Program-made: the position numbers and the translations under genes
Source of the DNA: Alphaproteobacteria bacterium
Lineage (GTDB): Bacteria > Pseudomonadota > Alphaproteobacteria > RF32 > CAG-239
Reading direction: 5' to 3'
Length of the DNA stretch: 64,000 nt
NCBI GenBank assembly: GCA_045577985.1
Contig: JAZNJJ010000025.1
Coordinates: 42,488 to 106,487, forward strand
Part shown: piece by piece, positions 1 to 64,000 of the stretch
How the letters are laid out: each line of letters opens with the position of its first letter
How positions within the stretch are numbered: the stretch's first letter is position 1
The notes under the pieces: model-generated
The model's database searches: none
The model's input: only the letters and a program-made list of their open reading frames with translations
What the model was told of the DNA's origin: nothing

Positions 1-187
1 AAACTACATCTCGTTTTTGCCATGTAAGATAATTACATGCTGATTTTAAGGCTGATTCATTTTTTGCATATACAAAATAATTGTTCTTATGTTTTATGTA
101 CATATAACCACATTCTTCCGGAGAATATTCAAACATCTCATGGAGCAAAAATGTTTTGCGAGCAATTTTTAATAAGTCTTTATTCAT
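1..187 (-). CDS. hypothetical protein, truncated at window edge
   Basis: Open frame from ATG at 187 (MNKDLLKIARKTFLLHEMFEYSPEECGYMY...) running off the left edge with no stop. Confidence 0.55.
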   Translation of the reverse strand, partial: MNKDLLKIARKTFLLHEMFEYSPEECGYMYIKHKNNYFVYAKNESALKSACNYLTWQKRDVV

Positions 188-378
188 AATAATATATTTT
201 TTAGTTTATAATAATTAAAATTTCTTAGGTAGTTTAGGATAAATAAATATATTTCGCAAGAATAATTTATTATAAAAAATGTTTAAGTAGTACAGGCAAT
301 TTGTTAATAAAACTTTTGTTGAAAAAATATGAAAAATATGGTATAATCATGTTCCAATGTTTAATTAGGGGTGAAGAT

Positions 379-561
379 ATGAATAGTATGAAAAGAGTCC
401 TGAAAAAAATTGGATTTCAGTTAGGTAAAATTATCAGAATATTTTTCTATAAGAGATATTTCTTGTATGAAGAACGTGAAAAAACGATTAAAGAATTTAC
501 CAAAGAGGCTGTCAAAATAGATGCAGAGTTTGCAAAAAAAAGGAGAGAACTTCAAAAATAA
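379..561 (+). CDS. small basic hypothetical protein
   Basis: ORF 301..561; ATG at 379 follows GGGGTG SD-like sequence; hairpin between it and the convergent gene. Confidence 0.45.
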   Translation: MNSMKRVLKKIGFQLGKIIRIFFYKRYFLYEEREKTIKEFTKEAVKIDAEFAKKRRELQK

Positions 562-595
562 ATTCTCTCCGCTAAATTTCGAAAGTTGGGAGTTT

Positions 596-967
596 TTAAA
601 ATTTTTTATTTAGATAATCTCCCGGCATTGCGATGCCTCTGAGCGCTGCAATTTTGGCGGCAACACTTTTTTTTCTTTCTTCAAAAGGTACATTTGTTGC
701 GTGTTGGTTATTGTGTATTTTTTCCGTTAATTCTGTGATTTTTGTATTAGATACTGTTGCTTCTGAATTAAATGCTTCTTCTATATTAAATTCTTTATCT
801 GTAGATGTTTGCATATTAAATGCATCTTCTAAAGATGTGTCATCAGAAATAAAGTCTTCACTGAGAAATACATTATCACCCATTAAGTAATTAAGTTTGT
901 TTTGAACTGCCTCTGACATTGGAATAAATTGGGATCGAAGCGTTTGTTTTAATTCAGTTTTATCCAT
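596..967 (-). CDS. hypothetical protein
   Basis: 123-aa ORF overlapping the upstream TerB-like gene by 8 bp; acidic middle with duplicated (L/I)E(D/E)AFN. Confidence 0.7.
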   Translation of the reverse strand: MDKTELKQTLRSQFIPMSEAVQNKLNYLMGDNVFLSEDFISDDTSLEDAFNMQTSTDKEFNIEEAFNSEATVSNTKITELTEKIHNNQHATNVPFEERKKSVAAKIAALRGIAMPGDYLNKKF

Positions 968-1391
968 TGTCTTTTTCCATGATTATTTGTCCGGTTTTAT
1001 TTAGTATTAAGCTATCTAACACCCAACGATTAATAAGTATTACTTTTTCATCTTCTACGCCCATTGCTCTTGCAACATCAATTATAATGTCGAGTTCTGT
1101 ATCTTCTAGACCTTCATCAATATTGGCTAAGACACACAGTTCTTTAACTAATTCCAAAGCGTGTTGTCTATTTTTTATTTTATGTGCTTCAGAGATATAG
1201 TCTATTGTCGATGCAGATTTAATTATTTCAACAACACGGTTATTATCTATTCCATATCTGGAAGCTATCATTTTTAAAAAATTTATTTCTTCTGAATCTA
1301 CGCTTCCATCGGCTTTTATAACCTTGCAAAATATCTTTAAGAAAACTAGTTTTTCTTCATAATCCATTGATTGAATATATAATTCGTCCAT
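960..1391 (-). CDS. TerB/DjlA-N-like (tellurite resistance TerB family) protein
   Basis: Twofold motif KADGSVDSEEINFL / NIDEGLEDTELDII typical of the TerB fold; GAGGAG RBS. Confidence 0.75.
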   Translation of the reverse strand: MDELYIQSMDYEEKLVFLKIFCKVIKADGSVDSEEINFLKMIASRYGIDNNRVVEIIKSASTIDYISEAHKIKNRQHALELVKELCVLANIDEGLEDTELDIIIDVARAMGVEDEKVILINRWVLDSLILNKTGQIIMEKDNG

Positions 1392-1444
1392 TTTAATCTC
1401 CTCATATAGTATGATATATTATAATACTTAATTTAAATTTAATT

Positions 1445-2872
1445 TTAATTAAGGTTATTAGTTTTATTTTTGAGTTGATATAATGTATTATATTTTGCGT
1501 TTTCATAAAATTCTGATAAAATTTCAGGTTTTATATCGTATACATTTGTAGCTTTATAATTTTGTTTTAAATTATCTTCAAAATAAATAAACTTTGGTTT
1601 TTTTTCTACAATTATTTTATTAATATCATATGGTTCTTTATAATGGAATAATTTTTCATCTATTTTACCTATATATGTCCATGAAAACCAATAATAATGA
1701 GGATTTTGGTTAAATAATCCTAATGGCATATTCGTTGTTGCAAGCACAATGTCATCAGAATTTGAATTTTTTGCAATATCAGTGGCTATACCAACTATCG
1801 TTAATGAATTTATCTCTCCGACATCTTCGAAAATCCAAAATTTTCCACACCATATTATACCTAATGTTAAAAACAAATATCCTAGATACTTATATTTTTG
1901 ATAGATAGTGATGATGGCTATGGATATGATTATTGCATTATATAACAATAGTATTTTGAAATAATATAAACCAATTGATATATAGGTTGTTCTTAGTAGT
2001 AATTCGGTGATGTACATTGTGAACAAAATAATTGTATATTTGTTTGGTTTGTTTATCAATAAAAATAATGCACTAATAAAACCGCATATTAGTATTGAGT
2101 ATAAGCTACTGAAGTTTGTTATACTGTTTGCTTTTATTTCATCATATATAGCAGAATTTACGACCCAATTTAATTCGTAATATCGTTGTAAATTGCCAAG
2201 TATTAGCATGTGTCCAAAAAATAATGATAGAGTTACAAAAGGTAATATTAGTGAGAGAGCAATGTTCTTCCATGTTATTTCTTTTTTATATATGTAATAT
2301 ATTATGCATATTGAGAGAGGAAGTGCTAGGAATATTACTGTTTGTAGAAAACAAAAAGCAATGGTAAATGAAAGCATGGAAATATTTAATTGATGCTGTT
2401 TTTTGTTTTTTAAGAAAGAAAATAAAAAATATATTCCTATCCAAAAAAATAATTGCATAAATGCATCGGGCTTAAATTGAACCATAGAACTCATAGCTGT
2501 GCTACTAAAGCAATATATATTGATTGCCGTGAGGGCTGTTAATTTATTTGATATAAAGTTTTTTATTATGTTATATACTACATAGAGACTTATTAATGAA
2601 CATATAGATACTATGATGCGGTTTATGAAAAAAATGAAAGTGTTTCCTGAGAAAAAACCAACTATTGGTGAAAATATATACCACATTAAAGGGTGATGAT
2701 GTTCAAAAAAATCAGAGTAAGGTATTTGTCCTTGCCATATTAACCAGGAAGCGTGGATATGTTCCAAGTCATCTGCCATAGCTTTGCTACCGATGAATAT
2801 TGTAATAAAAAGGTATATACAGTTTATAATAGTGAAAAATATGAGTGTTTTCAACAGGGTGTTTTCTTTCAT
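1445..2872 (-). CDS. multi-pass membrane glycosyltransferase (GT-C/ArnT-like)
   Basis: DDLEH..ASW....G..PY.DFFEHHHPL motif, many TM segments; start moved to MKENT behind AAGGAG. Confidence 0.7.
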   Translation of the reverse strand: MKENTLLKTLIFFTIINCIYLFITIFIGSKAMADDLEHIHASWLIWQGQIPYSDFFEHHHPLMWYIFSPIVGFFSGNTFIFFINRIIVSICSLISLYVVYNIIKNFISNKLTALTAINIYCFSSTAMSSMVQFKPDAFMQLFFWIGIYFLFSFLKNKKQHQLNISMLSFTIAFCFLQTVIFLALPLSICIIYYIYKKEITWKNIALSLILPFVTLSLFFGHMLILGNLQRYYELNWVVNSAIYDEIKANSITNFSSLYSILICGFISALFLLINKPNKYTIILFTMYITELLLRTTYISIGLYYFKILLLYNAIIISIAIITIYQKYKYLGYLFLTLGIIWCGKFWIFEDVGEINSLTIVGIATDIAKNSNSDDIVLATTNMPLGLFNQNPHYYWFSWTYIGKIDEKLFHYKEPYDINKIIVEKKPKFIYFEDNLKQNYKATNVYDIKPEILSEFYENAKYNTLYQLKNKTNNLN

Positions 2873-3032
2873 TTTTATCTCCTTTGTTCTTGATAATACT
2901 GAAAAAAAATATCCTTTCAAGTTAAATTTATGAAAATTTGTAATAATATAAAAAAATATTTTTTTCATAACTTGACTTTCTAAATAAATTTGTTATCTTT
3001 TCTCCATCGTTTAATTATTTATATGTATTTTT

Positions 3033-3473
3033 ATGAAGACAATCATTAATACTTCACTACCGATAGTGTATATCTGTAGTGGAAAAGTAGAGGTCCTTCC
3101 TTTTTTGGATTTGTCCATGAAAGCGAATGTGTGGGGTGTACATGTAGCAGGTTTGTATTTTAAGAGAACTTGCGAGAACAAGGGTAATTGGTATTATGCG
3201 CGCGATATTATAGCCAATGCCGTTCGTGAAGGAGTTGTTCTTCCTAGTTGTGTACAGTTTCAAGATGCGTTTAAGAAAAAAGATGCTTTTAATGAAACCG
3301 TTGATATTCTGATAAAAAACGGTGTCAATGCAAATTATTTAGAAGGAGAATATTGGACCGCTAATGTAAAAGGTGATGATCATGCGTATATTGTACGTAT
3401 GAGTGATGGTCTTGAATTTGCTTACGCTAAGTTTTGTAGTAGCGCTAAAATTCGTTTAGCTTTAAGTGAATAA
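3033..3473 (+). CDS. hypothetical protein, paralog of 17355..17969; DUF1566/C-type-lectin-like C-terminus
   Basis: 146-aa ORF with own promoter and terminator; LPS...YWT......AYIVRMSDG...K....IRL pattern. Confidence 0.7.
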   Translation: MKTIINTSLPIVYICSGKVEVLPFLDLSMKANVWGVHVAGLYFKRTCENKGNWYYARDIIANAVREGVVLPSCVQFQDAFKKKDAFNETVDILIKNGVNANYLEGEYWTANVKGDDHAYIVRMSDGLEFAYAKFCSSAKIRLALSE

Positions 3474-3481
3474 TTCAATTT

Positions 3482-3517
3482 AAAACCTCCGGAAAGTTGT
3501 ACTTTCGGAGGTTTTTT
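3482..3517 (+). terminator. intrinsic terminator
   Basis: AAAACCTCCGGAAAGT..ACTTTCGGAGGTTTTTT hairpin plus U-tract after the stop codon. Confidence 0.8.
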
Positions 3518-3601
3518 GTGTAAATTGGTTTTAAACAAAGCTAAAAAATACTTGATTTTATTTTTATTTAACATATAATAATATCAATAACTGAATTTAT
3601 G

Positions 3602-3639
3602 TGGCTGTGAAATAATTATTTTGCAGTCAGATTTTTTTT
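3602..3639 (+). promoter_or_regulatory. terminator-like hairpin in greA 5' leader (possible attenuator)
   Basis: Stem TGGCTGTGAAAT/ATTTTGCAGTCA followed by T8, between a TTGATT-N16-TATAAT promoter (3552-3579) and greA. Confidence 0.5.
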
Positions 3640-3696
3640 AATTTTAAAATGTCCTATATTTTGTAGGTATTTTTTTATTTAATTAAGGAGGAAAAA

Positions 3697-4170
3697 ATGG
3701 AAAAATTCCCATTAACTAAAATAGGGTATGAGTTATTGGAACAAGAATTGAAGAATCGTAAAGGAATAGAGCGTCCTAATATTATTGCAGAAATTGCAGA
3801 AGCTCGTGCTAAGGGGGATTTATCAGAAAATGCTGAGTATTCTGCAGCAAAGGAAAAACAGAGTTTTAATGAAGGACGAATTCAAGAATTAGAGGCCGTA
3901 ATTAGTAGAGCTCAAATAATTGATCCTACAAAAATGAGTGGGGATATTGTGCGTTTTGGAGCTACAGTTTTAGTTGCTAATACAGATACAGATGAAGAAA
4001 GTGAATATCAAATTGTTGGTGATTATGAAGCGGATATTGAAAAACATAAGATTTCCTTATCTTCTCCTTTAGCAAAAGCTTTAATTGGTAAAGAAATTGG
4101 TGATGTTGCCGAATATTTAGCTCCTAATGGTAAAAAATCTTATGAAATTTTGGAAGTAAGTTGGAAGTAA
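3697..4170 (+). CDS. greA: transcription elongation factor GreA
   Basis: ARAKGDLSENAEYSAAKE, ISLSSPLAKALIGK. Confidence 0.97.
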   Translation: MEKFPLTKIGYELLEQELKNRKGIERPNIIAEIAEARAKGDLSENAEYSAAKEKQSFNEGRIQELEAVISRAQIIDPTKMSGDIVRFGATVLVANTDTDEESEYQIVGDYEADIEKHKISLSSPLAKALIGKEIGDVAEYLAPNGKKSYEILEVSWK

Positions 4171-4247
4171 GTACTTTAAACTTCTTATTTAATAGTTATA
4201 TAAAAACCGAAGTTTTAAACTTCGGTTTTTATATATATGGAGGAAGT

Positions 4248-4991
4248 ATGAATACAACGAAAGAGTGGTTTTATGATTATGAGAATAAATGCGATTGTTC
4301 AGATGATGATCGTTGTGGTTGTACATATCCTAATAATATGAAAAGAAATTATAGTTATCATGATATAAATGTTAAACAAAATAATAGAATTCCTTATCAA
4401 AATAGAGTTTATGTAGGTGGAGTTGCTCCTGATTTTTCAGCTATGGCAATTATGCCTGATATGAGTGTAAATAAAAACTTTTGTTTCTTTAATTTTATTG
4501 ATTGTAAGTATGCTATTTTGTTTTTTTATCCGGCTGATTTTTCAAAAGTATGTCCTACTGAAATTATTGCTCTAAATAGAATGTATAAGGAATTTTGTAA
4601 ACGTAATGTAAAAGTTGTTGCAATCAGTGTAGATTCAATTTATTCCCATGTAGCTTGGAGAAAAATGGCAATATCTGATGGTGGAATTGGTGATATTAAT
4701 TTCCCATTGGTTTCGGATATAAATAAGGAGATAAGCTTTGATTATGGAGTTTTAACTCCTGATGGTGTTTCTCAAAGAGCAACGTTTATAATTGATGATA
4801 AATATGTTATTAGACATATATTGATAAATGACGTGCAGGTTAGACGCGAAGTATCTGAAACTCTTAAGATTATAGATGTTTTGCAGGCGGTAGATAAAAA
4901 TAATTCTGTTTGTATGGCTAATTGGTCTAATAATCAAAGTAATTTTTTTGTCAGTGCAGAAGGACAAGCTGAATATTTAAATCAGGATTAA
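4248..4991 (+). CDS. 2-Cys peroxiredoxin (AhpC/TSA) with Cys-rich N-terminal extension
   Basis: FFYPADFSKVCPTE peroxidatic motif, SVDSIYSH.AW, RATFIID, C-terminal VCMANW; GGAGG RBS before ATG 4248. Confidence 0.85.
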   Translation: MNTTKEWFYDYENKCDCSDDDRCGCTYPNNMKRNYSYHDINVKQNNRIPYQNRVYVGGVAPDFSAMAIMPDMSVNKNFCFFNFIDCKYAILFFYPADFSKVCPTEIIALNRMYKEFCKRNVKVVAISVDSIYSHVAWRKMAISDGGIGDINFPLVSDINKEISFDYGVLTPDGVSQRATFIIDDKYVIRHILINDVQVRREVSETLKIIDVLQAVDKNNSVCMANWSNNQSNFFVSAEGQAEYLNQD

Positions 4992-5074
4992 TTATAATAT
5001 TGTTAGTTTTTTTATATAAATTGTTTCTTTCCTCTTTTGTATTTGGTATAAAGTAACAAGAGGGGATTTTTTTT

Positions 5075-5794
5075 ATGACTATATATATTTTTGATATGGA
5101 TGGAACTTTAACTAAACCCAGACTTTCTATGGAATTGGATTTTGCTGAAAAATTTGTTCCGTGGTTGAATGAAAATATTGCATATATTGCTACGGGATCG
5201 AATTTAGCAAAGGTGGAAGAACAGATTGGTGATGTTGTAATGAATGCCTTTGAAGGTATTTATTGCTCAATGGGAAATGAGCTTTGGGTTAAAGGTTCTT
5301 ATGTTTATCAAAATGATTTTGTTTTAGATGCAGAATTATTGCATTTACTTGAGGAATTTCGCAAAAATACATTATATCCTTATTCACTTTATGATAACTA
5401 TATTGAAAAACGTGTAGGTATGGTTAATTTTAGTGTTTTGGGGCGAAATTGTCCGTATGAAGAGAGATTGAGATATCAAGCTTGGGATGCTGAATATAAA
5501 GAACGTGAGAAAATAAGAGAAGTATTGCAGCACAAGTTTCCTCAATATGAGTTTTGTGTTGGTGGATCTATATCTATGGATATAATTGCAAAAGGTTGTA
5601 GTAAAGCTCAGATAGCTAAAAAACTTAGAGATAAGTATATTAATGATAAAATTATATTTTTTGGAGATAAGACATTTAAAGGTGGAAATGATTATGAACT
5701 GGCTTCAGGATTAAAAATGTTAGACAATACGGAGGTTGTTCAAGTTAGTGGACCGCAAAATGTTTTAGAATATTTAAATTTGGTAGAAAAATAA
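5075..5794 (+). CDS. HAD-IIB hydrolase, eukaryote-type phosphomannomutase-like
   Basis: FDMDGTLT.PR, IEKRVGMVNFSVLGRNC..EER, GGSISMDI, FFGDKTFKGGNDYE. Confidence 0.85.
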   Translation: MTIYIFDMDGTLTKPRLSMELDFAEKFVPWLNENIAYIATGSNLAKVEEQIGDVVMNAFEGIYCSMGNELWVKGSYVYQNDFVLDAELLHLLEEFRKNTLYPYSLYDNYIEKRVGMVNFSVLGRNCPYEERLRYQAWDAEYKEREKIREVLQHKFPQYEFCVGGSISMDIIAKGCSKAQIAKKLRDKYINDKIIFFGDKTFKGGNDYELASGLKMLDNTEVVQVSGPQNVLEYLNLVEK

Positions 5795-6366
5795 TGACAA
5801 TCGTATCAATATGGTGCAGACATAAAGATGATAATATAATAGGAATAGGAGAGAATATTCCTTGGCATATTCCTTCTGATTTTAAACGTTTTAGAAATTT
5901 AACGATGAAGCAAACATTAGTTGTTGGAAAGAAAACTTATGAAAGTTTTCCTAATAAAACGTTGCCAAATCGTAAAATTATTGTAGTAACAAGAAATTCA
6001 AACTATGAAGTATCCGATGAGGATAATCATAAAGTCGTTACGGACATAAAAGAATTCAAAGATTTTTTGGGAGATTTGTATATAGCAGGCGGAGCCTCAA
6101 TATATGAAGCTTTTTTTAGTGAAAGTAAATTAATGCCTGATATCGTAGTTGATTGTGTTTATGAAGGTGAAATCTCCGCAGAGATAAAAGGAGAGGCGAT
6201 AACTGTTAGTAAGTGTGTTGATGTTTTACAAAATAAGTATTTTAAATTGTCTCAAGTGTTTGTATTAGATAACGTTGTTACGAATATTTGGCTGAAAAAA
6301 GGAGATTTTGTTGAACAATCTATAGTAAAAAAGATTCTCAATTATTTAGAAACGGAAGGAAAGTAA
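5794..6366 (+). CDS. folA: dihydrofolate reductase
   Basis: IG...[22 protein letters not shown]...[12 protein letters not shown]; adjacent to thyA. Confidence 0.9.
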
Positions 6367-6368
6367 AT

Positions 6369-7154
6369 ATGCAGCAATATCTTGATTTATTAAAGGATAT
6401 AATGGAAAATGGTTCAGATAAAATGGATCGAACAGGTGTTGGAACTCGTTCTGTTTTTGGGCGACAGATGCGTTTTGATTTAAGTAAGGGATTTCCTCTT
6501 GTTACAACAAAAAAGGTTCATTTAAAGAGCATTATTTATGAACTTCTGTGGTTTTTAAAAGGTGAAACAAATATCAAATATTTAAAAGAAAATGGTGTGC
6601 GCATTTGGAATGAATGGGCAGATGAAAATGGCGAACTGGGTCCTGTTTATGGTTCGCAATGGAGGAATTGGAACGGAGAAGGTATAGATCAGATTGCTGA
6701 TGTGATTGAAAGATTAAAGAAAAATCCAAATGATAGAAGAATGATAGTATCTGCTTGGAATGTCGGAAAAATTGCAGAGATGCATCTGCCTCCATGTCAT
6801 ATGATGTTTCAATTTTATGTAGCAAACAATAAGTTGAGCTGTATGTTATATCAACGCAGTTGCGATATGTTTTTGGGGGTGCCTTTTAATATTGCTTCTT
6901 ATGCTCTTTTAACAATGATGGTCGCTCAAGTATGTGGTTATGAGGTAGGTGAATTTGTTCACACTTTGGGGGATACTCATATTTATCATAATCATTTTGA
7001 ACAAGTAAAAGAACAATTGTCTCATACTCCGTATCCATTACCAGTAATGAAAATAAATCCAAATGTAAAAGATATTAATGAATTTAAATATGAAGATTTT
7101 GAATTAGTTGATTATCAATCTTATGGTACTATAAAAGCACAAGTTGCTGTTTAA
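6369..7154 (+). CDS. thyA: thymidylate synthase
   Basis: [30 protein letters not shown]. Confidence 0.98.
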
Positions 7155-7164
7155 GTAGTTATAA

Positions 7165-7197
7165 TAAAAGAAAGCCCCTTTTAGGGGCTTTCTTTTA
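7165..7197. terminator. bidirectional intrinsic terminator
   Basis: TAAAAGAAAGCCCC TTTTA GGGGCTTTCTTTTA between convergent genes. Confidence 0.85.
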
Positions 7198-8139
7198 TTT
7201 CTTTATATATTCTTTGATTTTAATTATAGAAGATATTGGTAATTTTTTTATATCGGTATGTATATTATCGACATAGGTAGGATATCCCATATAATCACCG
7301 TATGTAGTTGTCAATAATGTATCTTCATCATTTGGACAAGAGAATGTATGCCCGCAAAATTTAATGGTCTTTAATGGAAAAATTGTTTCATAATCTATGA
7401 AAAAGCAGTATTTAGGACCATGCATGAAATCGCAACTTGGAAAAATTGCAGGTTTATCTTCTTCTTTAGCAGAAGGTTTGTTTTCTAGTATTTTTTCGAA
7501 ATGAACTTTTCTAAGTCTTTGATGAAAATCTTCTAAATTTTGTTTTTTGTAAGGTATTCTGTTTTTAACTGTTTTCTTGCGAACCTCTTGTGTTAATTTG
7601 ATTTTTTCTTCCCATGTTGGTACTTTTCTTGTGTAAAGTTCGTAAGGAAAGATGTCTATAAATAGTTCGGGAATTTCCTTGTGACGCATTTTTACCATAT
7701 TAGAAGAACCATTAGAGCCTGAAAAGTAGGTCAAGTGTATTGGAGAAGTAGGATTTTCTCTATTAAATAACTCAATCATCTTATCATAATCAGATCTGAG
7801 CATTCCAATGTCTATATCATCATCCCAAGGAATGTAATCTTTGTGTCTTACTGCACCTAGTAGTGTTCCATAAACAAGCCAGTAACGGATATTATGTTTG
7901 CGACAAAATTTATCTACTTCTAGTAATATTTTTAAATTTGCTAATTGTAACTCTCTTCTTATGCCTTTAGCTGGAGGTAATGTTGTTATATCAGGAAGTA
8001 GGCAATAATCCAATTTATTTATACGTTTTAAATTTTCATAAGTTATATCTTTTGTTGACGGAGTTGTTCTCCATATAGGTAGACCACAAAAGAAATAAGT
8101 TGTTTTATGGGGTTTTATTTTTTTCTTAAAAATACTCAT
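7195..8139 (-). CDS. LicD-family phosphotransferase
   Basis: YWLVYGTLLGAVRHKDYIPWDDDIDIGMLR, FIDIFP, YGDYM. Confidence 0.9.
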   Translation of the reverse strand: MSIFKKKIKPHKTTYFFCGLPIWRTTPSTKDITYENLKRINKLDYCLLPDITTLPPAKGIRRELQLANLKILLEVDKFCRKHNIRYWLVYGTLLGAVRHKDYIPWDDDIDIGMLRSDYDKMIELFNRENPTSPIHLTYFSGSNGSSNMVKMRHKEIPELFIDIFPYELYTRKVPTWEEKIKLTQEVRKKTVKNRIPYKKQNLEDFHQRLRKVHFEKILENKPSAKEEDKPAIFPSCDFMHGPKYCFFIDYETIFPLKTIKFCGHTFSCPNDEDTLLTTTYGDYMGYPTYVDNIHTDIKKLPISSIIKIKEYIKK

Positions 8140-8157
8140 AAGTAATCCCTTTTATAA

Positions 8158-9078
8158 TTATTTTAATTTATTGTCTTTTTTTCCTATACCAAAGTTCATA
8201 CCTATAATGTTTAGTATGTAGTATCTTTGATGTGTCGGATCTTTAGCGAAATAGAATATTTTAGATAAGAATCGCTTAAATTTGAACAATTTTAATTGTT
8301 TCTTTGTTTTCCGATAAGGAGTTAATTGAGAATATTTTAACCACTCATTTTTTTGCGGATGACGGCAATAAATACGCCATGGTTTTTTTACAAATCCAGT
8401 ATAGTGTATGATTGTCGGATTTCTAAAATTTTTTACAAACGATGGTACATTATATTTCTGTTCAAGAAACTTTATTTTCGTATCCCATAATCCATTTAGA
8501 ATATCTTGGTCATGAGATACTATTTTATCTTTATTTTTTGAATAATATTTTGCTGCTTTTTGTAGTAAGTCATAATTTTTTAGTTCTTTCAAATTTATGA
8601 GTAACATACCGGCATTAAAATATTGTTGACTTTTTAATTGTAGATTTTTAGCTTGAAAGGCACCTTTTTCTTCAACAGCACCAGCGTAAAAATTCTGAAG
8701 ATCTGTAGAAAATAGTTCATCTAAAGCTTCTGTTACGATCATGTCTCCGTCTAAATAAAGAATTTTATCTGTATCAGAAGGGGCAAAATCAAGTATCTTA
8801 AAACGATACAAAGAACCCAAAGACATGTAGCCGAAATCCATCTCTTTGTATTGTTCAAAATCGTCAGGTGAAATTGTATGCAATATTATTTCACATGATT
8901 TTATCTGTTTTAGTTTTTGTAATGTATTGATATCTTCTTCATTTATATCATCGCTGATAATGTGAAATATGATAGATGTTCCTGCATTGGAATTTGCTAA
9001 AACAGATGCCATGGTTGCAGATGTACAAGGAAGGTATTTTTTATCTGCACAAAAATAGATGTGTTGAATATTATTCAC
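8158..9078 (-). CDS. glycosyltransferase family 8
   Basis: ILYLDGD, YFNAGMLLINL, HDQDILN, IIHYTG..KPW. Confidence 0.92.
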   Translation of the reverse strand: MNNIQHIYFCADKKYLPCTSATMASVLANSNAGTSIIFHIISDDINEEDINTLQKLKQIKSCEIILHTISPDDFEQYKEMDFGYMSLGSLYRFKILDFAPSDTDKILYLDGDMIVTEALDELFSTDLQNFYAGAVEEKGAFQAKNLQLKSQQYFNAGMLLINLKELKNYDLLQKAAKYYSKNKDKIVSHDQDILNGLWDTKIKFLEQKYNVPSFVKNFRNPTIIHYTGFVKKPWRIYCRHPQKNEWLKYSQLTPYRKTKKQLKLFKFKRFLSKIFYFAKDPTHQRYYILNIIGMNFGIGKKDNKLK

Positions 9079-10217
9079 TTTTGTTCTCCCGTAGTTTTAT
9101 CTATTAGATCTAACCAAGATGATATTACGCTTTGAGGGGAGTATCTTTCCATATCTTGACGAGCATAGATTCCCATGTTTTTGCGTAAATCCTTGTTACT
9201 CATTAATGTACGTAATTTGTCGGTTAAATCATTTATATCTGATACTAAATATCCACTTTTTTGATCAATAATAATTCTGTTGATTGCGTAAGCAAAGTTA
9301 TATCCTATTCCAGGTAAACCAATAGCTAAACCATCTGCCAGTCCATAACCGAATCCTTCTGTATGGCTTGGTAAAACAACGATTTCAGAGTTTAGATAAT
9401 TTTCAGTAATGTTGTGAGAAAATCCAGGAAATAAAATTTGCTGTTCAAGGTTATGTTGTTTTACAATATTTTGCAGGGTTTGCATATATTTTTTATGTCG
9501 TTTAGAGTTTTTAACTTTGCCGTAAAATTCTATTTTCCAATCTGGATATTCTGTTGCTAATGGAATAAATGCTTCGATTATATCTTTTTGCCTTTTGGCT
9601 TCAGCAATTTGTGCAACATGAATAATTTTTTTTGTATCAAAATTGTAATTTTTTTGTAATTTGGGGATTATTACTTGATTAGGTATTACAACAACTTGTT
9701 TTTGAGGAAATTCATTTTTCACTAAATCAACAAATTCCGGCATTAAAACTTGAATAACATCTACTTGTTTTATTAAATGATGGAATAACTTACGTTTCCA
9801 CCAATGTTTTAAGTGTTTTGCAAAAACTTCATCAGGGGGATTATGCATCATTAAAATAATAGGTATGTTATGTTTTTGGAAAAGTGTTACATTTAATAAA
9901 TCTTGTAGAAAGTAGCATATGATGATATTAGGCTTAATTTTTTTTATTGCTTTGGAAAATCTAAATGATGGTATTGTAAACCAATGGCGAACTGCATGCC
10001 ATATGTTTATAAAACAATTTTGCGAATATTCACTAAGATTTATTTTATTTACTTTTTCAGATATAGGTGCATCTACTTTCTTTTCGTGGCTATCACATAA
10101 TAACGTTACATTATGTCCTGCATTAGATAAATTTGAAGCAAAATTACAAACCCATTTTGTACTAAATGCGCTTCTATCTCTTGTAAGTAATATATTGTAT
10201 GTATTTTTCATAATCAT
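9075..10217 (-). CDS. glycosyltransferase family 4 (GT-B)
   Basis: VLPSHTEGFG, C-terminal SG.LV....L...L..L pattern. Confidence 0.88.
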   Translation of the reverse strand: MIMKNTYNILLTRDRSAFSTKWVCNFASNLSNAGHNVTLLCDSHEKKVDAPISEKVNKINLSEYSQNCFINIWHAVRHWFTIPSFRFSKAIKKIKPNIIICYFLQDLLNVTLFQKHNIPIILMMHNPPDEVFAKHLKHWWKRKLFHHLIKQVDVIQVLMPEFVDLVKNEFPQKQVVVIPNQVIIPKLQKNYNFDTKKIIHVAQIAEAKRQKDIIEAFIPLATEYPDWKIEFYGKVKNSKRHKKYMQTLQNIVKQHNLEQQILFPGFSHNITENYLNSEIVVLPSHTEGFGYGLADGLAIGLPGIGYNFAYAINRIIIDQKSGYLVSDINDLTDKLRTLMSNKDLRKNMGIYARQDMERYSPQSVISSWLDLIDKTTGEQK

Positions 10218-10367
10218 CTTTAGTTTTTTTGTTATTATTTATTATACTAGTTGGATAATAATGAGAGTCAATACAAATTTAGGTATATGCCCATAATTAG
10301 CCATATTTTAAAGAAATATAAAGAGTTATTAAGTAAATTGTCTTAGAATAATTATGAGGATGATATA

Positions 10368-11783
10368 ATGACAAGTAAATTGAAAATATTTTTGTTATCA
10401 GTTATTTTTTTGTTGGGTTATACAAGCATGTCTTTTGAACTAATAGTTTTGAGACAATTGGTTAATTTTGTTGGCTCAAACACAATGGTTACATCTATTG
10501 TTATATCAATAATTCTTTTATTTTTATCTTTAGGATATTATATTGGTTCAGTAATTAGCTTTTCTAAAAAATCAATCAGACAAATAATACAATATATCAT
10601 AATATATTTAGCTATTTGGTATATCTTGTCTTGTTCTTATTATTTACTAGGAGGATATTTTTATTTATTATATGTGATGGGGGTTCGATCTACGTTATCC
10701 TTTGTTATGATATTTTCCTTATTGTTTCTGACATTTCCTTCAACAGGACTTGGTTTTATTACATCTACAGTGGGTAGGATAATTCATCGATCTGATACGG
10801 CATATACGGGTAGATTTATGGCGGTGGATACAATTGGTAGTGTATTAGGGTCTTTAGGTACAACACTGGTATTAATGCCTTTAATAGGTTGTTCTTATAC
10901 GATAGCTTTTCTTGTAATATTAAATTCTTTGGTTTTGTTATGTGTATCAAGAAAGAGAGACTTGTCTAAAAATGCCATGAAATTCATGTTGTTATGTGTT
11001 TTTGCAATATTAGTTAGTACCGAAAAAATTATAAATCCAAATAGTACGTTAATTAAAGATGATGCAATATCTAGAATAGAACTTGTTGAAGAGGATTTTG
11101 AAAATGGAGAACCTTTATCTAAAGAAATTTTAATAAATGGTAGTAATTCTTCTAAAATTTCTAAAAAGGAAGATTTGATGTATGGGTATATTAATTTTAT
11201 CAATCATAATTATATTAATAATTTACCTAAGGATAAAAAACATAATATTTTAATATTAGGAGCAGGTGGCTTTACAATTGGTAAGGATGATGATTTTAAT
11301 GATTATACTTATTTAGATATAGAAAAAAGTATGAAAGATATTTCTGAAAATCAGTTTTTAGAAAAAAAATTAGAAAAAAATAAAAAATTTATAGTTGAAG
11401 ATGCATATTTATTTATGATTAATAATAAGAGTAAATATGATTTAATAGTAGTTGATGTTTATTCTGCAGTTTTCAGTATTCCTACTAATTTTGTTACGGT
11501 TAATTTCTTTGAAATGATTAAAAAAAGTTTGAATGATGACGGAATTATGTTGATGAATATTATAACATCTCCTTCTTTTGGAAATATGTTTTCAAAGAGA
11601 ATGGATAATACGTTGAGATATGTATTTGGTAATTATCTGTCTCGTCAAATTATTCAACCATATAATCCTTATGAATATGATTTAGCTAATATTGTTTATG
11701 TATATTATAATAAAGAAATTGATAATAACATATATACGATGAACGAAAATTCAGCTGTTTATGGTCAAGAGTTAAGTTGGTAA
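10368..11783 (+). CDS. membrane-fused spermidine synthase-like SAM-dependent transferase
   Basis: N-terminal TM bundle (ELIVLR...VG, LSLGYYIG, DTIGSVLGSL) plus ILILGAGG, EDA, YDLIVVDVY. Confidence 0.8.
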   Translation: MTSKLKIFLLSVIFLLGYTSMSFELIVLRQLVNFVGSNTMVTSIVISIILLFLSLGYYIGSVISFSKKSIRQIIQYIIIYLAIWYILSCSYYLLGGYFYLLYVMGVRSTLSFVMIFSLLFLTFPSTGLGFITSTVGRIIHRSDTAYTGRFMAVDTIGSVLGSLGTTLVLMPLIGCSYTIAFLVILNSLVLLCVSRKRDLSKNAMKFMLLCVFAILVSTEKIINPNSTLIKDDAISRIELVEEDFENGEPLSKEILINGSNSSKISKKEDLMYGYINFINHNYINNLPKDKKHNILILGAGGFTIGKDDDFNDYTYLDIEKSMKDISENQFLEKKLEKNKKFIVEDAYLFMINNKSKYDLIVVDVYSAVFSIPTNFVTVNFFEMIKKSLNDDGIMLMNIITSPSFGNMFSKRMDNTLRYVFGNYLSRQIIQPYNPYEYDLANIVYVYYNKEIDNNIYTMNENSAVYGQELSW

Positions 11784-11833
11784 AAAAATAAGGCAGAAAG
11801 AAGCCTTTCTGCCTTAGAAAATGTTCAATAGAA

Positions 11834-12118
11834 CTATTTGCTGTTTACAACATCTTGAAGAGTTTTACCAGCTTTGAATTTAGCAACTTTACGTGCAGGA
11901 ACTTTTACAGTTTCACGTGTACGTGGGTTGATAGCTGTTGTAGCTGCTCTTTTAGATGTAGAGAATGTACCAAAACCAACTAAACGGATATCGTCGCCAG
12001 ATTTTAATGCGCCTGATACTGTAGAAATAAATGCATCTAAAGCTTTTGCAGAATCTGTTTTTGTTAATCCAGAAGCTGAAGCAATGCTATCAATCAATTC
12101 ACTTTTATTCATTTTCAT
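11834..12118 (-). CDS. hup: DNA-binding protein HU
   Basis: MNKSELIDSIA, LVGFGTFS..KRAA...INPRT, KFKAGK. Confidence 0.95.
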   Translation of the reverse strand: MKMNKSELIDSIASASGLTKTDSAKALDAFISTVSGALKSGDDIRLVGFGTFSTSKRAATTAINPRTRETVKVPARKVAKFKAGKTLQDVVNSK

Positions 12119-12332
12119 ATTCCTTTTTAGGTTATAATTGAAATACGAGAAATCTCTTCTCGTTTTTTATCTAATAGTATTAAATTTGTAATGTCAAATA
12201 AAAATGTTGAAGATTTCCCCAAAATAATATGCTTTCAGCCGAAAATTATCTCTTGTGTGTCAAATTTAATCATATTTGACATTATTATTTCTATTCGTTA
12301 ACATAAAAAATGTTCATTATAAGGAGAATCGT

Positions 12333-12830
12333 ATGAGAATTTATGTGTTTTGCTACGTTATGATGTTGTTTTTATGTTCATGTAAAGAATCGGCAAAGCA
12401 AGAGATATATAATGAAAGTAATACCACTGTTATAAATGGTGTTGTGTATGATATTGATGAAAAACCTATAAACGGTTTGTATAAAGTATATTATCCAGAT
12501 GGAAAAGTTAAAATGGAAATAATGAGTAAGCATGGTAAACCTAATGGGGAAGGTAAGTTTTATGCTGAAAGTGGTGAATTGTTATATTCTGCAACTTTTC
12601 GAAAAGGAATAATAGATGGAAAAGTATATAACTATTTTGCAGATGGTGCTATTCGTAATGAAATGAATTATAAAAATGGAAAAATGCATGGTTTGCAGAA
12701 AACTTTTGATGAAGATATGACTTTGGCTATAGAGATTACATATGATAAGGGTAAACCAATTAAAGGATTTGCTATAATTAATGGGCAAAAAATTGATTTT
12801 TCAGCTGAAGAATTAGCAAAAATTAAATAG
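12333..12830 (+). CDS. MORN-variant repeat (YwqK-like) lipoprotein
   Basis: Lipobox LCSC, repeats Y..G.......Y..GK..G; AAGGAG RBS. Confidence 0.75.
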   Translation: MRIYVFCYVMMLFLCSCKESAKQEIYNESNTTVINGVVYDIDEKPINGLYKVYYPDGKVKMEIMSKHGKPNGEGKFYAESGELLYSATFRKGIIDGKVYNYFADGAIRNEMNYKNGKMHGLQKTFDEDMTLAIEITYDKGKPIKGFAIINGQKIDFSAEELAKIK

Positions 12831-13051
12831 TAGACTTGTTTTTTTTCTTTTTAGACATATATGTTTTACTAAATAGTATGTAATGTTGCGAATCGGCTTT
12901 TATGTATTAATTTAGTAAAATCAATTGGTTAGTGTGAGATGGTTTTATCATTAGGGAATTGTTATTTAGTTAATAATTAAAATAATAAATGCCGAAAATG
13001 GCTAAAATTACTCTTTTTTGTACAATTTTTCACAAAAAATGTAAAAAATAC

Positions 13052-13066
13052 TTAACAAATGATTAA
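13052..13066. promoter_or_regulatory. CtrA-box-like motif
   Basis: TTAA-CAAATGA-TTAA in the promoter region of the 13136 gene; chance matches are common at this AT content. Confidence 0.35.
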
Positions 13067-13135
13067 TTTTTTTGTATAAGTGTTCTCAGTAGTTTTGTAT
13101 ATAATAAGATTTATAAAGTTTAACCGGAGGTTTTT

Positions 13136-13582
13136 ATGAAAAATTTATTTTATTTATCTTTAGTAATTGCGATAACAATGTTGTCAGCATGTTCTCATGA
13201 TTCTTATAATGATGGTCGTAATTATCGTTATGCAGGTATTAAGACTGGTGCAAGTTGCAGTGATACATTGATTAAGGATGAACCAAAACCAGTTCCTGCT
13301 CAACATGTTCGATATCAACCAACGGTTATTGCTCAAAATTGTGGGGGTTGCCCTGCAAAAGAATACACGGTTAGAACTCCTGTAAAAGTTGTTTATAAAA
13401 CAACAACTTATCGCACAGTTTATGAACCGCGTACATTCGAAACAACTACATATGAGACTCGTCCGTACAATCGAGTAGAAGCTTGTTCTAACGGAAATTG
13501 TATGAATGGTGGAAATATAGTTGTTCGTCCAACAACTTCTCAAGAAAATGTGGTTGTTGAAGAAGCTGTTATTGAAAAATAA
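13136..13582 (+). CDS. Cys/Thr/Tyr-rich lipoprotein, unknown function
   Basis: Lipobox LSAC, GGAGG RBS, downstream terminator. Confidence 0.8.
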   Translation: MKNLFYLSLVIAITMLSACSHDSYNDGRNYRYAGIKTGASCSDTLIKDEPKPVPAQHVRYQPTVIAQNCGGCPAKEYTVRTPVKVVYKTTTYRTVYEPRTFETTTYETRPYNRVEACSNGNCMNGGNIVVRPTTSQENVVVEEAVIEK

Positions 13583-13648
13583 TATGCTTACATAATTTTC
13601 ATTGTTTTTCTCGAAAAAAAGGAGAGCATTGCTCTCCTTTCCCTTTTA

Positions 13649-14323
13649 TTAATCTGTTTCATAGTGTTGTCGTCGATATTGTTGAACTTCCTCTTTAGGA
13701 GTGAAATCAAAATAAAAAGTGTTTATATTAGTGTTAATTTGAGTATTTTGTCTTCCTCTTTTTTTTATATCTATCCTATGTTTATATGCACTTTTTCTTT
13801 TTTTTCCATTTTTTCCTATTGTCATGGGAGCCATCCAAGTTGTATCAATGTAGAAACGCCTTCCATTAACTATGGCTTCATTCCAAGCATGACCAACCCC
13901 TAATTGTTTTGAAGAAAAATTTTTTTGCGGTGATTTTACATTTTCAACAACATGTCCCGTGACAATTCGTACATTTTTGATTCCGGCTAACATACTCATA
14001 TCATTAAATAATTTTGCAAAATCAGTGCAAATTCCGGCTTTTGCTTTTAAGATATCATATTTATATTTTAATGATTTTTGATGAATTTTTCCATCGTATT
14101 TATAAGCATCATAGGCAATATGTGATGATATCCAATAAGCTATAGCTTGTAGTTTATCATATTCACTATTTAGTGGTTTAGTTAAATATTTGGTTAGTTT
14201 TTTTATATCTGTAGATATTCGTTCAGGGGTATTGAATGCATGCCTCATTATGGATGTTTGTGAGGCAGCGTATGATGTATTATATAATAAAATACAAAAT
14301 AAGATGATTAGTATTTTTTTCAT
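13649..14323 (-). CDS. secreted transglutaminase-like protein
   Basis: Signal peptide; triad GICTDFA, GHAWN, YIDTTW. Confidence 0.85.
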   Translation of the reverse strand: MKKILIILFCILLYNTSYAASQTSIMRHAFNTPERISTDIKKLTKYLTKPLNSEYDKLQAIAYWISSHIAYDAYKYDGKIHQKSLKYKYDILKAKAGICTDFAKLFNDMSMLAGIKNVRIVTGHVVENVKSPQKNFSSKQLGVGHAWNEAIVNGRRFYIDTTWMAPMTIGKNGKKRKSAYKHRIDIKKRGRQNTQINTNINTFYFDFTPKEEVQQYRRQHYETD

Positions 14324-14425
14324 GATAAATCCTTTTCTTTGATGTTTATTATATATAAAAAATACTAATCTTTAGTAAAATTATATGAAAACAGTCGGAA
14401 ATTTCCGACTGTAAAAAAGTGTTGT

Positions 14426-15364
14426 CTAAGCAAAAATTTTATCTACAGAGTAATCGCCATAGGCAAATGATTGACCGGAAATATATCGATATTTTGTTGT
14501 TATTTCAGATATGTTATTTATATCATCCTCATCTAAGTTTATCATAATTGAGGCAATATTTTGTTGTAAATGTATTTCTTGTGTTGATTTTGGAATGACA
14601 ATAACATTTCTATTGATTTGCCATGCCAATAATAACTGAGCAATACTTATATTATTTTTTGTGGCTATTTCTTTTAATGTTTCATCTTCAAATAGAGAAG
14701 GTTCATCCTCGTTTTTATAGTTTCTATCAGTTGAACCTAATGGTGAATATGCAGTTACAGCAATATTATTTTTATGGCAATAATTGATTAATTCATTTTG
14801 AGGAAGATAAGGATGACATTCTATTTGATTTAATGCTGGTATAATATTACCTTTCTCAATAAGTAATGCAAGATTTTTTTGACCAAAATTAGATACACCA
14901 ATTGCTTTGCAAAGACCTTCTTGGTGTGCTTCTTCCATTTTATACCATGTTTCTTCCAGAGGTATTTGAGATAAGGATATCATGTCATTATCACTGGTAG
15001 GAATATTTGTGCCTTTTTTTTGTGCAATAGGCCAATGCATAAGCAGTAGATCGATGTAATCTAATTGTAGTTCTTTGAGAGTCTGTTTTATTGATGGTAT
15101 TACATCATCGGGATGATGAGAGTCATTCCAGAGTTTAGATGTAATAAATAAATTTTCTCTTTTCATGTTATCTTCATTGATAGCATCATGTATTGCTAAT
15201 CCGATTTCAGATTGATTACCATATATTGGAGCGCAATCAAAGTGTGTATATCCAAGCTTTATGCTCCAACGTATTGCTTGATAAATATTTCCGGCAGAAG
15301 ATTTCCATGTTCCTAATCCTATTACAGGAATTTTCTGTTCAGTATTTAATGTTATGTATTTCAT
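14426..15364 (-). CDS. aldo/keto reductase
   Basis: IGLGTW, DCAPIYGN, ITSKLWN, IGVSNF, IPKS. Confidence 0.95.
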   Translation of the reverse strand: MKYITLNTEQKIPVIGLGTWKSSAGNIYQAIRWSIKLGYTHFDCAPIYGNQSEIGLAIHDAINEDNMKRENLFITSKLWNDSHHPDDVIPSIKQTLKELQLDYIDLLLMHWPIAQKKGTNIPTSDNDMISLSQIPLEETWYKMEEAHQEGLCKAIGVSNFGQKNLALLIEKGNIIPALNQIECHPYLPQNELINYCHKNNIAVTAYSPLGSTDRNYKNEDEPSLFEDETLKEIATKNNISIAQLLLAWQINRNVIVIPKSTQEIHLQQNIASIMINLDEDDINNISEITTKYRYISGQSFAYGDYSVDKIFA

Positions 15365-15440
15365 ATAATCCTCCTTAATTTGTTTCTGATATTAACATAT
15401 TGATTAAATATTTTATTTAAAGGAGGAGAGTGTTTGTTTT

Positions 15441-16967
15441 TTATGTATTGGATATATTCGGTTTTTGGGCAACAATTATATATCCATATACGGGGATCTC
15501 AGCTTCATTTCGAAGGATGTGTTTTTCGGTAGAGTTGATTCGCAATCCTGAATTTTTTAATACTTTTTCAACGTAAGATAATGAGTGGACGAATCTTCCG
15601 CTTGGGGTTAAAAAATAATCCTCATCATTTTGATTGTTTTCAGAGATTGTGAATACAAAAAGCCCTTTAGATGTTAATGATCTGGAGACACGAACAAAAG
15701 CTTTGGCTAGATCGCCAAAATAAGTCCATACATCGGATGCTGTTATTACATCAAATAATTTTGTATTATTTTCAAGATATTGACATATATCTTCACAATA
15801 TAAATGATTATATATATTTTTTTCTTTTGCTTTTGCAAGCATGTTTTCAGATAAATCAACTCCCCATAAACCATTTAAAGAGGCAAATTTTTTTATTTTT
15901 TCTCCGCATAATCCAGTTCCGCAACCCAAATCAAGTATTTTATATTTACTGAAAATGGAATATTTTAGATTTTTGCAAAGGGCGTTATATATCAGATGTG
16001 GGGCTTGATAATCTAGATCTGCAAGAGTTTCATCAAAATCGGGAGCAAAAGCATTAAATGTTTCTGTTATAAATTCTGTATCAGATGTTTGAAGTTTTTG
16101 GTTATTCAGGATGGCATTTCCCATATGCTTAGATATGACGTTATCAGGATAAAATTTGAGCCATTTTGACGCATATTTATATGCGAGATCTTTACTCTTT
16201 TCCGCATAGCATTCATATAATAGGTAGCCGAAATTGAGGTGAGGTGTATTACTATTATCTTGATTATTTTTCATAAATTTCCATGCAAAAAATAAGCTTT
16301 TTTCCCAATCATTTAATGAACGATATGTTTCACTAAGAAAATGTATTACTTCTAAGTTAGTATTATCTATATTATATGCATTGAGGTACATCTCTAAAGC
16401 TTTTTCGTGCTTTTCCAGAGCATTGAGTGAATTTCCGGCTAAAATATGTGCCGTTATACTTGAAGGATGTTTGTTTATTGATTTTTTTGCAAATTCTAAT
16501 GCCAAAACGTATTTTCCAATGCAGTAATATGTATTGGCGAGGTTTATTGTGGCTATATAACTATTGTTGTTATTATTATATATTTTTTGGTAGTAATGTA
16601 AGGATTTTTCATAATTTTCATTACAAAAATATGAATTGGCTAAATTTAATAAAGCAGATGTATTGTCTGAATTTATTTGTAAAACTTTATATGCTAAATC
16701 TTCAGATTTTTTATATTGTTTTGTCTCGTAATATATGGTTGATAAGTTTAATAATGCTGATTCGGATTTATTATTTATTTTCAATGCTTTATTGTAGTAT
16801 TGTATAGCCTCTTCTTTTTTGTTTAAGGCATCACAGCAATTTCCACAAGATATTGCATATTTTTCAGTTGATGGACGATTTTTTAATAATATCGTGTATA
16901 GTTCAAGAGCTTGTTTGTATTCTTTCTCGCCAAATAAAACAGAAGCTTTATGTTCTATATTTTTCAT
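15441..16967 (-). CDS. TPR-repeat protein with C-terminal SAM methyltransferase
   Basis: N-terminal TPRs; LDLGCGTGLCG, GVDLSENML. Confidence 0.88.
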   Translation of the reverse strand: MKNIEHKASVLFGEKEYKQALELYTILLKNRPSTEKYAISCGNCCDALNKKEEAIQYYNKALKINNKSESALLNLSTIYYETKQYKKSEDLAYKVLQINSDNTSALLNLANSYFCNENYEKSLHYYQKIYNNNNNSYIATINLANTYYCIGKYVLALEFAKKSINKHPSSITAHILAGNSLNALEKHEKALEMYLNAYNIDNTNLEVIHFLSETYRSLNDWEKSLFFAWKFMKNNQDNSNTPHLNFGYLLYECYAEKSKDLAYKYASKWLKFYPDNVISKHMGNAILNNQKLQTSDTEFITETFNAFAPDFDETLADLDYQAPHLIYNALCKNLKYSIFSKYKILDLGCGTGLCGEKIKKFASLNGLWGVDLSENMLAKAKEKNIYNHLYCEDICQYLENNTKLFDVITASDVWTYFGDLAKAFVRVSRSLTSKGLFVFTISENNQNDEDYFLTPSGRFVHSLSYVEKVLKNSGLRINSTEKHILRNEAEIPVYGYIIVAQKPNISNT

Positions 16968-17114
16968 ATCAACCTCAAACTTTGTTTAACAAGTATAGAA
17001 TATTATCACATAAAAGTGTAAAAATAAAGGAAATAAAAAAAGAATTTATAAAATAATAAAAAAACTATTGACTGTTAAAAATAAATATTGTATCTATGCA
17101 GTTGAAATGTTTAT

Positions 17115-17201
17115 GGGGTTGTGGCGGAATTGGTAGACGCGCCAGACTCAAAATCTGGTGGCAGCAATGTCTTGAGAGTTCGATTCTCTCCGGCCCTACC
17201 A
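17115..17201 (+). tRNA. tRNA-Leu(CAA)
   Basis: GGCGGAATTGGTAGACGC D-arm, CCAGA-CTCAAAA-TCTGG anticodon arm, long variable arm, GTTCGA, CCA end. Confidence 0.95.
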
Positions 17202-17354
17202 ACTTGACCTGCAGTTTTCTGCAGGTTTTTTTTGTATGAAAATTTTGTTATGAATATTTTTTGTTTCTAGTTTATATAAATCATTTGACATATGTATATT
17301 TCTTCGTATTATGTTCTCACTTATTAATTATTTGTTTAATTTAAATGTATAATT

Positions 17355-17969
17355 ATGAATAAATTTCAAAAATTTGCAGCTTTAAGAGCTATGGCACTCA
17401 CTAAGGAGGAGGCCGAAGAGTATTTTGCTTGTAAAATTGGTGAAGATTCTGTATCTAAGCTTAGGAAAAATTCAGAAGAGAAGATTAATCTTAATCGTAT
17501 TGTGACGTCTTTGATGTTGGTTTATGTTAAGGAAGCTCGGGTTGAGTTTTTACCTTATTTAGATTTGGACAGGGTTTCTGAATTATGGGGAATAAAGGTC
17601 GGTAGCTTTGTGTATTGTAAGAATAATAATACGTTACCGTTTGCATCATGGTATGATGTTGTAGAGAGCTTGAAGAAACAGAATGTTGCCAGTTTACCGC
17701 AAGTTCTTCCGTCTGCCGACGATTTTGTCGATGTCTATTCTTACAAGTCTCATTTTCAAGAGATCATTACGTTGTTACGCACTAAAGGGATTAGTGCGGA
17801 TTATTGGGAAGAAGGGTGGTATTGCACCAGAGATACGTATTCTGATGGAGAAAAAGATTTAAATGAAGAATACTTCTCTTTTGGTATGCATAACGGCGAA
17901 TGCGATATCGTTTCTAAGGAGGATATTCCCAGTTTTATTAGGGTTGGTTTCAAAGTTGAAGATGAGTAA
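17355..17969 (+). CDS. hypothetical protein, paralog of 3033..3473
   Basis: 204-aa ORF; VEFLPYLDL....LWGI.VG and VLPS..F.D....K..F.E....L...G..A.Y blocks shared with the 3033 ORF. Confidence 0.75.
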   Translation: MNKFQKFAALRAMALTKEEAEEYFACKIGEDSVSKLRKNSEEKINLNRIVTSLMLVYVKEARVEFLPYLDLDRVSELWGIKVGSFVYCKNNNTLPFASWYDVVESLKKQNVASLPQVLPSADDFVDVYSYKSHFQEIITLLRTKGISADYWEEGWYCTRDTYSDGEKDLNEEYFSFGMHNGECDIVSKEDIPSFIRVGFKVEDE

Positions 17970-17984
17970 GTTGTAATGTATTAA

Positions 17985-18014
17985 AAAAGCTCTTACAGGA
18001 AGTAAGAGCTTTTT
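17985..18014 (+). terminator. intrinsic terminator
   Basis: AAAAGCTCTTAC AGGAA GTAAGAGCTTTTT. Confidence 0.8.
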
Positions 18015-18080
18015 GTTATATCTATCTGTTTTATTTAATTTAGCTATAAAACGTATTATTTTTTATATAAGGAGAGAAAA

Positions 18081-18392
18081 ATGCGTTTTATAAGACCAAA
18101 TAATTTAACTAAAGATTCTTTTATTCTAGATGTAAGAAGTAAGGAAGAACATAATTTAGAGGAATTGAGATTACCTCATATTTGTGTGGATTTGGATGAA
18201 TTGGAACCATTAAAGTTTATAGAAGAAAATAAAATAACCAAAGACAAAACTATAAATATTATATGTTCATCAGGAGGTAGGGCTTCGCGAGCTGCTGAAA
18301 TGTTTGAAAATGTAGGTTTTGAAAATGTTGCAGTAGTCATTGGAGGTATTGTTGAAGCAGAATATGAAGGAGTAGATGTTATTAAACACTAA
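18081..18392 (+). CDS. rhodanese-like domain protein
   Basis: ILDVRS.EE, ICSSGGRA, GG. Confidence 0.88.
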   Translation: MRFIRPNNLTKDSFILDVRSKEEHNLEELRLPHICVDLDELEPLKFIEENKITKDKTINIICSSGGRASRAAEMFENVGFENVAVVIGGIVEAEYEGVDVIKH

Positions 18393-18468
18393 GGTTTGTT
18401 ATTAATTTTAGATACATTATTGTTTTTTATGTTATATGGGATATCATCTATTTTAGAGGAGATGATAG

Positions 18469-19098
18469 ATGCCAAATTGGGAAATTGAAGATAAATATTC
18501 AGGTGTAATTTGTGGAGTGGATGAAGCTGGTAGAGGGCCATGGGTCGGACCTGTGGTTGCTGGTGCAGTTATTTTTTGTAATAGAGAGGTTAATTGGGAA
18601 TTGTTGGAAAATCTCAATGATTCAAAAAAATTGACAGCAAAAAAAAGAGAATATTTGTATGATGTTTTAAGAGAAGAGGAAAAAAAAGGTAATATTAGAT
18701 GTGGAATTGGTTTGGCAAGTGCTGAAGAAATTGATCAATTAAATATTTTACAGGCTACTTTTTTAGCTATGAAGAGAGCTGTAAAACAATTGAATGTAAT
18801 TCCAAATATGGCATTGATTGATGGAAACAGATTACCTAAAGATTTTATATGTGAATGTTCATGTTGGATAAGTGGAGATGCTAAATCTTATTCAATAGCA
18901 GCAGCAAGTATTTTAGCAAAGGTATTTCGTGACAATTTAATGAAAGATTTAGCTATTAAATATCCTGGATATGGCTTTGAAAAAAATGCCGGATATGGAA
19001 CAAAAGAACATATAGAAGGAATAAAAAAATATGGTGTAATTTCGGAACATAGAAAAAGTTATAAACCAATAAAAGAGTTTCTAAATAATGTAATTTAA
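18469..19098 (+). CDS. rnhB: ribonuclease HII
   Basis: GVDEAGRGP..GPVVA, DSKKL, IAAASILAKV.RD, GYGT. Confidence 0.97.
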   Translation: MPNWEIEDKYSGVICGVDEAGRGPWVGPVVAGAVIFCNREVNWELLENLNDSKKLTAKKREYLYDVLREEEKKGNIRCGIGLASAEEIDQLNILQATFLAMKRAVKQLNVIPNMALIDGNRLPKDFICECSCWISGDAKSYSIAAASILAKVFRDNLMKDLAIKYPGYGFEKNAGYGTKEHIEGIKKYGVISEHRKSYKPIKEFLNNVI

Positions 19099-19143
19099 AT
19101 AAAACTTGATTTTTTAATAAATATCTTTATAAGTTCTCTATAT

Positions 19144-19220
19144 ACAGGCGTAGCTCATCAGGATAGAGCGACTTCCTCCTAAGAAGTAGGTAGGCGGTTC
19201 GAGTCCGCCCGCTTGTACCA
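19144..19220 (+). tRNA. tRNA-Arg(CCT)
   Basis: ACAGGCG/CGCTTGT acceptor stem, ACTTC-CTCCTAA-GAAGT anticodon arm, GGTTCGAGTCC, CCA. Confidence 0.95.
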
Positions 19221-19356
19221 GAAATAACCACCTTTCTAAGGTGGTTATTTTGGGTTTTATAAGATATTAGAAACATTCCAAAATGATTATTATGAAATTT
19301 TAATATTATTAGGATGTCTATTTTGTAGTATCTTTATTTTGATTATAGAAAATTAA

Positions 19357-20100
19357 TTAATTTTTCTCTAAAAAAGTAATCCAATTATCGTATAAAATTT
19401 GGCATATCTCAGTAGTAGATATATTGTATATATTGGCAATTTCATTAGCTAGACACGGTATGTTTTCTGGTAGTGTTTCTATATTTTTAATACCTGATTG
19501 GTATGGTCCATCTGTTTCTAACAGTATTTTATTTATATTTAAATTTTTTATAATATTAATATTGTTTTTTTTGCGAAGTATTGAGAAATTTAATCCTATA
19601 TAATATCCTCTTTTTTGTATTTCATTTCCCCATTCTATAGAACCCGTATAGGAATGAAAAATTGTTTTTGATGGTAAAATATCAAATAATTTCATAAAAT
19701 ATTTATTTGCTTTTACAGAATGTATTATAAGAGGTCTGTTGTATTTTTTTGCTAAATTAATGTGCACTTTTAAAAATTCAATCTGTTGTTCAATATCTGA
19801 ATTTTTTATTGTATCAATTCCCGTTTCTCCAATAAAACATTTAGGATTTTTTTCAATATAATTAATAAGTTGATCTTTCCAATTATGTGGCGTTTGATGT
19901 ATGTACCAGGGATGAACGCCAAATGCGGGAATAATTTGATTTATACTTTTACTTAAATCTTCTATTTTTTGCCAATCACTAGGATGTGATGAAGGATTGA
20001 CAAATTTCTGGATATTATTTTTTGTGGCGTTTATTACAATATTTTTAATATCTTGTGTTATATAATCTTGAAGATGTATGTGCGAATCTATAAAATACAT
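19357..20100 (-). CDS. TatD-family hydrolase
   Basis: IDSHIH, GVHPW, IGETGID, IIHS, ETDGP. Confidence 0.92.
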   Translation of the reverse strand: MYFIDSHIHLQDYITQDIKNIVINATKNNIQKFVNPSSHPSDWQKIEDLSKSINQIIPAFGVHPWYIHQTPHNWKDQLINYIEKNPKCFIGETGIDTIKNSDIEQQIEFLKVHINLAKKYNRPLIIHSVKANKYFMKLFDILPSKTIFHSYTGSIEWGNEIQKRGYYIGLNFSILRKKNNINIIKNLNINKILLETDGPYQSGIKNIETLPENIPCLANEIANIYNISTTEICQILYDNWITFLEKN

Positions 20101-20136
20101 TTAACAATCCTTTCTTGATAGGAGATAATAACAACA

Positions 20137-21228
20137 ATGAATATTTTTACAAGACCTGTTTTGGAATTTAATTTAAGTAGATTGATAGAAAATTATAAAT
20201 TATTAGAGGAAATTATAAAACCAGCTATTCCTTCGGCTGTTATAAAAGATAATGCCTATGGTATAGGAGCAAGAGTTGTTGCAGAGCAATTGTATAAGAA
20301 TGCTAACTGTAGAAATTTTTGGGTAGCTCATGCAGTTGAGGCAGAATGTATAGTTGATGTAGTAAAAGATGCTAAAATATTTGTATTACAAGGGATTGGT
20401 AAAGATAATTTAGAATTGTTTAAAAAATATAAATTCATTCCAGTTATCAATTCTTACGAAATGTTTAAGTTTTGGAAGGATAATTCAATTGAGGGGATAA
20501 AACCTGTTATTCATGTTGAAACAGGGTTGAATCGTTTAGGCTTTAGAGAAAATGAATTAAAACAACTGAATAAAGATGAATTAAAGATGTTTGCTATGGT
20601 TATGAGTCATTTGGCTTGTGCTGATGAGAAAGATCATTTTATGAATAAACATCAATTAGAAAAATTTAATCAAATACGTAAAAAATATTTTTCGGAAATA
20701 CCTGCATCTTTATCAGCATCTGATGGGGCTTTCTTGGGAGAAGATTTTTGTTGTGATATGGTGAGACTTGGTGCTGCTATGTATGGGATAAATACGGCTC
20801 CTTATCGATTGAATCAAATGAAAAATATAATAACATTAAAAGCTCCTGTTTTGCAGGTTACAGATTTGATAAAAGGAGAATTTGTTGGATATTCTGCTAC
20901 ATATAGGGCAAGTACAAATAGAAAAATAGCAATAGTATCAATTGGTTACGGAGATGGTATTCCTCGTTCATTATCTAATGTTGGTAAAATATTTTTTAAA
21001 TGCGGAAAAAATTGGAGTGAAGCAAATATTATCGGTCGAGTTTCAATGGATAATATTATATGTGATGTTACAAATATCAAAAAAATTAAATCTGGTGATT
21101 GGGGGTATTTGATATTTGATGAATATACAGTGGATGATATAGCCAGAGATGCTGGAACAATCAGCTATGAAGTGTTATCCAGAGTTGGAAAAAATCCTCG
21201 TTTTGATAGAAAATTTACAACTAAATGA
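20137..21228 (+). CDS. alr: alanine racemase
   Basis: AVIKDNAYG, ETGLNRLG, SHLACAD, GYGDG, GRVSMD. Confidence 0.93.
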   Translation: MNIFTRPVLEFNLSRLIENYKLLEEIIKPAIPSAVIKDNAYGIGARVVAEQLYKNANCRNFWVAHAVEAECIVDVVKDAKIFVLQGIGKDNLELFKKYKFIPVINSYEMFKFWKDNSIEGIKPVIHVETGLNRLGFRENELKQLNKDELKMFAMVMSHLACADEKDHFMNKHQLEKFNQIRKKYFSEIPASLSASDGAFLGEDFCCDMVRLGAAMYGINTAPYRLNQMKNIITLKAPVLQVTDLIKGEFVGYSATYRASTNRKIAIVSIGYGDGIPRSLSNVGKIFFKCGKNWSEANIIGRVSMDNIICDVTNIKKIKSGDWGYLIFDEYTVDDIARDAGTISYEVLSRVGKNPRFDRKFTTK

Positions 21229-21337
21229 TTTTTCATAAAAAAACTTGTGAATTCTTTTCTGAAATGAGTTTTGTTTTCTGAATAAGAGTATTACATTCTA
21301 CTAAATTGTTTTAATTTGTTTTTTTAGGAAGGATAAA

Positions 21338-21625
21338 ATGAAAACTATTACCCGTGTTAGTATTACAGAAGCTATTTATGAAGAAATTGGTTTGTCTCGT
21401 AAAGATTCAGGAGATATTTTGGATATGGTTATTGAAGAAATTAGAGCTGAATTGGTAAGCGGCAAAGATGTTAAAATATCTTCATTTGGTACTTTTGGTT
21501 TGCGTAAAAAGAATGCTCGTATTGGTCGTAATCCTAAAACAGGTAAAGAAGCTGAAATTTCTCCAAGAACTGTAATTTCTTTCAAACCTTCACAAATTTT
21601 AAGAAAAGCAGTTAATCCTGCGTAA
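21338..21625 (+). CDS. ihfA: integration host factor alpha
   Basis: [36 protein letters not shown]. Confidence 0.95.
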
Positions 21626-21639
21626 ATAAAAGGTTTATT

Positions 21640-22065
21640 ATGGTTGTAAATAAGTCTAAATCTGCATTTAGAACTATTGCGGAAGTTGCTGACGATTTGG
21701 GAGTAGCGACGCATGTGTTGCGTTTTTGGGAGACAAAGTTCAATCAAATACGACCAATGAAAGCAAGTGGTGGCCGTCGTTATTACAGACCTGATGATGT
21801 TGAAGTTATAAAATTAATTAAAAGTCTTTTATATAATAATCGTTATACAATTGAGGGTGTTCAACGTTTAATTAAAGAACGAGGATTGAAGAATCTTTTA
21901 GGTTCGGAAGAGATACAGAAGGATTTTTTTGATAAATCTGAGCTAAATGATAATGTTGCAACATATAGTACAATAGAAAATGCAGAAGGTGATGTTGTAT
22001 TTAGTGAATTGAGTAAGGCTATTGCAGAATTAAAGTCTATGCGTGAAAAATTGGCTAAAATGTAG
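21640..22065 (+). CDS. MerR-family regulator (ihfA-linked)
   Basis: KS..AFRTI.EVA..L....[19 protein letters not shown]. Confidence 0.92.
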
Positions 22066-22080
22066 TGTGACAAAATATAA

Positions 22081-22121
22081 TTGACAAAAACCACTAGATG
22101 ATTTATCATTTAGTGGTTTTT
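22081..22121 (+). promoter_or_regulatory. sigma70-like promoter overlapped by an inverted repeat
   Basis: TTGACA-N17-TATCAT overlapped by AAAAACCACTAGATGAT TT ATCATTTAGTGGTTTTT. Confidence 0.55.
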
Positions 22122-22136
22122 AATTATAATTTAGAT

Positions 22137-22727
22137 ATGAATGGTGTTATTTATGAAACGGGTGTTCTTCCTAGGGAACTAGTTGAAGATCCATCAAGGA
22201 AAAATGAGTTGATGGAGTATTTGAAAGATCCTCATTTTTTTGTTGATTTAGATTGTGAACTTTTGTTGTTTCGAAATGGTTATGAAGACCACTTAATGGA
22301 ATATCTTTCTCATCATGCTTTGATGGAAAGAAATCAGTGGGTGCTCTTTGAATCTCAAAATGAAAAAGTTTTAGATTTTTATATTGAACATTGGGTATTG
22401 GCTTCTATTTATGAAAAAAAATTATGTACTCTAGAATACAGAAATAAATGGTTGATGAAGTATTTAGATTATCATAATTTTGCTGATAGTGATAATGAAA
22501 TATTATTGTTTGATGAAGGTATGGAAAATTTTAGAAGTTTCTATATTTCTCAAACATCTTTTCATTCTCGTAAAGTTGAATGTAAGCTTTTTGAACCTCA
22601 ATTTAAGGCCGATTTGGAAGCTTATATAAATAATAGAAGAATGTTCTATGCTGAGTTTGTTAATGAATTTATCAAGGTTGCGAGTCCGGAACTTGTATCA
22701 CGTTATAATTCATATAGCAAAAAATAG
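22137..22727 (+). CDS. hypothetical protein with degenerate ~25-aa repeats
   Basis: Repeating L(M/L).Y(L/I)..H.(F/L)....(E/Q)..LF units; start moved to ATG downstream of the promoter. Confidence 0.7.
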   Translation: MNGVIYETGVLPRELVEDPSRKNELMEYLKDPHFFVDLDCELLLFRNGYEDHLMEYLSHHALMERNQWVLFESQNEKVLDFYIEHWVLASIYEKKLCTLEYRNKWLMKYLDYHNFADSDNEILLFDEGMENFRSFYISQTSFHSRKVECKLFEPQFKADLEAYINNRRMFYAEFVNEFIKVASPELVSRYNSYSKK

Positions 22728-22767
22728 AATAAAAGCACTATAGATGTATATCTGTAGTGCTTTTATT
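22728..22767. terminator. bidirectional intrinsic terminator
   Basis: AATAAAAGCACTATAGAT..ATCTGTAGTGCTTTTATT between convergent genes. Confidence 0.8.
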
Positions 22768-22769
22768 TA

Positions 22770-23381
22770 TTATTGGAAAACCCAAAATATTCCTCCATCA
22801 TTCGAACAAGTATCTACAGCTACATCAACAGGCATCGGGACAGAAATATTAGATCCTCCTGAACAAGCAATAGCATAACCATTACCTACTCCACCGGAGC
22901 AGTTTCCAAGAGCTTCTTCTTCATCAGGTTCAGCAGTAGACACTATAATCACTGAATTTAATCCAGTAGTATCACGACTCCCCCAATCTTGTGTAGCAAG
23001 CTCAATACATGCTTCTTCTGATGGAATTTGGGTAAGAATTGCAAAAAAGTCACCAAGCCCGGTTATATCAAACTCTCTACCCCAAGCATTAGTCATGCTA
23101 TATCCTGAACCAAACATTTCTTTAGGGGCTAAAACAGCTTTATATAAGATTCTTCCACTTAAATTACGATAATTTTTCTGTCTTTGCCTTCCATATAACA
23201 TTCTAACATTTTGAGAAATTTGCGTAATTTGATCGATTGTTTTATTAATTCTATATTTGGTCATCGCTTTCGAGTATCCTGCAATACCACCCACAGATAA
23301 TACACCGATAATAGCGAGTACTCCAAGCATTTCAATCATTGAACGACCATTTTGATTTGTGGTTCTACACATTTTATTCAT
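22770..23381 (-). CDS. type IV pilin-like protein (copy 1)
   Basis: Class III signal NG|RSMIEMLGVLAIIGVLSVGGIAGY, PilS-like body (MTNAWG, EEACIEL); AAGGAG RBS supports start at MNKM. Confidence 0.85.
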   Translation of the reverse strand: MNKMCRTTNQNGRSMIEMLGVLAIIGVLSVGGIAGYSKAMTKYRINKTIDQITQISQNVRMLYGRQRQKNYRNLSGRILYKAVLAPKEMFGSGYSMTNAWGREFDITGLGDFFAILTQIPSEEACIELATQDWGSRDTTGLNSVIIVSTAEPDEEEALGNCSGGVGNGYAIACSGGSNISVPMPVDVAVDTCSNDGGIFWVFQ

Positions 23382-23399
23382 TATTATTCTCCTTATCTT

Positions 23400-23431
23400 T
23401 GTCCGAAAAAAAGCATCCCTTTTTTCTGACA
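23400..23431. repeat. 32-bp palindrome, pilin-1 proximal copy (3 mismatches to consensus)
   Basis: TGTCCGAAAAAAAGCATCCCTTTTTTCTGACA. Confidence 0.9.
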
Positions 23432-23455
23432 CAAAATCTTAAATTTAGAAAAAAT

Positions 23456-23468
23456 TAACCTATTGATG
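23456..23468 (-). promoter_or_regulatory. IHF-like site between palindromes
   Basis: Minus strand CATCAATAGGTTA vs consensus WATCAANNNNTTR (1 mismatch). Confidence 0.5.
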
Positions 23469-23499
23469 TTACGTTATGAGGAGAACAAATTTTAATGAA

Positions 23500-23541
23500 A
23501 AAAATGTCCGAAAAAAGGGATCCCTTTTTTCGGACATTTTT
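23500..23541. repeat. perfect 42-bp palindrome, pilin-1 distal copy
   Basis: AAAAATGTCCGAAAAAAGGGATCCCTTTTTTCGGACATTTTT. Confidence 0.95.
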
Positions 23542-23547
23542 ATTTAT

Positions 23548-23701
23548 GCTTCGATCGTAACACTACCTGCATTAGCAGGTAGATGTAGACAATCCTAAAT
23601 CTTTGATATAATGCTATATAGAATACTAAGGGCGCGAAGATTTAGGACAAGCATGGTTTGATCTAAAATGATATCACCTACTCACGTCGGTGGAAGTTCA
23701 T
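23548..23701 (+). mobile_element. structured element resembling an IS200/IS605 right end / omega-RNA remnant
   Basis: Hairpins CTACCTGC/GCAGGTAG, TCCTAAATCTT/AAGATTTAGGA and subterminal TCACCTAC-TCAC-GTCGGTGG followed by AAGTTCAT; no transposase nearby. Confidence 0.4.
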
Positions 23702-25758
23702 TAAAATGTATCTATTAAATCATCTATAGTTTGAGGGGAATTATTATCTATATTTGAAGCTTCGCTATCTATTAATTCTGCAATTTCATCAACATCTTGA
23801 TTTTTCAATCCTATAAAATTAGTTACTTTTTCTAGAAAAGATGTTTTTTTAGGAAGATTTTTAGGGGTATCTTTTATAGTTGTAATCATAATATCATGCC
23901 AGATTTCTGCCGGTAAACCACTTCCAACTATCTTATTCATTGGCTTATCATTATCATTTCCAACCCATACTGCTGTAATATATTTGTTTGTCCATCCTAT
24001 AAACCAGGCATCTCTATAATTTTGTGTTGTACCTGTTTTTCCTGCAGCAAAAATAGGTAGTTGTGCCGCTCTACCAGTTCCTTTATTTATAACATTTTCT
24101 AATATGTTTGTTAATTGCTGTACAGTTTTTGTGTTTATAATTTGTTTTTCTTTATATTTTTTACGAACATAAAGTTGGTGACCATTTTGGGTTGAGATTT
24201 CGTTTATAGCGTGTACATGTACCGATTTTCCGCCGTTGGCTATACTGGTGTATGCTGTAACCATATCTAACAACTTTACTTCATTTGTTCCTAATACCAT
24301 GGATGGAGAAAGAGAAAGTTGCGTAGATATACCCATTTTGTATGCATTTGTTGCAATGTCTTTTAATTTTAAATTTTTTGATAATACGACAGTAGCAACA
24401 TTTAAGGAATTTGTTAATGCAAAATCTAGAGTAACATCACCATAATATCGTCGACTATAGTTTTCTGGTTTCCAATTTCCGATAGTAATAGGATAATCTC
24501 TTATGGTGCTATCCGGAGTGAAGCCTTTTTCTAAAGCTGTTAAATAAACAATAGGTTTAAAAGCAGATCCAGCTTGGCGTTTTGCTTGTGTAGCTCTATT
24601 AAATTGGCTTTTATTATAATCAACACCGCCAACCATAGCTTTTATTGCTCCATTTTTATCCATAATGATAACAGCGCCTTCTGTTACATTTTTGTTTTTG
24701 AATTTTTCAATTTTGGTTTGTAAAATTGTTTCAGCTGTTTCTTGTAATTTTTGATCTAGAGTTGTCATCACTACTATATCATCTGTACGTTCTCCAATAT
24801 AGTTATTTACTTTATCGTAGACATATTGTGCAAAATGTTTGCCGCCTGAAACCCTGTATTTTTGGCCATTACTTATAGGTAGTGTTTTGGCTTCTTTATA
24901 TTGTTGTTCTGTAATAAAGTCATTCTTTAGCATATTGTGTAATACAACATTTGCTCTTTGCAGGGCAGCATCTTTTTTAAAAATAGGGTTATACCTATTA
25001 GGGGCTTTTAACATTCCAGCTAAAATAGCAGCTTCACGTAAATTTAACTCATACGAGGTTTTGTTAAAATACCAGTTTGAAGCTGCTTCTATACCATAAT
25101 TTGAGGAGCCGAAATAAACACGATTTAAATAAAGTGCAAGAATTTGATTTTTAGTTAATTTTTTCTCTAGCCAAAAAGACAATAGGAGTTCTTGGACTTT
25201 TCTCTTTATTGTTTTGTTAGGGGTTAAGAAAATGTTTTTTGCTACTTGTTGAGTTATGGTAGAAGCTCCTTGCACATAGCGTCTGTGATATAAATTTGTT
25301 AAAATTGCTCGGCTAAATCCTAATATGTCAAAACCGAAATGCTTATAAAATCGTCTATCTTCTGTAGCAATTATGGCATTGGTGATATTTTGTGGTAAAT
25401 TATCGGGATATATTGTATCGGCATAGACATTTCCAAATTTTGCTATGTCATTACCATTTTCAGCCATAATAATGGTAGATGGTTGTCTAATCTTCGAGAC
25501 AGCATCTTGAATGTTAGGCATTGTTATATAACAGTAAAAAATATAACATCCGAGTGTAATAATGCTTATAAGCAAAAGATATATGCTCCAAATGAATAGT
25601 CTCCACTTTAAAGAAGATTTTTTTGAATTTTTTTTCTTTTTTCTTGATGTTTTAGATTTTGAGCTTTTCTTTTTTTTAATTGCTTCTAAATAAATTATTT
25701 TTTGTTTATTTACTGGCATTGTTAGACTCTTAATTAATGAACGAACTCTTTTTATCAT
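23701..25758 (-). CDS. class A penicillin-binding protein (PBP1A family)
   Basis: EDRRFY.HFG, GASTITQQ..KN, GSAFK, AGKTGT; start uncertain. Confidence 0.93.
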   Translation of the reverse strand: MIKRVRSLIKSLTMPVNKQKIIYLEAIKKKKSSKSKTSRKKKKNSKKSSLKWRLFIWSIYLLLISIITLGCYIFYCYITMPNIQDAVSKIRQPSTIIMAENGNDIAKFGNVYADTIYPDNLPQNITNAIIATEDRRFYKHFGFDILGFSRAILTNLYHRRYVQGASTITQQVAKNIFLTPNKTIKRKVQELLLSFWLEKKLTKNQILALYLNRVYFGSSNYGIEAASNWYFNKTSYELNLREAAILAGMLKAPNRYNPIFKKDAALQRANVVLHNMLKNDFITEQQYKEAKTLPISNGQKYRVSGGKHFAQYVYDKVNNYIGERTDDIVVMTTLDQKLQETAETILQTKIEKFKNKNVTEGAVIIMDKNGAIKAMVGGVDYNKSQFNRATQAKRQAGSAFKPIVYLTALEKGFTPDSTIRDYPITIGNWKPENYSRRYYGDVTLDFALTNSLNVATVVLSKNLKLKDIATNAYKMGISTQLSLSPSMVLGTNEVKLLDMVTAYTSIANGGKSVHVHAINEISTQNGHQLYVRKKYKEKQIINTKTVQQLTNILENVINKGTGRAAQLPIFAAGKTGTTQNYRDAWFIGWTNKYITAVWVGNDNDKPMNKIVGSGLPAEIWHDIMITTIKDTPKNLPKKTSFLEKVTNFIGLKNQDVDEIAELIDSEASNIDNNSPQTIDDLIDTF

Positions 25759-25857
25759 ATATCAAAGAAGTAAAGATTTTATAAAGTTTGGGAGCAAATT
25801 TTAAAAAGCTTGGAGATTATAAAAATGTAATTTATATTTGTGTTAAGGAAGGTGGAT

Positions 25858-28560
25858 ATGAGTAAAGTTTGTTTGATTGATGGATCAGGATATATATTTC
25901 GAGCTTTTTATGCATTACCTACAATGACATCACCTGAAGGTGTTCCAGTTAATGCTGTGTATGGCTTTATTACAATGTTTATGCGTTTGATAAAAAATAT
26001 TAAATGTGATTATTGTGTAGTATTATTTGATGCAAAACGTCAAAATTTTCGCAATGATTTTTTTGCTGAATATAAAGCAACAAGAGCTGAAATACCAGAG
26101 TTGTTAATTCCTCAATTTGAATTGATATATAAGGCTGTTGAAGTGATGAATCTACCTTATGTGCTGCAAGAAGGATATGAGGCAGATGATTTAATTGCAA
26201 CTTACGCAAAGCAAGCTATTGAAGCAGGTCATGAAGTTGTTGTTGTTTCTGCAGATAAGGATTTAATGCAACTTATTCGTTCTGGTGTGGAATTTTACGA
26301 TGGTATGAAGGATAAGTTTTTTAATCCTGAAGATGTAAAAGAAAAATTTGGAGTTTATCCAGACAAAGTTGTTGATGTTCAAGCTCTTTCGGGAGATAAA
26401 ATTGATAATATTCCTGGTGTTCCAGGAATTGGTCCTAAGACAGCAGCAGAGTTAATAAATATGTTTGGTTCTTTGCATGGTGTTTTAGATAATGTAGAAA
26501 ATATAAAACAAGTAAAGAGAAGAGAGCTAATTGAACAACATAAAGATGATGCTCTTTTATCGTTAAAATTAGTAACGCTGAAAGACGATGTTCCTGTAGA
26601 ACATTTTTTAGAAGAATTTAAGTGTAAGGCTCCTCAATCTGATATTTTATTATCATTTATTGATAAATTAGGATTTAAAAGTATTCGCCCAAAAATTGAG
26701 AAATGGATAAGCGATAGATGTTGTGATTTAGGGGTAACAACTGTTACGCCAGAAGAAAAAATACCTCCTAAATATTATAAAGTTACGGATAGAAAAAGTT
26801 TAGAAAATTTGTATAGAAAAATTAAGGAGGCAGGAAAGTTTTCATTTTATATTTTATATAATGGAATTGAGTGTGAAGCAATTAGCTTGTCTACAGATAA
26901 AAATAGCGCTTATTATTTACCAATACCAAAGGTCAAAAATAGTGCTGATTTATTTTCATTTGAAGAATATTCTCAGTTAGATAATGAAACGGTAAGAAAA
27001 TTTATAGAGACTATTTTTAGTGATGTAAATGTTTTAAAAATAGGTTTGGCTATAAAATCGCAATGGCATGTTTTAAATAAAATTTGTGAAAAAATTCTAG
27101 ATATTTCTCCTTATGATGATGTTGCCGTTATGTCTTACGATTTAGATAGTTCTGAACATAATCATTCTCTTCAAGAATTATGTGAACATTTTCTTGATTA
27201 TAGTATTGCCGATCCGAAAATATCTGCAAAAAATAAAATAATCGATTTTAATGCTGAAGAATTCGGTGATTTTATTTTCGAAGCATCTGATTATATTTTA
27301 AGATTATATGATTTTTTTAAAGAGAGGATTTTCAACGAACATAAAAATTATGTTTATAACATGTTAGACCGACGGTTGATTAAAATTTTATTAAATATGG
27401 AAAATGAAGGAATTACTGTAAATGAAAAATGTTTAGCTGAATTAGATATTGAATTTGCCAAACAAATGGGAGTGATTGAGAAAGAGATATATATTTTAGC
27501 TGGCGAAGAATTTAATATTGCATCTCCAAAACAAATAGGTGAAATTCTTTTTACAAAATTGGGTATAAAAGGTAAGAAAACAGCTAACGGTAATTTTAAT
27601 ACAAGTGCTGAAGTATTGGAAAATTTGGCTGAAGAATATGAAATTGCCGCAAAAATATTAGAGTGGCGAACATATGCTAAGTTAAAATCTACTTACACTA
27701 CAGCCTTATTGGATGTAAAAGATAAAACGAATCGTGTGCATACTACATTTTCTCAGACAGTTGTTAATACCGGCAGACTAGCTTCATCTAATCCAAATTT
27801 ACAAAATATTCCGAATCGAACTGATATTGGTCGAAAAATAAGAGAATGTTTTGTTGCAAAAAATGGGTATAAAATTGTTGCCGCTGATTACAGTCAAATG
27901 GAGCTACGTCTATTAGCTTCTGTTGCAAATGTTAAAGCTTTGAAAGAGGCATTTGCAAATGGTGTAGATATTCATACGGCAACAGCATCTAAGGTATTTA
28001 ATTTACCATATGAAAAAGTTGATAGGGAACATAGAAGTAAAGCAAAGGCTATTAATTTTGGTATAGTATATGGTATTTCTCAATTTGGTTTGGCAAAACA
28101 GATTGATGCAACGAAAGAACAAGCCAAACAATATATAGATGCTTATTTCCAAAATATGCCTGAGGTAAAAGTTTATATGGATAAAACGATTGAATATGCG
28201 AGGAGATATGGTTATGTTCTTACTCCTATGGGACGTAAATGTTCTGTTCAGGGGATAAATGATAAAAATCATAGAATTTCATCTTTTGCAGAAAGAGCGG
28301 CGATAAATGCACCTATTCAGGGTGGTGCTGCAGATATTGTAAAATTAGCAATGGTTAGAATTGATCATGAATTAAGCAAGCATAAAATGGAAGCAAAACT
28401 TTTGTTACAAGTTCATGATGAATTAGTTTTCGAAGTTAAGGAAGAAGATGTGGTAAGATTTTCTGAATTAATTAAGAATATTATGGAAAATGTAGCAGAT
28501 ACAGATGTTAAAATGTCTGTAGATGTTGGAGTAGGAGATAATTGGTTTTCTGCTCATTAA
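25858..28560 (+). CDS. polA: DNA polymerase I
   Basis: LIDGSGYIFRAFY 5'-3' exonuclease, TGRLASSNPNLQNIP, ADYSQMELR, QVHDEL. Confidence 0.98.
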   Translation: MSKVCLIDGSGYIFRAFYALPTMTSPEGVPVNAVYGFITMFMRLIKNIKCDYCVVLFDAKRQNFRNDFFAEYKATRAEIPELLIPQFELIYKAVEVMNLPYVLQEGYEADDLIATYAKQAIEAGHEVVVVSADKDLMQLIRSGVEFYDGMKDKFFNPEDVKEKFGVYPDKVVDVQALSGDKIDNIPGVPGIGPKTAAELINMFGSLHGVLDNVENIKQVKRRELIEQHKDDALLSLKLVTLKDDVPVEHFLEEFKCKAPQSDILLSFIDKLGFKSIRPKIEKWISDRCCDLGVTTVTPEEKIPPKYYKVTDRKSLENLYRKIKEAGKFSFYILYNGIECEAISLSTDKNSAYYLPIPKVKNSADLFSFEEYSQLDNETVRKFIETIFSDVNVLKIGLAIKSQWHVLNKICEKILDISPYDDVAVMSYDLDSSEHNHSLQELCEHFLDYSIADPKISAKNKIIDFNAEEFGDFIFEASDYILRLYDFFKERIFNEHKNYVYNMLDRRLIKILLNMENEGITVNEKCLAELDIEFAKQMGVIEKEIYILAGEEFNIASPKQIGEILFTKLGIKGKKTANGNFNTSAEVLENLAEEYEIAAKILEWRTYAKLKSTYTTALLDVKDKTNRVHTTFSQTVVNTGRLASSNPNLQNIPNRTDIGRKIRECFVAKNGYKIVAADYSQMELRLLASVANVKALKEAFANGVDIHTATASKVFNLPYEKVDREHRSKAKAINFGIVYGISQFGLAKQIDATKEQAKQYIDAYFQNMPEVKVYMDKTIEYARRYGYVLTPMGRKCSVQGINDKNHRISSFAERAAINAPIQGGAADIVKLAMVRIDHELSKHKMEAKLLLQVHDELVFEVKEEDVVRFSELIKNIMENVADTDVKMSVDVGVGDNWFSAH

Positions 28561-28572
28561 AATATTTTATCA

Positions 28573-28609
28573 CATCAAAAAAACCTGATAAAATCAGGTT
28601 TTTTTGATG
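28573..28609. terminator. bidirectional intrinsic terminator
   Basis: CATCAAAAAAACCTGAT AAA ATCAGGTTTTTTTGATG. Confidence 0.85.
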
Positions 28610-28625
28610 AAAAGTAATTGTTATT

Positions 28626-29621
28626 TTATATTCCTTCACCTTTGTATGGGCGGGAAAGTAGTTCTTTCATAGCGTCATTTAATGATACTCCATCAAATAA
28701 AACACGATTAACTACTTCACATATAGGCATTTCGATTCCTAATTCTTTAGCTCTTTTTACGACAGCTTTAGCTGTATAAATTCCTTCTACTGTTCTTGTG
28801 TTTTCTTCAATTAATTTATCTGCTTTTCCGCAAACACCTATTTCATAACCGAAACTAAAGTTTCGAGATTGAGAACAGCTGGCAGTAAGAACTAAATCAC
28901 CTAAACCACACATACCCATCATTGTTTGAAGTTCTCCTCCTAAGGCTTTTGATAAGCGAGCCATTTCATGAAAACCACGGGTAATCAAGGCAGCTCTAGC
29001 TCCATCTCCATATGCAGCACCTTCAACAACACCTGATGCAATGGCTATAACATTTTTTACACTTCCTCCAATTTGTGGAGATATCATATCCGTTGTTAAA
29101 TATGGTCTGAAATATTGCGTTCCCAGCATTTCTGTTAATTTAGAAGCGATTTCAGCTTTTTGGCAAGCGATTGTTACTGAAGCAATTTTTCTTTTTGCTA
29201 CATCAATAGCAAACCCAGGACCTGATAAAATTGCAATGGTTGTGTCAGGTATTTCTTCGGCAGCTATTTCAGATAACATTTTGCCTGTTGATACCTCTAT
29301 ACCCTTGGCGCATAAAACAATAATAGTTTCTTTTTTTACAAATGGTTTTATTAATTGCATTGTAGCTCTTGTCCATTGGGCAGAAGCTGTCAGAAGAACA
29401 ATATCTGAAAAATCAAATATTTCAGCAACATTAGAAGTTGCTTTAATTTTATCTGGTAGCGGAATATCTGGTAAAAATCTTTTGTTTACGTGCGATTGAT
29501 TGATTGAATTAACAACGTCTTCTTCTCTAGCCCAACATAAAACATCATTTCCTGCTCTAGTTGCAGTTAAGGCTAATGCTGTTCCCCACACACCTGTTCC
29601 TACTATACCAATTTTTTTCAT
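28626..29621 (-). CDS. gpsA: NAD(P)H-dependent glycerol-3-phosphate dehydrogenase
   Basis: IVGTGVWGTALA, LSGPGFA, KNVIAIA.G, GLGDLVLT.....SRN; AGGAG RBS. Confidence 0.96.
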   Translation of the reverse strand: MKKIGIVGTGVWGTALALTATRAGNDVLCWAREEDVVNSINQSHVNKRFLPDIPLPDKIKATSNVAEIFDFSDIVLLTASAQWTRATMQLIKPFVKKETIIVLCAKGIEVSTGKMLSEIAAEEIPDTTIAILSGPGFAIDVAKRKIASVTIACQKAEIASKLTEMLGTQYFRPYLTTDMISPQIGGSVKNVIAIASGVVEGAAYGDGARAALITRGFHEMARLSKALGGELQTMMGMCGLGDLVLTASCSQSRNFSFGYEIGVCGKADKLIEENTRTVEGIYTAKAVVKRAKELGIEMPICEVVNRVLFDGVSLNDAMKELLSRPYKGEGI

Positions 29622-29715
29622 TGTGTATCTCCTAGATTTATTGTCTTTGTATGGAGAGTTTATACCTTGGTTGTATAAATGCAAGAAATAAATAAATCTT
29701 ACTCTAGGGGATTTA

Positions 29716-30072
29716 TTATTTTATAGAATCTTTATGTAATCTTCCTCTGACGGCTTGGACATAGTTGTAATCGCAAAACGAATCATATGCTTTATCAAAA
29801 CTTTCCGTGCCATAAATGTAGAATACCTTATGTGCAATATTGCGAATAGCATTATCTATGGTTTCAAAAGCTGCATTATATTCTTTATCGTAATTGTTTC
29901 TTTTTTTCTTTTGAACTATATCATGATATGCAGAGATGGCTTCAATTGTTTTATTCGCAAAATCACTGTTACCTTTTTCTGCAAAAAGGTGCATGATCTT
30001 GATTGTAGTTTGATAAAAACATTTATTTATCAATATGTTTCTTTGTTTTGTATTATTACCGTCAACAATCAT
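29716..30072 (-). CDS. hypothetical protein
   Basis: 118-aa ORF co-oriented with neighbours, GAGG upstream; no recognised motif. Confidence 0.6.
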   Translation of the reverse strand: MIVDGNNTKQRNILINKCFYQTTIKIMHLFAEKGNSDFANKTIEAISAYHDIVQKKKRNNYDKEYNAAFETIDNAIRNIAHKVFYIYGTESFDKAYDSFCDYNYVQAVRGRLHKDSIK

Positions 30073-30144
30073 GTAAACAATATTCCTCGCTACAAACTAT
30101 TATAGATATAACAAACGAGAGATTAAATATCAATACCTATTTTT

Positions 30145-30741
30145 TTATTTTATTTTTTGTTGCAAATTTTTGATTAAACCATCTATACCTGTTGGAGATT
30201 TTTTGATATATGAGGTATATTCGCTACGAGCTGTTTGAGCTAAGCTTACGTTCTCAATTATTATATCAACAATACGAAAACGACCATCCGTTTCTTTTAC
30301 TCTCCATTTTACTATAGCAGGTGCTCCTTCATTCATAGGTACTTGTGTATTTATGAATATTTGGTCAGCTGATTTAGATTTTTCTGTACCATTGAATTCA
30401 AAATGTTTTCCCTTAAATTCATTAAAACGTTCAGACCAAGTTTGAATATTTAGTTGGCGATATACATTTATAAAGTCTTTTCTTTGAGTTGGAGTTGCTA
30501 TTTTCCAATATCGTCCCAAAACAAATTTACCAATAAAATCTAAATCTAAATCTCTATTAAATAATTTTGTGAAGCGTTCTTTTTTTTCTTTTTCAGATAC
30601 GTCTGAATTGATAAGTTCTTCAATGCCTTCTTGTGTTACATTTTTAATAAATTTTTCTGCTTCTGTTGCATTTATGGTTGCATTAGCAGAGCTAGATAAT
30701 ATTGTTAAAATAAATAGAATAAATGTAATAATCTTTTTCAA
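30145..30741 (-). CDS. mlaC: phospholipid-binding protein MlaC/Ttg2D
   Basis: Signal peptide, FVLGRYW, RIVDIIIENVSL..T.RSEY. Confidence 0.88.
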   Translation of the reverse strand: MKKIITFILFILTILSSSANATINATEAEKFIKNVTQEGIEELINSDVSEKEKKERFTKLFNRDLDLDFIGKFVLGRYWKIATPTQRKDFINVYRQLNIQTWSERFNEFKGKHFEFNGTEKSKSADQIFINTQVPMNEGAPAIVKWRVKETDGRFRIVDIIIENVSLAQTARSEYTSYIKKSPTGIDGLIKNLQQKIK

Positions 30742-30761
30742 TTTAGTGCTCCTTTTTTATG

Positions 30762-31535
30762 TTATTCATCATAATCATCATCTTCAAAATCAAAATCATA
30801 ACTAGCATTTGAAGTTTGATCATCTGAATTTGTTATAGAACAAGAATCTATTTTTAGGCGATTTTGTATATATGCTGATTTTATTGTGCTATAGGCATCA
30901 ACAGAATTTTGGGTTAAATTATCTAAAAATTCTAGATTGGCTTCTCGAATGCTTACAAAACCGAGAGCTGTAAGTCCGTAATAGAAACTATATTTTTCCC
31001 AATCTTTGCTAAATGTTGCATAATAATCAGCCCAATATGTAGGATTTGTAAATGCATCAGCAACAACTCCTGTAGTTGCGCGCGGAGTACTTGGTCCCAA
31101 AAAAGGAAGGACTATAAACGGTCCATCAGGTACGCACCATTGGGCTAATGTTTTATCAAAATTACTTTTATTTTTTTCTATTCCCCAACCAGAAGCTACA
31201 TCAAATGTTCCTAATAAGCCAAGTGTTGAGTTTATGGCGAATCTACTAATTGATTTTCCAGAAGCAATGAAATTTCCTTGTAAAGAATGGTTTATAATTG
31301 AAGTTGGTTCATGTAAATTTTCAAAAAAATTAGAAACCCTTTTTCTGATAAATTCTGTTGTTATAAATCTATATCCTTTGGCTAATGGTTTTATAAGATA
31401 TTCATCTACTTTTGTATTAAAATCAAACATAGTCTGATTATATGTTTCTAATGCGTTTTCATTATTATCAGAAGCATATGTTATATTTGATGAACACACT
31501 AAAAATATTATTATTGTGATGAATATTTTTTTCAT
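30762..31535 (-). CDS. mlaA: MlaA/VacJ lipid-asymmetry protein
   Basis: E.YN..MF.FN, RFAINSTLGLLG.FDVA, GPFIVLPFLGPST.R. Confidence 0.92.
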   Translation of the reverse strand: MKKIFITIIIFLVCSSNITYASDNNENALETYNQTMFDFNTKVDEYLIKPLAKGYRFITTEFIRKRVSNFFENLHEPTSIINHSLQGNFIASGKSISRFAINSTLGLLGTFDVASGWGIEKNKSNFDKTLAQWCVPDGPFIVLPFLGPSTPRATTGVVADAFTNPTYWADYYATFSKDWEKYSFYYGLTALGFVSIREANLEFLDNLTQNSVDAYSTIKSAYIQNRLKIDSCSITNSDDQTSNASYDFDFEDDDYDE

Positions 31536-31684
31536 TATATAATCCTTTCTATTGCTAAGTAATATATAAATTTATATTAAATAAATCAATCAAAAAAATA
31601 AAAAGAAAAAAAAGAGGATAAAGTAGTTTGTATATTTTGTTTTTTAGTAAATAAAAAAAAAGACCTTTTGAAAGGTCTTTTATC

Positions 31685-31761
31685 TGGTAGCGAGGGTCGG
31701 ACTCGAACCAACGACACGCGGATTATGATTCCGCTACTCTAACCACCTGAGCTACCCCGCC
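31685..31761 (-). tRNA. tRNA-Met(CAT), probably elongator
   Basis: GGCGGGGTAGCTCAG...GCGGA-ATCATAA-TCCGC...GGTTCGAGTCC...ACCA on the minus strand. Confidence 0.93.
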
Positions 31762-31806
31762 AAGAACAAGACGATTATTACAATGTATAAACATAAATGT
31801 CAATAA

Positions 31807-32778
31807 CTATTTTTTTGTTTTATTATTTTTTTTATTTGATAGATGTCTTGCTTGTTTCAATTCATATGTTATGAGAGCAATTCCTGATATTATTAATGGG
31901 AGAAGGTAGTAGATGATGCGATATAAAATTAAAATAGCAAATAGAACAGCTTGATTTTGGTCATCAGGCAATAATTTTGCAAAAACAATTTCAAAAACAC
32001 CTAATCCACCGGGAACTTGACTGTATACACCTAGTAACTGAGCTATAATATATGCTCCGATAAATGTTAAGAATGGAATATCTACATAATATTCGAGGAT
32101 AAAATATAAAACCAGTGAAGCCATCAAAATATCTGCACTTCCAATTATTATTTGAGCTATAGACATTTTGAAGCCAGGTGGATAAAATGCGATTTCTTTA
32201 ATGATAATTGGTTTTTTATAGTATGTACAACCTAAAATATAAAATACCATACCTGCAAATGATAAACCTATTATCAACCAATTAATAATAGGTGAGGAGA
32301 TAGAGGTTAGTATATTTTGTGGTGAACATGAAAAGCCTATGATAACCAGAAAAAAACAAGCAACAAGATAAGTGAAACCTGAAAACATGACCATTTTTAC
32401 AATATCACCAGCTTTGATTCTCCATCTGGTGTATAATCTGTATCGGATTGCTCCTCCTGAGACTATAGCGTGTCCAGCATTGTTACTGACAGAAAAACCT
32501 ATAAAACCCGCAAAAATCCATTTCCATGCAGAGAGTTTTTGATTTATATATTTTAATGCTAAGAAATCGTATGATGATAATGCGATATAGCCCAAAAATG
32601 ATGCTATACAAGCATAAATTATATTTTTGCTTGGAATCTCGATAATTGCATTTTTTATTTCATCCAAAGAATACTTTGATAATTGCTTATATATCATAAA
32701 GGCCGCTAATGCGAAAAAGAATAAGCCTGACCAAGATATTATTTTTTTTATAAATTTTTTTTTATTTTGTATTATCAT
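31807..32778 (-). CDS. lysylphosphatidylglycerol synthase TM-domain (MprF flippase-like) protein
   Basis: YDFLAL, SGGAIRYRLY, SQVPGGLGVFE, LYRIIYYLLP; no synthase domain. Confidence 0.85.
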   Translation of the reverse strand: MIIQNKKKFIKKIISWSGLFFFALAAFMIYKQLSKYSLDEIKNAIIEIPSKNIIYACIASFLGYIALSSYDFLALKYINQKLSAWKWIFAGFIGFSVSNNAGHAIVSGGAIRYRLYTRWRIKAGDIVKMVMFSGFTYLVACFFLVIIGFSCSPQNILTSISSPIINWLIIGLSFAGMVFYILGCTYYKKPIIIKEIAFYPPGFKMSIAQIIIGSADILMASLVLYFILEYYVDIPFLTFIGAYIIAQLLGVYSQVPGGLGVFEIVFAKLLPDDQNQAVLFAILILYRIIYYLLPLIISGIALITYELKQARHLSNKKNNKTKK

Positions 32779-32788
32779 ATTATTCTCT

Positions 32789-33889
32789 TTAAGGTATATT
32801 TATATCTATATAATTGCGAATATTATTTCCATATGTTTGTCTAATGTATGAAGTTAATTCAGATGGATTTGCTTTAAAGTTTTGAGCATCTGATTGTGCT
32901 TTTAACAATTCTTCTAATTGTAACTTTTTACCGATAGCATCTCGTTTTTCTGCTGCACCTGCTTCACCGAGAGAAGCCGCAATATTATATAATGAATGAG
33001 CCATAGTTAAGTTCATAGGAACGATTTTCCCAATAGTGTAAATATTAGCTAGAATCATGTAAGCTTCTACATTTCCTTGGTTTACAGCTATACGATAATT
33101 TCGAATTCCATTGTTATAATTTTGTACGGTACCATGTCCTTCTATATACATTTTTGCCAAGGTAAGATGAGCCTCATCAATGTTGCTATCTTCTTCGGTA
33201 GCTGATCTTATCAATTTGAATGCCTTTTCATAATCTTTATCTACAACAAAACCCTTATAGTAAGCATAACCAAGCATAAATTTTGCAATTTTATTACCAT
33301 TCTGACTTGAAGCTTGAAACATTTTTATCGCTTGAGAATTTCGAAAAGAATCTTTTTTCCCGCCTGTTAGATATATAAACGCCAAATTAAGTGCTGCGTT
33401 ATCATTGCCTAGTTCTGCGGATTGTTGAAAAAAGTCTAAAGCTTTGGTGGTATTTATAGGTACTCCAATGCCATTAAAATATAGGCTGCCTAAGTTATTT
33501 AATGCAATTGGATCTTTTTGTTCTGCAGCCATTGTGTAATATTTTAAGGCATTATCAAAATTTTGTTCAACACCATTGGTTCCATATAAATACATATAGC
33601 CGAGATTCATCTGATCTTCTAGTTTTCCTTCATTTGCTTGTCGTATGCTTTTTTCTAAAAATGTTTCTTTTTTTCCTGTATCTGTTTGTACTTCATCTTC
33701 TGCAGAAAATATTAAGGATAGAGGTTTGGTTATGAAACTGAATATAGATGATGAATCTGAAGAAGTTTGTTCTGTCGGTGTAGTCGCATTACCAATAAGC
33801 ATATCTTCTGATAATATATCGATAGTTTGAGCTGAAACTTTGGTTATGCATAAAAAAACAAAGGTGGATATGTATAAGATTCTTTTCAT
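32789..33889 (-). CDS. secreted Sel1-repeat protein
   Basis: Signal peptide; NLGYMYLYG..GV, NNLGSLYFNGIGV repeats. Confidence 0.88.
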   Translation of the reverse strand: MKRILYISTFVFLCITKVSAQTIDILSEDMLIGNATTPTEQTSSDSSSIFSFITKPLSLIFSAEDEVQTDTGKKETFLEKSIRQANEGKLEDQMNLGYMYLYGTNGVEQNFDNALKYYTMAAEQKDPIALNNLGSLYFNGIGVPINTTKALDFFQQSAELGNDNAALNLAFIYLTGGKKDSFRNSQAIKMFQASSQNGNKIAKFMLGYAYYKGFVVDKDYEKAFKLIRSATEEDSNIDEAHLTLAKMYIEGHGTVQNYNNGIRNYRIAVNQGNVEAYMILANIYTIGKIVPMNLTMAHSLYNIAASLGEAGAAEKRDAIGKKLQLEELLKAQSDAQNFKANPSELTSYIRQTYGNNIRNYIDINIP

Positions 33890-34014
33890 AATGTGTCCTC
33901 TAACTTTATTATGTTCGGCATTCTATTACTAAAAAAAAATCCTTGCAAGGCAAAAAATAAATATCTTGTATTATTTTTTGTTTTGCTATAATTAGGAGAG
34001 GAAAGGTTTTTATT

Positions 34015-35829
34015 ATGGTTGTTGAAGCTCCTATTTATACTATAAAAAATGCAAGATTAAGTTTTGGCTTAAATCCTCTTTTTACTGGGGTTGATTTATA
34101 TATAAATAAAGGTGATAAAATTTGTTTGGTCGGTCGTAATGGTTGTGGTAAATCAACTTTACTGAAAGTAATTGCAAAGGAGATAGAAGCAGACGATGCT
34201 GAATTTTTTATTCAGCCCGGAGTGAAAATAGGATATATGCCTCAAGATCCAGATTTATCTAGTTTTAATACCTTACGTGAAGTTGTTGAAGCAGGATTAG
34301 ATGTTCAAGATAAAGCATTAGCTTATAAGGTTGATATGCTTACAGAATATTTTGAAATAAATGAAAATCAACGTCCTGAATGTTCGTCAGGAGGGGAGCG
34401 TAGAAAAGCTGCCTTAGCACGAGCTTTAATTAATGAGCCAGATATTTTATTGTTAGATGAACCAACGAATCATTTAGATATAGCAACCATTGAAAAATTA
34501 GAAGATACTATAAAAAAGTTTCAAGGAGCGGTGATTATTATTAGTCATGATCGAGCTTTTTTAGAACATACGTCAAAAGTTACTTTTTGGTTAGATAGAG
34601 GAATTTTAAGACGTAATAATAAGGGTTTTAATTGTTTTGAAGAATGGCAGAATCAAGTAATAGAGCAAGAAATTATTGAACAGAAAGCTCTTAATAAAAA
34701 AATAGCTGAAGAAACAGAATGGTTACATAAAGGGGTTACGGCTCGAAGAAAACGTAATATGGGACGTTTAAGAAAACTTCAACAACTGCGACAAGAGCGT
34801 AAAGAACAAATTAAAATGATTGGGTCTGTAAATTTAGAAGTAGAAACAGCAGATCTTAAGTCAAAAATGGTAATAGAAGCAAAACATGTAAATAAGAGTT
34901 TTGGTGAAAGAGAAATTGTTAAGGATTTTTCAATTAGAGTTATAAAAGGAAACAAGATTGGAATAGTTGGACCTAATGGCTCCGGAAAGACGACTTTGGT
35001 TAAACTTTTAACCAAAAGGCTTGAACCTGATAATGGTTTTATTCGAATCGGAAAAAATTTAGAAGAAGCTTATTTTGATCAAAATAGAATAACTCTAGAT
35101 CCTAAAAAAACATTATGGAAAACTTTATGTAATGAGGGTGATCATATTTGGGTCAGAGGTCATTTTAGGCATGTTGTTGCATATTTGAAAGATTTTTTGT
35201 TTAAGCCAGATCAAGCTCAGTGTCCTGTTTCGGCTCTTTCTGGTGGAGAAAAAAATCGTTTAATGTTAGCCGTAGCATTAGCTAAAGAATCTAATTTTTT
35301 AGTGTTGGATGAGCCTACAAATGATTTAGATATGGATACTTTAGATTTGTTACAAGAAGTATTGGCTGATTATGAAGGTACTGTTTTGATTGTTAGTCAC
35401 GATAGAGATTTTATGGATAAAGTTGCAACTTCTCTTCTTTATATGAAAGGCGATGGTTCTATTTATGAACATGTTGGAACATATTCTGAATTGTTGGAAA
35501 AGATTAAGCTAAAAAATGATAACAAAGTTTTTAAAAAAAATAATGTTGAGAAAGAGGTTGCAAAAACGAAAGAGAAAAATAAGACACTAAAGCTCAGCTT
35601 TAAGGAACAATATTTGTTAAATAGTTTACCTAAAGATATTGAAAATATTGAAAATGAAATTAAGAAAATTGAGATTGCTCTGAGTGATTCTGATTTGTAT
35701 GTTAAAGATGCTAAGAAATTTGATGAGCTGATTTCTAAGTTGGCTGAAAATAAATCGAAATTAGAAGAAATGGAAGAACAGTGGTTGACTATTCAGCTCA
35801 AAGCAGAGGAATTTGAAAATAAATCTTAG
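34015..35829 (+). CDS. uup: ABC-F ATPase, Uup family
   Basis: Two ABC domains, WLHKGVTARRKRNMGR linker, C-terminal KLSFKEQ coiled coil. Confidence 0.9.
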   Translation: MVVEAPIYTIKNARLSFGLNPLFTGVDLYINKGDKICLVGRNGCGKSTLLKVIAKEIEADDAEFFIQPGVKIGYMPQDPDLSSFNTLREVVEAGLDVQDKALAYKVDMLTEYFEINENQRPECSSGGERRKAALARALINEPDILLLDEPTNHLDIATIEKLEDTIKKFQGAVIIISHDRAFLEHTSKVTFWLDRGILRRNNKGFNCFEEWQNQVIEQEIIEQKALNKKIAEETEWLHKGVTARRKRNMGRLRKLQQLRQERKEQIKMIGSVNLEVETADLKSKMVIEAKHVNKSFGEREIVKDFSIRVIKGNKIGIVGPNGSGKTTLVKLLTKRLEPDNGFIRIGKNLEEAYFDQNRITLDPKKTLWKTLCNEGDHIWVRGHFRHVVAYLKDFLFKPDQAQCPVSALSGGEKNRLMLAVALAKESNFLVLDEPTNDLDMDTLDLLQEVLADYEGTVLIVSHDRDFMDKVATSLLYMKGDGSIYEHVGTYSELLEKIKLKNDNKVFKKNNVEKEVAKTKEKNKTLKLSFKEQYLLNSLPKDIENIENEIKKIEIALSDSDLYVKDAKKFDELISKLAENKSKLEEMEEQWLTIQLKAEEFENKS

Positions 35830-35863
35830 TAATTATTGAAATTATAGCTACAATTATTAGATA

Positions 35864-36775
35864 TTGTATATGTTATGGGTAATAGATAGTTTAATATATG
35901 GTTTTTTTACTGCAGTATATACATTATTTAATCAACATTATAAAATAGATGGTTATGTATTGGGTATATGGCGCGGTTTTGGTATATCTATTTTATTTTT
36001 GCCATTTTTATTTTTTTTTCCTGTTCCAACGGATATGAATTATTGGATGATGTTGTTATTTCAAGGATATCTCATAGCTATATATGATTCTCATTTATTT
36101 TTTTCATCAGCAAAATATGGGGCAGGATCAACTTCAAGATTTATGGCGATAACTGTTTTAATAACAACTTTTCTGTGGTGGCTTATTACTCCTAATGAGT
36201 TTATAAATTTGTTTGAACAAGGGGATATCTTTATTACATTAATAATGATTCTTTCAGGATTTACTTTTTGTTATTGGCAAATGATTCAATCTGAAGTTTC
36301 CAGAGAAAATGCCAGATATATAATGCCAGCAGTTTTAGCATTGGCTGGAATGAGTATTATTACAAAGTATATAGCATTAGGCGGAAGTTCAATTTGGCAA
36401 GCAATTGTTTATTATTTAACTGTAGCAACATTTGTCAGTGGATGTTTCAATTTTAAATGGTACATAAAAGCAAATTCTGATTTGTCATTAAAGCAGAAAT
36501 TAGAAAATATAGTGTCAAAAAAAATGTTGAAAATCGGAATATATTTAATTTCATTTAGTACTGTTTTGATTACAGCTAAGACAATGGCATTAAGAGTATC
36601 TCCGAATCCCGGATATGTAACAGCTCTATTATTAATTGCTCCAATATTTATTTCTCTGTTAAATAAATATTATAAAGTTCCAGATAATATTTCGCCTCGA
36701 GCAGGTTTTGCTATGTTATTTTTTCTTTTTTTATTAGTATTATTAGTTAATGGTGATTATGGTGTAAATGATTAA
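35864..36775 (+). CDS. DMT/EamA-like membrane protein
   Basis: ~10 hydrophobic segments with twofold organisation, PNPGYV motif. Confidence 0.6.
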   Translation: MYMLWVIDSLIYGFFTAVYTLFNQHYKIDGYVLGIWRGFGISILFLPFLFFFPVPTDMNYWMMLLFQGYLIAIYDSHLFFSSAKYGAGSTSRFMAITVLITTFLWWLITPNEFINLFEQGDIFITLIMILSGFTFCYWQMIQSEVSRENARYIMPAVLALAGMSIITKYIALGGSSIWQAIVYYLTVATFVSGCFNFKWYIKANSDLSLKQKLENIVSKKMLKIGIYLISFSTVLITAKTMALRVSPNPGYVTALLLIAPIFISLLNKYYKVPDNISPRAGFAMLFFLFLLVLLVNGDYGVND

Positions 36776-37866
36776 CAACATAGTTCTTCTATTATTTTGT
36801 TTAGTAGTAGAAAACCTTCATCTGTTGCGTATAAATGAGTTTCATCTTCATTAATCAGATTAAGTTCTTTAAGAGTTGATAGTTTATTTTGATTAATGAT
36901 GTCATGAATGTCAATTGTGCATATTTGTTTAAATGATTGTTTATTTATGCCACAGGATAAGCGTAACCCCATAATAATTAATTCTTCAGCTCGTTCAGAT
37001 GGAGTTAATTTTTCATGAATGAAGGGGTATTGTGTAGCAAAATGTTGGTTATTTATTTTAAGTCTGCCGTGAGCAGATTTTCCTATACCTATATAATCTC
37101 CTCCTTGCCAATAAGTGAGGTTATGCTTTGATTGGTAGTTTGATAGGGAAAAATTTGAAACTTCATACATATTGTATTTTTTTTCATATAAATAAGATTT
37201 GGTGAATTTATAGAAATCTATACTGCTATCCTCATCTAAAGGTTTAATATTTTTTTTAGCAAAAACAGTATTTTCCTCAATTGTTAATTGGTATAGAGAT
37301 ATATGTTTTAATCCATATGAAGTAATTTCTTGTAATTCATTTTCCCATTCATTTAGTTTTTGATTTGGTCTTGCGTAAATTAAGTCAACGGAATGATTGT
37401 CATAAATATTTGTTATTTTTTTTATACAATTTCTTGCTGTTGATAAGTTATGAGTTCGTCCTAAAAATTTTAAATCTTGTTCATTTAGGGCTTGAACACC
37501 TAATGAAAGGCGATTTATTCCAGCATTTTTTAAATCAGAAAACATCGAAGAGTATTCACTATTGGGATTAGCTTCTAAACTTATTTCTATATCTGCATCT
37601 ATTTTCCATTTTTTTGTTATAAAATTTATTATACGTTCTATATTTTGGGGGCGAATTAATGAAGGAGTTCCTCCGCCAAAAAAAATTGATTTTATTATAC
37701 GCTCATTTGTTAATTTATGATACTTTTCAAGTGAAGAAATATATTCATCTATTATAATATCTTGATTAATATTAGGGGCAATTTCTTTGTAGAAATCGCA
37801 ATATGGACATTTACTTTTACAGAATGGCCAATGTATGTAGATAGATAGTTGATTTGATGTAGTCAT
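36772..37866 (-). CDS. hemW: radical SAM heme chaperone HemW
   Basis: YIHWPFCKSKCPYCDF, GGGTPS, YEVSNF, HN..YW. Confidence 0.9.
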   Translation of the reverse strand: MTTSNQLSIYIHWPFCKSKCPYCDFYKEIAPNINQDIIIDEYISSLEKYHKLTNERIIKSIFFGGGTPSLIRPQNIERIINFITKKWKIDADIEISLEANPNSEYSSMFSDLKNAGINRLSLGVQALNEQDLKFLGRTHNLSTARNCIKKITNIYDNHSVDLIYARPNQKLNEWENELQEITSYGLKHISLYQLTIEENTVFAKKNIKPLDEDSSIDFYKFTKSYLYEKKYNMYEVSNFSLSNYQSKHNLTYWQGGDYIGIGKSAHGRLKINNQHFATQYPFIHEKLTPSERAEELIIMGLRLSCGINKQSFKQICTIDIHDIINQNKLSTLKELNLINEDETHLYATDEGFLLLNKIIEELCC

Positions 37867-38234
37867 TAAAAAAACTTTTGATAGAGTATTGCAGACCATA
37901 AAATTATGGCATTTATAAATGAAATTAATACTAATAAACTACCAATATCTTTCGCTTTTTTTGATAGCTCATGATATTCAATAGATATCCTGTCTATTGT
38001 GGTTTCTATTGCACTATTTATAAGTTCCATCAATAAGATGAATAAAAGGCTGGATATGAGTATGGCTTTTTGTAGTAGACTTATATCTAACAATATTGCT
38101 ATTGGAGTTAATAAAATGAAAACGATTAAGTCCTGTCGGAAGGCAATTTCACTTTTAACTGTTGCTGTAAAGCCATTATATGAATAAATAAAGGCTTTTA
38201 ATATTCTTTTTATACCTGTTTCTTTTGATTTCAT
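37866..38234 (-). CDS. dgkA: diacylglycerol kinase
   Basis: E.AFRQ, ELINSAIE..IDRI..E.HELSK.AKDIGS. Confidence 0.94.
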   Translation of the reverse strand: MKSKETGIKRILKAFIYSYNGFTATVKSEIAFRQDLIVFILLTPIAILLDISLLQKAILISSLLFILLMELINSAIETTIDRISIEYHELSKKAKDIGSLLVLISFINAIILWSAILYQKFF

Positions 38235-38386
38235 TTCTTATACCTCTTCTGCTCAGAATAATACATTTTTAATGTTCGTCAATATATTTTATTTGATAAA
38301 AATTGTTTTATATTTGTATAAAAATCTTGAATATAAAGAAAAAAAGGTTAACATTAAGGAGTATTTGTTATTAAAAGGAGTTTAAA

Positions 38387-38866
38387 ATGTCTAGATTTGA
38401 AAACAGTCCTAATTACGGATTGACTATTTTGGCAGCAGTTATTGCTGCGGTTGTGAGTTCTTTTGTTACTTATAAAGCTACAACAAAAGGAGAGATGAAT
38501 TTTGCTGTTGTTGATTTACAACGTGTTGTTGTTTCATCTAAAGATGTGGAAGCTCTAAAAAATGAGAGAGATGCTCAGATTCAGGATTTGAAAAAGATGG
38601 CCGATGAAGCTAATGAAAAAATTAAGGCAGAAGCAGATGAGGAAAAAAAGAAAAAACTTTCTGAACAATATTTATCTGAAATAAATTCAAAAAAAGAAAG
38701 TTATGATAAAGTTTATGCTTCAGCATTACAAGCATCTGATGATAAATTGAATAATGTTATCAATTCTGTCGCAGAGAAAGAGGGATTAAAAGTAGTTTTT
38801 AATAAAAGTTCTCTAGTTCAAGGTGGAATTGATATTACGGATTCAGTTATTGAATTGGTTAAATAA
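38387..38866 (+). CDS. OmpH/Skp-family protein
   Basis: AVVDLQRV, coiled coil, VAEKEGL.VVF, DITD.VI. Confidence 0.8.
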   Translation: MSRFENSPNYGLTILAAVIAAVVSSFVTYKATTKGEMNFAVVDLQRVVVSSKDVEALKNERDAQIQDLKKMADEANEKIKAEADEEKKKKLSEQYLSEINSKKESYDKVYASALQASDDKLNNVINSVAEKEGLKVVFNKSSLVQGGIDITDSVIELVK

Positions 38867-38911
38867 TTTGATTACAATTTAGAAAAAAAACGGAGATTGT
38901 TCTCCGTTTTT

Positions 38912-41644
38912 TTATTGGTTTGTGGGTATTGCTATTTGCGGTGTTTGGTAGTTTGATAAAATATTTTCTATTTCTTGTGTTGATAATATTTCAGGTAAGG
39001 CTATTCCATCTCGTAAAAATGGTGTATATAATATATAAAAAGGTAATCCCTTTCTTCCGTATTTTGCCATAAAGTCTAAGGTTTCTTTATTATAATTAGT
39101 CCAATCAACTTTGATGGTTTCTAGATTGTATTTTGTTTTCCATCTTTCTAAATTTTTATTTGTAAATATAAATGTACTATTAAAATGGCAAGTCATACAC
39201 CAATTGGCTCCTATTTCAAGAAGAATAGCATGGCCTTCTGCTAATTTATTTTGTATTAATTTTGTTTCAATTTCATTATATTTATTTTCGGTATCTATAT
39301 TTTGATTAATTTTTATATTTTGCGTAGCAGTAGAGTTACACCAATATAGTAGTGAAATGAATAATGTTATAATTAAAAATGTACTAGTTTTTCTTGCTTT
39401 ATTTATGGTTTCTAATGTTATATTTTCATCAAATATTCCGCAGAGATAGTCTAAATAAGCATGATAAGTTTTAAATAATATAGTGAATATTGTTATAGAA
39501 ATAACAAGAACAAATACTGTTTTCCAATTTGTTTGACCGAGTATTAGTGATAAAAACCAGAGAATGGTTAAGTATAACATAATTTTCATTGCGATATTTA
39601 GTTTATTTAACCATGGACCTGGTTTAGGAAATAATGCTTCGGGATCTTTTATGATGTATGCAACAATATATGGTATTGATAAACCTATAGCTACTCCATA
39701 CATTATTATAATAATATCAATGTAATTTCCAGATAAAGCAAAACCAATTGCGGTAGCTAAATAAGGTCCTGTACATGGTGTTGATAAAATAACAATCATA
39801 TTACCGATAATAAAATTTGTTTTATTGGTATAATTATCAAGCGTATATTTTGATATATCAATCATGTTAAGTTTTGGAAGTATAGCTATAAATGTTGAGA
39901 GTACAAAAGTCATTATAATGAGAAAATTTATATTTTGAAATTGCATTCCCCAACCAAGCGAATAATCTAAAAATTTTGCGATTATTAATCCTATTGTAAG
40001 AATAGAAAAACCTGAAAATATTCCATATATCGTATATAGTAAAGATGTTTTTATCTTTTTTCTTTTTAAGTTATGCGATTGACTTAAGGTCATTATTTTT
40101 AGTGATAACACAGGAAAGACACAAGGCATGAAGTTTAAGATTAGTCCTCCTAATATGGCAAACATAATTAAAGCCATATTTAATTTGGTTGTTTGAGGAT
40201 CAAAAGTTGAGCTGATTGTTGCTTGTTTATCTGTTCTATATCCGTAAAAATCATTTAATTCTGCAGTGATAGTAAAAGTGGAGTTCAGTAATTCGTTATT
40301 ATTTTCTATTGGTATTAATCTAACAAAAATATGATTATCTTTGATGCTTATTAAAGGAGATGAAAATAATGTGTATCCTTGTTTTTCTTCTACAAATATT
40401 TTAAAACTTTTAATTGATTTATCTGTTGAAAATTCTAAACGTAGTGATTGAGTGTCTTTATCGTTATCAACAACAAATTTCCTTAGAGTTAGATGTGGTG
40501 AAGTTGATTGTGGTAAATGAGATATTGTTTTATCAAAAAGATAATCATATCCATTATTGAATATGTCATCACCATTTGGATCTATTTTTACTTCAGAATA
40601 TAAATCTTCGACAGTACATTTAAAATTTGTATTACAAACCGTAAATTTCATTTTAGCTTTTATTGTTAGTGGTAAATTTTTATCATTTACGGTTATTTCG
40701 ATAGGAATCATGAATTCTCCGTAATATTTGTGTGCAGACGGAAAATTTATGGAATTAAAGGGGGTTGGATAATTTATTTTATATTCAGATATATTTTCAG
40801 ATAAAGAAAGATCTATTTGAGGTTTTAAGAAAGTATCTGAATAATTGTTAGCTATAATAAAATGGTTTGGTTCGGTAATTATTTGTATTCCAAAATCTAA
40901 TTTATCATCATCTTCAATATAGGTTTTTTTTGATAATAATCTTGCTTGAAGATGTTTCCCTTGAGAAAATGTGCTAGTTCCTTTTTTTGATAAAAGAGGA
41001 TTTTCGTATTTCTCTCCATATAAAAATACTTTCTTCCATTCGATTTTTTTTGCGATATAATCAATTTTATCTAAAACAGACATTTTTTTATTTTTAGCTT
41101 CAAAATCACGAATAGCAGCTCTTTCTTCGGCGTTTGTACTATACGTTAAAAACTTTTTGAAATTATATACTTTTACAAAATATCCTTCATCAGCTTCAAT
41201 GTAAGGAATTTCATCATGATGGTCATAATCTTTGACTGAACGCACTTTTTTGAAAATGCGTGGTGATATTTTCTTTTTTATATAATCATTATAAATTTCA
41301 TTTATTTTAGTGTATATCTTTATACTATTTTGAAGAAAAATCTGTTTTGTATATAATGTATTGTCGTCATCATTTGGAAATATTGGGCGTAGTTTTTCAA
41401 TGAAATCTTCATTAAATATTTCTTCCGTAGAATATTTATTGTGTAAATATTTCCCAATTTCATAAAAGGTTATACCTAAATCGACTATACCTAATTCTCT
41501 ATAAGAATTATGTTTCATTTCTTCGATGCGACTTAGTGTTAATTCACCATCAAAATCATTAGGCAATTGTGCAATTTCATTTGCACATGCCAAACTATTG
41601 AAAAGTGAAAAAATAAAAACTATATATATGTACAGATATTTCAT
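38912..41644 (-). CDS. protein-disulfide reductase DsbD/ScsB-like, N-terminally extended
   Basis: GGLILNFMPCVFPVL, STPCTGPYL, PKPGPW, thioredoxin WCMTC. Confidence 0.88.
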   Translation of the reverse strand: MKYLYIYIVFIFSLFNSLACANEIAQLPNDFDGELTLSRIEEMKHNSYRELGIVDLGITFYEIGKYLHNKYSTEEIFNEDFIEKLRPIFPNDDDNTLYTKQIFLQNSIKIYTKINEIYNDYIKKKISPRIFKKVRSVKDYDHHDEIPYIEADEGYFVKVYNFKKFLTYSTNAEERAAIRDFEAKNKKMSVLDKIDYIAKKIEWKKVFLYGEKYENPLLSKKGTSTFSQGKHLQARLLSKKTYIEDDDKLDFGIQIITEPNHFIIANNYSDTFLKPQIDLSLSENISEYKINYPTPFNSINFPSAHKYYGEFMIPIEITVNDKNLPLTIKAKMKFTVCNTNFKCTVEDLYSEVKIDPNGDDIFNNGYDYLFDKTISHLPQSTSPHLTLRKFVVDNDKDTQSLRLEFSTDKSIKSFKIFVEEKQGYTLFSSPLISIKDNHIFVRLIPIENNNELLNSTFTITAELNDFYGYRTDKQATISSTFDPQTTKLNMALIMFAILGGLILNFMPCVFPVLSLKIMTLSQSHNLKRKKIKTSLLYTIYGIFSGFSILTIGLIIAKFLDYSLGWGMQFQNINFLIIMTFVLSTFIAILPKLNMIDISKYTLDNYTNKTNFIIGNMIVILSTPCTGPYLATAIGFALSGNYIDIIIIMYGVAIGLSIPYIVAYIIKDPEALFPKPGPWLNKLNIAMKIMLYLTILWFLSLILGQTNWKTVFVLVISITIFTILFKTYHAYLDYLCGIFDENITLETINKARKTSTFLIITLFISLLYWCNSTATQNIKINQNIDTENKYNEIETKLIQNKLAEGHAILLEIGANWCMTCHFNSTFIFTNKNLERWKTKYNLETIKVDWTNYNKETLDFMAKYGRKGLPFYILYTPFLRDGIALPEILSTQEIENILSNYQTPQIAIPTNQ

Positions 41645-41737
41645 TGTTTTGTTAATGATAGTTTAAACTTCAAATAATATATATTTTATGATATTATAAA
41701 AAAGTAAAAAAAAAATTAGTTTTTATGGTTTAATGAA

Positions 41738-42313
41738 ATGGAAAATTTTGATAGTAAATATGCATTGACTGGTAAATTATTAGTAGCAATGCCTACGTTA
41801 AATGAAAGTGATTGTTTTTCACATTCTGTAGTGTATGTTTGTTCTCATGGAAAAAGTGGCGCAATGGGAATTATTGTAAATAAACAAATGGATAAATTTT
41901 CCTTTTCGGATCTGACATTTCAATTACCGATTAAAGATTATGAAGCTTTGAATAGTGTAAAGTTATATACGGGTGGTCCTTTAGAACAAATTAGAGGAAT
42001 GGTTTTACATTCAACAGATTATATTAAAGATGGGACGATTGTAGTGGGAAATGGTATAGCTGTTTCTTCGTCTACTGAGATTATATCAGATATTGCGTTT
42101 GGACAAGGTCCGGAAGATAAATTAGTTGCTTTAGGTTATTCTTTTTGGCATCCTCGTCAATTAGAAGCTGAAATTTATGAAAATGATTGGATGGTTATTG
42201 ATGCAGATAAGGAGCTTATGTTTAAAACAAAAGATGAGGAAAAATGGCAAAAAGCGCTCGATGAAACCGGTATAAGGTTAGATCGATTTATCGGGATAAC
42301 AGGTAGATCTTAG
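41738..42313 (+). CDS. YqgE/AlgH family protein
   Basis: LLVAMP, F..SVVYVCSH...GAMG, GGP, LGYS.W...QL..E. Confidence 0.92.
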   Translation: MENFDSKYALTGKLLVAMPTLNESDCFSHSVVYVCSHGKSGAMGIIVNKQMDKFSFSDLTFQLPIKDYEALNSVKLYTGGPLEQIRGMVLHSTDYIKDGTIVVGNGIAVSSSTEIISDIAFGQGPEDKLVALGYSFWHPRQLEAEIYENDWMVIDADKELMFKTKDEEKWQKALDETGIRLDRFIGITGRS

Positions 42314-42315
42314 TC

Positions 42316-43578
42316 TTAACCTTTTCTTCTTCGTGAAGAGTTATTTCCCAGAACAGTTAATGCAAAACTTGTTACTCCTTTGATTATTTTTGTTTGGTTT
42401 CGCTTTCCTATTCGTTGCCACAAAGAAGTAATTTTGTTGAAGATGCCTATTTTTTTCGGCTCTTTATCACTTTTTTCCGTTGATATTTCTTCTTGCATTT
42501 GTTCTTGATATTCAGCCAACTGTTTGCATTCTTGAGGAGTGCACTTGTATGGAGATAAAATGTTTATAATATCTTCATTTGATACATATGCTCCTAAAAT
42601 TCTTGTTAAATTACCATTACTTTCTAAAAATAAAGAATCACCTCGTCCTAAAAGATTTTCAGCTCCTGTTGTGTTTAGGATTGTCAAGGAATCTGTAGGA
42701 CTTGCTACTTTATATGATATTCTATTTGGTAAATTAGCTTTTATACTACCTGTTAAAATATCAACGGAAGGTCTTTGAGTGGCAATTATTAAATGGATGC
42801 CGGATGCTCGAGATTTTTGGGCCAGAATTTGTATTTGTTTTTCGACGCTTTTATCAAACATTATTAAATCAGCGAATTCATCAATAACGCAAACAATATA
42901 AGGTAGGTGTTTTCCTTTTGTTTTATATTCTTCTATATTTCTAACCATCTCCTTTTCGAATAATTCATAACGATTATTCATTTCTGTGCATAATTGAGAT
43001 AGGCAGATACTTGCAATATTCATATCTGTAATAACCGGACGCATCATATATTTTTGATTATTATACATGCTAAATTCAATGCGTTTGGGATCAATTAATA
43101 TTAACTGTAGTTCTTGAGGTGTCTTTTTGTTAATTAAAGATAAAATGAAAGAGTTTAGTCCTACAGACTTACCGGAACCAGTAGTGCCGGCAACTAAGAG
43201 GTGAGGCATTTTACTTAAATCTTTTATAATAGGTGTTCCTCGCATATCTACACCTAAGCATATTGGTAAAGCAGATGTTGTCTTTATGAACTCTTGAGAA
43301 TATAAAATAGGTGGAAATGGGACTATTTGTGATTGTTGTTGAGGAATTTCAAAACGAATATAGGTTGAGTTTGGTATTTCGGATACTCGGACTCCACTAA
43401 TTCCTAGTTCACGACTTATATCTTTTATAATATTTTCTACTTGATTAAATTTAGAACCTTCTTCAAGTTGAAATTCAATCTCAGTTATGATCGGACCATC
43501 ATATATTTGACCTATAGAGCCATATATACCAAAATTAGATAATACCAAAGGTAATTTAGAAGGTAAGTTTTCTGTCAT
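42316..43578 (-). CDS. FtsK/SpoIIIE-like ATPase, motor domain only
   Basis: MPHLLVAGTTGSGKSV, IDPK, IDEFADL, ATQRPSVD, GAE.LLGRGD; start placed just after the bamE stop. Confidence 0.85.
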   Translation of the reverse strand: MTENLPSKLPLVLSNFGIYGSIGQIYDGPIITEIEFQLEEGSKFNQVENIIKDISRELGISGVRVSEIPNSTYIRFEIPQQQSQIVPFPPILYSQEFIKTTSALPICLGVDMRGTPIIKDLSKMPHLLVAGTTGSGKSVGLNSFILSLINKKTPQELQLILIDPKRIEFSMYNNQKYMMRPVITDMNIASICLSQLCTEMNNRYELFEKEMVRNIEEYKTKGKHLPYIVCVIDEFADLIMFDKSVEKQIQILAQKSRASGIHLIIATQRPSVDILTGSIKANLPNRISYKVASPTDSLTILNTTGAENLLGRGDSLFLESNGNLTRILGAYVSNEDIINILSPYKCTPQECKQLAEYQEQMQEEISTEKSDKEPKKIGIFNKITSLWQRIGKRNQTKIIKGVTSFALTVLGNNSSRRRKG

Positions 43579-43579
43579 A

Positions 43580-44032
43580 TCATAATCCGTTTTCTCTAGT
43601 TCCGCCAAAAGGCATGTATGCACCAACTCCGCCAAAATATTTACGGAAAAATCCCAGTTCTCTATCTGTTGATTTTGTTTCATCTGTATCGATAGTAATA
43701 TTATTAGCATCTGCTAATGTAAATTTTTCAATTTTATTAACTTTATTATCCTCAAAGGTTAATGCTAAAATTTGACGATCAAGCTCTTTAGGTTTTAGAA
43801 ATGCGATACGTTCTATGGTTGTTGACATATATATCCAATGGTTATTATTTAATCCTGTGGTTGTGCTTGGGGAACCTAATATTGCTATGACATCTTCTTT
43901 GGTTTGTCCATTGTGTATGTGTGCTATTTTTTCTGAACTAGGTATATTCCCGTTGTGATCTAAGAATATATCACTGGAACAAGCATTACAAAGTATTAAA
44001 GCTAAAATAAAAAGAATTTTGCGTATTGACAT
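43580..44032 (-). CDS. bamE: outer membrane assembly lipoprotein BamE
   Basis: Lipobox, TKEDV..ILGSPS, WIY; divergent from yceD as in Alphaproteobacteria. Confidence 0.85.
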   Translation of the reverse strand: MSIRKILFILALILCNACSSDIFLDHNGNIPSSEKIAHIHNGQTKEDVIAILGSPSTTTGLNNNHWIYMSTTIERIAFLKPKELDRQILALTFEDNKVNKIEKFTLADANNITIDTDETKSTDRELGFFRKYFGGVGAYMPFGGTRENGL

Positions 44033-44090
44033 ATATTTTATTCCCTATATTTATAATTATAATGATTATATATATCATAAGGATTTCAGA

Positions 44091-44609
44091 ATGCAAAAAA
44101 AATTTTCATATCCGATAAAAATTGATGAATTAAATCAAAATAAATATAAATTTGTGCTTTGGGCTGATGAGTTTGAACTCGAAGATATAGCATCTGTTTT
44201 ACAAGTTGAAAAAGCTAAAGCATTTAAGGCAGAAATTTTTTTAAAATATGATCAAAGACTACATTCTCTGAAAGTATGGGGTAGTGTTTTGGCAAAATTA
44301 GAATTAAAAAGTGTTATATCTTTAGAGAATTTTGATAAAGATTTTGATGTGTCTTTTGAATTAAATTTTGATACAAAGGCAACATATAAGGATATCCGAG
44401 ATATGGATTATGGGATAAACGATGATATTCCAGATATTATTGAAAATGGGCAAATTAATTTAGCGGATATAGCTATTGAACAAATTGCTTTGAATATTGA
44501 TGATTATCCTCGTGCAGAAGGAGAGATTTTCGATTATTCTAAATATGCGGAGGATGATGTCGAGGAACGTGAAAATCCTTTTGCAATTTTAAAAAAACTT
44601 AAAAAATAA
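44091..44609 (+). CDS. YceD/DUF177 family protein
   Basis: EQIALNIDDYPR, NPFAILKKL; upstream of rpmF. Confidence 0.85.
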   Translation: MQKKFSYPIKIDELNQNKYKFVLWADEFELEDIASVLQVEKAKAFKAEIFLKYDQRLHSLKVWGSVLAKLELKSVISLENFDKDFDVSFELNFDTKATYKDIRDMDYGINDDIPDIIENGQINLADIAIEQIALNIDDYPRAEGEIFDYSKYAEDDVEERENPFAILKKLKK

Positions 44610-44764
44610 TGAATTTATTGTAAAAAGTGCTTGCAAAATATTAAAAAGTTATATAAAACTCGACTTAATCGTTTGGAAGTAGGTTTTTGCTTGCTTTTTT
44701 AATATTGCTGTGCTAAACGTTACGCCGAATGTTTGTGTAATTAATTAACTATAAGAGAAGAAAA

Positions 44765-44950
44765 ATGGCTACACCTAAGAAAAAAGTATCAAAATCTCGT
44801 CGTGATATGCGCCGTTCTCATGATGCATTAACTCCTAATGCATACCAAGAATGTCCTAATTGCGGAGAATTAAAAAGACCTCATAATGTTTGCCCTAAAT
44901 GCGGCCAATATGATGGTAAAGAAGTTGTTGCTAGTAAAGAAGCAAAATAA
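44765..44950 (+). CDS. rpmF: 50S ribosomal protein L32
   Basis: [19 protein letters not shown], CxxC...CxxC. Confidence 0.97.
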
Positions 44951-44968
44951 TTTTTATAAATTTTAAAT

Positions 44969-46033
44969 ATGGAGCAGGTTTTGTCTGATAATAATCTGGT
45001 CATATCTGTAGATGCGATGGGGGGAGATCACTCCCCTCGTATCGTGGTTGAGGGTATTGCTATTGCCCATAAGAATAATCCTGACATTAAATTTTTGTTA
45101 TATGGTGATGAAACAAAAGTTAATGAAGAGATTAAAATGTTTCCGTCTGTTCGAGAGTATTGTAAGGTTATACACGCCAGTGAACGTGTAAAAAATGAAG
45201 ATAAGCCTTCACAAGTAATCAGAAATAAAAATACTAGTATGTACATGGCTATTGAGGCTGTGCGTAAAGGTGAGGCAAAAGCTGTTGTTTCAGCCGGTAA
45301 TACAGGTGCTTTGATGGCTATATCTAAGATGATATTGAAAACTATTCAAAGAATCCATCGTCCTGCAATTTGTACTAATATTCCCCACAAAAATGGAAAA
45401 TGTATTATGCTTGATTTAGGGGCTAATACAGAATGTAGTGCTATAAATTTGGCTGAATTTGCTATTATTGGTAATATTTTAGCTCGACATACATTGGATA
45501 TTAAACATCCGCGAATCGCTTTGCTTAATATTGGTGCTGAGGAAATGAAGGGTAAGGAAGAAATTCATCAGGCAGCAAAAATGATTAAGAATGCTCATCT
45601 TGATTTAAACTTTATTGGATATATTGAACCTCATCAGATAGGTGAGGGATATGCTGATGTTATTGTTGCAGACGGATTTACTGGAAATATTGCGCTGAAG
45701 ACAATGGAAGGTACCGCTAAATTGGTTTCAGGTATGTTGAAAAGTACGATAAAAAAATCGCTGTGGGCTAAGATTGGTTTGCCATTCTTGTTTCCGGTAC
45801 TTTGGAAAATGAAAAAAACTATGGATCCACGTAAGTATAATGGTGCTATGTTTGTCGGATTGAATGGTTTATCCGTAAAGAGCCATGGTGGTACAGATGC
45901 ATTAGGCTTTTCTTATGCTCTTGATAATGCTGCAAAGTTAGTGAGACAAGATTTTGTTCAGACAATTCGTAATGAAGTTGAACATATTGATTTAGATGAA
46001 TTATCTCAGGATATATTATACGATGTTTATTAG
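44969..46033 (+). CDS. plsX: phosphate acyltransferase PlsX
   Basis: VDAMGGDHSP, SAGNTGA, DGFTGNIALK, VKSHG. Confidence 0.97.
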   Translation: MEQVLSDNNLVISVDAMGGDHSPRIVVEGIAIAHKNNPDIKFLLYGDETKVNEEIKMFPSVREYCKVIHASERVKNEDKPSQVIRNKNTSMYMAIEAVRKGEAKAVVSAGNTGALMAISKMILKTIQRIHRPAICTNIPHKNGKCIMLDLGANTECSAINLAEFAIIGNILARHTLDIKHPRIALLNIGAEEMKGKEEIHQAAKMIKNAHLDLNFIGYIEPHQIGEGYADVIVADGFTGNIALKTMEGTAKLVSGMLKSTIKKSLWAKIGLPFLFPVLWKMKKTMDPRKYNGAMFVGLNGLSVKSHGGTDALGFSYALDNAAKLVRQDFVQTIRNEVEHIDLDELSQDILYDVY

Positions 46034-46997
46034 AAGTGAAATGATAGGTTTTGGTAGATATCTGCCAAAAAAAGTTCTTACAAATGATGATTTATCAAAA
46101 ATGGTTGAAACAAATGATGAGTGGATTAGAACCCGTACGGGAATTTTGAGCCGTCATATTGTTGAAGATGAAACAACCTCTGTTGTTGCAGGGAATGCAA
46201 TCAAGAATGCTATTGATAATGCGGGTATTAAGCCTCAAGATGTTGATGTATTGATTTTAGCAACAATAACTCCAGACAATACAACGCCGTCTTCTGCTAC
46301 TAAAATTGCTCATAAGTTAGGGTTTAGACCAGGAGTTCCTGCTTTTGATATTTCTGCTGCGTGCTCAGGTTTTATATATGCACTAACTTTAGCTGATAAT
46401 ATGATTCGTTTAGGTCAAGTAAAGACAGCCGTTATAGCTGGTGCAGAATGTCTATCTAAGATTGTTGATTGGACAGATAGAAATACTTGTGTATTGTTTG
46501 GTGATGGCGGTGGAGCAGTTGTTTTGAGAGCAAAGGAATCTGAAGGAACAAATAAAGATACAGGTGTTTTAAGTACTTGTATATATTCGGATGGATCTCA
46601 ATATGATTGTTTGGGAACAACTGGTGGTGTTTCTTCAACTCAAAGTATTGGTGTTGTCAGTATGAACGGTAAGGAAGTATTTAAGCATGCTGTTGTTAGT
46701 TTGGCTGAAGCTGCAGAAACGGCTATTTCAAAGGCAAATTTAACTAAAGATGATGTAAAATGGTTGATTCCTCATCAAGCTAATATTCGTATTGTTGATA
46801 GTGTTGGAGAGCGTTTAGGTATTGCTAAAGAGCAAGTAATTGTTACTTTAGACCATCATGGAAATACATCGGCTGCGTCTATTCCTTTAGCATTATCTGA
46901 AAATATTGATAACGGTCGTTTGCAAAAAGGCGATGTTGTTGTTTTAACAGCCATGGGAGCCGGATTTACTTGGGGCGGTGCTGTAATTCGTTTATAA
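46023..46997 (+). CDS. fabH: beta-ketoacyl-ACP synthase III
   Basis: AACSGF, LFGDG, PHQAN, GNTSAASIP, GAGFTWG. Confidence 0.97.
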   Translation: MFIRSEMIGFGRYLPKKVLTNDDLSKMVETNDEWIRTRTGILSRHIVEDETTSVVAGNAIKNAIDNAGIKPQDVDVLILATITPDNTTPSSATKIAHKLGFRPGVPAFDISAACSGFIYALTLADNMIRLGQVKTAVIAGAECLSKIVDWTDRNTCVLFGDGGGAVVLRAKESEGTNKDTGVLSTCIYSDGSQYDCLGTTGGVSSTQSIGVVSMNGKEVFKHAVVSLAEAAETAISKANLTKDDVKWLIPHQANIRIVDSVGERLGIAKEQVIVTLDHHGNTSAASIPLALSENIDNGRLQKGDVVVLTAMGAGFTWGGAVIRL

Positions 46998-47030
46998 AAA
47001 ATACCCTCTGCAAAACAGAGGGTATTTTTT
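46996..47030. terminator. bidirectional intrinsic terminator
   Basis: AAAAAATACCCTCTG CAAAA CAGAGGGTATTTTTT. Confidence 0.85.
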
Positions 47031-47054
47031 TGTGTAGAAGAAAGAATTTCTAAG

Positions 47055-47687
47055 TTAATAGAATTTCCATCCTACTTGACCATTATTATTATCTGAACAA
47101 ATGTTAACAGCTACATCTACAGGCATAGGGATAGATACTACAGATCCTTGAGGGCAAGCAATTCCTGTCTGACTATCCCCGTTAATGCCAGAACATCCTA
47201 AATAAGTATTTTCATTATCAGATATACCATGAGCGGCAATGGCAACTAAGCCAGAATATGTATTACTACCCCAATCATGTGTTAATAATTCAATACATGC
47301 TTCTTCTGGTATTTTATTTAGTACAAACATGAAGTCTTTAGCATCACCATCAGTTTTAAGTCCAAATTGTCCGCCTAATACAACAAATTCTCCTCCAAAT
47401 GCATTGGTCATTTTATAGTCAGAATCTGTGTCTATAAATAATTCATCGGGAGCTAAATTAGCTTTTCTTATTACTTTATGGCTTAAACTTGCGTAATTTT
47501 TTTGTCTAGCATAAAGGGTGCGAATATTTTGAGAAAGTTGAGTAACATGATCAATAGTTTTATTAATTTTGAATTTCATCATTGCTTTCGAATAACCGGC
47601 AATTCCGCCTACAGATAATACACCGATAATCGCCAAAACTCCGAGCATTTCAATCATTGATCGGCCTGATTGGTTATTTTTATTCAT
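47055..47687 (-). CDS. type IV pilin-like protein (copy 2)
   Basis: SG|RSMIEMLGVLAIIGVLSVGGIAGY, MTNAFGG, EEACIEL, PMPVDVAV; AAGGAG RBS. Confidence 0.88.
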   Translation of the reverse strand: MNKNNQSGRSMIEMLGVLAIIGVLSVGGIAGYSKAMMKFKINKTIDHVTQLSQNIRTLYARQKNYASLSHKVIRKANLAPDELFIDTDSDYKMTNAFGGEFVVLGGQFGLKTDGDAKDFMFVLNKIPEEACIELLTHDWGSNTYSGLVAIAAHGISDNENTYLGCSGINGDSQTGIACPQGSVVSIPMPVDVAVNICSDNNNGQVGWKFY

Positions 47688-47701
47688 TATAAACTCCTTT
47701 C

Positions 47702-47739
47702 AAATGTCCGAAAAAAAGGATCCTTTTTTTCGGACATTT
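47702..47739. repeat. perfect 38-bp palindrome, pilin-2 proximal copy
   Basis: AAATGTCCGAAAAAAAGGATCCTTTTTTTCGGACATTT. Confidence 0.95.
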
Positions 47740-47760
47740 TTGGGAGGATAAATATTTTTT

Positions 47761-47773
47761 TAAGATATTGAAT
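47761..47773 (-). promoter_or_regulatory. IHF-like site between palindromes
   Basis: Minus strand ATTCAATATCTTA vs WATCAANNNNTTR (1 mismatch), same offset as in locus 1. Confidence 0.5.
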
Positions 47774-47810
47774 TTATGATAAAGGGTGAAAGAGAAAAAT
47801 AGTGAATTTG

Positions 47811-47842
47811 TGTCCGAAAAAAGGGATCCCTTTTTTCGGACA
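47811..47842. repeat. perfect 32-bp palindrome, pilin-2 distal copy
   Basis: TGTCCGAAAAAAGGGATCCCTTTTTTCGGACA. Confidence 0.95.
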
Positions 47843-47921
47843 TTTTAAATTTATTTGTTAACTAATCAGTCATAAATATGTTGTATATATAAAATGTATT
47901 TATCTGTAAGGAGTTTGGTTA

Positions 47922-48461
47922 ATGAAAAAAAGTTTCTTATTAATGGTTGTTTCTACAATGTTATTATCCTTGCGTGCAAATGCTGGAGAATATTATCCTT
48001 ATGTTGGTGCAGATTATGTAAATTCAACGGTAAATGTTTCTGATAGAATGCCTGATAATTATGATATCGGTAGATTAAGTGCAGGATTGAAGTTTGTAGA
48101 TTTTGGATCTGTGGAGGTTTTCGCAGAACGTTCAACAAAAGAAAAGAAAGAGTATAATTCTAATATATCTCGTGGGCGTTTTTATGGTTTTGGAGCAGAT
48201 GTTTTGTTAAATGTTTATAATCTAACAGATGCTACTATTTTAGGCTCCATAGGATACGGACGAATGTTTTCTAAATTAAAATATAATGGTAGTACAGACA
48301 AGGATATTGCTAATACTATACGTTTAGGAATTGGGGGTGAAATTAATCCTTCTCCGGAATGGGGATTTAGAGCGATGTATCGTTATTCTTTATCAGATGG
48401 AGATGATTATAAGAATGCTAAAGAATTTACGATTGGTGCAAGATATTATTTCTACTATTAA
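47922..48461 (+). CDS. small outer-membrane beta-barrel (OmpA/porin-like)
   Basis: Signal peptide, YPYVG, amphipathic strands, C-terminal IGARYYFY. Confidence 0.8.
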   Translation: MKKSFLLMVVSTMLLSLRANAGEYYPYVGADYVNSTVNVSDRMPDNYDIGRLSAGLKFVDFGSVEVFAERSTKEKKEYNSNISRGRFYGFGADVLLNVYNLTDATILGSIGYGRMFSKLKYNGSTDKDIANTIRLGIGGEINPSPEWGFRAMYRYSLSDGDDYKNAKEFTIGARYYFYY

Positions 48462-48475
48462 AAAAAATCCCCATG

Positions 48476-48946
48476 TTATGTGGGGATTTTTTTTTGGCGT
48501 TTATTTTGAAAAAAATCTTTTAATATTGCAGAACATTCCTCTTGAAGAATACCACCTTCAGTATGCGGTTTGTGATGACAAGTTTGTGAGGTGTAAAATT
48601 TAACTCCATTTTCAATAGCGCCTCCTTTTTCATCGTATGCTCCAAAATATACGTTTCGTATTCTGGCAAAAGATATAGCTGCTGTACACATGGTGCAAGG
48701 CTCTAATGTGACATACATATCTAAATTCCATAAACGGTTTGATTGTAATATTTTACAAGCTTTTTTTATTGCTATGATTTCAGCATGATCTGTAGCATCG
48801 CCAGTATGAGCACTTTGGTTGTATGCAGTTGAAATGATTTCTGCTGTTTGAGGATTAATGATTATTGCACCAACAGGAACTTCGTCTTTTGATGCTGCTT
48901 CTTTAGCTAAATTTAATGCTATATGCATATAATCTTCTTTATTCAT
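48476..48946 (-). CDS. tadA: tRNA adenosine deaminase
   Basis: EVPVGA, HAE, TLEPCTMC. Confidence 0.92.
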   Translation of the reverse strand: MNKEDYMHIALNLAKEAASKDEVPVGAIIINPQTAEIISTAYNQSAHTGDATDHAEIIAIKKACKILQSNRLWNLDMYVTLEPCTMCTAAISFARIRNVYFGAYDEKGGAIENGVKFYTSQTCHHKPHTEGGILQEECSAILKDFFQNKRQKKIPT

Positions 48947-49009
48947 AGTTCACCTTTTTTTCATATTTTGAGGTTATTATATAGATAATTATGTAAAAAG
49001 GAAGAAAAA

Positions 49010-49732
49010 ATGGTTGAAAGAATAGCAAAATTTATTGCAAGAAGTGGTGTATGTTCTCGTAGAGATGCAGAAGAACTTATAAAACAAAAAAGAGTTACTG
49101 TTAATGGTGAAATTGTAGAAAGTCCTGCATTAAATGTTGATGGGTCAGAAAAAATTTTGTTGGATGGTGAAAAACTTCCTCAAATTGAAAAAACAAGATT
49201 ATGGTTGTATCATAAACCTGTAGGATTGTTAACAACACATAAGGATACTGATAATAGAAAAACTGTATTTGATAACTTACCAGCAGGTTTGCCTAGGGTT
49301 ATTAGTGTGGGGAGACTTGATTTGAATTCTGAAGGTTTGTTACTGTTAACAAATAGTGGGGAACTATCTAGAAAATTGGAATTGCCTGAAAATGGTTGGA
49401 GTAGACGTTATAAAGTTAAAGTTCATGGATTTTTTAATAATAAGAAATTAGATGAAGTTCGTAAGGGTGCTACTATTGATGGCATCAATTATGGACCTGT
49501 AAAAATAGATGTTGAAAGTCAAAAGGGTTCAAATTCGTGGTTAATGATTACCTTAAATGAAGGAAAAAATAGAGAAATTAGAAATTTGATGAAATCTATT
49601 GGTTTGGAAGTGGCTCGTTTAATACGGTTATCTTATGGACCTTTTCAGTTAGGTAGCTTAAAAAAAGGTGAAGTAAAAGAAGTACCACAAAAAGTTTTGA
49701 GAGAACAATTAGGAAATAAAATAGAATTATGA
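49010..49732 (+). CDS. rluB: rRNA pseudouridine synthase (RluB/RsuA family)
   Basis: S4 domain, VGRLDLNSEGLLLLT, EGKNREIR. Confidence 0.85.
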   Translation: MVERIAKFIARSGVCSRRDAEELIKQKRVTVNGEIVESPALNVDGSEKILLDGEKLPQIEKTRLWLYHKPVGLLTTHKDTDNRKTVFDNLPAGLPRVISVGRLDLNSEGLLLLTNSGELSRKLELPENGWSRRYKVKVHGFFNNKKLDEVRKGATIDGINYGPVKIDVESQKGSNSWLMITLNEGKNREIRNLMKSIGLEVARLIRLSYGPFQLGSLKKGEVKEVPQKVLREQLGNKIEL

Positions 49733-50274
49733 GAATCGTAGGTGGAAAATATAGAGGGAAAAAATTATGGGCGCCAGAAGGAGAAAATGTTCGTCCAACC
49801 TCAGAACGTACAAGAGAAGCTATATTTAATATACTGTATTCTCGGTTAGGCGGAAATTATTCTTCGTTTGATTTGGTTGATATATATTCCGGAACCGGAG
49901 CTTTTGGATTGGAAGCTTTATCTAGAGGGTTTAATAGTGTAACATTTATTGATTTGGATACGCTTTTAGTATCACGAAATGCTAAAATGTTTTTAAAAGA
50001 ACAAGAGAAAATTTCTATTTTAAAGGCAGATGCTACTAATTTACCTTATAGTCGAAAATGTTTTGATATAGTATTCATGGATGCCCCTTATGCCAAGGGC
50101 TTAACAGAAAAAACTTTGAAACAATTGATGGAGAAAAACTGGGTTAAAGAGAATACATTATTTATAGTTGAAGTTAAAAATAATGAAAAAATATTAATCC
50201 CTGAAAATTTAGAAGTTGTTGATGAAAGAATATATGGTATGGCAAAAGTTTTATTTATTTTTAAAGAAAAATAG
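49729..50274 (+). CDS. rsmD: 16S rRNA m2G966 methyltransferase
   Basis: MRIVGG..RG, RPT....RE..FN, G.EALSRG, D.PY. Confidence 0.93.
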   Translation: MRIVGGKYRGKKLWAPEGENVRPTSERTREAIFNILYSRLGGNYSSFDLVDIYSGTGAFGLEALSRGFNSVTFIDLDTLLVSRNAKMFLKEQEKISILKADATNLPYSRKCFDIVFMDAPYAKGLTEKTLKQLMEKNWVKENTLFIVEVKNNEKILIPENLEVVDERIYGMAKVLFIFKEK

Positions 50275-50352
50275 TTTTTTGTCAAATTAATGTTGAATTT
50301 TTATTAACTCTATGGTAAAATTAGTTAGATTTGGCGCTTAAGGAGTTATATT

Positions 50353-52554
50353 ATGTCTAGATCTTTTTTAGAAAATACAGAAATTCCGCAACTAAAAGGA
50401 AGCTTCTCTGTTATGGCTTTGCAGTTGAAGTATGCAACAGATAAAAAAAGACTAGGGGAGGAGTTGGATGGAAGTATCAAGCGAAAAAGTGATTTAAGAG
50501 GAGTTTATGCAGATTCTTTGCTTCAGAAAGATGAGATGTTTGATTTTTCAGAAGTAGAAATCTTTTCTGAACGCGATAATATAAATAAAGAAAAACGTAA
50601 AGTTAAATCAAAAATCGAGCAAATGAATTTTGAGAAAGATTTGTTAGATAGATATGGTGATGAATTTGCTCATTTATATCAAATAAAAAGTAATAATGAT
50701 AAATATGGAGATACTGCAGAGTTATCTTTTAGAGAAATAGAAATGTCTTCTGTAGGAATTCTTACTCAAGAGCAGTATTTTGAAATGACAGCGAATGAAA
50801 CTGAAAATTTGAGAAAGTTATCATTGCATGTAAAGTTGAAAGATGGTGAAGAGTTTGATTTGTTAATGTCTCCATATGATAGACCAGGAGTTGCTGATAA
50901 GAGTTTGAAGATGCAATTATCATTAGACGATAATGATTTGGCATCTATAAATTCTGAAAGATTTGCTCGAATAATGGAGTTCTGTGAAACTCATGGATTT
51001 TCAACATTTAATATGGACGTTCCTTATTCTTTTGATGGTTCTTTAGATATTAATGAGAAATTAAGAGTTCTATTAAACGAAATTAAAGAACGAGATAAAA
51101 AATTAGCTTCTGAAAAAATAAAACGGGAAATTGAAATTAATAAACAGCAAGCAGAAATTTTGTCTCGAGAAGTTGGAACCGCTGATATTGGTGGTGTGTC
51201 TAGAGATTTGCCTAATGAACAAGAAATTATTCATGAAGAGCATAGTGTGAATTCTGTTGGAAATAATAGAAAACCTAAAAAGACAATAAAAGATGCCGAA
51301 AAAGGTTTTGAAGATTTTATTGAAAAGGGGTTAGGTAAGGCTAAAGGATTGTCTTATTTTAAAGAACATACAGGTATTTTAGGAAGTGGTTGGACTGAAT
51401 ATATTATTTATAATAAAGAAGATGCAGAGAATAGAAAAAAAGATGCAAAAAGAGATAAGAATGGTGAAGTTAAATATACTTATGCATTTAAATTGTTTAT
51501 GAAACAAGAAAAGGACGGACGCTTTAGATTTGCTTATCGTACTCCAGATAATAAAAAAATTGATGATGCTATTGTTAATGGTATGGTGGGACAATTTAAG
51601 TCATTGGGTATTACTCATGTTCGATTTCCATCAGGTTTGTTAGATGCGGAGAAAAAACTATGGCGTACAGCTTTAGCTGAGAATGGTATAGTTCCTGTTG
51701 GAATGGGTTTAGATAAAGCTAAAGCAGAAGGAATGTTAAAAGCAGCAAAAGAAAAATTGAGCGTAGAGGGACTTGCTAAGTATAAATATAAGTTAGCATT
51801 GCAGATGGAGAAAGATAATGCGGCTAAGGGTAAGAAATTAGATGTTTCAGAACAAGAATTTATTGATGGTCTGAAAAATTCACATTATTATCGTGCATTT
51901 ACTAATGCGTATGGAAATAGATTAAAAGGAATGTTGCGTAATAAATTGGATGATGCTGATGTTAATCATGATAATGGTGCTGTAGATAAAGTTGCAGCAT
52001 ATAAGGCTATGCGTAGATTATTTGATGCATTCCATGAAACAGTTCATAATGGTAGTATTTTGAATAGTTCAGTTTTTTCTGATGCTGAAAGATGTGAACT
52101 TAGTGCAATGGGATTGACTTGTGATGCGAGAGATTTATCTGAAGAACAGATGGTCGGTTTATATGAAGTTATGTGTAAACATGATAAAGTCATGGCTAAA
52201 AGAGAATTAGACGATGCTTTATTAAGTGCTCGTGATACAAAAGATCGTCAGGCATTAGGACCAAAACGTGCCGATAATATAATTATAAAAGAAGTATTTG
52301 ATGGTGCTCGCAGTCGTTTTGAAAAAATTAATGAAATGCTTAAACCTTTAGGTGTAGATGAAATTGATTTTCCAAAATCTTTCGGTCGCTTGCATTATGA
52401 TGATTTTTATAAAGAACATCCAGAATTCTTCAGACGAACCGCTGCAGGAAAAACTCAACAACAGCCAAAAAATTCTGTAAACAGTGATATTATACATTCA
52501 GATAATGTTTCAAGGGTTATGAATAAAGTCAAGAATAGTGGAAATATTCATTAA
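50353..52554 (+). CDS. large charged hypothetical protein
   Basis: 733-aa ORF, AAGGAG RBS, downstream hairpin; no motif recognised. Confidence 0.8.
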   Translation: MSRSFLENTEIPQLKGSFSVMALQLKYATDKKRLGEELDGSIKRKSDLRGVYADSLLQKDEMFDFSEVEIFSERDNINKEKRKVKSKIEQMNFEKDLLDRYGDEFAHLYQIKSNNDKYGDTAELSFREIEMSSVGILTQEQYFEMTANETENLRKLSLHVKLKDGEEFDLLMSPYDRPGVADKSLKMQLSLDDNDLASINSERFARIMEFCETHGFSTFNMDVPYSFDGSLDINEKLRVLLNEIKERDKKLASEKIKREIEINKQQAEILSREVGTADIGGVSRDLPNEQEIIHEEHSVNSVGNNRKPKKTIKDAEKGFEDFIEKGLGKAKGLSYFKEHTGILGSGWTEYIIYNKEDAENRKKDAKRDKNGEVKYTYAFKLFMKQEKDGRFRFAYRTPDNKKIDDAIVNGMVGQFKSLGITHVRFPSGLLDAEKKLWRTALAENGIVPVGMGLDKAKAEGMLKAAKEKLSVEGLAKYKYKLALQMEKDNAAKGKKLDVSEQEFIDGLKNSHYYRAFTNAYGNRLKGMLRNKLDDADVNHDNGAVDKVAAYKAMRRLFDAFHETVHNGSILNSSVFSDAERCELSAMGLTCDARDLSEEQMVGLYEVMCKHDKVMAKRELDDALLSARDTKDRQALGPKRADNIIIKEVFDGARSRFEKINEMLKPLGVDEIDFPKSFGRLHYDDFYKEHPEFFRRTAAGKTQQQPKNSVNSDIIHSDNVSRVMNKVKNSGNIH

Positions 52555-52612
52555 TAATAAAAATCCATAAATGAATTATCTAATTTCTAGGTATTGTTCA
52601 CTTATGGATTTT

Positions 52613-53686
52613 TTATGAAGAAGTTTCAATAATTCCACCGCCAAGTACAACATTATTTTGATAAAAAACAATAGATTGTCCCGGTGCTATTGCTTTTTGT
52701 TTATTATAAAATAACACTTCAACTTTGTCATCTAACGGTTTGATTTTTACTGGAGTAGGTTGTTGAGATGATCTTATTTTTGCTTCGCATTCTATTGTAG
52801 TTGTTAAATTAGGTATAGATGACCAGCATAGATTGGATGCAATAAGTTTAGATCTTTCGCATTCTTCTTCGAAACCAACAATTACTTCATTTTTTTCTTT
52901 GTTTAATCCGATTACATATAGTGGTCTTTCAGCAGAAATACCCATTCCTCTGCGTTGACCGATGGTATAATTCCAAATACCTTTATGTTGGCCTAATATT
53001 TTTCCTGAACTTGTAACGAAATTACCTATTAATGGTTCATTTTGTAAAATATCATTAATATCGCCTGAATAAAAATCTTGACTATCGGGTTTATTTGATA
53101 CTTCTATGTCAAATTTTTCAGCAAGTTCTCTAACATGTTTTTTGGTTAAACTACCTAGAGGCATTAAAATATTTGATAATTGTTTTTGGTTAAGACGATA
53201 TAAAAAATAAGACTGATCTTTTATATTATCTATCCCTTTTTTTATTTCATATCTGCTACTTTGTTCATTGAATATTATTTGTGCGTAATGTCCTGTTGCA
53301 AATTTTTCAAAATTTATACCTTTTTTTAGAGCTTCTTCAGGTAAGGCATTGAATTTTATGTGAGAATTACACATGATACAAGGGTTCGGAGTGCGGCCAG
53401 CTTTATACTCATCCTTAAAGTTTTTTAAAACCATTTGTTTATATATATTTGAGCAATCTAAAACATGGTATGGAATATCTAGTTTTTGGCATAAAGTTCT
53501 GGCATATTCAATATCTTGTTCTTCGTGAGATGAAAAGCAAGAATCGGCACTGGTGTTGCTGCGAAAATTTATGTTTTTATCCCAGATTGACATTGTTGCA
53601 CCAATCACTTCGTGACCTTCTTGTTTGAGTAAACAAGCTACTACAGAAGAATCTACACCACCACTCATGCCAACTAAAATTTTCAT
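52613..53686 (-). CDS. mnmA: tRNA 2-thiouridylase
   Basis: MSGGVDSS, TPNPCIMCN, ATGHYA, KDQSYFL, YTIGQRRG, APGQ. Confidence 0.97.
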   Translation of the reverse strand: MKILVGMSGGVDSSVVACLLKQEGHEVIGATMSIWDKNINFRSNTSADSCFSSHEEQDIEYARTLCQKLDIPYHVLDCSNIYKQMVLKNFKDEYKAGRTPNPCIMCNSHIKFNALPEEALKKGINFEKFATGHYAQIIFNEQSSRYEIKKGIDNIKDQSYFLYRLNQKQLSNILMPLGSLTKKHVRELAEKFDIEVSNKPDSQDFYSGDINDILQNEPLIGNFVTSSGKILGQHKGIWNYTIGQRRGMGISAERPLYVIGLNKEKNEVIVGFEEECERSKLIASNLCWSSIPNLTTTIECEAKIRSSQQPTPVKIKPLDDKVEVLFYNKQKAIAPGQSIVFYQNNVVLGGGIIETSS

Positions 53687-53766
53687 TTTTTCCTCTATAA
53701 TTCTCTATCTATAGAAAGAACTCCGAAACGATGTTCGAAGTTCTTTTTTTGCTTTAATATATATGT

Positions 53767-54237
53767 TTAGAATGGAATATCGTCATCTAAGTCACTAGGA
53801 ACAGTTGCTGTACTATTGTCCCAACCGGAAGACTGAGTTGAAAATACGTCATTTCCTCCATCCGGTACTAACCCTGCATCAGAACCTTTGCTATCGAGCA
53901 TAACTAATACACCAGAAAAGTTTTGTAAAACAATTTCAGTTGTATAGCGATCTGCACCGGTATTATCCTTCCACGTACGAGTTTGAAGTTGGCCTTCCAA
54001 ATATACTTTTGATCCTTTTCTTAGATATCTTTCAGCTGTATCCGCTAATTGAGAATTAAATATAACAACTCGATGCCATTCTGTTCTTTCTTTACGTTCT
54101 CCGGTTGTTTTATCCTTCCACGAATCAGACGTAGCTACACGTAAATTTACAATCTTAGCTCCTGTTTGTGTATTACTTACGGTTGGGTCTGCTCCAAGGT
54201 TTCCAACTAAAATTACTTTATTTATACTTCCTACCAT
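53767..54237 (-). CDS. ssb: single-stranded DNA-binding protein
   Basis: NKVILVGNLG.DP, TEWHRV, DDDIPF tail. Confidence 0.97.
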   Translation of the reverse strand: MVGSINKVILVGNLGADPTVSNTQTGAKIVNLRVATSDSWKDKTTGERKERTEWHRVVIFNSQLADTAERYLRKGSKVYLEGQLQTRTWKDNTGADRYTTEIVLQNFSGVLVMLDSKGSDAGLVPDGGNDVFSTQSSGWDNSTATVPSDLDDDIPF

Positions 54238-54322
54238 AATTTTTTCCTTAAATTAGTTAAACTTTTTTGAGTTTATATCTTTTTATTTTAAGAGCAACAC
54301 TAAAAATCGTTATTTCACATTT

Positions 54323-56512
54323 TTATGCAGCCACTTTATCATTAGCAGTAAATAATTCAGCCATAACCTCTTTCTTTAATGTTACATTATCAGATTTACC
54401 TGTTGCAAATACAGGCAATTTTTCGTGATATAGAATTATTCTTGGCATAAATAATTCTGGAAGTCCATTGGCTTTGATATATTCGTGAATTAAAGAAGAT
54501 GTTACATCATTATTATTTGTTACGAGAACGATTTGTTCGCCTTTACTTTCGTGTGGAACAGCAACAACACCATATGAAAAATCAGGTCCCATATGATTGG
54601 TTGCTTCAACAATCATATCATGCACAGCATTGAGGGAAACCATTTCTCCACCAATCTTGGCAAATCTTTTTATACGATCTTTAATTGTGAAGAAACCGAT
54701 TTCATCTATTTCTACAACGTCTCCTGTATGATACCATCCATCTGTTGGTGGCACTAATACACCAGGGTTATCTGGCATGAAGTATCCTAGCATGACGTTT
54801 GGTCCTTGTACACATAATTCTCCGCCAGATGCTATACCATCAACATTTTCAATTTTATATTTCATTCCAGGTAATAGTTTACCAATTGATCCAAATTTAT
54901 TGAAAATACCGTTGTTTGCGGTCATCACAGGAGAACATTCAGTTGAACCATATGCTTCCATCATACGAATACCACAATGTTCCATCCACATACTTCTAGT
55001 ATCAGCTTTAGCAGCTTCTCCTCCGGAATACATTAATCTGATATTGTGGAAATCGTAAGGGTGAGCAATTTTTGCATAACCGCGCAAGAATGTGTCTGTA
55101 CCAATGATTAATGTTGCTCCTAATTCATAAACGAGTTCTGCTACAATGCGATAGTGCAGAGGAGATGGATATAAAAATAATTTAGAGCCTTCAAATAATG
55201 GGAATAATGTTCCAACAGTTAAACCGAAACTATGAAACATCGGTAATGCATTAAATAATAAATCTCGATGATTGATAGTTTGTATAGAAGATAATTGTTT
55301 TATGTTAGCAATAATGTTTGCATGACTTAAAACTACTGCTTTAGGAGCTCCTTCAGATCCGGAAGTGAATAAAATTATCGCTTTTTTATTTCCTCCTATA
55401 TAATGAGGTACTCTTTTTACTTTATAGCTCAATAATGCATTTAATTTAGTCCATATGGACATTTTTTTAGCAATATCTTCAAGGTAAACAACGTTATATC
55501 CCGATGATTTTATATCTTCAACGACGTTTTCCATTTTTGCCTTTAATATGAAAGATCTGGAGGTTATAACAGTTTTAACCATTGCTGTTTTACACATAGA
55601 TATCATATTTTTGGAACCAACAGAAAAGTTTATCATCACAGGTGTTCGTTCAAACGCAGATAAACCAAATAAAGAGCATACAGTTGCTATAGCATTAGGT
55701 AATAGTAAACCAACATTTTCATCTTTTTTAGTAAACTTTTTGAAACTTCTACCTAAAGCAAATGTCGCGATAATCAAGTCTTTGTAAGATTTTTGTTTAC
55801 GATTAATGTCTTCAATTATTCTAGGTCTTTTAGAGAAGAAACCTGTACGAGAGTATATTTTTGCTGTTTTCATTAATTGAGCAAATAATGAAATGTTTTT
55901 ATCATAATTAATATCAAAACACATTTCTCTGAGAATCATATATACTTCGTTGCTAATATGATCACGTTGACGACGTAGTTCATCTTTTAGTTTGAAGCTG
56001 CGTGGTTTACCAACGTAGATATGCATTTTAGGTAACGGACGATGCGGTAAATTACCTTTTGTTTTGGAAAAATAACCATATTGAGGTCCGTCTATCCAGA
56101 CAGGAATAATTGGAGCACCTGATTTATCTGCAACCAAACCAGGAGCTTCATATATCTTCATCAAACCGCCATTCTCGGTTATTCTTCCTTCGGCAAATAT
56201 AACAACAAGACGGCCTTCATCCACTTTAGCTATTAGTTTTTTGATATCTGAAGGTTCAATAGGATTGAAATGAACTATATCTGCTTTTTTCATTAAACCA
56301 TTAATCCAATGGCGACGATATAAATGACCATTTAATGCAAATACAGGATTACCTGGTAAAAAAGCAAACAATAGAATTGGATCTAAGTAAGATACATGAT
56401 TTACAACATATACACCTTTTTTAGGTAATTCATGAATATCAAAATCAAATAAACATTTAGTTTTCATCAGTTTTAAGATTGCTCTTAAACAAAATTTTAT
56501 AAACTCTCTCAC
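54323..56512 (-). CDS. aas: Aas-like acyltransferase/acyl-ACP synthetase
   Basis: NHVSYLD and FAEGR acyltransferase motifs plus LFTSGSEGAPK, YGSTE, YHTGD AMP-binding motifs. Confidence 0.85.
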   Translation of the reverse strand: MREFIKFCLRAILKLMKTKCLFDFDIHELPKKGVYVVNHVSYLDPILLFAFLPGNPVFALNGHLYRRHWINGLMKKADIVHFNPIEPSDIKKLIAKVDEGRLVVIFAEGRITENGGLMKIYEAPGLVADKSGAPIIPVWIDGPQYGYFSKTKGNLPHRPLPKMHIYVGKPRSFKLKDELRRQRDHISNEVYMILREMCFDINYDKNISLFAQLMKTAKIYSRTGFFSKRPRIIEDINRKQKSYKDLIIATFALGRSFKKFTKKDENVGLLLPNAIATVCSLFGLSAFERTPVMINFSVGSKNMISMCKTAMVKTVITSRSFILKAKMENVVEDIKSSGYNVVYLEDIAKKMSIWTKLNALLSYKVKRVPHYIGGNKKAIILFTSGSEGAPKAVVLSHANIIANIKQLSSIQTINHRDLLFNALPMFHSFGLTVGTLFPLFEGSKLFLYPSPLHYRIVAELVYELGATLIIGTDTFLRGYAKIAHPYDFHNIRLMYSGGEAAKADTRSMWMEHCGIRMMEAYGSTECSPVMTANNGIFNKFGSIGKLLPGMKYKIENVDGIASGGELCVQGPNVMLGYFMPDNPGVLVPPTDGWYHTGDVVEIDEIGFFTIKDRIKRFAKIGGEMVSLNAVHDMIVEATNHMGPDFSYGVVAVPHESKGEQIVLVTNNNDVTSSLIHEYIKANGLPELFMPRIILYHEKLPVFATGKSDNVTLKKEVMAELFTANDKVAA

Positions 56513-56530
56513 AAGTCTAACCTTTCTGTT

Positions 56531-56546
56531 GTTAACGAATTGTTAA
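56531..56546 (-). promoter_or_regulatory. CtrA-box-like motif
   Basis: Minus strand TTAA-CAATTCG-TTAAC just upstream of the aas RBS. Confidence 0.35.
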
Positions 56547-56782
56547 TATAATTACATCATGTAATTTGTTTTGTAAAGAAAAAATAATAAGCTATACAAT
56601 AGATATTGCTGTAATGCTAACTGTTTGATTTTTATCTGTTTTTTTTATTTTATCCCCATGTTGACGTCAAAAACTTGCCAAAATTGATATAGTAGTATAT
56701 GTTGCGAGACATGTAACGCGAAGTATTGTTTTAGATGAAGAGTATTACGGGTTACTATGGTTTAACTATAAAAAGGTTTACA

Positions 56783-58036
56783 ATGAAAAAGGTTTTAACA
56801 TTAACCGCCTTGAGCACAATTTTATTGTCATCTTCGGCAATGGCTGCAGGTTTTCATTTAAGAGAACAATCAGCTGCTGCGCAAGGTAATGCATTTGCAG
56901 GTGCTACTGCCGGTGCAGAAAATATTTCGTATACATATTTTAATGTGGCAGGTTTAACACGTCACAGCGGAACACAGATGAATTTGGGCGCTTCTTATAT
57001 TGCACCTGAAGCTTCTGCTAAAAATGTTTATGAAGTTAATAATGACGGTAGTTTAGGACAACGCGGATCTGATATTCATAATATCGTACATTCTGCGGTT
57101 TCTCCAAATATTACCGTTTCTCACCAATTAGACTGCAAATCATTTATCGGTCTGGCTATTAATACTCCTTATGGTATGATTACAAAATATGATAGAGAGT
57201 GGGCTGGTTCTGATCATGGTATTACATCTGATTTAAAAACAGCAACAATTACACCTATGTTTGCGTATAAACCAACAGATAAATTATCTTTGGGTATTGG
57301 GTTACAAATTCAGTATGTTTGGGCTCATTTGACTAATAGTACAATGAATAAAGCTGTTTCTATTGTTAATTCTAACGGAGATGCTTTAGATTTTGGATAT
57401 CAATTAGGTGCGTTGTATGAGTTTGATAAATCTACACGTGTTGGTGTAGGATATCGCAGTCAAGTAAGACATAAATTAAATGGTGATATGGAAGCAACAT
57501 ATCCTAATCCTTTATTGAATCAGGATATTACAGCAAAGTTAGTTACACCGGCTATGTTATCTGTAGGTTTTTATCATGATGTTAATGATAAATGGTCTGT
57601 TATGGCTGAGTATCAGAGAGTTTTTTGGAGTTCGTTCAAAAATCTAACATTTGTTGGTGATGATATGAACTATCCAGGAAGTCCATATATCTCTCGTGTA
57701 AACGAAAGTTGGAGAGATGCTAATTTCTGGGCTGTTGGTACAAGTTATAAACTGGATGATCAATGGAAGTTGCGTTTAGGTTTAGCTTATGACCAAAGTG
57801 CAGTTCGTTTGAAACATAGAACTCCTCGTATTCCTGATTCTAATAGAATATGGTATTCTGTTGGTTTAGGATATCAATATAGTAGTAAGTTGAGTTTTGA
57901 TGCAGGTTTCACCTATATTAAGGCTCATGATGCAAAGATGAATACTTCTTATACCGGAAATGCAGGTAAGAATGTTTCTGCAGATTATACTAATTCTGTA
58001 AAAATCTTTGGATTGTCTGCAAATTATCGTTTCTAA
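56783..58036 (+). CDS. fadL: FadL/OmpP1 outer-membrane transporter
   Basis: AGFHLREQSA...GNAFAGA, RIPDSNR.W, C-terminal YRF. Confidence 0.88.
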   Translation: MKKVLTLTALSTILLSSSAMAAGFHLREQSAAAQGNAFAGATAGAENISYTYFNVAGLTRHSGTQMNLGASYIAPEASAKNVYEVNNDGSLGQRGSDIHNIVHSAVSPNITVSHQLDCKSFIGLAINTPYGMITKYDREWAGSDHGITSDLKTATITPMFAYKPTDKLSLGIGLQIQYVWAHLTNSTMNKAVSIVNSNGDALDFGYQLGALYEFDKSTRVGVGYRSQVRHKLNGDMEATYPNPLLNQDITAKLVTPAMLSVGFYHDVNDKWSVMAEYQRVFWSSFKNLTFVGDDMNYPGSPYISRVNESWRDANFWAVGTSYKLDDQWKLRLGLAYDQSAVRLKHRTPRIPDSNRIWYSVGLGYQYSSKLSFDAGFTYIKAHDAKMNTSYTGNAGKNVSADYTNSVKIFGLSANYRF

Positions 58037-58092
58037 TTCGATGATTTGAAAATAAAAAAGTCTGTCTTATAGGGGCAGGCTTTTTTTTATGG

Positions 58093-58935
58093 TTAATAGA
58101 TTAAATTGCTGGTTAATCCTCCTAGTATGCCACATGAGTATAGGAGGATTATTATTAAGATATTCTGTTTTATAGACTTATTTACTTTGAATAAAACCAA
58201 AATTCCTACACCTCCGCTAACTAAACTTCCTGTTAACAGAGTGCTTAGATTGATATAATTTTCTAAGTAAAGTTGGGTTAATATAACTGATGAAGAACAA
58301 TTAGGTATTAGGCCTAACAGACCGCTAAAGAGCTCTCCTAACAAAGGAATTTGTAAAAATGAGATAACTGATTTTTGAGGTAGGTAGTATAAAATTCCAT
58401 TTAATATAGATGAAAAAATTAAAATAAAAAACCAAATGTGAATTGAATGTAAAAAGGCAGGTTTTAATATTCCAGATTCACAATGACAGTTTTCATTTTC
58501 ACAGAGGGCTTCTATATTTATATTTTGAGAAGCTAATAAAAAATATTTATTTGCAAAATAATCAATGATGTAACCAAAAATTATCCCGCATATAATTTTG
58601 TATCCCAATATTTTGCAGATTAAAGATGTTGTTACATTATTAGAGATTAAAATTGGAAGCATTTCATCTGAAGTTGATAAAAAAATGGCTATCAGAGTTC
58701 CCATAGTTATAATTTTAGCTGCAAAAAGATTTGAAGCTATAACAGAAAATCCACATTGAGGTAATGCTCCTAATAAACTTCCGAAAAAGGGGCCACTATT
58801 TTTAGATTTTTGGATTAAAGCTGTTGTTCTTTCATTTGTTTTATGTTCAATATATTCTAAAAATATATATGTTATAAATAACACAGGAAATAATTTTAAG
58901 TTTTCTAAAAAAGTGTGTAGTAATTGGTGTAACAT
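58093..58935 (-). CDS. putative metal transporter membrane protein (DUF2899-like)
   Basis: LG.LPQCGFS, STSDE, GLIPNC.SSV, Cys/His loop CENENCHC. Confidence 0.75.
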   Translation of the reverse strand: MLHQLLHTFLENLKLFPVLFITYIFLEYIEHKTNERTTALIQKSKNSGPFFGSLLGALPQCGFSVIASNLFAAKIITMGTLIAIFLSTSDEMLPILISNNVTTSLICKILGYKIICGIIFGYIIDYFANKYFLLASQNINIEALCENENCHCESGILKPAFLHSIHIWFFILIFSSILNGILYYLPQKSVISFLQIPLLGELFSGLLGLIPNCSSSVILTQLYLENYINLSTLLTGSLVSGGVGILVLFKVNKSIKQNILIIILLYSCGILGGLTSNLIY

Positions 58936-59220
58936 TTTATTCTCATTTAATTAAAATTGATGTATCGTAAATTTTTTTATGCAATTATGCAAGTGTAAAA
59001 ATATAATTTTAGCGTAAATTTATGCAAAGTTGTTTTAGTTGAAAAATCTTTGTTTTTAGGGATGAAAACGGTGCCTTTTTAAAGAAAAAAACTTGATTTT
59101 TATAGGGGGTGTGATATAAGCTTGTCATAAACTTTTTTGTTTACATAATAATGATATTATAACAGAGGCAAAGTCTTTATTATTTTATCTTTTAAAATCA
59201 ACTTATGAGGATATTTATAA

Positions 59221-62200
59221 ATGTCAGATGTGAAAATGAAAATGATGGATGCAAATGAAGCTTGTGCCTCAGTAGCACACCGCATGAATGAAGTCTGTGT
59301 TATTTACCCAATTACTCCATCTTCTCCTATGGGAGAATGGGCTGATGCGTGGTCTGCGGCAAAACAGAAGAACTTATGGGGAGTGATTCCTGAAGTTCAA
59401 GAAATGCAGTCAGAGGCTGGTGCAGCGGGAGCTTGTCATGGTTCATTACAAGCAGGAGCTTTAACAACAACGTTTACTGCTTCTCAAGGTTTATTGTTAA
59501 TGATTCCTAATATGTATAAAATTGCCGGTGAATTAATGCCTTTTGTTATGCATGTTGCGGCTCGTTCTTTAGCTTATCATGCATTATCTATTTATGGAGA
59601 TCATTCCGATGTTATGGGATGCCGTCAAACTGGTTTTGCTATGTTAAGTTCAAATTCAGTTCAGGAAGCAGGGGATATGGCAGCTATTGCACAAACAGCT
59701 ACATTACGTTCAAGAGTTCCTTTTCTACATTTCTTTGATGGTTTCCGTACTTCTCATGAAATTAAGAAAATTAAATTACTTTCAAATGACGATTTGAAAG
59801 CTATGTTGGAAGGCGTTAACTATAAATTCAATGCAGAGCATGCTTTACGTCCAGAAGCTCCAGTTATTCGTGGAACAGCTCAAAATCCGGATGTGTTTTT
59901 TCAAGGTCGCGAAGCTGCTAATTCTTACTATGATAAGGTTGAAGCTATCGTTCAAGAAGAAATGGATAAGTTTGCAAAAATTACAGGGCGTCAGTATAAT
60001 GTTATTGATTATGTTGGAGCTGAAGATGCTGAAAATGTAATTGTAGTTATGGGATCGGGTGCTGAGACTGTTGAAGAGACAATTGAATACTTAAATTCTA
60101 AGGGGGCTAAATTAGGTGTATTGAAGGTTCATTTATATCGTCCATTCCCGACAGAAGCCTTTTTAAAGGCTTTGCCTAAGACAGTTAAAGTTGTTTCTGT
60201 TTTGGATAGAACTAAAGAATCCGGTTCATTAGGTGAGCCTTTGTATTTAGATGTTGTTACAGCTTTGTCTCAGGCATTTTCTAATGGAAAAATAGCTACA
60301 TTACCTAAAATTTATGGCGGTCGTTATGGTTTATCTTCAAAAGAATTTACTCCTGCAATGGTTAAAGCTGTGTTTGATAATGCTGTTTCCAATAATCCAA
60401 TTAATGGATTTACGGTTGGAATTATTGACGATGTAACCCACAAGTCTTTAGAGTATGATGCAAGTTTTGATGTTGAACCGAATGATGTTGTTAGAGCTGT
60501 ATTTTTTGGTTTAGGTGCTGATGGTACTGTGGGGGCGAATAAAAATTCTATTAAAATTATTGCAGAAGATGCTGGAAAGTATGGTCAAGGTTATTTTGTT
60601 TACGACTCCCGTAAATCTGGTTCTATGACAACATCTCATTTGCGTTTTTCAGATAATCCAATTCGTTCAGCTTATCTGATTACATCAGCAGATTTCGTTG
60701 CTTGTCATCAATTTCAATTTTTGAACAAAGTTGATATACTTCATATAGCTAAAGAAGGGGCAACCTTTTTATTAAATGCTCCTTATAAAGCTGATGAAGT
60801 ATGGGATCATCTTCCAATTGAAGTTCAAGAGCAAATTATTGCAAAAAAATTGAAGTTCTACACAATTAATGCAATTGAAGTTGCTCGAGCTACAGGTATG
60901 GGGCAAAGAATTAATACTGTTATGCAAACATGTTTCTTTGCTATTTCAAACATCTTACCAAAAGATGAAGCAATTGCTCAAATTAAGGCAGCAATTAGAA
61001 AAACTTATAGCAAAAAAGGAGAAGCTGTTGTTCAAAAGAACTATGAAGCTGTTGATGCTTCTTTAGCTCATATGTTTGAAGTTAAATATCCTGATTATGT
61101 AACTTCAAAGTTTCATCGTTTGGCGCCTGTACCAGTAAATGCACCTGAGTTTGTTAAAGGTTTAACAGCAAAATTAATTGCTGATAAAGGAGATAGTGTT
61201 AAAACTTCTGAATTACAGACTGTTGTTGATGGTACATGGCCAACAGCAACGACCCAATATGAAAAACGTTGCATAGCTACGGAAATTCCTGTTTGGGATG
61301 CAGAATCTTGTATTCAATGTGGTAAATGTTCTATTGTTTGTCCTCATGGTGTAATTCGTATGAAAGTAGCATCAGAAGAACAATTGAGAGATGCACCGAA
61401 TACTTTAAAATTTGCTGATTATAAGGGTAAAGAGTTTGCTGGTAAGAAATTTATATTCCAGATTTCTCCGGAAGATTGTACCGGTTGTGGAGTATGTGTT
61501 TCAGCTTGTCCTGTTAAAAATAAAATAAATCCTGAATTACATGCAATTAATATGGATTATATTGAAAATCATCTGGATGAGGAAAAGGCTAATTGGAAAT
61601 TCTTTGAAACTCTTCCATACGTTAAGAGAACTGAAGTTGTTAAGAATATGCCGAAGACAACGCAAATGATTCAGCCTTTGTTTGAATTTTCCGGTGCTTG
61701 TGCCGGTTGTGGTGAAACACCATATATCAAATTGTTAACACAATTATTTGGTGATCGCATGGTTATTGCCAATGCTACTGGTTGTACATCAATTTATTCC
61801 GGTAATTTACCAACAACTCCTTATTGTAAGGATGAAAAAGGACATGGTCCTGCTTGGGCAAATTCTTTGTTTGAAGATAATGCCGAATTTGGTTTAGGTA
61901 TGAGGGTATCAATTGATCATGGAACAATGACAGCTAAATCATTATTAGATAGTTTGAAGGATAAAGTTGGTGATATTGCCGATAAGATTTTAAATAATCC
62001 TCAAACAAATGATATCGAAATTGATAATCAACGTGATAATGTTGCTGCTTTGCGTGAAAAATTGGCAACGATTAATACAGAAGAAGCTAAGCACTTAGAT
62101 GAAATTGCAGATTATTTGATTAAAAAATCTGTATGGATTATTGGTGGTGATGGTTGGGCCTATGATATTGGATTTGGTGGTTTAGATCATGCAATAGCAT

Positions 62201-62769
62201 CTGGTCGGAATATCAATATATTAGTTGTAGATACAGGTGTTTACTCAAATACAGGCGGTCAACAATCAAAGGCAACTCCAATGGGGGCATCTGCTAAATT
62301 TGCAACAGCAGGTAAAGAATTACCAAAGAAAGATTTAGCAATGATTGCAATGTCTTATGGTAATGTCTATGTTGCTCAAGTATCTATGGGTGCTAATGAT
62401 ATGCAAGTTATTAAAGCGATGAATGAAGCTGAAGCATTTGATGGTCCATCTATTATTATTGCTTATTGTCCTTGTATAAATCAAGGATTAAATATGTCTG
62501 ATGGCTTGAATCATCAAAAAATTGCTGTTGAAACAGGTAGTTGGCCTTTATACCGTTATAATCCTGATAACGTAAAAGAAGGAAAGGCTCCTTTGATGTT
62601 AGATTCCAAGGCTCCTTCTAAACCATTGGCAGACTTTATGGCTAGTGAGACTCGTTTCCAAGTTGTGAATAAAGCCAATCCAGAACGCTATGAAATGTTA
62701 TTGAATAAAGCTCAAAAGAATGTTGATGAAAAACGTTCATTATTAGAGCATATGTCTCAATATAAATAA
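59221..62769 (+). CDS. nifJ: pyruvate:ferredoxin/flavodoxin oxidoreductase
   Basis: YPITPSS, MQSEAGA, two CxxCxxC clusters, ACAGCGE, GGDGWAYDIG. Confidence 0.97.
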   Translation: MSDVKMKMMDANEACASVAHRMNEVCVIYPITPSSPMGEWADAWSAAKQKNLWGVIPEVQEMQSEAGAAGACHGSLQAGALTTTFTASQGLLLMIPNMYKIAGELMPFVMHVAARSLAYHALSIYGDHSDVMGCRQTGFAMLSSNSVQEAGDMAAIAQTATLRSRVPFLHFFDGFRTSHEIKKIKLLSNDDLKAMLEGVNYKFNAEHALRPEAPVIRGTAQNPDVFFQGREAANSYYDKVEAIVQEEMDKFAKITGRQYNVIDYVGAEDAENVIVVMGSGAETVEETIEYLNSKGAKLGVLKVHLYRPFPTEAFLKALPKTVKVVSVLDRTKESGSLGEPLYLDVVTALSQAFSNGKIATLPKIYGGRYGLSSKEFTPAMVKAVFDNAVSNNPINGFTVGIIDDVTHKSLEYDASFDVEPNDVVRAVFFGLGADGTVGANKNSIKIIAEDAGKYGQGYFVYDSRKSGSMTTSHLRFSDNPIRSAYLITSADFVACHQFQFLNKVDILHIAKEGATFLLNAPYKADEVWDHLPIEVQEQIIAKKLKFYTINAIEVARATGMGQRINTVMQTCFFAISNILPKDEAIAQIKAAIRKTYSKKGEAVVQKNYEAVDASLAHMFEVKYPDYVTSKFHRLAPVPVNAPEFVKGLTAKLIADKGDSVKTSELQTVVDGTWPTATTQYEKRCIATEIPVWDAESCIQCGKCSIVCPHGVIRMKVASEEQLRDAPNTLKFADYKGKEFAGKKFIFQISPEDCTGCGVCVSACPVKNKINPELHAINMDYIENHLDEEKANWKFFETLPYVKRTEVVKNMPKTTQMIQPLFEFSGACAGCGETPYIKLLTQLFGDRMVIANATGCTSIYSGNLPTTPYCKDEKGHGPAWANSLFEDNAEFGLGMRVSIDHGTMTAKSLLDSLKDKVGDIADKILNNPQTNDIEIDNQRDNVAALREKLATINTEEAKHLDEIADYLIKKSVWIIGGDGWAYDIGFGGLDHAIASGRNINILVVDTGVYSNTGGQQSKATPMGASAKFATAGKELPKKDLAMIAMSYGNVYVAQVSMGANDMQVIKAMNEAEAFDGPSIIIAYCPCINQGLNMSDGLNHQKIAVETGSWPLYRYNPDNVKEGKAPLMLDSKAPSKPLADFMASETRFQVVNKANPERYEMLLNKAQKNVDEKRSLLEHMSQYK

Positions 62770-62780
62770 TTCAGCGTAAT

Positions 62781-62819
62781 AAAAAATCTCTCTTATTTTG
62801 CAATAAGAGAGATTTTTTT
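62781..62819 (+). terminator. intrinsic terminator
   Basis: AAAAAATCTCTCTTATT TTGC AATAAGAGAGATTTTTTT. Confidence 0.85.
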
Positions 62820-62883
62820 AATTATTAAATATTTTTTGTAATTTAATGTTTATAACGATTATATAAATGAATGAGAGGCATAA

Positions 62884-63222
62884 ATGATTTCAGTTAGGCA
62901 GTATATTGGAAAAAAAGTTAAAGTTATAATGGATAGGCCAAAAGGTAGCAGACATCCTAAACATGGTTTTATTTATCCTGTTAATTATGGATATGTACCT
63001 AATACAATTTCTGGTGATGGAGAAGAGTTGGATGCATATGTTTTAAGTATTGATGAAGCTATAGATGTTTTTAATGGAGTTTGTATAGCAGTTGTTCATC
63101 GTACAAATGATGATGACGATAAATTGATAGTAGTTCCAGATGGAGTAAATATCTCAGATGAAGATATTGAAAATCAAACTTCTTTTCAGGAAAAATGGTT
63201 TAATCATATTATTTTGCGATAG
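62884..63222 (+). CDS. short inorganic pyrophosphatase family protein
   Basis: YPVNYGYVP.T..GDGEELD, DDKL. Confidence 0.82.
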   Translation: MISVRQYIGKKVKVIMDRPKGSRHPKHGFIYPVNYGYVPNTISGDGEELDAYVLSIDEAIDVFNGVCIAVVHRTNDDDDKLIVVPDGVNISDEDIENQTSFQEKWFNHIILR

Positions 63223-63307
63223 ATTTACGTCAAATATATTTAATTATTGACAAAAATTATTAATAATGTTATAAATGTGTCGATAATTAATTTTTTATAT
63301 ACAGTTT

Positions 63308-64000
63308 ATGGAAGAGCAAGTTAAACGGACCTTTGTGTCTGAATTAGTGTCTTATGCAAACCATACAAATGATTGGTTAGCTGTTTTAACATGTGCTACT
63401 CGGACGCATGATTGGAAGGTTTTACGTCTCGTTTGTCAAAAGAAGCCGAAAATGGATATTGCTTCTTTTGAAATGTTTGTGAAAGCTTACGGAATGCTTC
63501 GGAGTATGAAGGGTATTCATGATACGCCTGTTTTAGTGCGAGAGAGTATGGAGGATTTAATTTTTTATCATCAATTACTTCCTCTTAATCTTGAGACATT
63601 TAACGATTTCAAAAGGTGGAACAAGGCATTGGCAAGTTTCTTTGTGAAATCTAAAGAATGTAAAAGCTATGAAGATGATGTTATTGAACAAAGAGTTTTC
63701 GGCTGGTGGCAGAATATTTGTAAAAAACATCCGGTGTGTGTGAATATTTTTGAAAAAATGGGTGAAGCAGAACTAGATGTTCTCGGACGAACAGAGTGGG
63801 CTACACTCTTTTCAAACGATATCCTTTTTGAAAATGGATATTATTATCTTCTTTTGAGATATGGGCAAGTCGACTATTTACTTCGAAGAGGAAAAGCAAA
63901 TTATGTAATTGAGAACTTTGATGAGTTACTTGATAACATATTTTTATCTAAAGAAGTTTGTTGTCGTTTGGCTAGGTTGGTGAATGAAGATATGATGGTT
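63308..64000 (+). CDS. hypothetical protein, truncated at window edge
   Basis: Open frame of 231 codons (MEEQVKRTFVSELVSY...) to the window end, preceded by TTGACA-N17-TATAAA. Confidence 0.7.
   Translation, partial: MEEQVKRTFVSELVSYANHTNDWLAVLTCATRTHDWKVLRLVCQKKPKMDIASFEMFVKAYGMLRSMKGIHDTPVLVRESMEDLIFYHQLLPLNLETFNDFKRWNKALASFFVKSKECKSYEDDVIEQRVFGWWQNICKKHPVCVNIFEKMGEAELDVLGRTEWATLFSNDILFENGYYYLLLRYGQVDYLLRRGKANYVIENFDELLDNIFLSKEVCCRLARLVNEDMMV

Follow-up and report, generated by a model that had tools for sequence, protein, structure and literature searches.

Why does an alphaproteobacterial genome place a pair of nearly identical 32-bp palindromes directly in front of each of two dispersed pilin genes? 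Both pairs occur in the window, i.e., the whole stretch of 64,000 nucleotides analyzed here, and both lie upstream of open reading frames (ORFs) on the minus strand, which code for proteins of 203 and 210 aa (Table 1). The preliminary description of this DNA had counted four copies of the 32-bp core. We found four at up to three mismatches, against none in 100 dinucleotide-preserving shuffles of the window; only two of them are exact. The fixed geometry that it proposed was borne out by measurement, in that an interval of 18 nt (locus 1) or 17 nt (locus 2), containing an AGGAG ribosome-binding site, separates the ATG from the proximal palindrome, and the centre-to-centre spacings are 105 and 106 bp, respectively. 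The spacers of the two loci have diverged, as it had also stated; they measure 73 and 74 nt and belong to two sequence families, A and B.

Table 1. Positions of the two palindrome loci and of the IHF gene in the window
Feature	Positions	Strand	Basis
IHF alpha subunit gene	21338..21625	+	NCBIfam NF001401, 123.6 bits (cut-off 111)
Pilin paralog 1 (203 aa, type IVb-like); leader MNKMCRTTNQNG, then RSMIEML	22770..23381	-	ORF list; Pfam PilS_N, Bundlin and N_methyl matches
18-nt leader with AGGAG ribosome-binding site, proximal palindrome to ATG	23382..23399	-	Sequence
Locus 1 gene-proximal palindrome, 3 mismatches to the core; candidate crossover site and 5′ leader RNA hairpin	23400..23431	.	Sequence, folding
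Locus 1 spacer, 73 nt, family A, majority orientation (state 1); proposed invertible segment	23432..23504	-	Spacer comparison
IHF-consensus-like motif CATCAATAGGTTA, spacer positions 37-49; most conserved block of the spacer	23456..23468	-	Motif search, alignment columns
Locus 1 gene-distal palindrome, exact core; terminator-like with flanking A-run and T-run	23505..23536	.	Terminator-like site 23500-23541
Pilin paralog 2 (210 aa)	47055..47687	-	ORF list, Pfam matches
Locus 2 17-nt leader with AGGAG ribosome-binding site	47688..47704	-	Sequence
Locus 2 gene-proximal palindrome, 2 mismatches to the core, centre AGGATCCT	47705..47736	.	Core search
Locus 2 spacer, 74 nt, family B, majority orientation (state 1)	47737..47810	-	Spacer comparison
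IHF-consensus-like motif ATTCAATATCTTA, spacer positions 38-50	47761..47773	-	Motif search
Locus 2 gene-distal palindrome, exact core; terminator-like on the + strand	47811..47842	.	Core search, terminator scan

A scan of the 1.54-Mb genome at up to six substitutions identified 76 palindrome sites, 20 of which are exact copies of the core. They are spread over 21 contigs and form 37 pairs, with two sites left single. At up to three mismatches there were 75 matches per strand, and none for a reversed control pattern. Centre-to-centre spacing is 105 bp in 23 pairs, 106 bp in 12, and 107 and 185 bp in one pair each. For gene association we counted the 37 pairs and the two singles as 39 sites, 33 of which lie 16 to 19 nt upstream of the ATG of a type IVb-like pilin paralog; one more is found at 108 nt. 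Conversely, all 34 family members with at least 43% identity and assembled upstream DNA carry a site, and none of nine divergent pilin-like loci (at most 41% identity) does. Two further pairs (C27:2245 and C33:19184) are truncated by contig ends, and two precede GT2 glycosyltransferase genes, one of these being an atypical pair. A cassette of 137 to 139 bp, made of the palindrome pair and its spacer, is found in front of nearly all members of this pilin family of about 40 genes. The palindrome thus occurs genome-wide and yet is tied to the pilin family with a fixed pair spacing. This outcome favours the preliminary description, which would have given way to a generic REP or MITE element had the pilin association or the fixed spacing been missing.

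The genes behind the cassettes are intact. Both window ORFs exceeded the Pfam cut-offs, scoring 29.1 and 40.2 bits for PilS_N (cut-off, 22) and 24.4 and 36.9 bits for Bundlin (cut-off, 22.3), which shows that they code for type IVb-like pilins; their N_methyl scores (16.6 and 18.7 bits) were below the cut-off of 21.2. They display the N terminus of type IV pilins, with a leader ending in G followed by RSMIEMLGVLAIIGVLSV, a hydrophobic helix, and E at position +5. The genome also encodes a pilus ATPase, a secretin, and a prepilin peptidase. All assembled paralogs are of full length and have a ribosome-binding site and an ATG. Silent pilin cassettes of the pilS type were ruled out, since no paralog is truncated and each has its own ribosome-binding site.

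We then compared the parts of the cassette. In the alignment, palindrome columns are at least 90% identical except for three polymorphic positions, and spacer columns are mostly 40 to 70% identical. The spacers fall into three families, A, B, and C, which have about 40 of 73 positions in common; 36 of the 37 are 73 to 75 nt long. Of the 36 typical pairs, 35 have the sequence WTCAANNNNTTR, whose genome-wide density is 0.60 per kb, at position 37 or 38 of the spacer, and this placement of an IHF-consensus motif puts the predicted bend at the midpoint of the spacer. Three genes of the HU/IHF family were found in the genome, including the IHF alpha gene in the window. The latter is a housekeeping gene as well as the candidate for an accessory bending factor, and its closeness to locus 1 is probably coincidental. 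The 32-bp sites are perfect or near-perfect palindromes and in this respect have the symmetry of crossover sites. Their central dinucleotide is the self-complementary AT in 28 of the 37 pairs and TT or AA in the other nine, and in all nine of the latter one site is the exact reverse complement of the other (32 of 32 positions). Consensus scans of the window gave no convincing sigma-70 promoter in the spacer in either direction; promoter-like matches did not exceed their frequency in shuffled sequence. Inspection by eye of the three spacer families, in both orientations, revealed no consistent -35/-10 pair. A search of Rfam returned nothing above the gathering score, only spurious hairpin-type matches.

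Spacer orientation differs among loci. Of 34 pairs assigned to a gene, 30 have the spacer in one orientation and four in the other, in ratios of 19:1, 10:1, and 1:2 in families A, B, and C, respectively. The reverse complements of the flipped spacers agree with unflipped spacers at 73 of 73, 72 of 74, 69 of 74, and 61 of 74 positions. Sequence variants in the palindrome arms were traced at two flipped loci: at C12:31661 the variants of the inner arm moved together with the spacer, and at C14:17068 a variant of the outer arm stayed with the gene. Combined, the two loci place the crossover within positions 13 to 19 of the 32-bp site, a weakly informative interval. The 30:4 bias is also compatible with rare accidental flips.

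The assembly may contain a further trace of both orientations. Contig ends overlap by 141 nt, in 14 directional entries that correspond to seven joins, each counted both ways, indicating that the assembly used a k of 141. On contig C5, positions 1 to 57 are the exact reverse complement of positions 195 to 251, across a cassette. This fold-back implies that 141-mers joined the same flank to both orientations of the spacer. Chimeric reads may also give rise to a fold-back contig. The genome is present in 20 sequencing runs from eight studies (Logan k=31 contigs), with no RNA run among them. In four of these runs, the k=31 contigs covering window positions 21000 to 27000 end at the palindromes and at repeats of the family. 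Contig joints and loose ends come from paralogous loci, and these contigs therefore do not link spacer orientation to the flanks.

Which enzyme might act on these sites? Contig C28 carries two genes for serine recombinases that scored 291.6 and 291.1 bits (cut-off, 272) against NCBIfam NF009949, the “master DNA invertase Mpi family.” Both proteins have the catalytic-serine motif YIRVST, and their best PDB matches are DNA invertases. The two genes occupy C28:47715-48416 and C28:69375-69959, and one of them adjoins a phage terminase-like ORF. Of 30 other genomes in the genus, 25 also have Mpi-family genes, and the palindrome is absent from all 24 genus members searched for it. As such genes are common in the genus without the palindrome, the link between recombinase and sites is circumstantial. 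The palindrome was absent from all 40 genomes of relatives, these 24 included, and a degenerate form of the 32-mer had no match in two public collections, one of metagenome contigs and one of genome contigs. No comparable long inverted repeats were found upstream of pilins in four relatives searched. The same pilin family ranges from three to more than 100 matches among genus members. These appear to use other upstream devices in front of it, and the palindrome system appears to have originated in a single species.

Inversion by serine invertases requires the site centres to be in inverted configuration. The AT centres are self-complementary and have no polarity, and a serine recombinase could therefore delete the segment between them as easily as invert it; the two single sites may be the products of such deletions. 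No Fis-bound enhancer was recognized at the cassettes, which have the IHF-like motif instead. The 105-bp spacing between centres is, to our knowledge, shorter than in the substrates of characterized serine invertases.

Taking these observations together, we consider it somewhat more probable than not that a separate invertible cassette serves each pilin gene and that an Mpi-like invertase flips this cassette while IHF bends the DNA. The inverton would consist of the palindrome pair and the spacer, 137 to 139 bp in all, directly before one pilin gene. Each palindrome would be a complete crossover site for an invertase dimer, with the central dinucleotide flanked by two 15-bp arms, each of which combines an A6 tract with a specific outer block. 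One or both of the Mpi-family recombinases would be the acting enzyme. By binding to the mid-spacer motif, IHF would fold the DNA into a U-turn, so that the two sites, separated by 105 to 106 bp, come to lie next to each other; an exchange of strands at the centres of the palindromes would then invert the 73- to 75-nt spacer along with the inner arms. The spacer would hold a directional signal, presumably a promoter. Each of about 35 pilin paralogs would thus switch independently, as would at least one glycosyltransferase gene (the second has the atypical pair), and the pilus surface of this gut symbiont would be combinatorially variable. We lean slightly toward the majority orientation being OFF. 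The preliminary description had proposed that a regulator or recombinase encoded elsewhere acts by looping, inversion, or cassette exchange. The four flips, the fold-back contig, and the two Mpi-family genes elsewhere in the genome favour inversion. Cassette exchange found no support, because every paralog is of full length and has its own ribosome-binding site.

The palindromes also have features that would matter at the RNA level. A 201-nt stretch with both of them folds at -57.1 kcal/mol (z-score, -6.0), forming long hairpins. At 24 of 34 loci an A-run closes the upstream flank, and the distal palindromes of both window loci score as terminator-like, the proximal ones having no T-run. At locus 1, this terminator-like site lies downstream of a PBP1A-like gene (23701-25758, minus strand). 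We had considered a T-run at the distal palindrome as a mark of the OFF state. This was dropped: the run beside the palindrome is found at one end in family A and at the other in family B, and thus yields no consistent ON/OFF logic. Within the proposed inverton, the palindromes, which fold as RNA hairpins, probably have a second role as insulating terminators and as a stem in the 5′ leader. The same hairpins, terminator-like distal palindromes, and A-runs, along with the 30:4 bias if flips are rare events, would also fit a static regulatory unit spread by duplication of pilin genes. Its distal palindrome would be a bidirectional intrinsic terminator or insulator and its proximal palindrome a stabilizing or regulatory 5′ leader hairpin, the spacer would carry an IHF-dependent promoter, and the flips would be rare accidents of recombination between 32-bp inverted repeats. 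We regard this explanation as rather unlikely. The 76 copies are kept at the nucleotide level, with compensatory stem changes almost absent, which exceeds the needs of an RNA hairpin, and the missing proximal T-runs and the family-dependent placement of the run do not suit it. A static unit needs neither the conserved length of 73 to 75 nt nor an IHF motif at the midpoint. It would also leave two Mpi-family invertases without a target and the fold-back contig unexplained.

Looping, another proposal of the preliminary description, would make the palindromes a pair of operators: a dimeric or tetrameric regulator would occupy both sites, and with the help of an IHF bend the resulting loop would silence or activate the enclosed promoter with no rearrangement. 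A spacing of about 10 helical turns, fixed within 1 bp in 36 of the 37 pairs, suits such a loop, as do the central IHF-like motif and the strong conservation of the palindrome sequence. We nevertheless consider an operator pair improbable, as a perfectly dyad-symmetric site of 32 bp exceeds what is usual for an operator, no dedicated regulator was found, and the flipped spacers in three families, the spacer-linked arm variants, and the fold-back contig would have no explanation. Recombination between loci at the proximal palindromes could instead pass one active promoter or expression site among the pilin genes, as in a shufflon or the mycoplasma vsp/vsa systems. It would account for the presence of the same site at a fixed distance from every ATG and for branches of the contig graph within pilin genes. 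The complete cassette, ribosome-binding site, and full-length ORF at each gene argue strongly against it, and the fixed 105- to 107-bp pairing would be unneeded. Moreover, the sites, which have no polarity, are scattered over at least 20 contigs and occur in both orientations, so that large inversions or deletions would follow from exchange between loci; we give this scenario very little credence. Least plausible is a selfish MITE-like or REP-like repeat that inserted near pilin genes by chance, an idea that the census brings close to refutation. The element is short, has inverted-repeat ends, and is present in many copies, as expected of such repeats. However, 34 of the 39 sites stand at a fixed distance from the start codon in one paralog family, and on this ground we rejected the class of dispersed repeats; the element is also missing from the 40 relatives and both contig collections, and its ends and length were kept while the spacers diverged.

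How does the proposed inverton compare with known systems? Two papers describe the global action of recombinases on several loci (PMC2268961) and the mpi gene (PMC10403206). The Mpi promoter invertons of Bacteroides fragilis, at its capsular polysaccharide loci, depend on the recombinase family whose NF009949 model the two genes of our genome passed. They similarly comprise many dispersed loci with one repeat consensus and surface targets in a gut symbiont, and as in B. fragilis, each locus here would switch on its own. Three hallmarks of promoter invertons, namely, inverted repeats before a gene, a shared consensus at dispersed places, and a recombinase of the family encoded in the genome, were found. 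In this low-GC genome, which is small and belongs to another phylum, the targets differ from those of B. fragilis, being type IVb-like pilins and two glycosyltransferases. The candidate cassette also differs in its length of 137 bp, its self-palindromic 32-mer ends, and its midpoint IHF-like motif.

By overall logic and family size, the system that comes nearest is the mpl (P35) family of Mycoplasma penetrans, whose inverted repeats are short. According to PMC2268961, it comprises 38 surface-protein genes at several chromosomal loci, and most of these genes are believed to switch independently, each through an invertible promoter next to it. The candidate recombinases in M. penetrans are Xer-like, of the tyrosine type, and the products are lipoproteins, in contrast to the pilins here. 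For the Hin/hix flagellar switch of Salmonella, PMC3798978 describes dyad-symmetric sites that bind two recombinase subunits, exchange at the centre, a need for bending proteins, and the requirement of Hin for supercoiling and a Fis-bound 65-bp enhancer. The nine cassettes with TT or AA centres similarly have their centres in inverted configuration. However, hix sites are 26 bp long and flank about 1 kb, whereas the sites here are 32 bp long and 105 bp apart, most centres are the self-complementary AT, and no enhancer was found. This spacing and the lack of an enhancer set the cassettes apart from the Hin/Gin type, with its kilobase segment and Fis enhancer.

Other pilus switches offer partial parallels. 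In E. coli, fimS, the type 1 fimbrial switch, is a short invertible promoter before a fimbrial subunit gene, and its inversion needs IHF; the candidate segments here similarly are short, precede pilus genes, and have an IHF-like motif. fimS is a single 314-bp element with 9-bp repeats, acted on by the tyrosine recombinases FimB and FimE, and it controls chaperone-usher fimbriae. The Dam/Lrp epigenetic switch of Pap pili has two GATC sites about 100 bp apart. Likewise, in 28 of the 37 pairs two GATC-centred sites precede a pilus gene, with about 105 bp from one to the other. A Pap-like Dam switch was nevertheless rejected, as the nine other pairs lack GATC (GGTTCC and GGAACC centres) and no Dam-family methylase was found: the genome, 99.2% complete, gave no match to PF02086. 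Pilins vary through inversion within coding DNA with Moraxella Piv and the R64 shufflon, and by gene conversion from silent copies with Neisseria pilE/pilS. DNA rearrangement would likewise vary type IV pilins here; in contrast to those systems, the segment is noncoding and upstream of the gene, and all paralogs are of full length.

The preliminary description had called the switch undescribed. This holds for the motif and the architecture, and not for the principle, since multilocus invertons under a master invertase have already been described. We found no literature on pilin invertons in gut Alphaproteobacteria in the portions of the sources available, and the supplements of surveys (e.g., PMC11602134) could contain similar elements. 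We tentatively propose, as a possibility that we hold with less than even confidence, that the cassette represents a new inverton architecture. This 137-bp “hairpin-synapse” switch would use an IHF U-turn without an enhancer, at a spacing below that of any known serine-invertase substrate, and be present in about 37 copies that set a combinatorial repertoire of some 35 pilins and of enzymes glycosylating the pilus or the surface.

If the inverton model is true, a gut symbiont with a 1.5-Mb genome devotes about 37 switches to one pilin family, which would rank among the largest known sets of per-gene invertons and be the first tied to type IV pilins. With its two 32-bp sites, its spacer of 73 to 75 nt, and its IHF motif, the compact cassette would be a minimal substrate for short-distance synapsis by a serine invertase. 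It would also be a ready marker for the phase states of pilins in metagenomes. In the gut, adhesive pili determine how bacteria attach, how susceptible they are to phages, and how the immune system recognizes them, and the “master invertase” strategy of Bacteroides would extend to another phylum and to adhesive pili.

Both ORFs upstream of which the preliminary description had noted paired 32-bp palindromes in the window passed the Pfam PilS_N and Bundlin cut-offs and are therefore type IVb-like pilins; at both N termini a short leader precedes G|RSMIEMLGVLAIIGVLSV. The four palindromes reported there are all present, a search at ≤3 mismatches finding four in the window and none in 100 shuffled sequences. 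The claimed pairing also holds, with centers 105 bp apart at locus 1 and 106 bp at locus 2, as do the distances of 18 and 17 nt, respectively, between inner palindrome and ATG, with an AGGAG in between. Genes for a pilus ATPase, a secretin, and a prepilin peptidase are present elsewhere in the genome. A 209-aa ORF without an NCBIfam match lies between a MerR-like gene and pilin 1 (window 22098-22727, plus strand). The earlier observation is confirmed, and its extent is far beyond what the window suggests.

Positions of the features discussed (window coordinates, or contig:position in the genome of this bacterium, G000, unless another genome is named)
Feature	Position	Strand	Remark
Pilin ORF, locus 1	22770-23381	minus	palindrome pair upstream
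Proximal palindrome, locus 1	23400-23431		3 mismatches to 32-mer
Distal palindrome, locus 1	23505-23536		exact copy of 32-mer
Pilin ORF, locus 2	47055-47687	minus	palindrome pair upstream
Proximal palindrome, locus 2	47705-47736		2 mismatches to 32-mer
Distal palindrome, locus 2	47811-47842		exact copy of 32-mer
State 2 cassette	C14:17068		family A
State 2 cassette	C12:31661		family B
State 2 cassette	C23:74525		family C
State 2 cassette	C28:144302		family C
Pair	C27:2245		pilin start downstream; contig stops 66 nt further on
Pair	C33:19184		contig stops 77 nt into long leader also found at C23:29124
Pair	C5:58		at folded-back contig start
Pair	C28:163439	minus (gene)	adjoins GT2 glycosyltransferase gene C28:162403-163437, ~22 nt from start codon
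Atypical pair	C2:4794	minus (gene)	adjoins GT2 glycosyltransferase gene C2:3736-4665, ~129 nt upstream of gene
(CT)n run	L028 (G019:C45)		~60-85 nt before pilin match
(CT)n run	L036 (G010:C83)		~40 nt before pilin match

The G000 assembly (1.54 Mb, 40 contigs, 31.6% GC) contains 75 palindrome matches per strand at ≤3 mismatches, and a reversed control pattern gave 0. With ≤6 substitutions allowed, we found 76 palindromes, forming 37 pairs and two single sites; pair spacing is 105 bp in 23 cases, 106 bp in 12, and 107 and 185 bp in one each. Searching by tblastn with the two window pilins identified 51 pilin-like loci. Counting a pair as one site, 34 of 39 sites (32 pairs and both singles) have such a locus 16 to 19 nt downstream (108 nt once). 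The 17 site-less loci comprise eight truncated by contig ends and nine divergent ones (≤41% identity) that are probably core or minor pilins. Every family member with ≥43% identity and assembled upstream DNA carries a site (34/34), the reverse of what a generic REP or MITE would show; the genome-wide scan thus contradicts this alternative to the preliminary proposal, the sites being tied to the pilin family with a fixed pair spacing. In the atypical C2 pair, two IHF-like motifs lie within a 153-nt spacer, and rimP-nusA is found on the other side of the pair. A subset of paralogs (G000:C23:29261-29367; C33 end, C26 start, C13 end, C8 start) has an extra conserved leader of ~108 nt from proximal palindrome to ATG.

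Read toward the gene, the cassette starts with an upstream flank, which terminates in an A-run at 24/34 loci, and continues with the distal palindrome, a 73- to 75-nt spacer, the proximal palindrome, 6 to 8 nt, AGGAG, 7 to 8 nt, and the ATG. A central dinucleotide, AT in 28 pairs, separates the two 15-bp arms of each palindrome, and an arm comprises an outer specific block, an A6 tract, and GGG or AGG. In the nine other pairs the dinucleotide is TT in the distal and AA in the proximal copy, so that the two sites are inverted repeats of each other with 32/32 identity. Across 36 aligned cassettes (C2 excluded), palindrome columns are ≥90% identical save at positions 13, 16/17, and 20, and spacer columns are mostly 40 to 70% identical, with the exception of a central block. 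Three spacer families can be told apart, A (73 nt, with a subtype), B (74 nt), and C (73 to 74 nt), which have only ~40/73 positions in common, roughly the chance level for AT-rich DNA. Despite this divergence, spacer length is 73 to 75 nt in 36/37 pairs.

The central block fits WTCAANNNNTTR, which is found at spacer position 37 or 38 in 35/36 typical pairs and has a genome-wide density of 0.60 per kb; we take this motif to correspond to the IHF consensus WATCAANNNNTTR. In the IHF-DNA structure the bend center lies 7 to 8 bp 5′ of the consensus center; the predicted bend would therefore fall at about position 35 to 36 of a 73-nt spacer, i.e., at its midpoint. An IHF alpha gene is present in the window, and G000 has three HU/IHF-family genes.

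We scored spacer orientation in the 34 gene-assigned cassettes by the direction of the central motif. State 1 accounts for 30 of them (A, 19; B, 10; C, 1), both window loci included, and the other four are in state 2. Flipped spacers match the reverse complement of unflipped ones at 73/73, 69/74, 72/74, and 61/74 positions, from which we conclude that the flips are recent relative to spacer divergence. These comparisons indicate at least three independent flips, with the palindrome-to-ATG distance unchanged. At C12 the inner-arm variants moved along with the spacer, and at C14 an outer-arm variant remained on the gene side; both patterns appear compatible with exchange near the palindrome center, although they constrain it weakly. 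Contig overlaps are 141 nt (14 directional entries, i.e., seven joins, each in both directions), from which we deduce an assembly k of 141. As this exceeds the cassette length, cassette orientation relative to the unique flank is fixed by real k-mers. C5 starts with 57 nt whose exact reverse complement occupies the 57 nt after its cassette, so 141-mers must join one flank to both spacer orientations, owing either to heterogeneity in the population or to chimeric reads. Both single sites, C17:16283 and C28:93285, lie 19 nt from a pilin ATG and resemble products of a deletion between paired sites.

The assembly graph has branches within pilin genes, where C3 continues into C27 or C1, and C17 into C25 or C10 (141-nt overlaps), reflecting either stretches of ≥141 nt common to paralogs or alternative C-terminal halves at one locus in the population. 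At the C24 end and C39 start, one tRNA-plus-terminator flank runs into two distal-palindrome versions differing at palindrome position 4; in C39 the variant occupies the left arm of both palindromes, which suggests strain heterogeneity or conversion between paired sites.

Four tyrosine-recombinase and three serine-recombinase matches were found in G000. Two of the serine recombinases, SR1 (234 aa) and SR2 (226 aa), are both encoded on C28 and score 291.6 and 291.1 bits, respectively, against NCBIfam NF009949, “master DNA invertase Mpi family serine-type recombinase” (cut-off, 272). They are 56% identical, share the active-site motif YIRVST, and have DNA invertases as top PDB matches; the 22-kb stretch between them contains three cassettes. 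The Mpi family is present in 25/30 other genomes of the genus, and the closest relatives of SR1 show ≤69% identity, a divergence at most compatible with a species-specific site. In the region L052 (G000:C28:68031-71453), the SR2 gene has a phage terminase-large-subunit-like ORF (439 aa) on one side and a GT2 glycosyltransferase gene on the other, an arrangement that may be a prophage remnant.

We propose that a candidate Mpi-like dimer would occupy each palindrome and that IHF would fold the spacer, allowing the two sites to synapse. Exchange at the palindrome centers would then invert the spacer, so that a promoter, or some other signal with a direction, changes its orientation toward the gene. 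Consensus promoter scans of the spacer revealed no consistent promoter, and a T-run was ruled out as an ON/OFF marker, being inconsistent between spacer families. We lean toward the majority state being OFF, because 30 co-expressed major-pilin paralogs seem unlikely and because the spacer's sole TTGA-type hexamer faces the gene in the minority state.

The interpretation given in the preliminary description finds support in part: of the mechanisms it put forward, inversion is favored by the flipped spacers, the C5 fold-back, and the Mpi-family genes. Silent cassettes are ruled out, since each copy is full length with a ribosome-binding site and an ATG. A Pap-like Dam switch is excluded by the nine pairs without GATC and by our finding no Dam-family methylase in G000. 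The palindromes are predicted to form strong hairpins, the distal ones scoring as terminators, and they therefore probably have a secondary role as insulators or leader hairpins. As a full account, however, such a role leaves the nucleotide-level conservation, fixed length, midpoint motif, and flips unexplained. Rfam yielded no family at its gathering score.

As judged from sequence, the logic of this candidate per-gene switch is like that of the Bacteroides polysaccharide promoters under Mpi control and of the Mycoplasma penetrans mpl family, 38 genes most of which, according to PMC2268961, are thought to have their own invertible promoter. The palindrome design is similar to that of serine-invertase crossover sites such as hix, described in PMC3798978 as 26 bp long, with two subunits bound to each and Fis and HU as accessories. 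The present cassette differs from these systems in its type IV pilin target and its 137-bp length; in addition, its sites are self-palindromic and for the most part non-polar, and it apparently relies on IHF in place of an enhancer. A literature search and a term search within PMC11602134, both outside the supplements of large inverton surveys, turned up no account of a system like this.

The pilin family is present in all 30 other genomes of the genus searched, with 3 to ≥100 matches per genome; G012, G041, and G046 have at least ~100 scored matches each, and G041 has 199 first-look candidates, all in genomes of only 1.2 to 2.0 Mb. Many relatives (L038, L033, L031, L027, L036, L043, L044, and other loci) have a 16-bp palindrome of imperfect symmetry, tattactaaagtaata or a variant of it, ~130 to 150 nt ahead of the pilin ATG and just before a canonical TTGACG/TATACT-type promoter; this element may serve for regulator binding or for recombination. 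Two other species of the genus have (CT)n runs of 7 to 11 units in or just ahead of the 5′ pilin coding region, suggestive of another device acting on this family, slipped-strand phase variation. Four relatives showed no long inverted repeats of a comparable kind upstream of their pilins. Since the palindrome was found in 0 of 40 related genomes (24 of the same genus) and in neither of two public contig collections, and since regions upstream of the relatives' pilins differ from it, the cassette is apparently an innovation of this species, in a genus that appears to vary its pilins by several means.

Follow-up and report, generated by a model that had tools for sequence, protein, structure and literature searches.

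Palindrome pairs upstream of type IVb-like pilin genes as putative Mpi-type invertible switches in a gut alphaproteobacterium

The window analysed here, a stretch of 64,000 nucleotides from a 1.54-Mb genome, carries two minus-strand genes for type IVb-like pilins, each with a pair of palindromes upstream that are spaced 105-106 bp start to start. At one of these genes the two palindromes differ by the same change in both arms, which the initial annotation read as a symmetric double substitution in which symmetry itself is maintained. The locus raises the question of what such pairs do, and of whether symmetry is the property that is conserved.

Paired palindromes at the pilin genes

Both palindromes at pilin 2 are perfect over 32 bp, exactly where the initial annotation placed its cores. 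The proximal copy reads TGTCCG-A7-GGATCC-T7-CGGACA and the distal copy TGTCCG-A6-GGGATCCC-T6-CGGACA, and the hairpins of both are extended by A/T runs on either flank. A search of the window with the 32-mer, allowing up to 3 mismatches, yielded four matches, at 23400 (3 mismatches), 23505 (0), 47705 (2) and 47811 (0); 100 dinucleotide-preserving shuffles of the window yielded 0. The proximal site of pilin 2 lies approximately 18 nt from the start codon, with AAGGAG in that gap, and a GGAG-type element occupies the same place in the other modules. The proximal copy at pilin 1 reads ...AAGCATCCC...CTGACA; GATC has therefore been lost and its changes, amounting to 3 mismatches, are asymmetric, as was noticed initially. 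It differs at just 2 positions from a hybrid A7GG/CCCT6 form that is common elsewhere in the genome. RNA folding gave -21.7 and -22.0 kcal/mol for the pilin-2 sites, -25.5 kcal/mol for the distal site of pilin 1 and -12.7 kcal/mol for its degenerate proximal site, with z-scores of -3.1 to -7.2 for the window sites. Features are listed in Table 1.

Table 1. Coordinates of the pilin genes, sites and segments in the window
Feature	Position	Strand	Basis
Pilin 2, 210-aa type IVb-like prepilin, N-terminus ...SGRSMIEMLGVLAIIGVLSV	47055..47687	-	ORF and Pfam
Shine-Dalgarno AAGGAG, between proximal site and ATG	47694..47699	-	Sequence reading
Pilin-2 proximal recombination site (putative; IR), perfect palindrome, H2/H2 (A7GG), centre AT 47720/47721	47705..47736	.	
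Predicted invertible unit, centre to centre, 106 bp: inner arms and 74-bp type II middle segment	47721..47826	.	Inferred from homologous middle segments in both orientations among paralogs
Most conserved middle-segment core TTGAAT-T-TATGAT, possibly -10/-35-like, pointing away from pilin 2	47768..47780	+	Alignment of 36 middle segments
Pilin-2 distal recombination site (putative; IR), perfect palindrome, H1/H1 (A6GGG), centre AT 47826/47827	47811..47842	.	
Distal site with T-rich tail TTTAAATTTA, 15-pair stem, terminator-like, facing away from the pilin	47810..47853	+	
Pilin 1, paralog of pilin 2, ATG at 23381	22770..23381	-	ORF and sequence reading
Pilin-1 proximal site, degenerate: GC for GG beside centre, CTGAC for CGGAC in inner arm, GATC lost	23400..23431	.	
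Type I middle segment, majority ('rev') orientation	23432..23504	.	
Conserved core of pilin-1 segment, TTGATG-T-TACGTTATGA, pointing away from pilin 1	23463-23479	+	
Pilin-1 distal site, perfect H1/H1 palindrome; with T-run, terminator-like on + strand	23505..23536	.	

Pilin 2 matched the Pfam families PilS_N (E=4.2e-10) and Bundlin (E=5.4e-9) above cut-off, with a weak N_methyl match, and has 50 homologous matches in its own genome. Among them, pilin 1 (G000:C25:65263-65847) shares 62% identity with it (E=4.4e-58); the ORF of pilin 1 has an in-frame GTG extension that passes through the proximal site. Machinery for a pilus is encoded as well: above cut-off, the genome yielded one prepilin peptidase and three matches to T2SSE ATPases. 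A short reading frame crosses the palindrome (MSEKRD.FFRT), but it was dropped as a candidate because the Shine-Dalgarno-like GAGGAG is present in some modules only.

Genome-wide, 76 sites were found in 39 groups, comprising 36 close pairs, one pair 185 bp apart and 2 solo sites, and the reversed-pattern control returned 0 sites. The paired sites are themselves 30-32 bp long and enclose a segment of 75-76 bp, and the spacing of the close pairs is 105 bp in 23 cases, 106 bp in 12 and 107 bp in one. The association with pilins is close: among 40 pilin ORFs with the conserved N-terminus, 32 have a pair no more than 420 nt upstream and 2 have a solo site, while 3 of the remainder lie at contig ends and 3 are without any site. 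Sites 105-106 bp apart are separated by about 10 helical turns, but the spacing in relatives is 139-155 bp, and helical phasing is therefore not claimed. A distance of 105 bp is very short for two-site synapsis.

Segment orientation and half-site variants

Comparison of the segments between paired sites revealed paralogous modules that differ in segment orientation. The segment at C14:17069 (contig and position) was identical at 75 of 75 positions to the reverse complement of that at C5:31581, as against 56% on the same strand, and the segment at C12:31662, when inverted, shares 93% identity with those at C24:139686 and C39:97. The pilin-1 segment is identical at 75 of 75 positions to the one at C16:6600 and, when inverted, 96% identical to that at C14:17069. 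The segments at C23:57692 and C23:74526 are 97% identical when inverted, and the 100 nt downstream of them are 99% identical. Since segments of this kind match only when inverted while the adjoining downstream DNA stays near-identical, the breakpoints fall inside the sites. In one relative (G063), module L165 is likewise inverted with respect to its gene when compared with paralogs L163, L164 and L166. The two orientations were seen among near-identical paralogs rather than at one locus within one population.

The sites themselves carry a matching record. The distal sites with a TT centre have an AA-centred proximal partner in 9 of 9 cases, and asymmetric pairs in relatives are mirrored, AC...GT or GT...AC, in 11 of 12, although these counts do not represent independent events as the paralogs share ancestry. 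The exception, L176, reads GT...GT and its second site is degenerate. In the sole type II module that is inverted (C12:31662), the H2 arm on the inner side has travelled with the segment, as expected of a crossover at the centre of the site. The centre of most sites is a symmetric AT, and such a centre alone confers no polarity.

Two kinds of contig were considered alongside these comparisons. A perfect 58-nt fold-back around a module opens contig C5 of the genome and joins one flank to both segment ends; an assembler using a short k could have produced it as an artefact. Contigs assembled at k=31 from four sequencing runs, out of 20 listed in 7 studies, were mapped at locus L057 (G000:C28:91000-104000), chosen since one site there has unique 31-mers. 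They end at or near the sites, whose repeats are 30-32 bp, and among the joints listed there is no strand-changing one.

Two half-site variants, H1 (A6GGG) and H2 (A7GG), account for the difference between the palindromes at pilin 2. In the 70 classifiable sites they combine as H1/H1 in 22 and H2/H2 in 10, and the other 38 are mixed and hence arm-asymmetric. The test of arm covariation proposed initially gave no arm-arm association among AT-centred sites (Fisher p=0.13) or all sites (p=0.46), both being rough tests since the site copies are paralogs. The half-site variants thus assort freely, and symmetry as such is therefore not maintained. The double substitution is real as a difference in sequence, but it reflects two tolerated half-site variants brought together, not a symmetric change that is maintained; the A7-GGATCC-T7 site is plain H2/H2, a marker of the type II module subtype (10 copies). 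Cruciform extrusion and arm-to-arm template switching, both put forward to account for the symmetry, are required by nothing in the data. The suggestion of a dimer site fared better, as two inverted arms around a central dinucleotide are the anatomy of serine-recombinase crossover sites.

Candidate recombinases and alternative explanations

Two recombinases encoded in the genome, of 234 aa (G000:C28:47715-48416) and 226 aa (G000:C28:69375-69959), scored 291.6 and 291.1 bits against NF009949, the NCBI equivalog model 'master DNA invertase Mpi family' (cut-off 272). Both possess Pfam Resolvase and HTH domains and are about 60% identical to family members of Bacteroidota. Neither gene adjoins a module in this genome. 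The orthologous recombinase gene (61-64% identity) has a module immediately upstream of it in two relatives, G053 (L077) and G041 (L072), where it is divergent from another gene. A site of the same design was found within 2.5 kb in only 1 of 80 related recombinase loci from other genomes, and a general adjacency of recombinase and site was therefore rejected. Within the genus, whose members are non-independent samples, 11 genomes show the exact site pattern and 8 of these carry a recombinase ortholog of at least 64% identity, compared with 6 of the 38 genomes that lack the pattern; each of the 14 genomes possessing this ortholog also has 11-63 pilin matches. Related species share the architecture but have other site sequences, with the core A6-CG-NN-CG-T6. 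The exact site of the present genome was absent from the 40 relatives searched, four of which gave weak matches with 1-3 mismatches, and a degenerate 30-mer scan of metagenome contigs returned 0 matches.

Taken together, these data make it likely that the palindrome pairs are Mpi-type invertible switches (invertons), numbering approximately 36 with nearly all at pilins, in which the palindromes are crossover sites for recombinase dimers. Four alternatives were weighed against this reading.

Inversions could be real but rare, arising by RecA recombination between the 30-bp inverted repeats or through a tyrosine recombinase rather than the Mpi-family enzymes. The recombinase genes are, as stated, unlinked to modules in this genome, which also has four tyrosine-recombinase matches, two of them of about 300 aa and possibly Xer-type; moreover, a comparable family in Mycoplasma penetrans has candidate tyrosine recombinases, according to PMC2268961. 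Such a route fits poorly with the modules that abut Mpi-family genes in two relatives. It also fits poorly with variation that is confined, across species, to the exact central dinucleotide while the arms are conserved, a pattern that agrees with the 2-bp staggered cut made by serine recombinases. This route is considered unlikely.

An action at the RNA level only, with hairpins serving as terminators or attenuators, or as insulators between pilin genes and their neighbours, and no rearrangement of DNA, would suit the strong hairpins (-21.7 to -25.5 kcal/mol) and the terminator-like distal sites. At least 5 T in the 8 nt after the hairpin were present in 25 of 36 modules at the distal site, reading outward, as against 1 of 36 at the proximal site, reading toward the gene. 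A G+C-containing hairpin followed by a T-run, as in an intrinsic terminator, is thus found at distal sites facing outward, whereas the proximal hairpin is without a gene-facing T-run in 35 of 36. No Rfam family reached its gathering score with the window module or with the conserved leader that precedes pilin genes in four relatives; the only matches were to hairpin-like miRNAs, whose 20-31 bits fall short of gathering scores of 41-120. The RNA-only account leaves unexplained why sites are paired, why centres are mirrored and why segments are inverted, and it is distinctly improbable, although a role in RNA is compatible with the switch, as a second function of the distal site.

Alternatively, the palindromes may be operators of a dimeric transcription regulator which, at about 10 helical turns apart, loop the DNA and repress or activate the pilin promoter, the inverted segments being accidental. 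Perfect dyad symmetry, constant 105-106 bp spacing and the fixed place beside the Shine-Dalgarno sequence are as expected of operators. Segments that are 93-100% identical only when inverted are not, nor are asymmetric centres that mirror each other, an inner arm that follows its segment or the 139-155 bp from site to site in relatives, and no candidate regulator was identified, whereas the matching recombinase family is present; looping by a regulator is thus very improbable. The least probable reading, that of a MITE-like mobile element of 135 bp, bounded by terminal inverted repeats of 30 bp and inserted either way round, accommodates the 39 groups of copies, their terminal inverted repeats and their two orientations, but is highly implausible given that 32 loci have the module at a constant position with respect to the pilin start codon, that abutting direct repeats of at least 3 nt, as target-site duplications would be, occur in 2 of 36 modules (approximately the chance level in AT-rich DNA), that copies away from promoter-proximal positions were not found and that modules look duplicated along with the gene.

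Proposed switch and comparison with known systems

If the pairs are invertible switches, each palindrome of 30-32 bp would be bound by a serine-recombinase dimer through arms of the form GTCCG-A6-7-G2-3, with strand exchange at the central dinucleotide. Recombination between distal and proximal sites would flip the approximately 106 bp between the centres, that is, the inner arms and the 75-76-bp segment with its core. The enzyme acting on these sites would most likely be one or both of the unlinked Mpi-family 'master invertases', working globally on all of the approximately 36 switches. With the core toward the pilin, transcription would pass the proximal hairpin and continue to the Shine-Dalgarno sequence and ATG, and with the core outward it would meet the distal hairpin and T-run, an intrinsic-terminator look-alike. 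The predicted outcome is that approximately 33 pilin paralogs vary ON/OFF in phase independently of one another, as would one or more glycosyltransferase genes, and that flipping is ongoing.

The middle-segment core is conserved and probably promoter-like. TTGAAA/TTGCAA-16-TATTAT/TATGAT is present in type III modules and at C28:163440, and no canonical sigma-70 promoter was called in the window modules. In a lenient promoter scan of 36 modules the two strands had means of 9.32 and 9.29, the motif-forward strand being better in 7 and worse in 10, so sigma-70 consensus scans singled out neither a promoter nor a preferred strand. The pilin 1 and pilin 2 loci had initially been proposed to be perhaps in different or locked states; the middle segments of both window modules share one orientation, that of the majority ('rev'). 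Both switches would currently be OFF, although the assignment of ON and OFF to the orientations is a guess.

In a wider and more tentative version, which is possible but rather doubtful as a whole, this 1.5-Mb genome would hold a 'pilin switchboard' of approximately 33 major-pilin paralogs independently toggled by inversions of approximately 106 bp. Its invertases appear to have been acquired, from the family to which those of Bacteroidota belong. As the AT crossover of most sites is symmetric and lacks polarity, it would fall to the short, A-tract-bent loop to impose inversion over deletion. The distal repeat would also serve as a terminator shielding neighbouring genes in the OFF state, glycosyltransferases would be switched by the same site family, and in related species the sites would toggle divergent paralogous secreted-protein genes and sit upstream of the recombinase gene. 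These inversions would then be among the shortest attributed to a serine invertase, and the set of invertons the densest per megabase.

Active switches would allow a gut alphaproteobacterium of an uncultured type to vary its pilus surface through ON/OFF choices among dozens of pilins. Independent choice of this kind is known for Bacteroides capsules and Mycoplasma lipoproteins; we know of no description for type IV pilin families, and a literature search for such switching in these families found nothing. The regulon of the Mpi 'master invertase' would also reach beyond Bacteroidota. At 135 bp in total and with fully palindromic sites, the switch would be very compact and useful for studying how serine invertases choose between inversion and deletion at very short distances. 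For annotation, the switches would explain assembly breaks at pilin genes in these genomes, and the segment orientation in a reference genome would be a snapshot of the population.

Inversion of DNA controls the expression or type of pili and fimbriae in fimS of E. coli type 1 fimbriae, Piv of Moraxella and the R64 shufflon. The first is a single locus served by the tyrosine recombinases FimB and FimE, whereas Piv and Rci invert coding segments, not promoters, and to our knowledge none of the three has a separate switch per gene on dozens of pilins. In Hin/hix, Gin/gix, Cin and Pin, a serine recombinase acts on imperfectly palindromic crossover sites arranged as inverted repeats, whose central dinucleotide sets polarity. 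Hin/Gin-type systems invert one linked segment of approximately 1-3 kb with an internal Fis-bound enhancer; here, by contrast, dispersed loci carry segments of 75 bp and no enhancer is evident, a 75-bp segment probably having no room for the classical arrangement.

The mpl (P35) family of Mycoplasma penetrans, an organism with a small genome, comprises approximately 38 paralogs that encode surface proteins. Most of these genes lie beside an invertible promoter of their own and switch independently of one another, and the candidate enzymes are Xer-like tyrosine recombinases, according to PMC2268961, which cites Horino 2003 for the family. The mpl family resembles the pilin modules in its paralogous surface proteins, per-gene switches and small genome, and differs in that its targets are lipoproteins and not pilins. 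The mpl repeats are also much shorter.

In the Mpi system of Bacteroides fragilis, one unlinked master serine invertase acts on many short, scattered, IR-flanked promoter segments upstream of surface-structure genes, controlling capsular polysaccharide loci and others. Bacteroides invertible regions are roughly twice as long as the 75-76-bp segments. The repeats of B. fragilis resemble those of hin, to judge from a title cited in PMC11602134. IRs between promoter and gene are reported to lower transcription in B. fragilis, and the proximal hairpin described here is much alike. Unlike that system, the present one belongs to a gut alphaproteobacterium, has as its targets approximately 33 type IVb-like pilin paralogs, holds approximately 36 putative switches in 1.54 Mb, and is built of repeats that are each a near-perfect palindrome of 30-32 bp, with 75-76 bp between them.

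Palindrome pairs in the window and across the genome

The window contains four copies of a 32-bp palindrome, one pair upstream of each of two type IVb-like pilin genes; dinucleotide-preserving shuffles of the window yielded no palindrome matches. At pilin 2 both copies are perfectly symmetric, the proximal (gene-side) copy reading TGTCCG-A7-GGATCC-T7-CGGACA and the distal copy TGTCCG-A6-GGGATCCC-T6-CGGACA. The proximal copy at pilin 1 is asymmetric and lacks GATC; its degeneracy affects the inner arm and the bases beside the centre. Re-reading returned the same description of these three copies as the initial annotation. Both pilin products have a prepilin N-terminus (...GRSMIEMLGVLAIIGVLSV), and pilin 2 matches the Pfam type IVb pilin domains PilS_N and Bundlin. 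The ATG lies approximately 18 nt past the end of the proximal site, with AAGGAG between. Extending pilin 1 in frame to a GTG (window 23381-23432, minus strand) takes the ORF across its degenerate proximal copy (MSEKRDAFFRT...); translation of the palindrome gives MSEKRD.FFRT on both strands, which is probably a coincidence.

Coordinates of palindrome copies, pilin genes and Mpi-family recombinase genes (window positions unless a contig is named)
Feature	Position	Strand	Remark
Palindrome copy, pilin 2 proximal	47705-47736		2 differences from 32-bp query
Palindrome copy, pilin 2 distal	47811-47842		0 differences from 32-bp query
Palindrome copy, pilin 1 proximal	23400-23431		3 differences from 32-bp query
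Palindrome copy, pilin 1 distal	23505-23536		0 differences from 32-bp query
Pilin 2 gene	47055-47687	-	palindrome pair upstream
Pilin 1 gene	22770-23381	-	palindrome pair upstream
Mpi-family recombinase, 234 aa	C28:47715-48416		NF009949 291.6 bits
Mpi-family recombinase, 226 aa	C28:69375-69959 (L018)		NF009949 291.1 bits

The window occupies G000:C25:42488-106487. The whole genome (G000; 1.54 Mb, 40 contigs, 31.6% G+C) holds 76 sites in 39 groups when up to 4 substitutions are allowed. They include 36 pairs, spaced at 105 bp (n = 23), 106 bp (n = 12) or 107 bp (n = 1), besides which there are one pair at 185 bp and two solo sites. Each pair encloses a segment of 75-76 bp, the two sites and segment together forming a module. 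Segments fall into three sequence types with the cores TTGATG-T-TACGTTATGA (type I), TTGAAT-T-TATGAT (type II) and TTGATT-T-TATTATGA (type III). A pair lies at most 420 nt upstream of 32 of the 40 ORFs with a conserved pilin N-terminus; the remaining eight have a solo site (2), a contig end with less than 100 nt of upstream sequence (3) or none (3). A 33rd module-linked pilin is truncated by the end of contig C27. For pilus machinery, three matches to T2SSE ATPase and one to prepilin peptidase exceed the cut-off. The two solo sites occupy the proximal position at the pilin genes G000:C17:16284 and G000:C28:93286, where neither a distal partner nor a homologous segment is present upstream; a deletion or rearrangement may have left them behind.

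Two more modules adjoin GT2-type glycosyltransferase genes. That at C28:163440 (163440-163576) has its core directed toward its glycosyltransferase gene. The other, G000:C2:4795-5009, lies between a glycosyltransferase gene and rimP-nusA with the core toward rimP; it has the 185-bp spacing and a degenerate second site, and may be a locked switch.

Site anatomy and symmetry

Site arms occur in two forms, A6GGG (H1) and A7GG (H2). The initial annotation had proposed, from a symmetric double substitution in the proximal copy at pilin 2, that symmetry itself is maintained. This is unsupported by the 70 classifiable sites, of which 22 are H1/H1, 10 H2/H2 and 38 mixed, with no association between arms (Fisher p = 0.13 for AT-centred sites, p = 0.46 for all sites; the tests are rough, the copies being paralogs). 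The double substitution is present in the sequence, but since H1 and H2 arms combine without association it represents the H2/H2 combination and carries no sign of preserved symmetry. An H2/H2 site marks type II modules. The constant parts are the outer distal arm, which is H1 in 35 of 36 modules, and the rest of both arms. Of the 72 sites in the 36 modules, 54 are centred on AT; nine distal sites have TT and their nine proximal partners AA.

As the pilin 1 segment is identical to that at C16:6600 (75/75), the damage to its proximal site is recent, and the module may be impaired, judging by the degenerate site.

Orientation of the segment and the proposed switch

Among paralogs, each segment type runs one way with respect to its pilin gene at some loci and the opposite way at others. 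The segment at C14:17069 is identical to the reverse complement of that at C5:31581 (75/75; 56% on the same strand), and that at C12:31662 matches C24:139686 and C39:97 at 93% in inverted comparison only. Inverting one of the C23:57692 and C23:74526 segments gives 97% identity between them, and over the 100 nt downstream of the module the two loci agree at 99%. These comparisons place the breakpoints within the sites. The inner H2 arm of the inverted type II module went along with the segment, as would be predicted for crossover at the site centre.

In the proposed mechanism the sites would be crossover sites of a recombinase dimer, and a module would invert approximately 106 bp, centre to centre, when its paired sites recombine. 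Type III segments and C28:163440 carry TTGAAA/TTGCAA 16 nt upstream of TATTAT/TATGAT, and segments of related genomes contain a perfect TATAAT (G063 family) or TTGTCA-17-TATTTT toward the pilin (L175). Together with the cores, these elements suggest a promoter directed along the motif-forward strand, an assignment that is held loosely. Promoter prediction on both window modules called none, and a lenient scan of the modules did not separate the strands. The core points away from the gene in 29 of 33 pilin-linked modules, including both in the window, and toward it in four (C12:31662, C14:17069, C23:74526 and C28:144303). In the automated tally C5:59 and C28:163440 stood under arbitrary orientations.

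At least five T occur within 8 nt outward of the distal hairpin in 25 of 36 modules, and gene-ward of the proximal hairpin in one of 36, which fits the switch model. Both window distal sites were called terminator-like on the plus strand, away from the pilins, so that an outward-facing promoter would be insulated. Transcription from an inward-facing promoter would cross a 5' hairpin of -22 kcal/mol before reaching the SD. Under this model both window pilins would be OFF in the assembled consensus. An outer-membrane beta-barrel gene (window 47922-48461, plus strand; Pfam OMP_b-brl, E = 4.5e-15) diverges from pilin 2; the pilin 2 segment core is now aimed at it, with the terminator-like distal site intervening.

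Perfect sites share 31-mers present 18-41 times in the genome, and k = 31 contigs of public runs ended at modules; JGI metagenomes contained no copy of the site. Contig C5 (G000:C5:1-260) opens with a perfect 58-nt fold-back around its module, flank(rc)-site-segment-site-flank, so that a single flank connects, via a site, with either end of the segment. This hints at both orientations among the reads, or at an assembler artefact. The end of C24 stops at a site centre and overlaps the start of C39 (G000:C39:1-130; same tRNA-side flank). The two contigs disagree in the outer arm (GTCCG in C24, GTACG in C39), and both C39 sites have GTACG on the left arm; this mismatch may reflect heterogeneity or contig-end error.

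Recombinase candidates in the genome are three small serine recombinases and four tyrosine-recombinase matches. Two of the serine enzymes score above the curated cut-off (272) of the NCBIfam equivalog model NF009949 ('master DNA invertase Mpi family serine-type recombinase'), against which the third reaches 37 bits. Relatives of the G000 enzyme occur in gut Alphaproteobacteria MAGs (58-71% identity) and many Bacteroidota (approximately 60%). The L018 enzyme is neighboured by a terminase-large-subunit-like ORF (439 aa) and a GT2 glycosyltransferase gene, both named by eye.

Rare inversion by RecA or a tyrosine recombinase is a possible alternative to a serine recombinase. Neither paired operators bound by a looping regulator nor hairpins acting purely at the RNA level would account for the inverted segments, the mirrored centres and the travelling inner arm; an Rfam search of the module matched no family. 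That the module is a MITE is unlikely, because it keeps a constant place beside start codons and target-site duplications are lacking (a flanking repeat in 2 of 36 modules).

Related genomes and known systems

Pilin homologs were found in all 50 genus genomes searched, with 5 to at least 63 scored matches each. In its exact form the G000 site is species-specific among the relatives searched; 11 other genomes have sites of like design, built on the core A6-CG-NN-CG-T6, and the pairs recovered there lie 139-155 bp apart. In 11 of 12 pairs with an asymmetric central dinucleotide the partners mirror each other (AC...GT or GT...AC); the exception is L176, whose second site is degenerate. Serine recombinases make a 2-bp staggered cut, and the two central bases of the partners must match. 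Variation limited to two central bases and matched in inverted form between partners corresponds to this requirement. Orthologs of the 234-aa enzyme (at least 64% identity) occur in 14 of 49 other genomes, which have 11 to at least 63 pilin matches; eight of the 11 pattern-bearing genomes are among these 14. The genomes are kin rather than independent samples, and the co-occurrence is a lead.

Modules lie upstream of pilins at L080, L175 and L176. At L074, L075, L078, L079 and L081 (G022, G050, G012, G057 and G060) they separate divergent paralogous genes for secreted proteins, with signal peptides and a common CFLPDS.DCG motif, and look like two-gene toggles rather than ON/OFF switches. In G053 (L077) and G041 (L072) the module is directly upstream of the orthologous recombinase gene (61-64% identity), with a divergent conserved gene on the other side. 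Module L165 of G063 is inverted relative to its gene when compared with three paralogs. At L168 (G051:C4:15400-16600), mid-contig, the outer flanks are near reverse complements and no gene starts on either side; it may be a product of recombination between sites of different modules.

Other features were observed at pilin loci of the genus. CT dinucleotide runs just upstream or in the 5' part of pilin-like genes at L038, L044 and L045 (G065, G057 and G019) look like slipped-strand phase variation, which would be a second switching mechanism. A conserved leader of approximately 200 nt (ggatag.cgatagtctgtctggggtg...ggctggaagg...) precedes some pilin genes in several species (L030, L032, L035, L036, L039, L040 and L050). 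Rfam returned nothing at gathering score at four of these loci, and the leader is possibly an undescribed cis-regulatory RNA.

Literature on invertible promoters, pilin phase variation and RF32/gut Alphaproteobacteria yielded no description of such a set; inverton catalogues and supplements, outside that scope, may list it. The Mpi enzyme of Bacteroides fragilis, unlinked to its targets, flips 13 dispersed regions, among which seven are capsular-polysaccharide promoters (PMC4747536). The function proposed for the G000 modules is that of an inverton regulon of the Mpi kind. As in the M. penetrans mpl family (PMC2268961), there would be one switch per paralog in a large surface-protein family of a small genome. 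The G000 set differs from both systems in host lineage, in its type IVb-like pilin targets and in its number, approximately 36 in 1.54 Mb, and further in its fully palindromic 30-32-bp repeats with just 75-76 bp between them.
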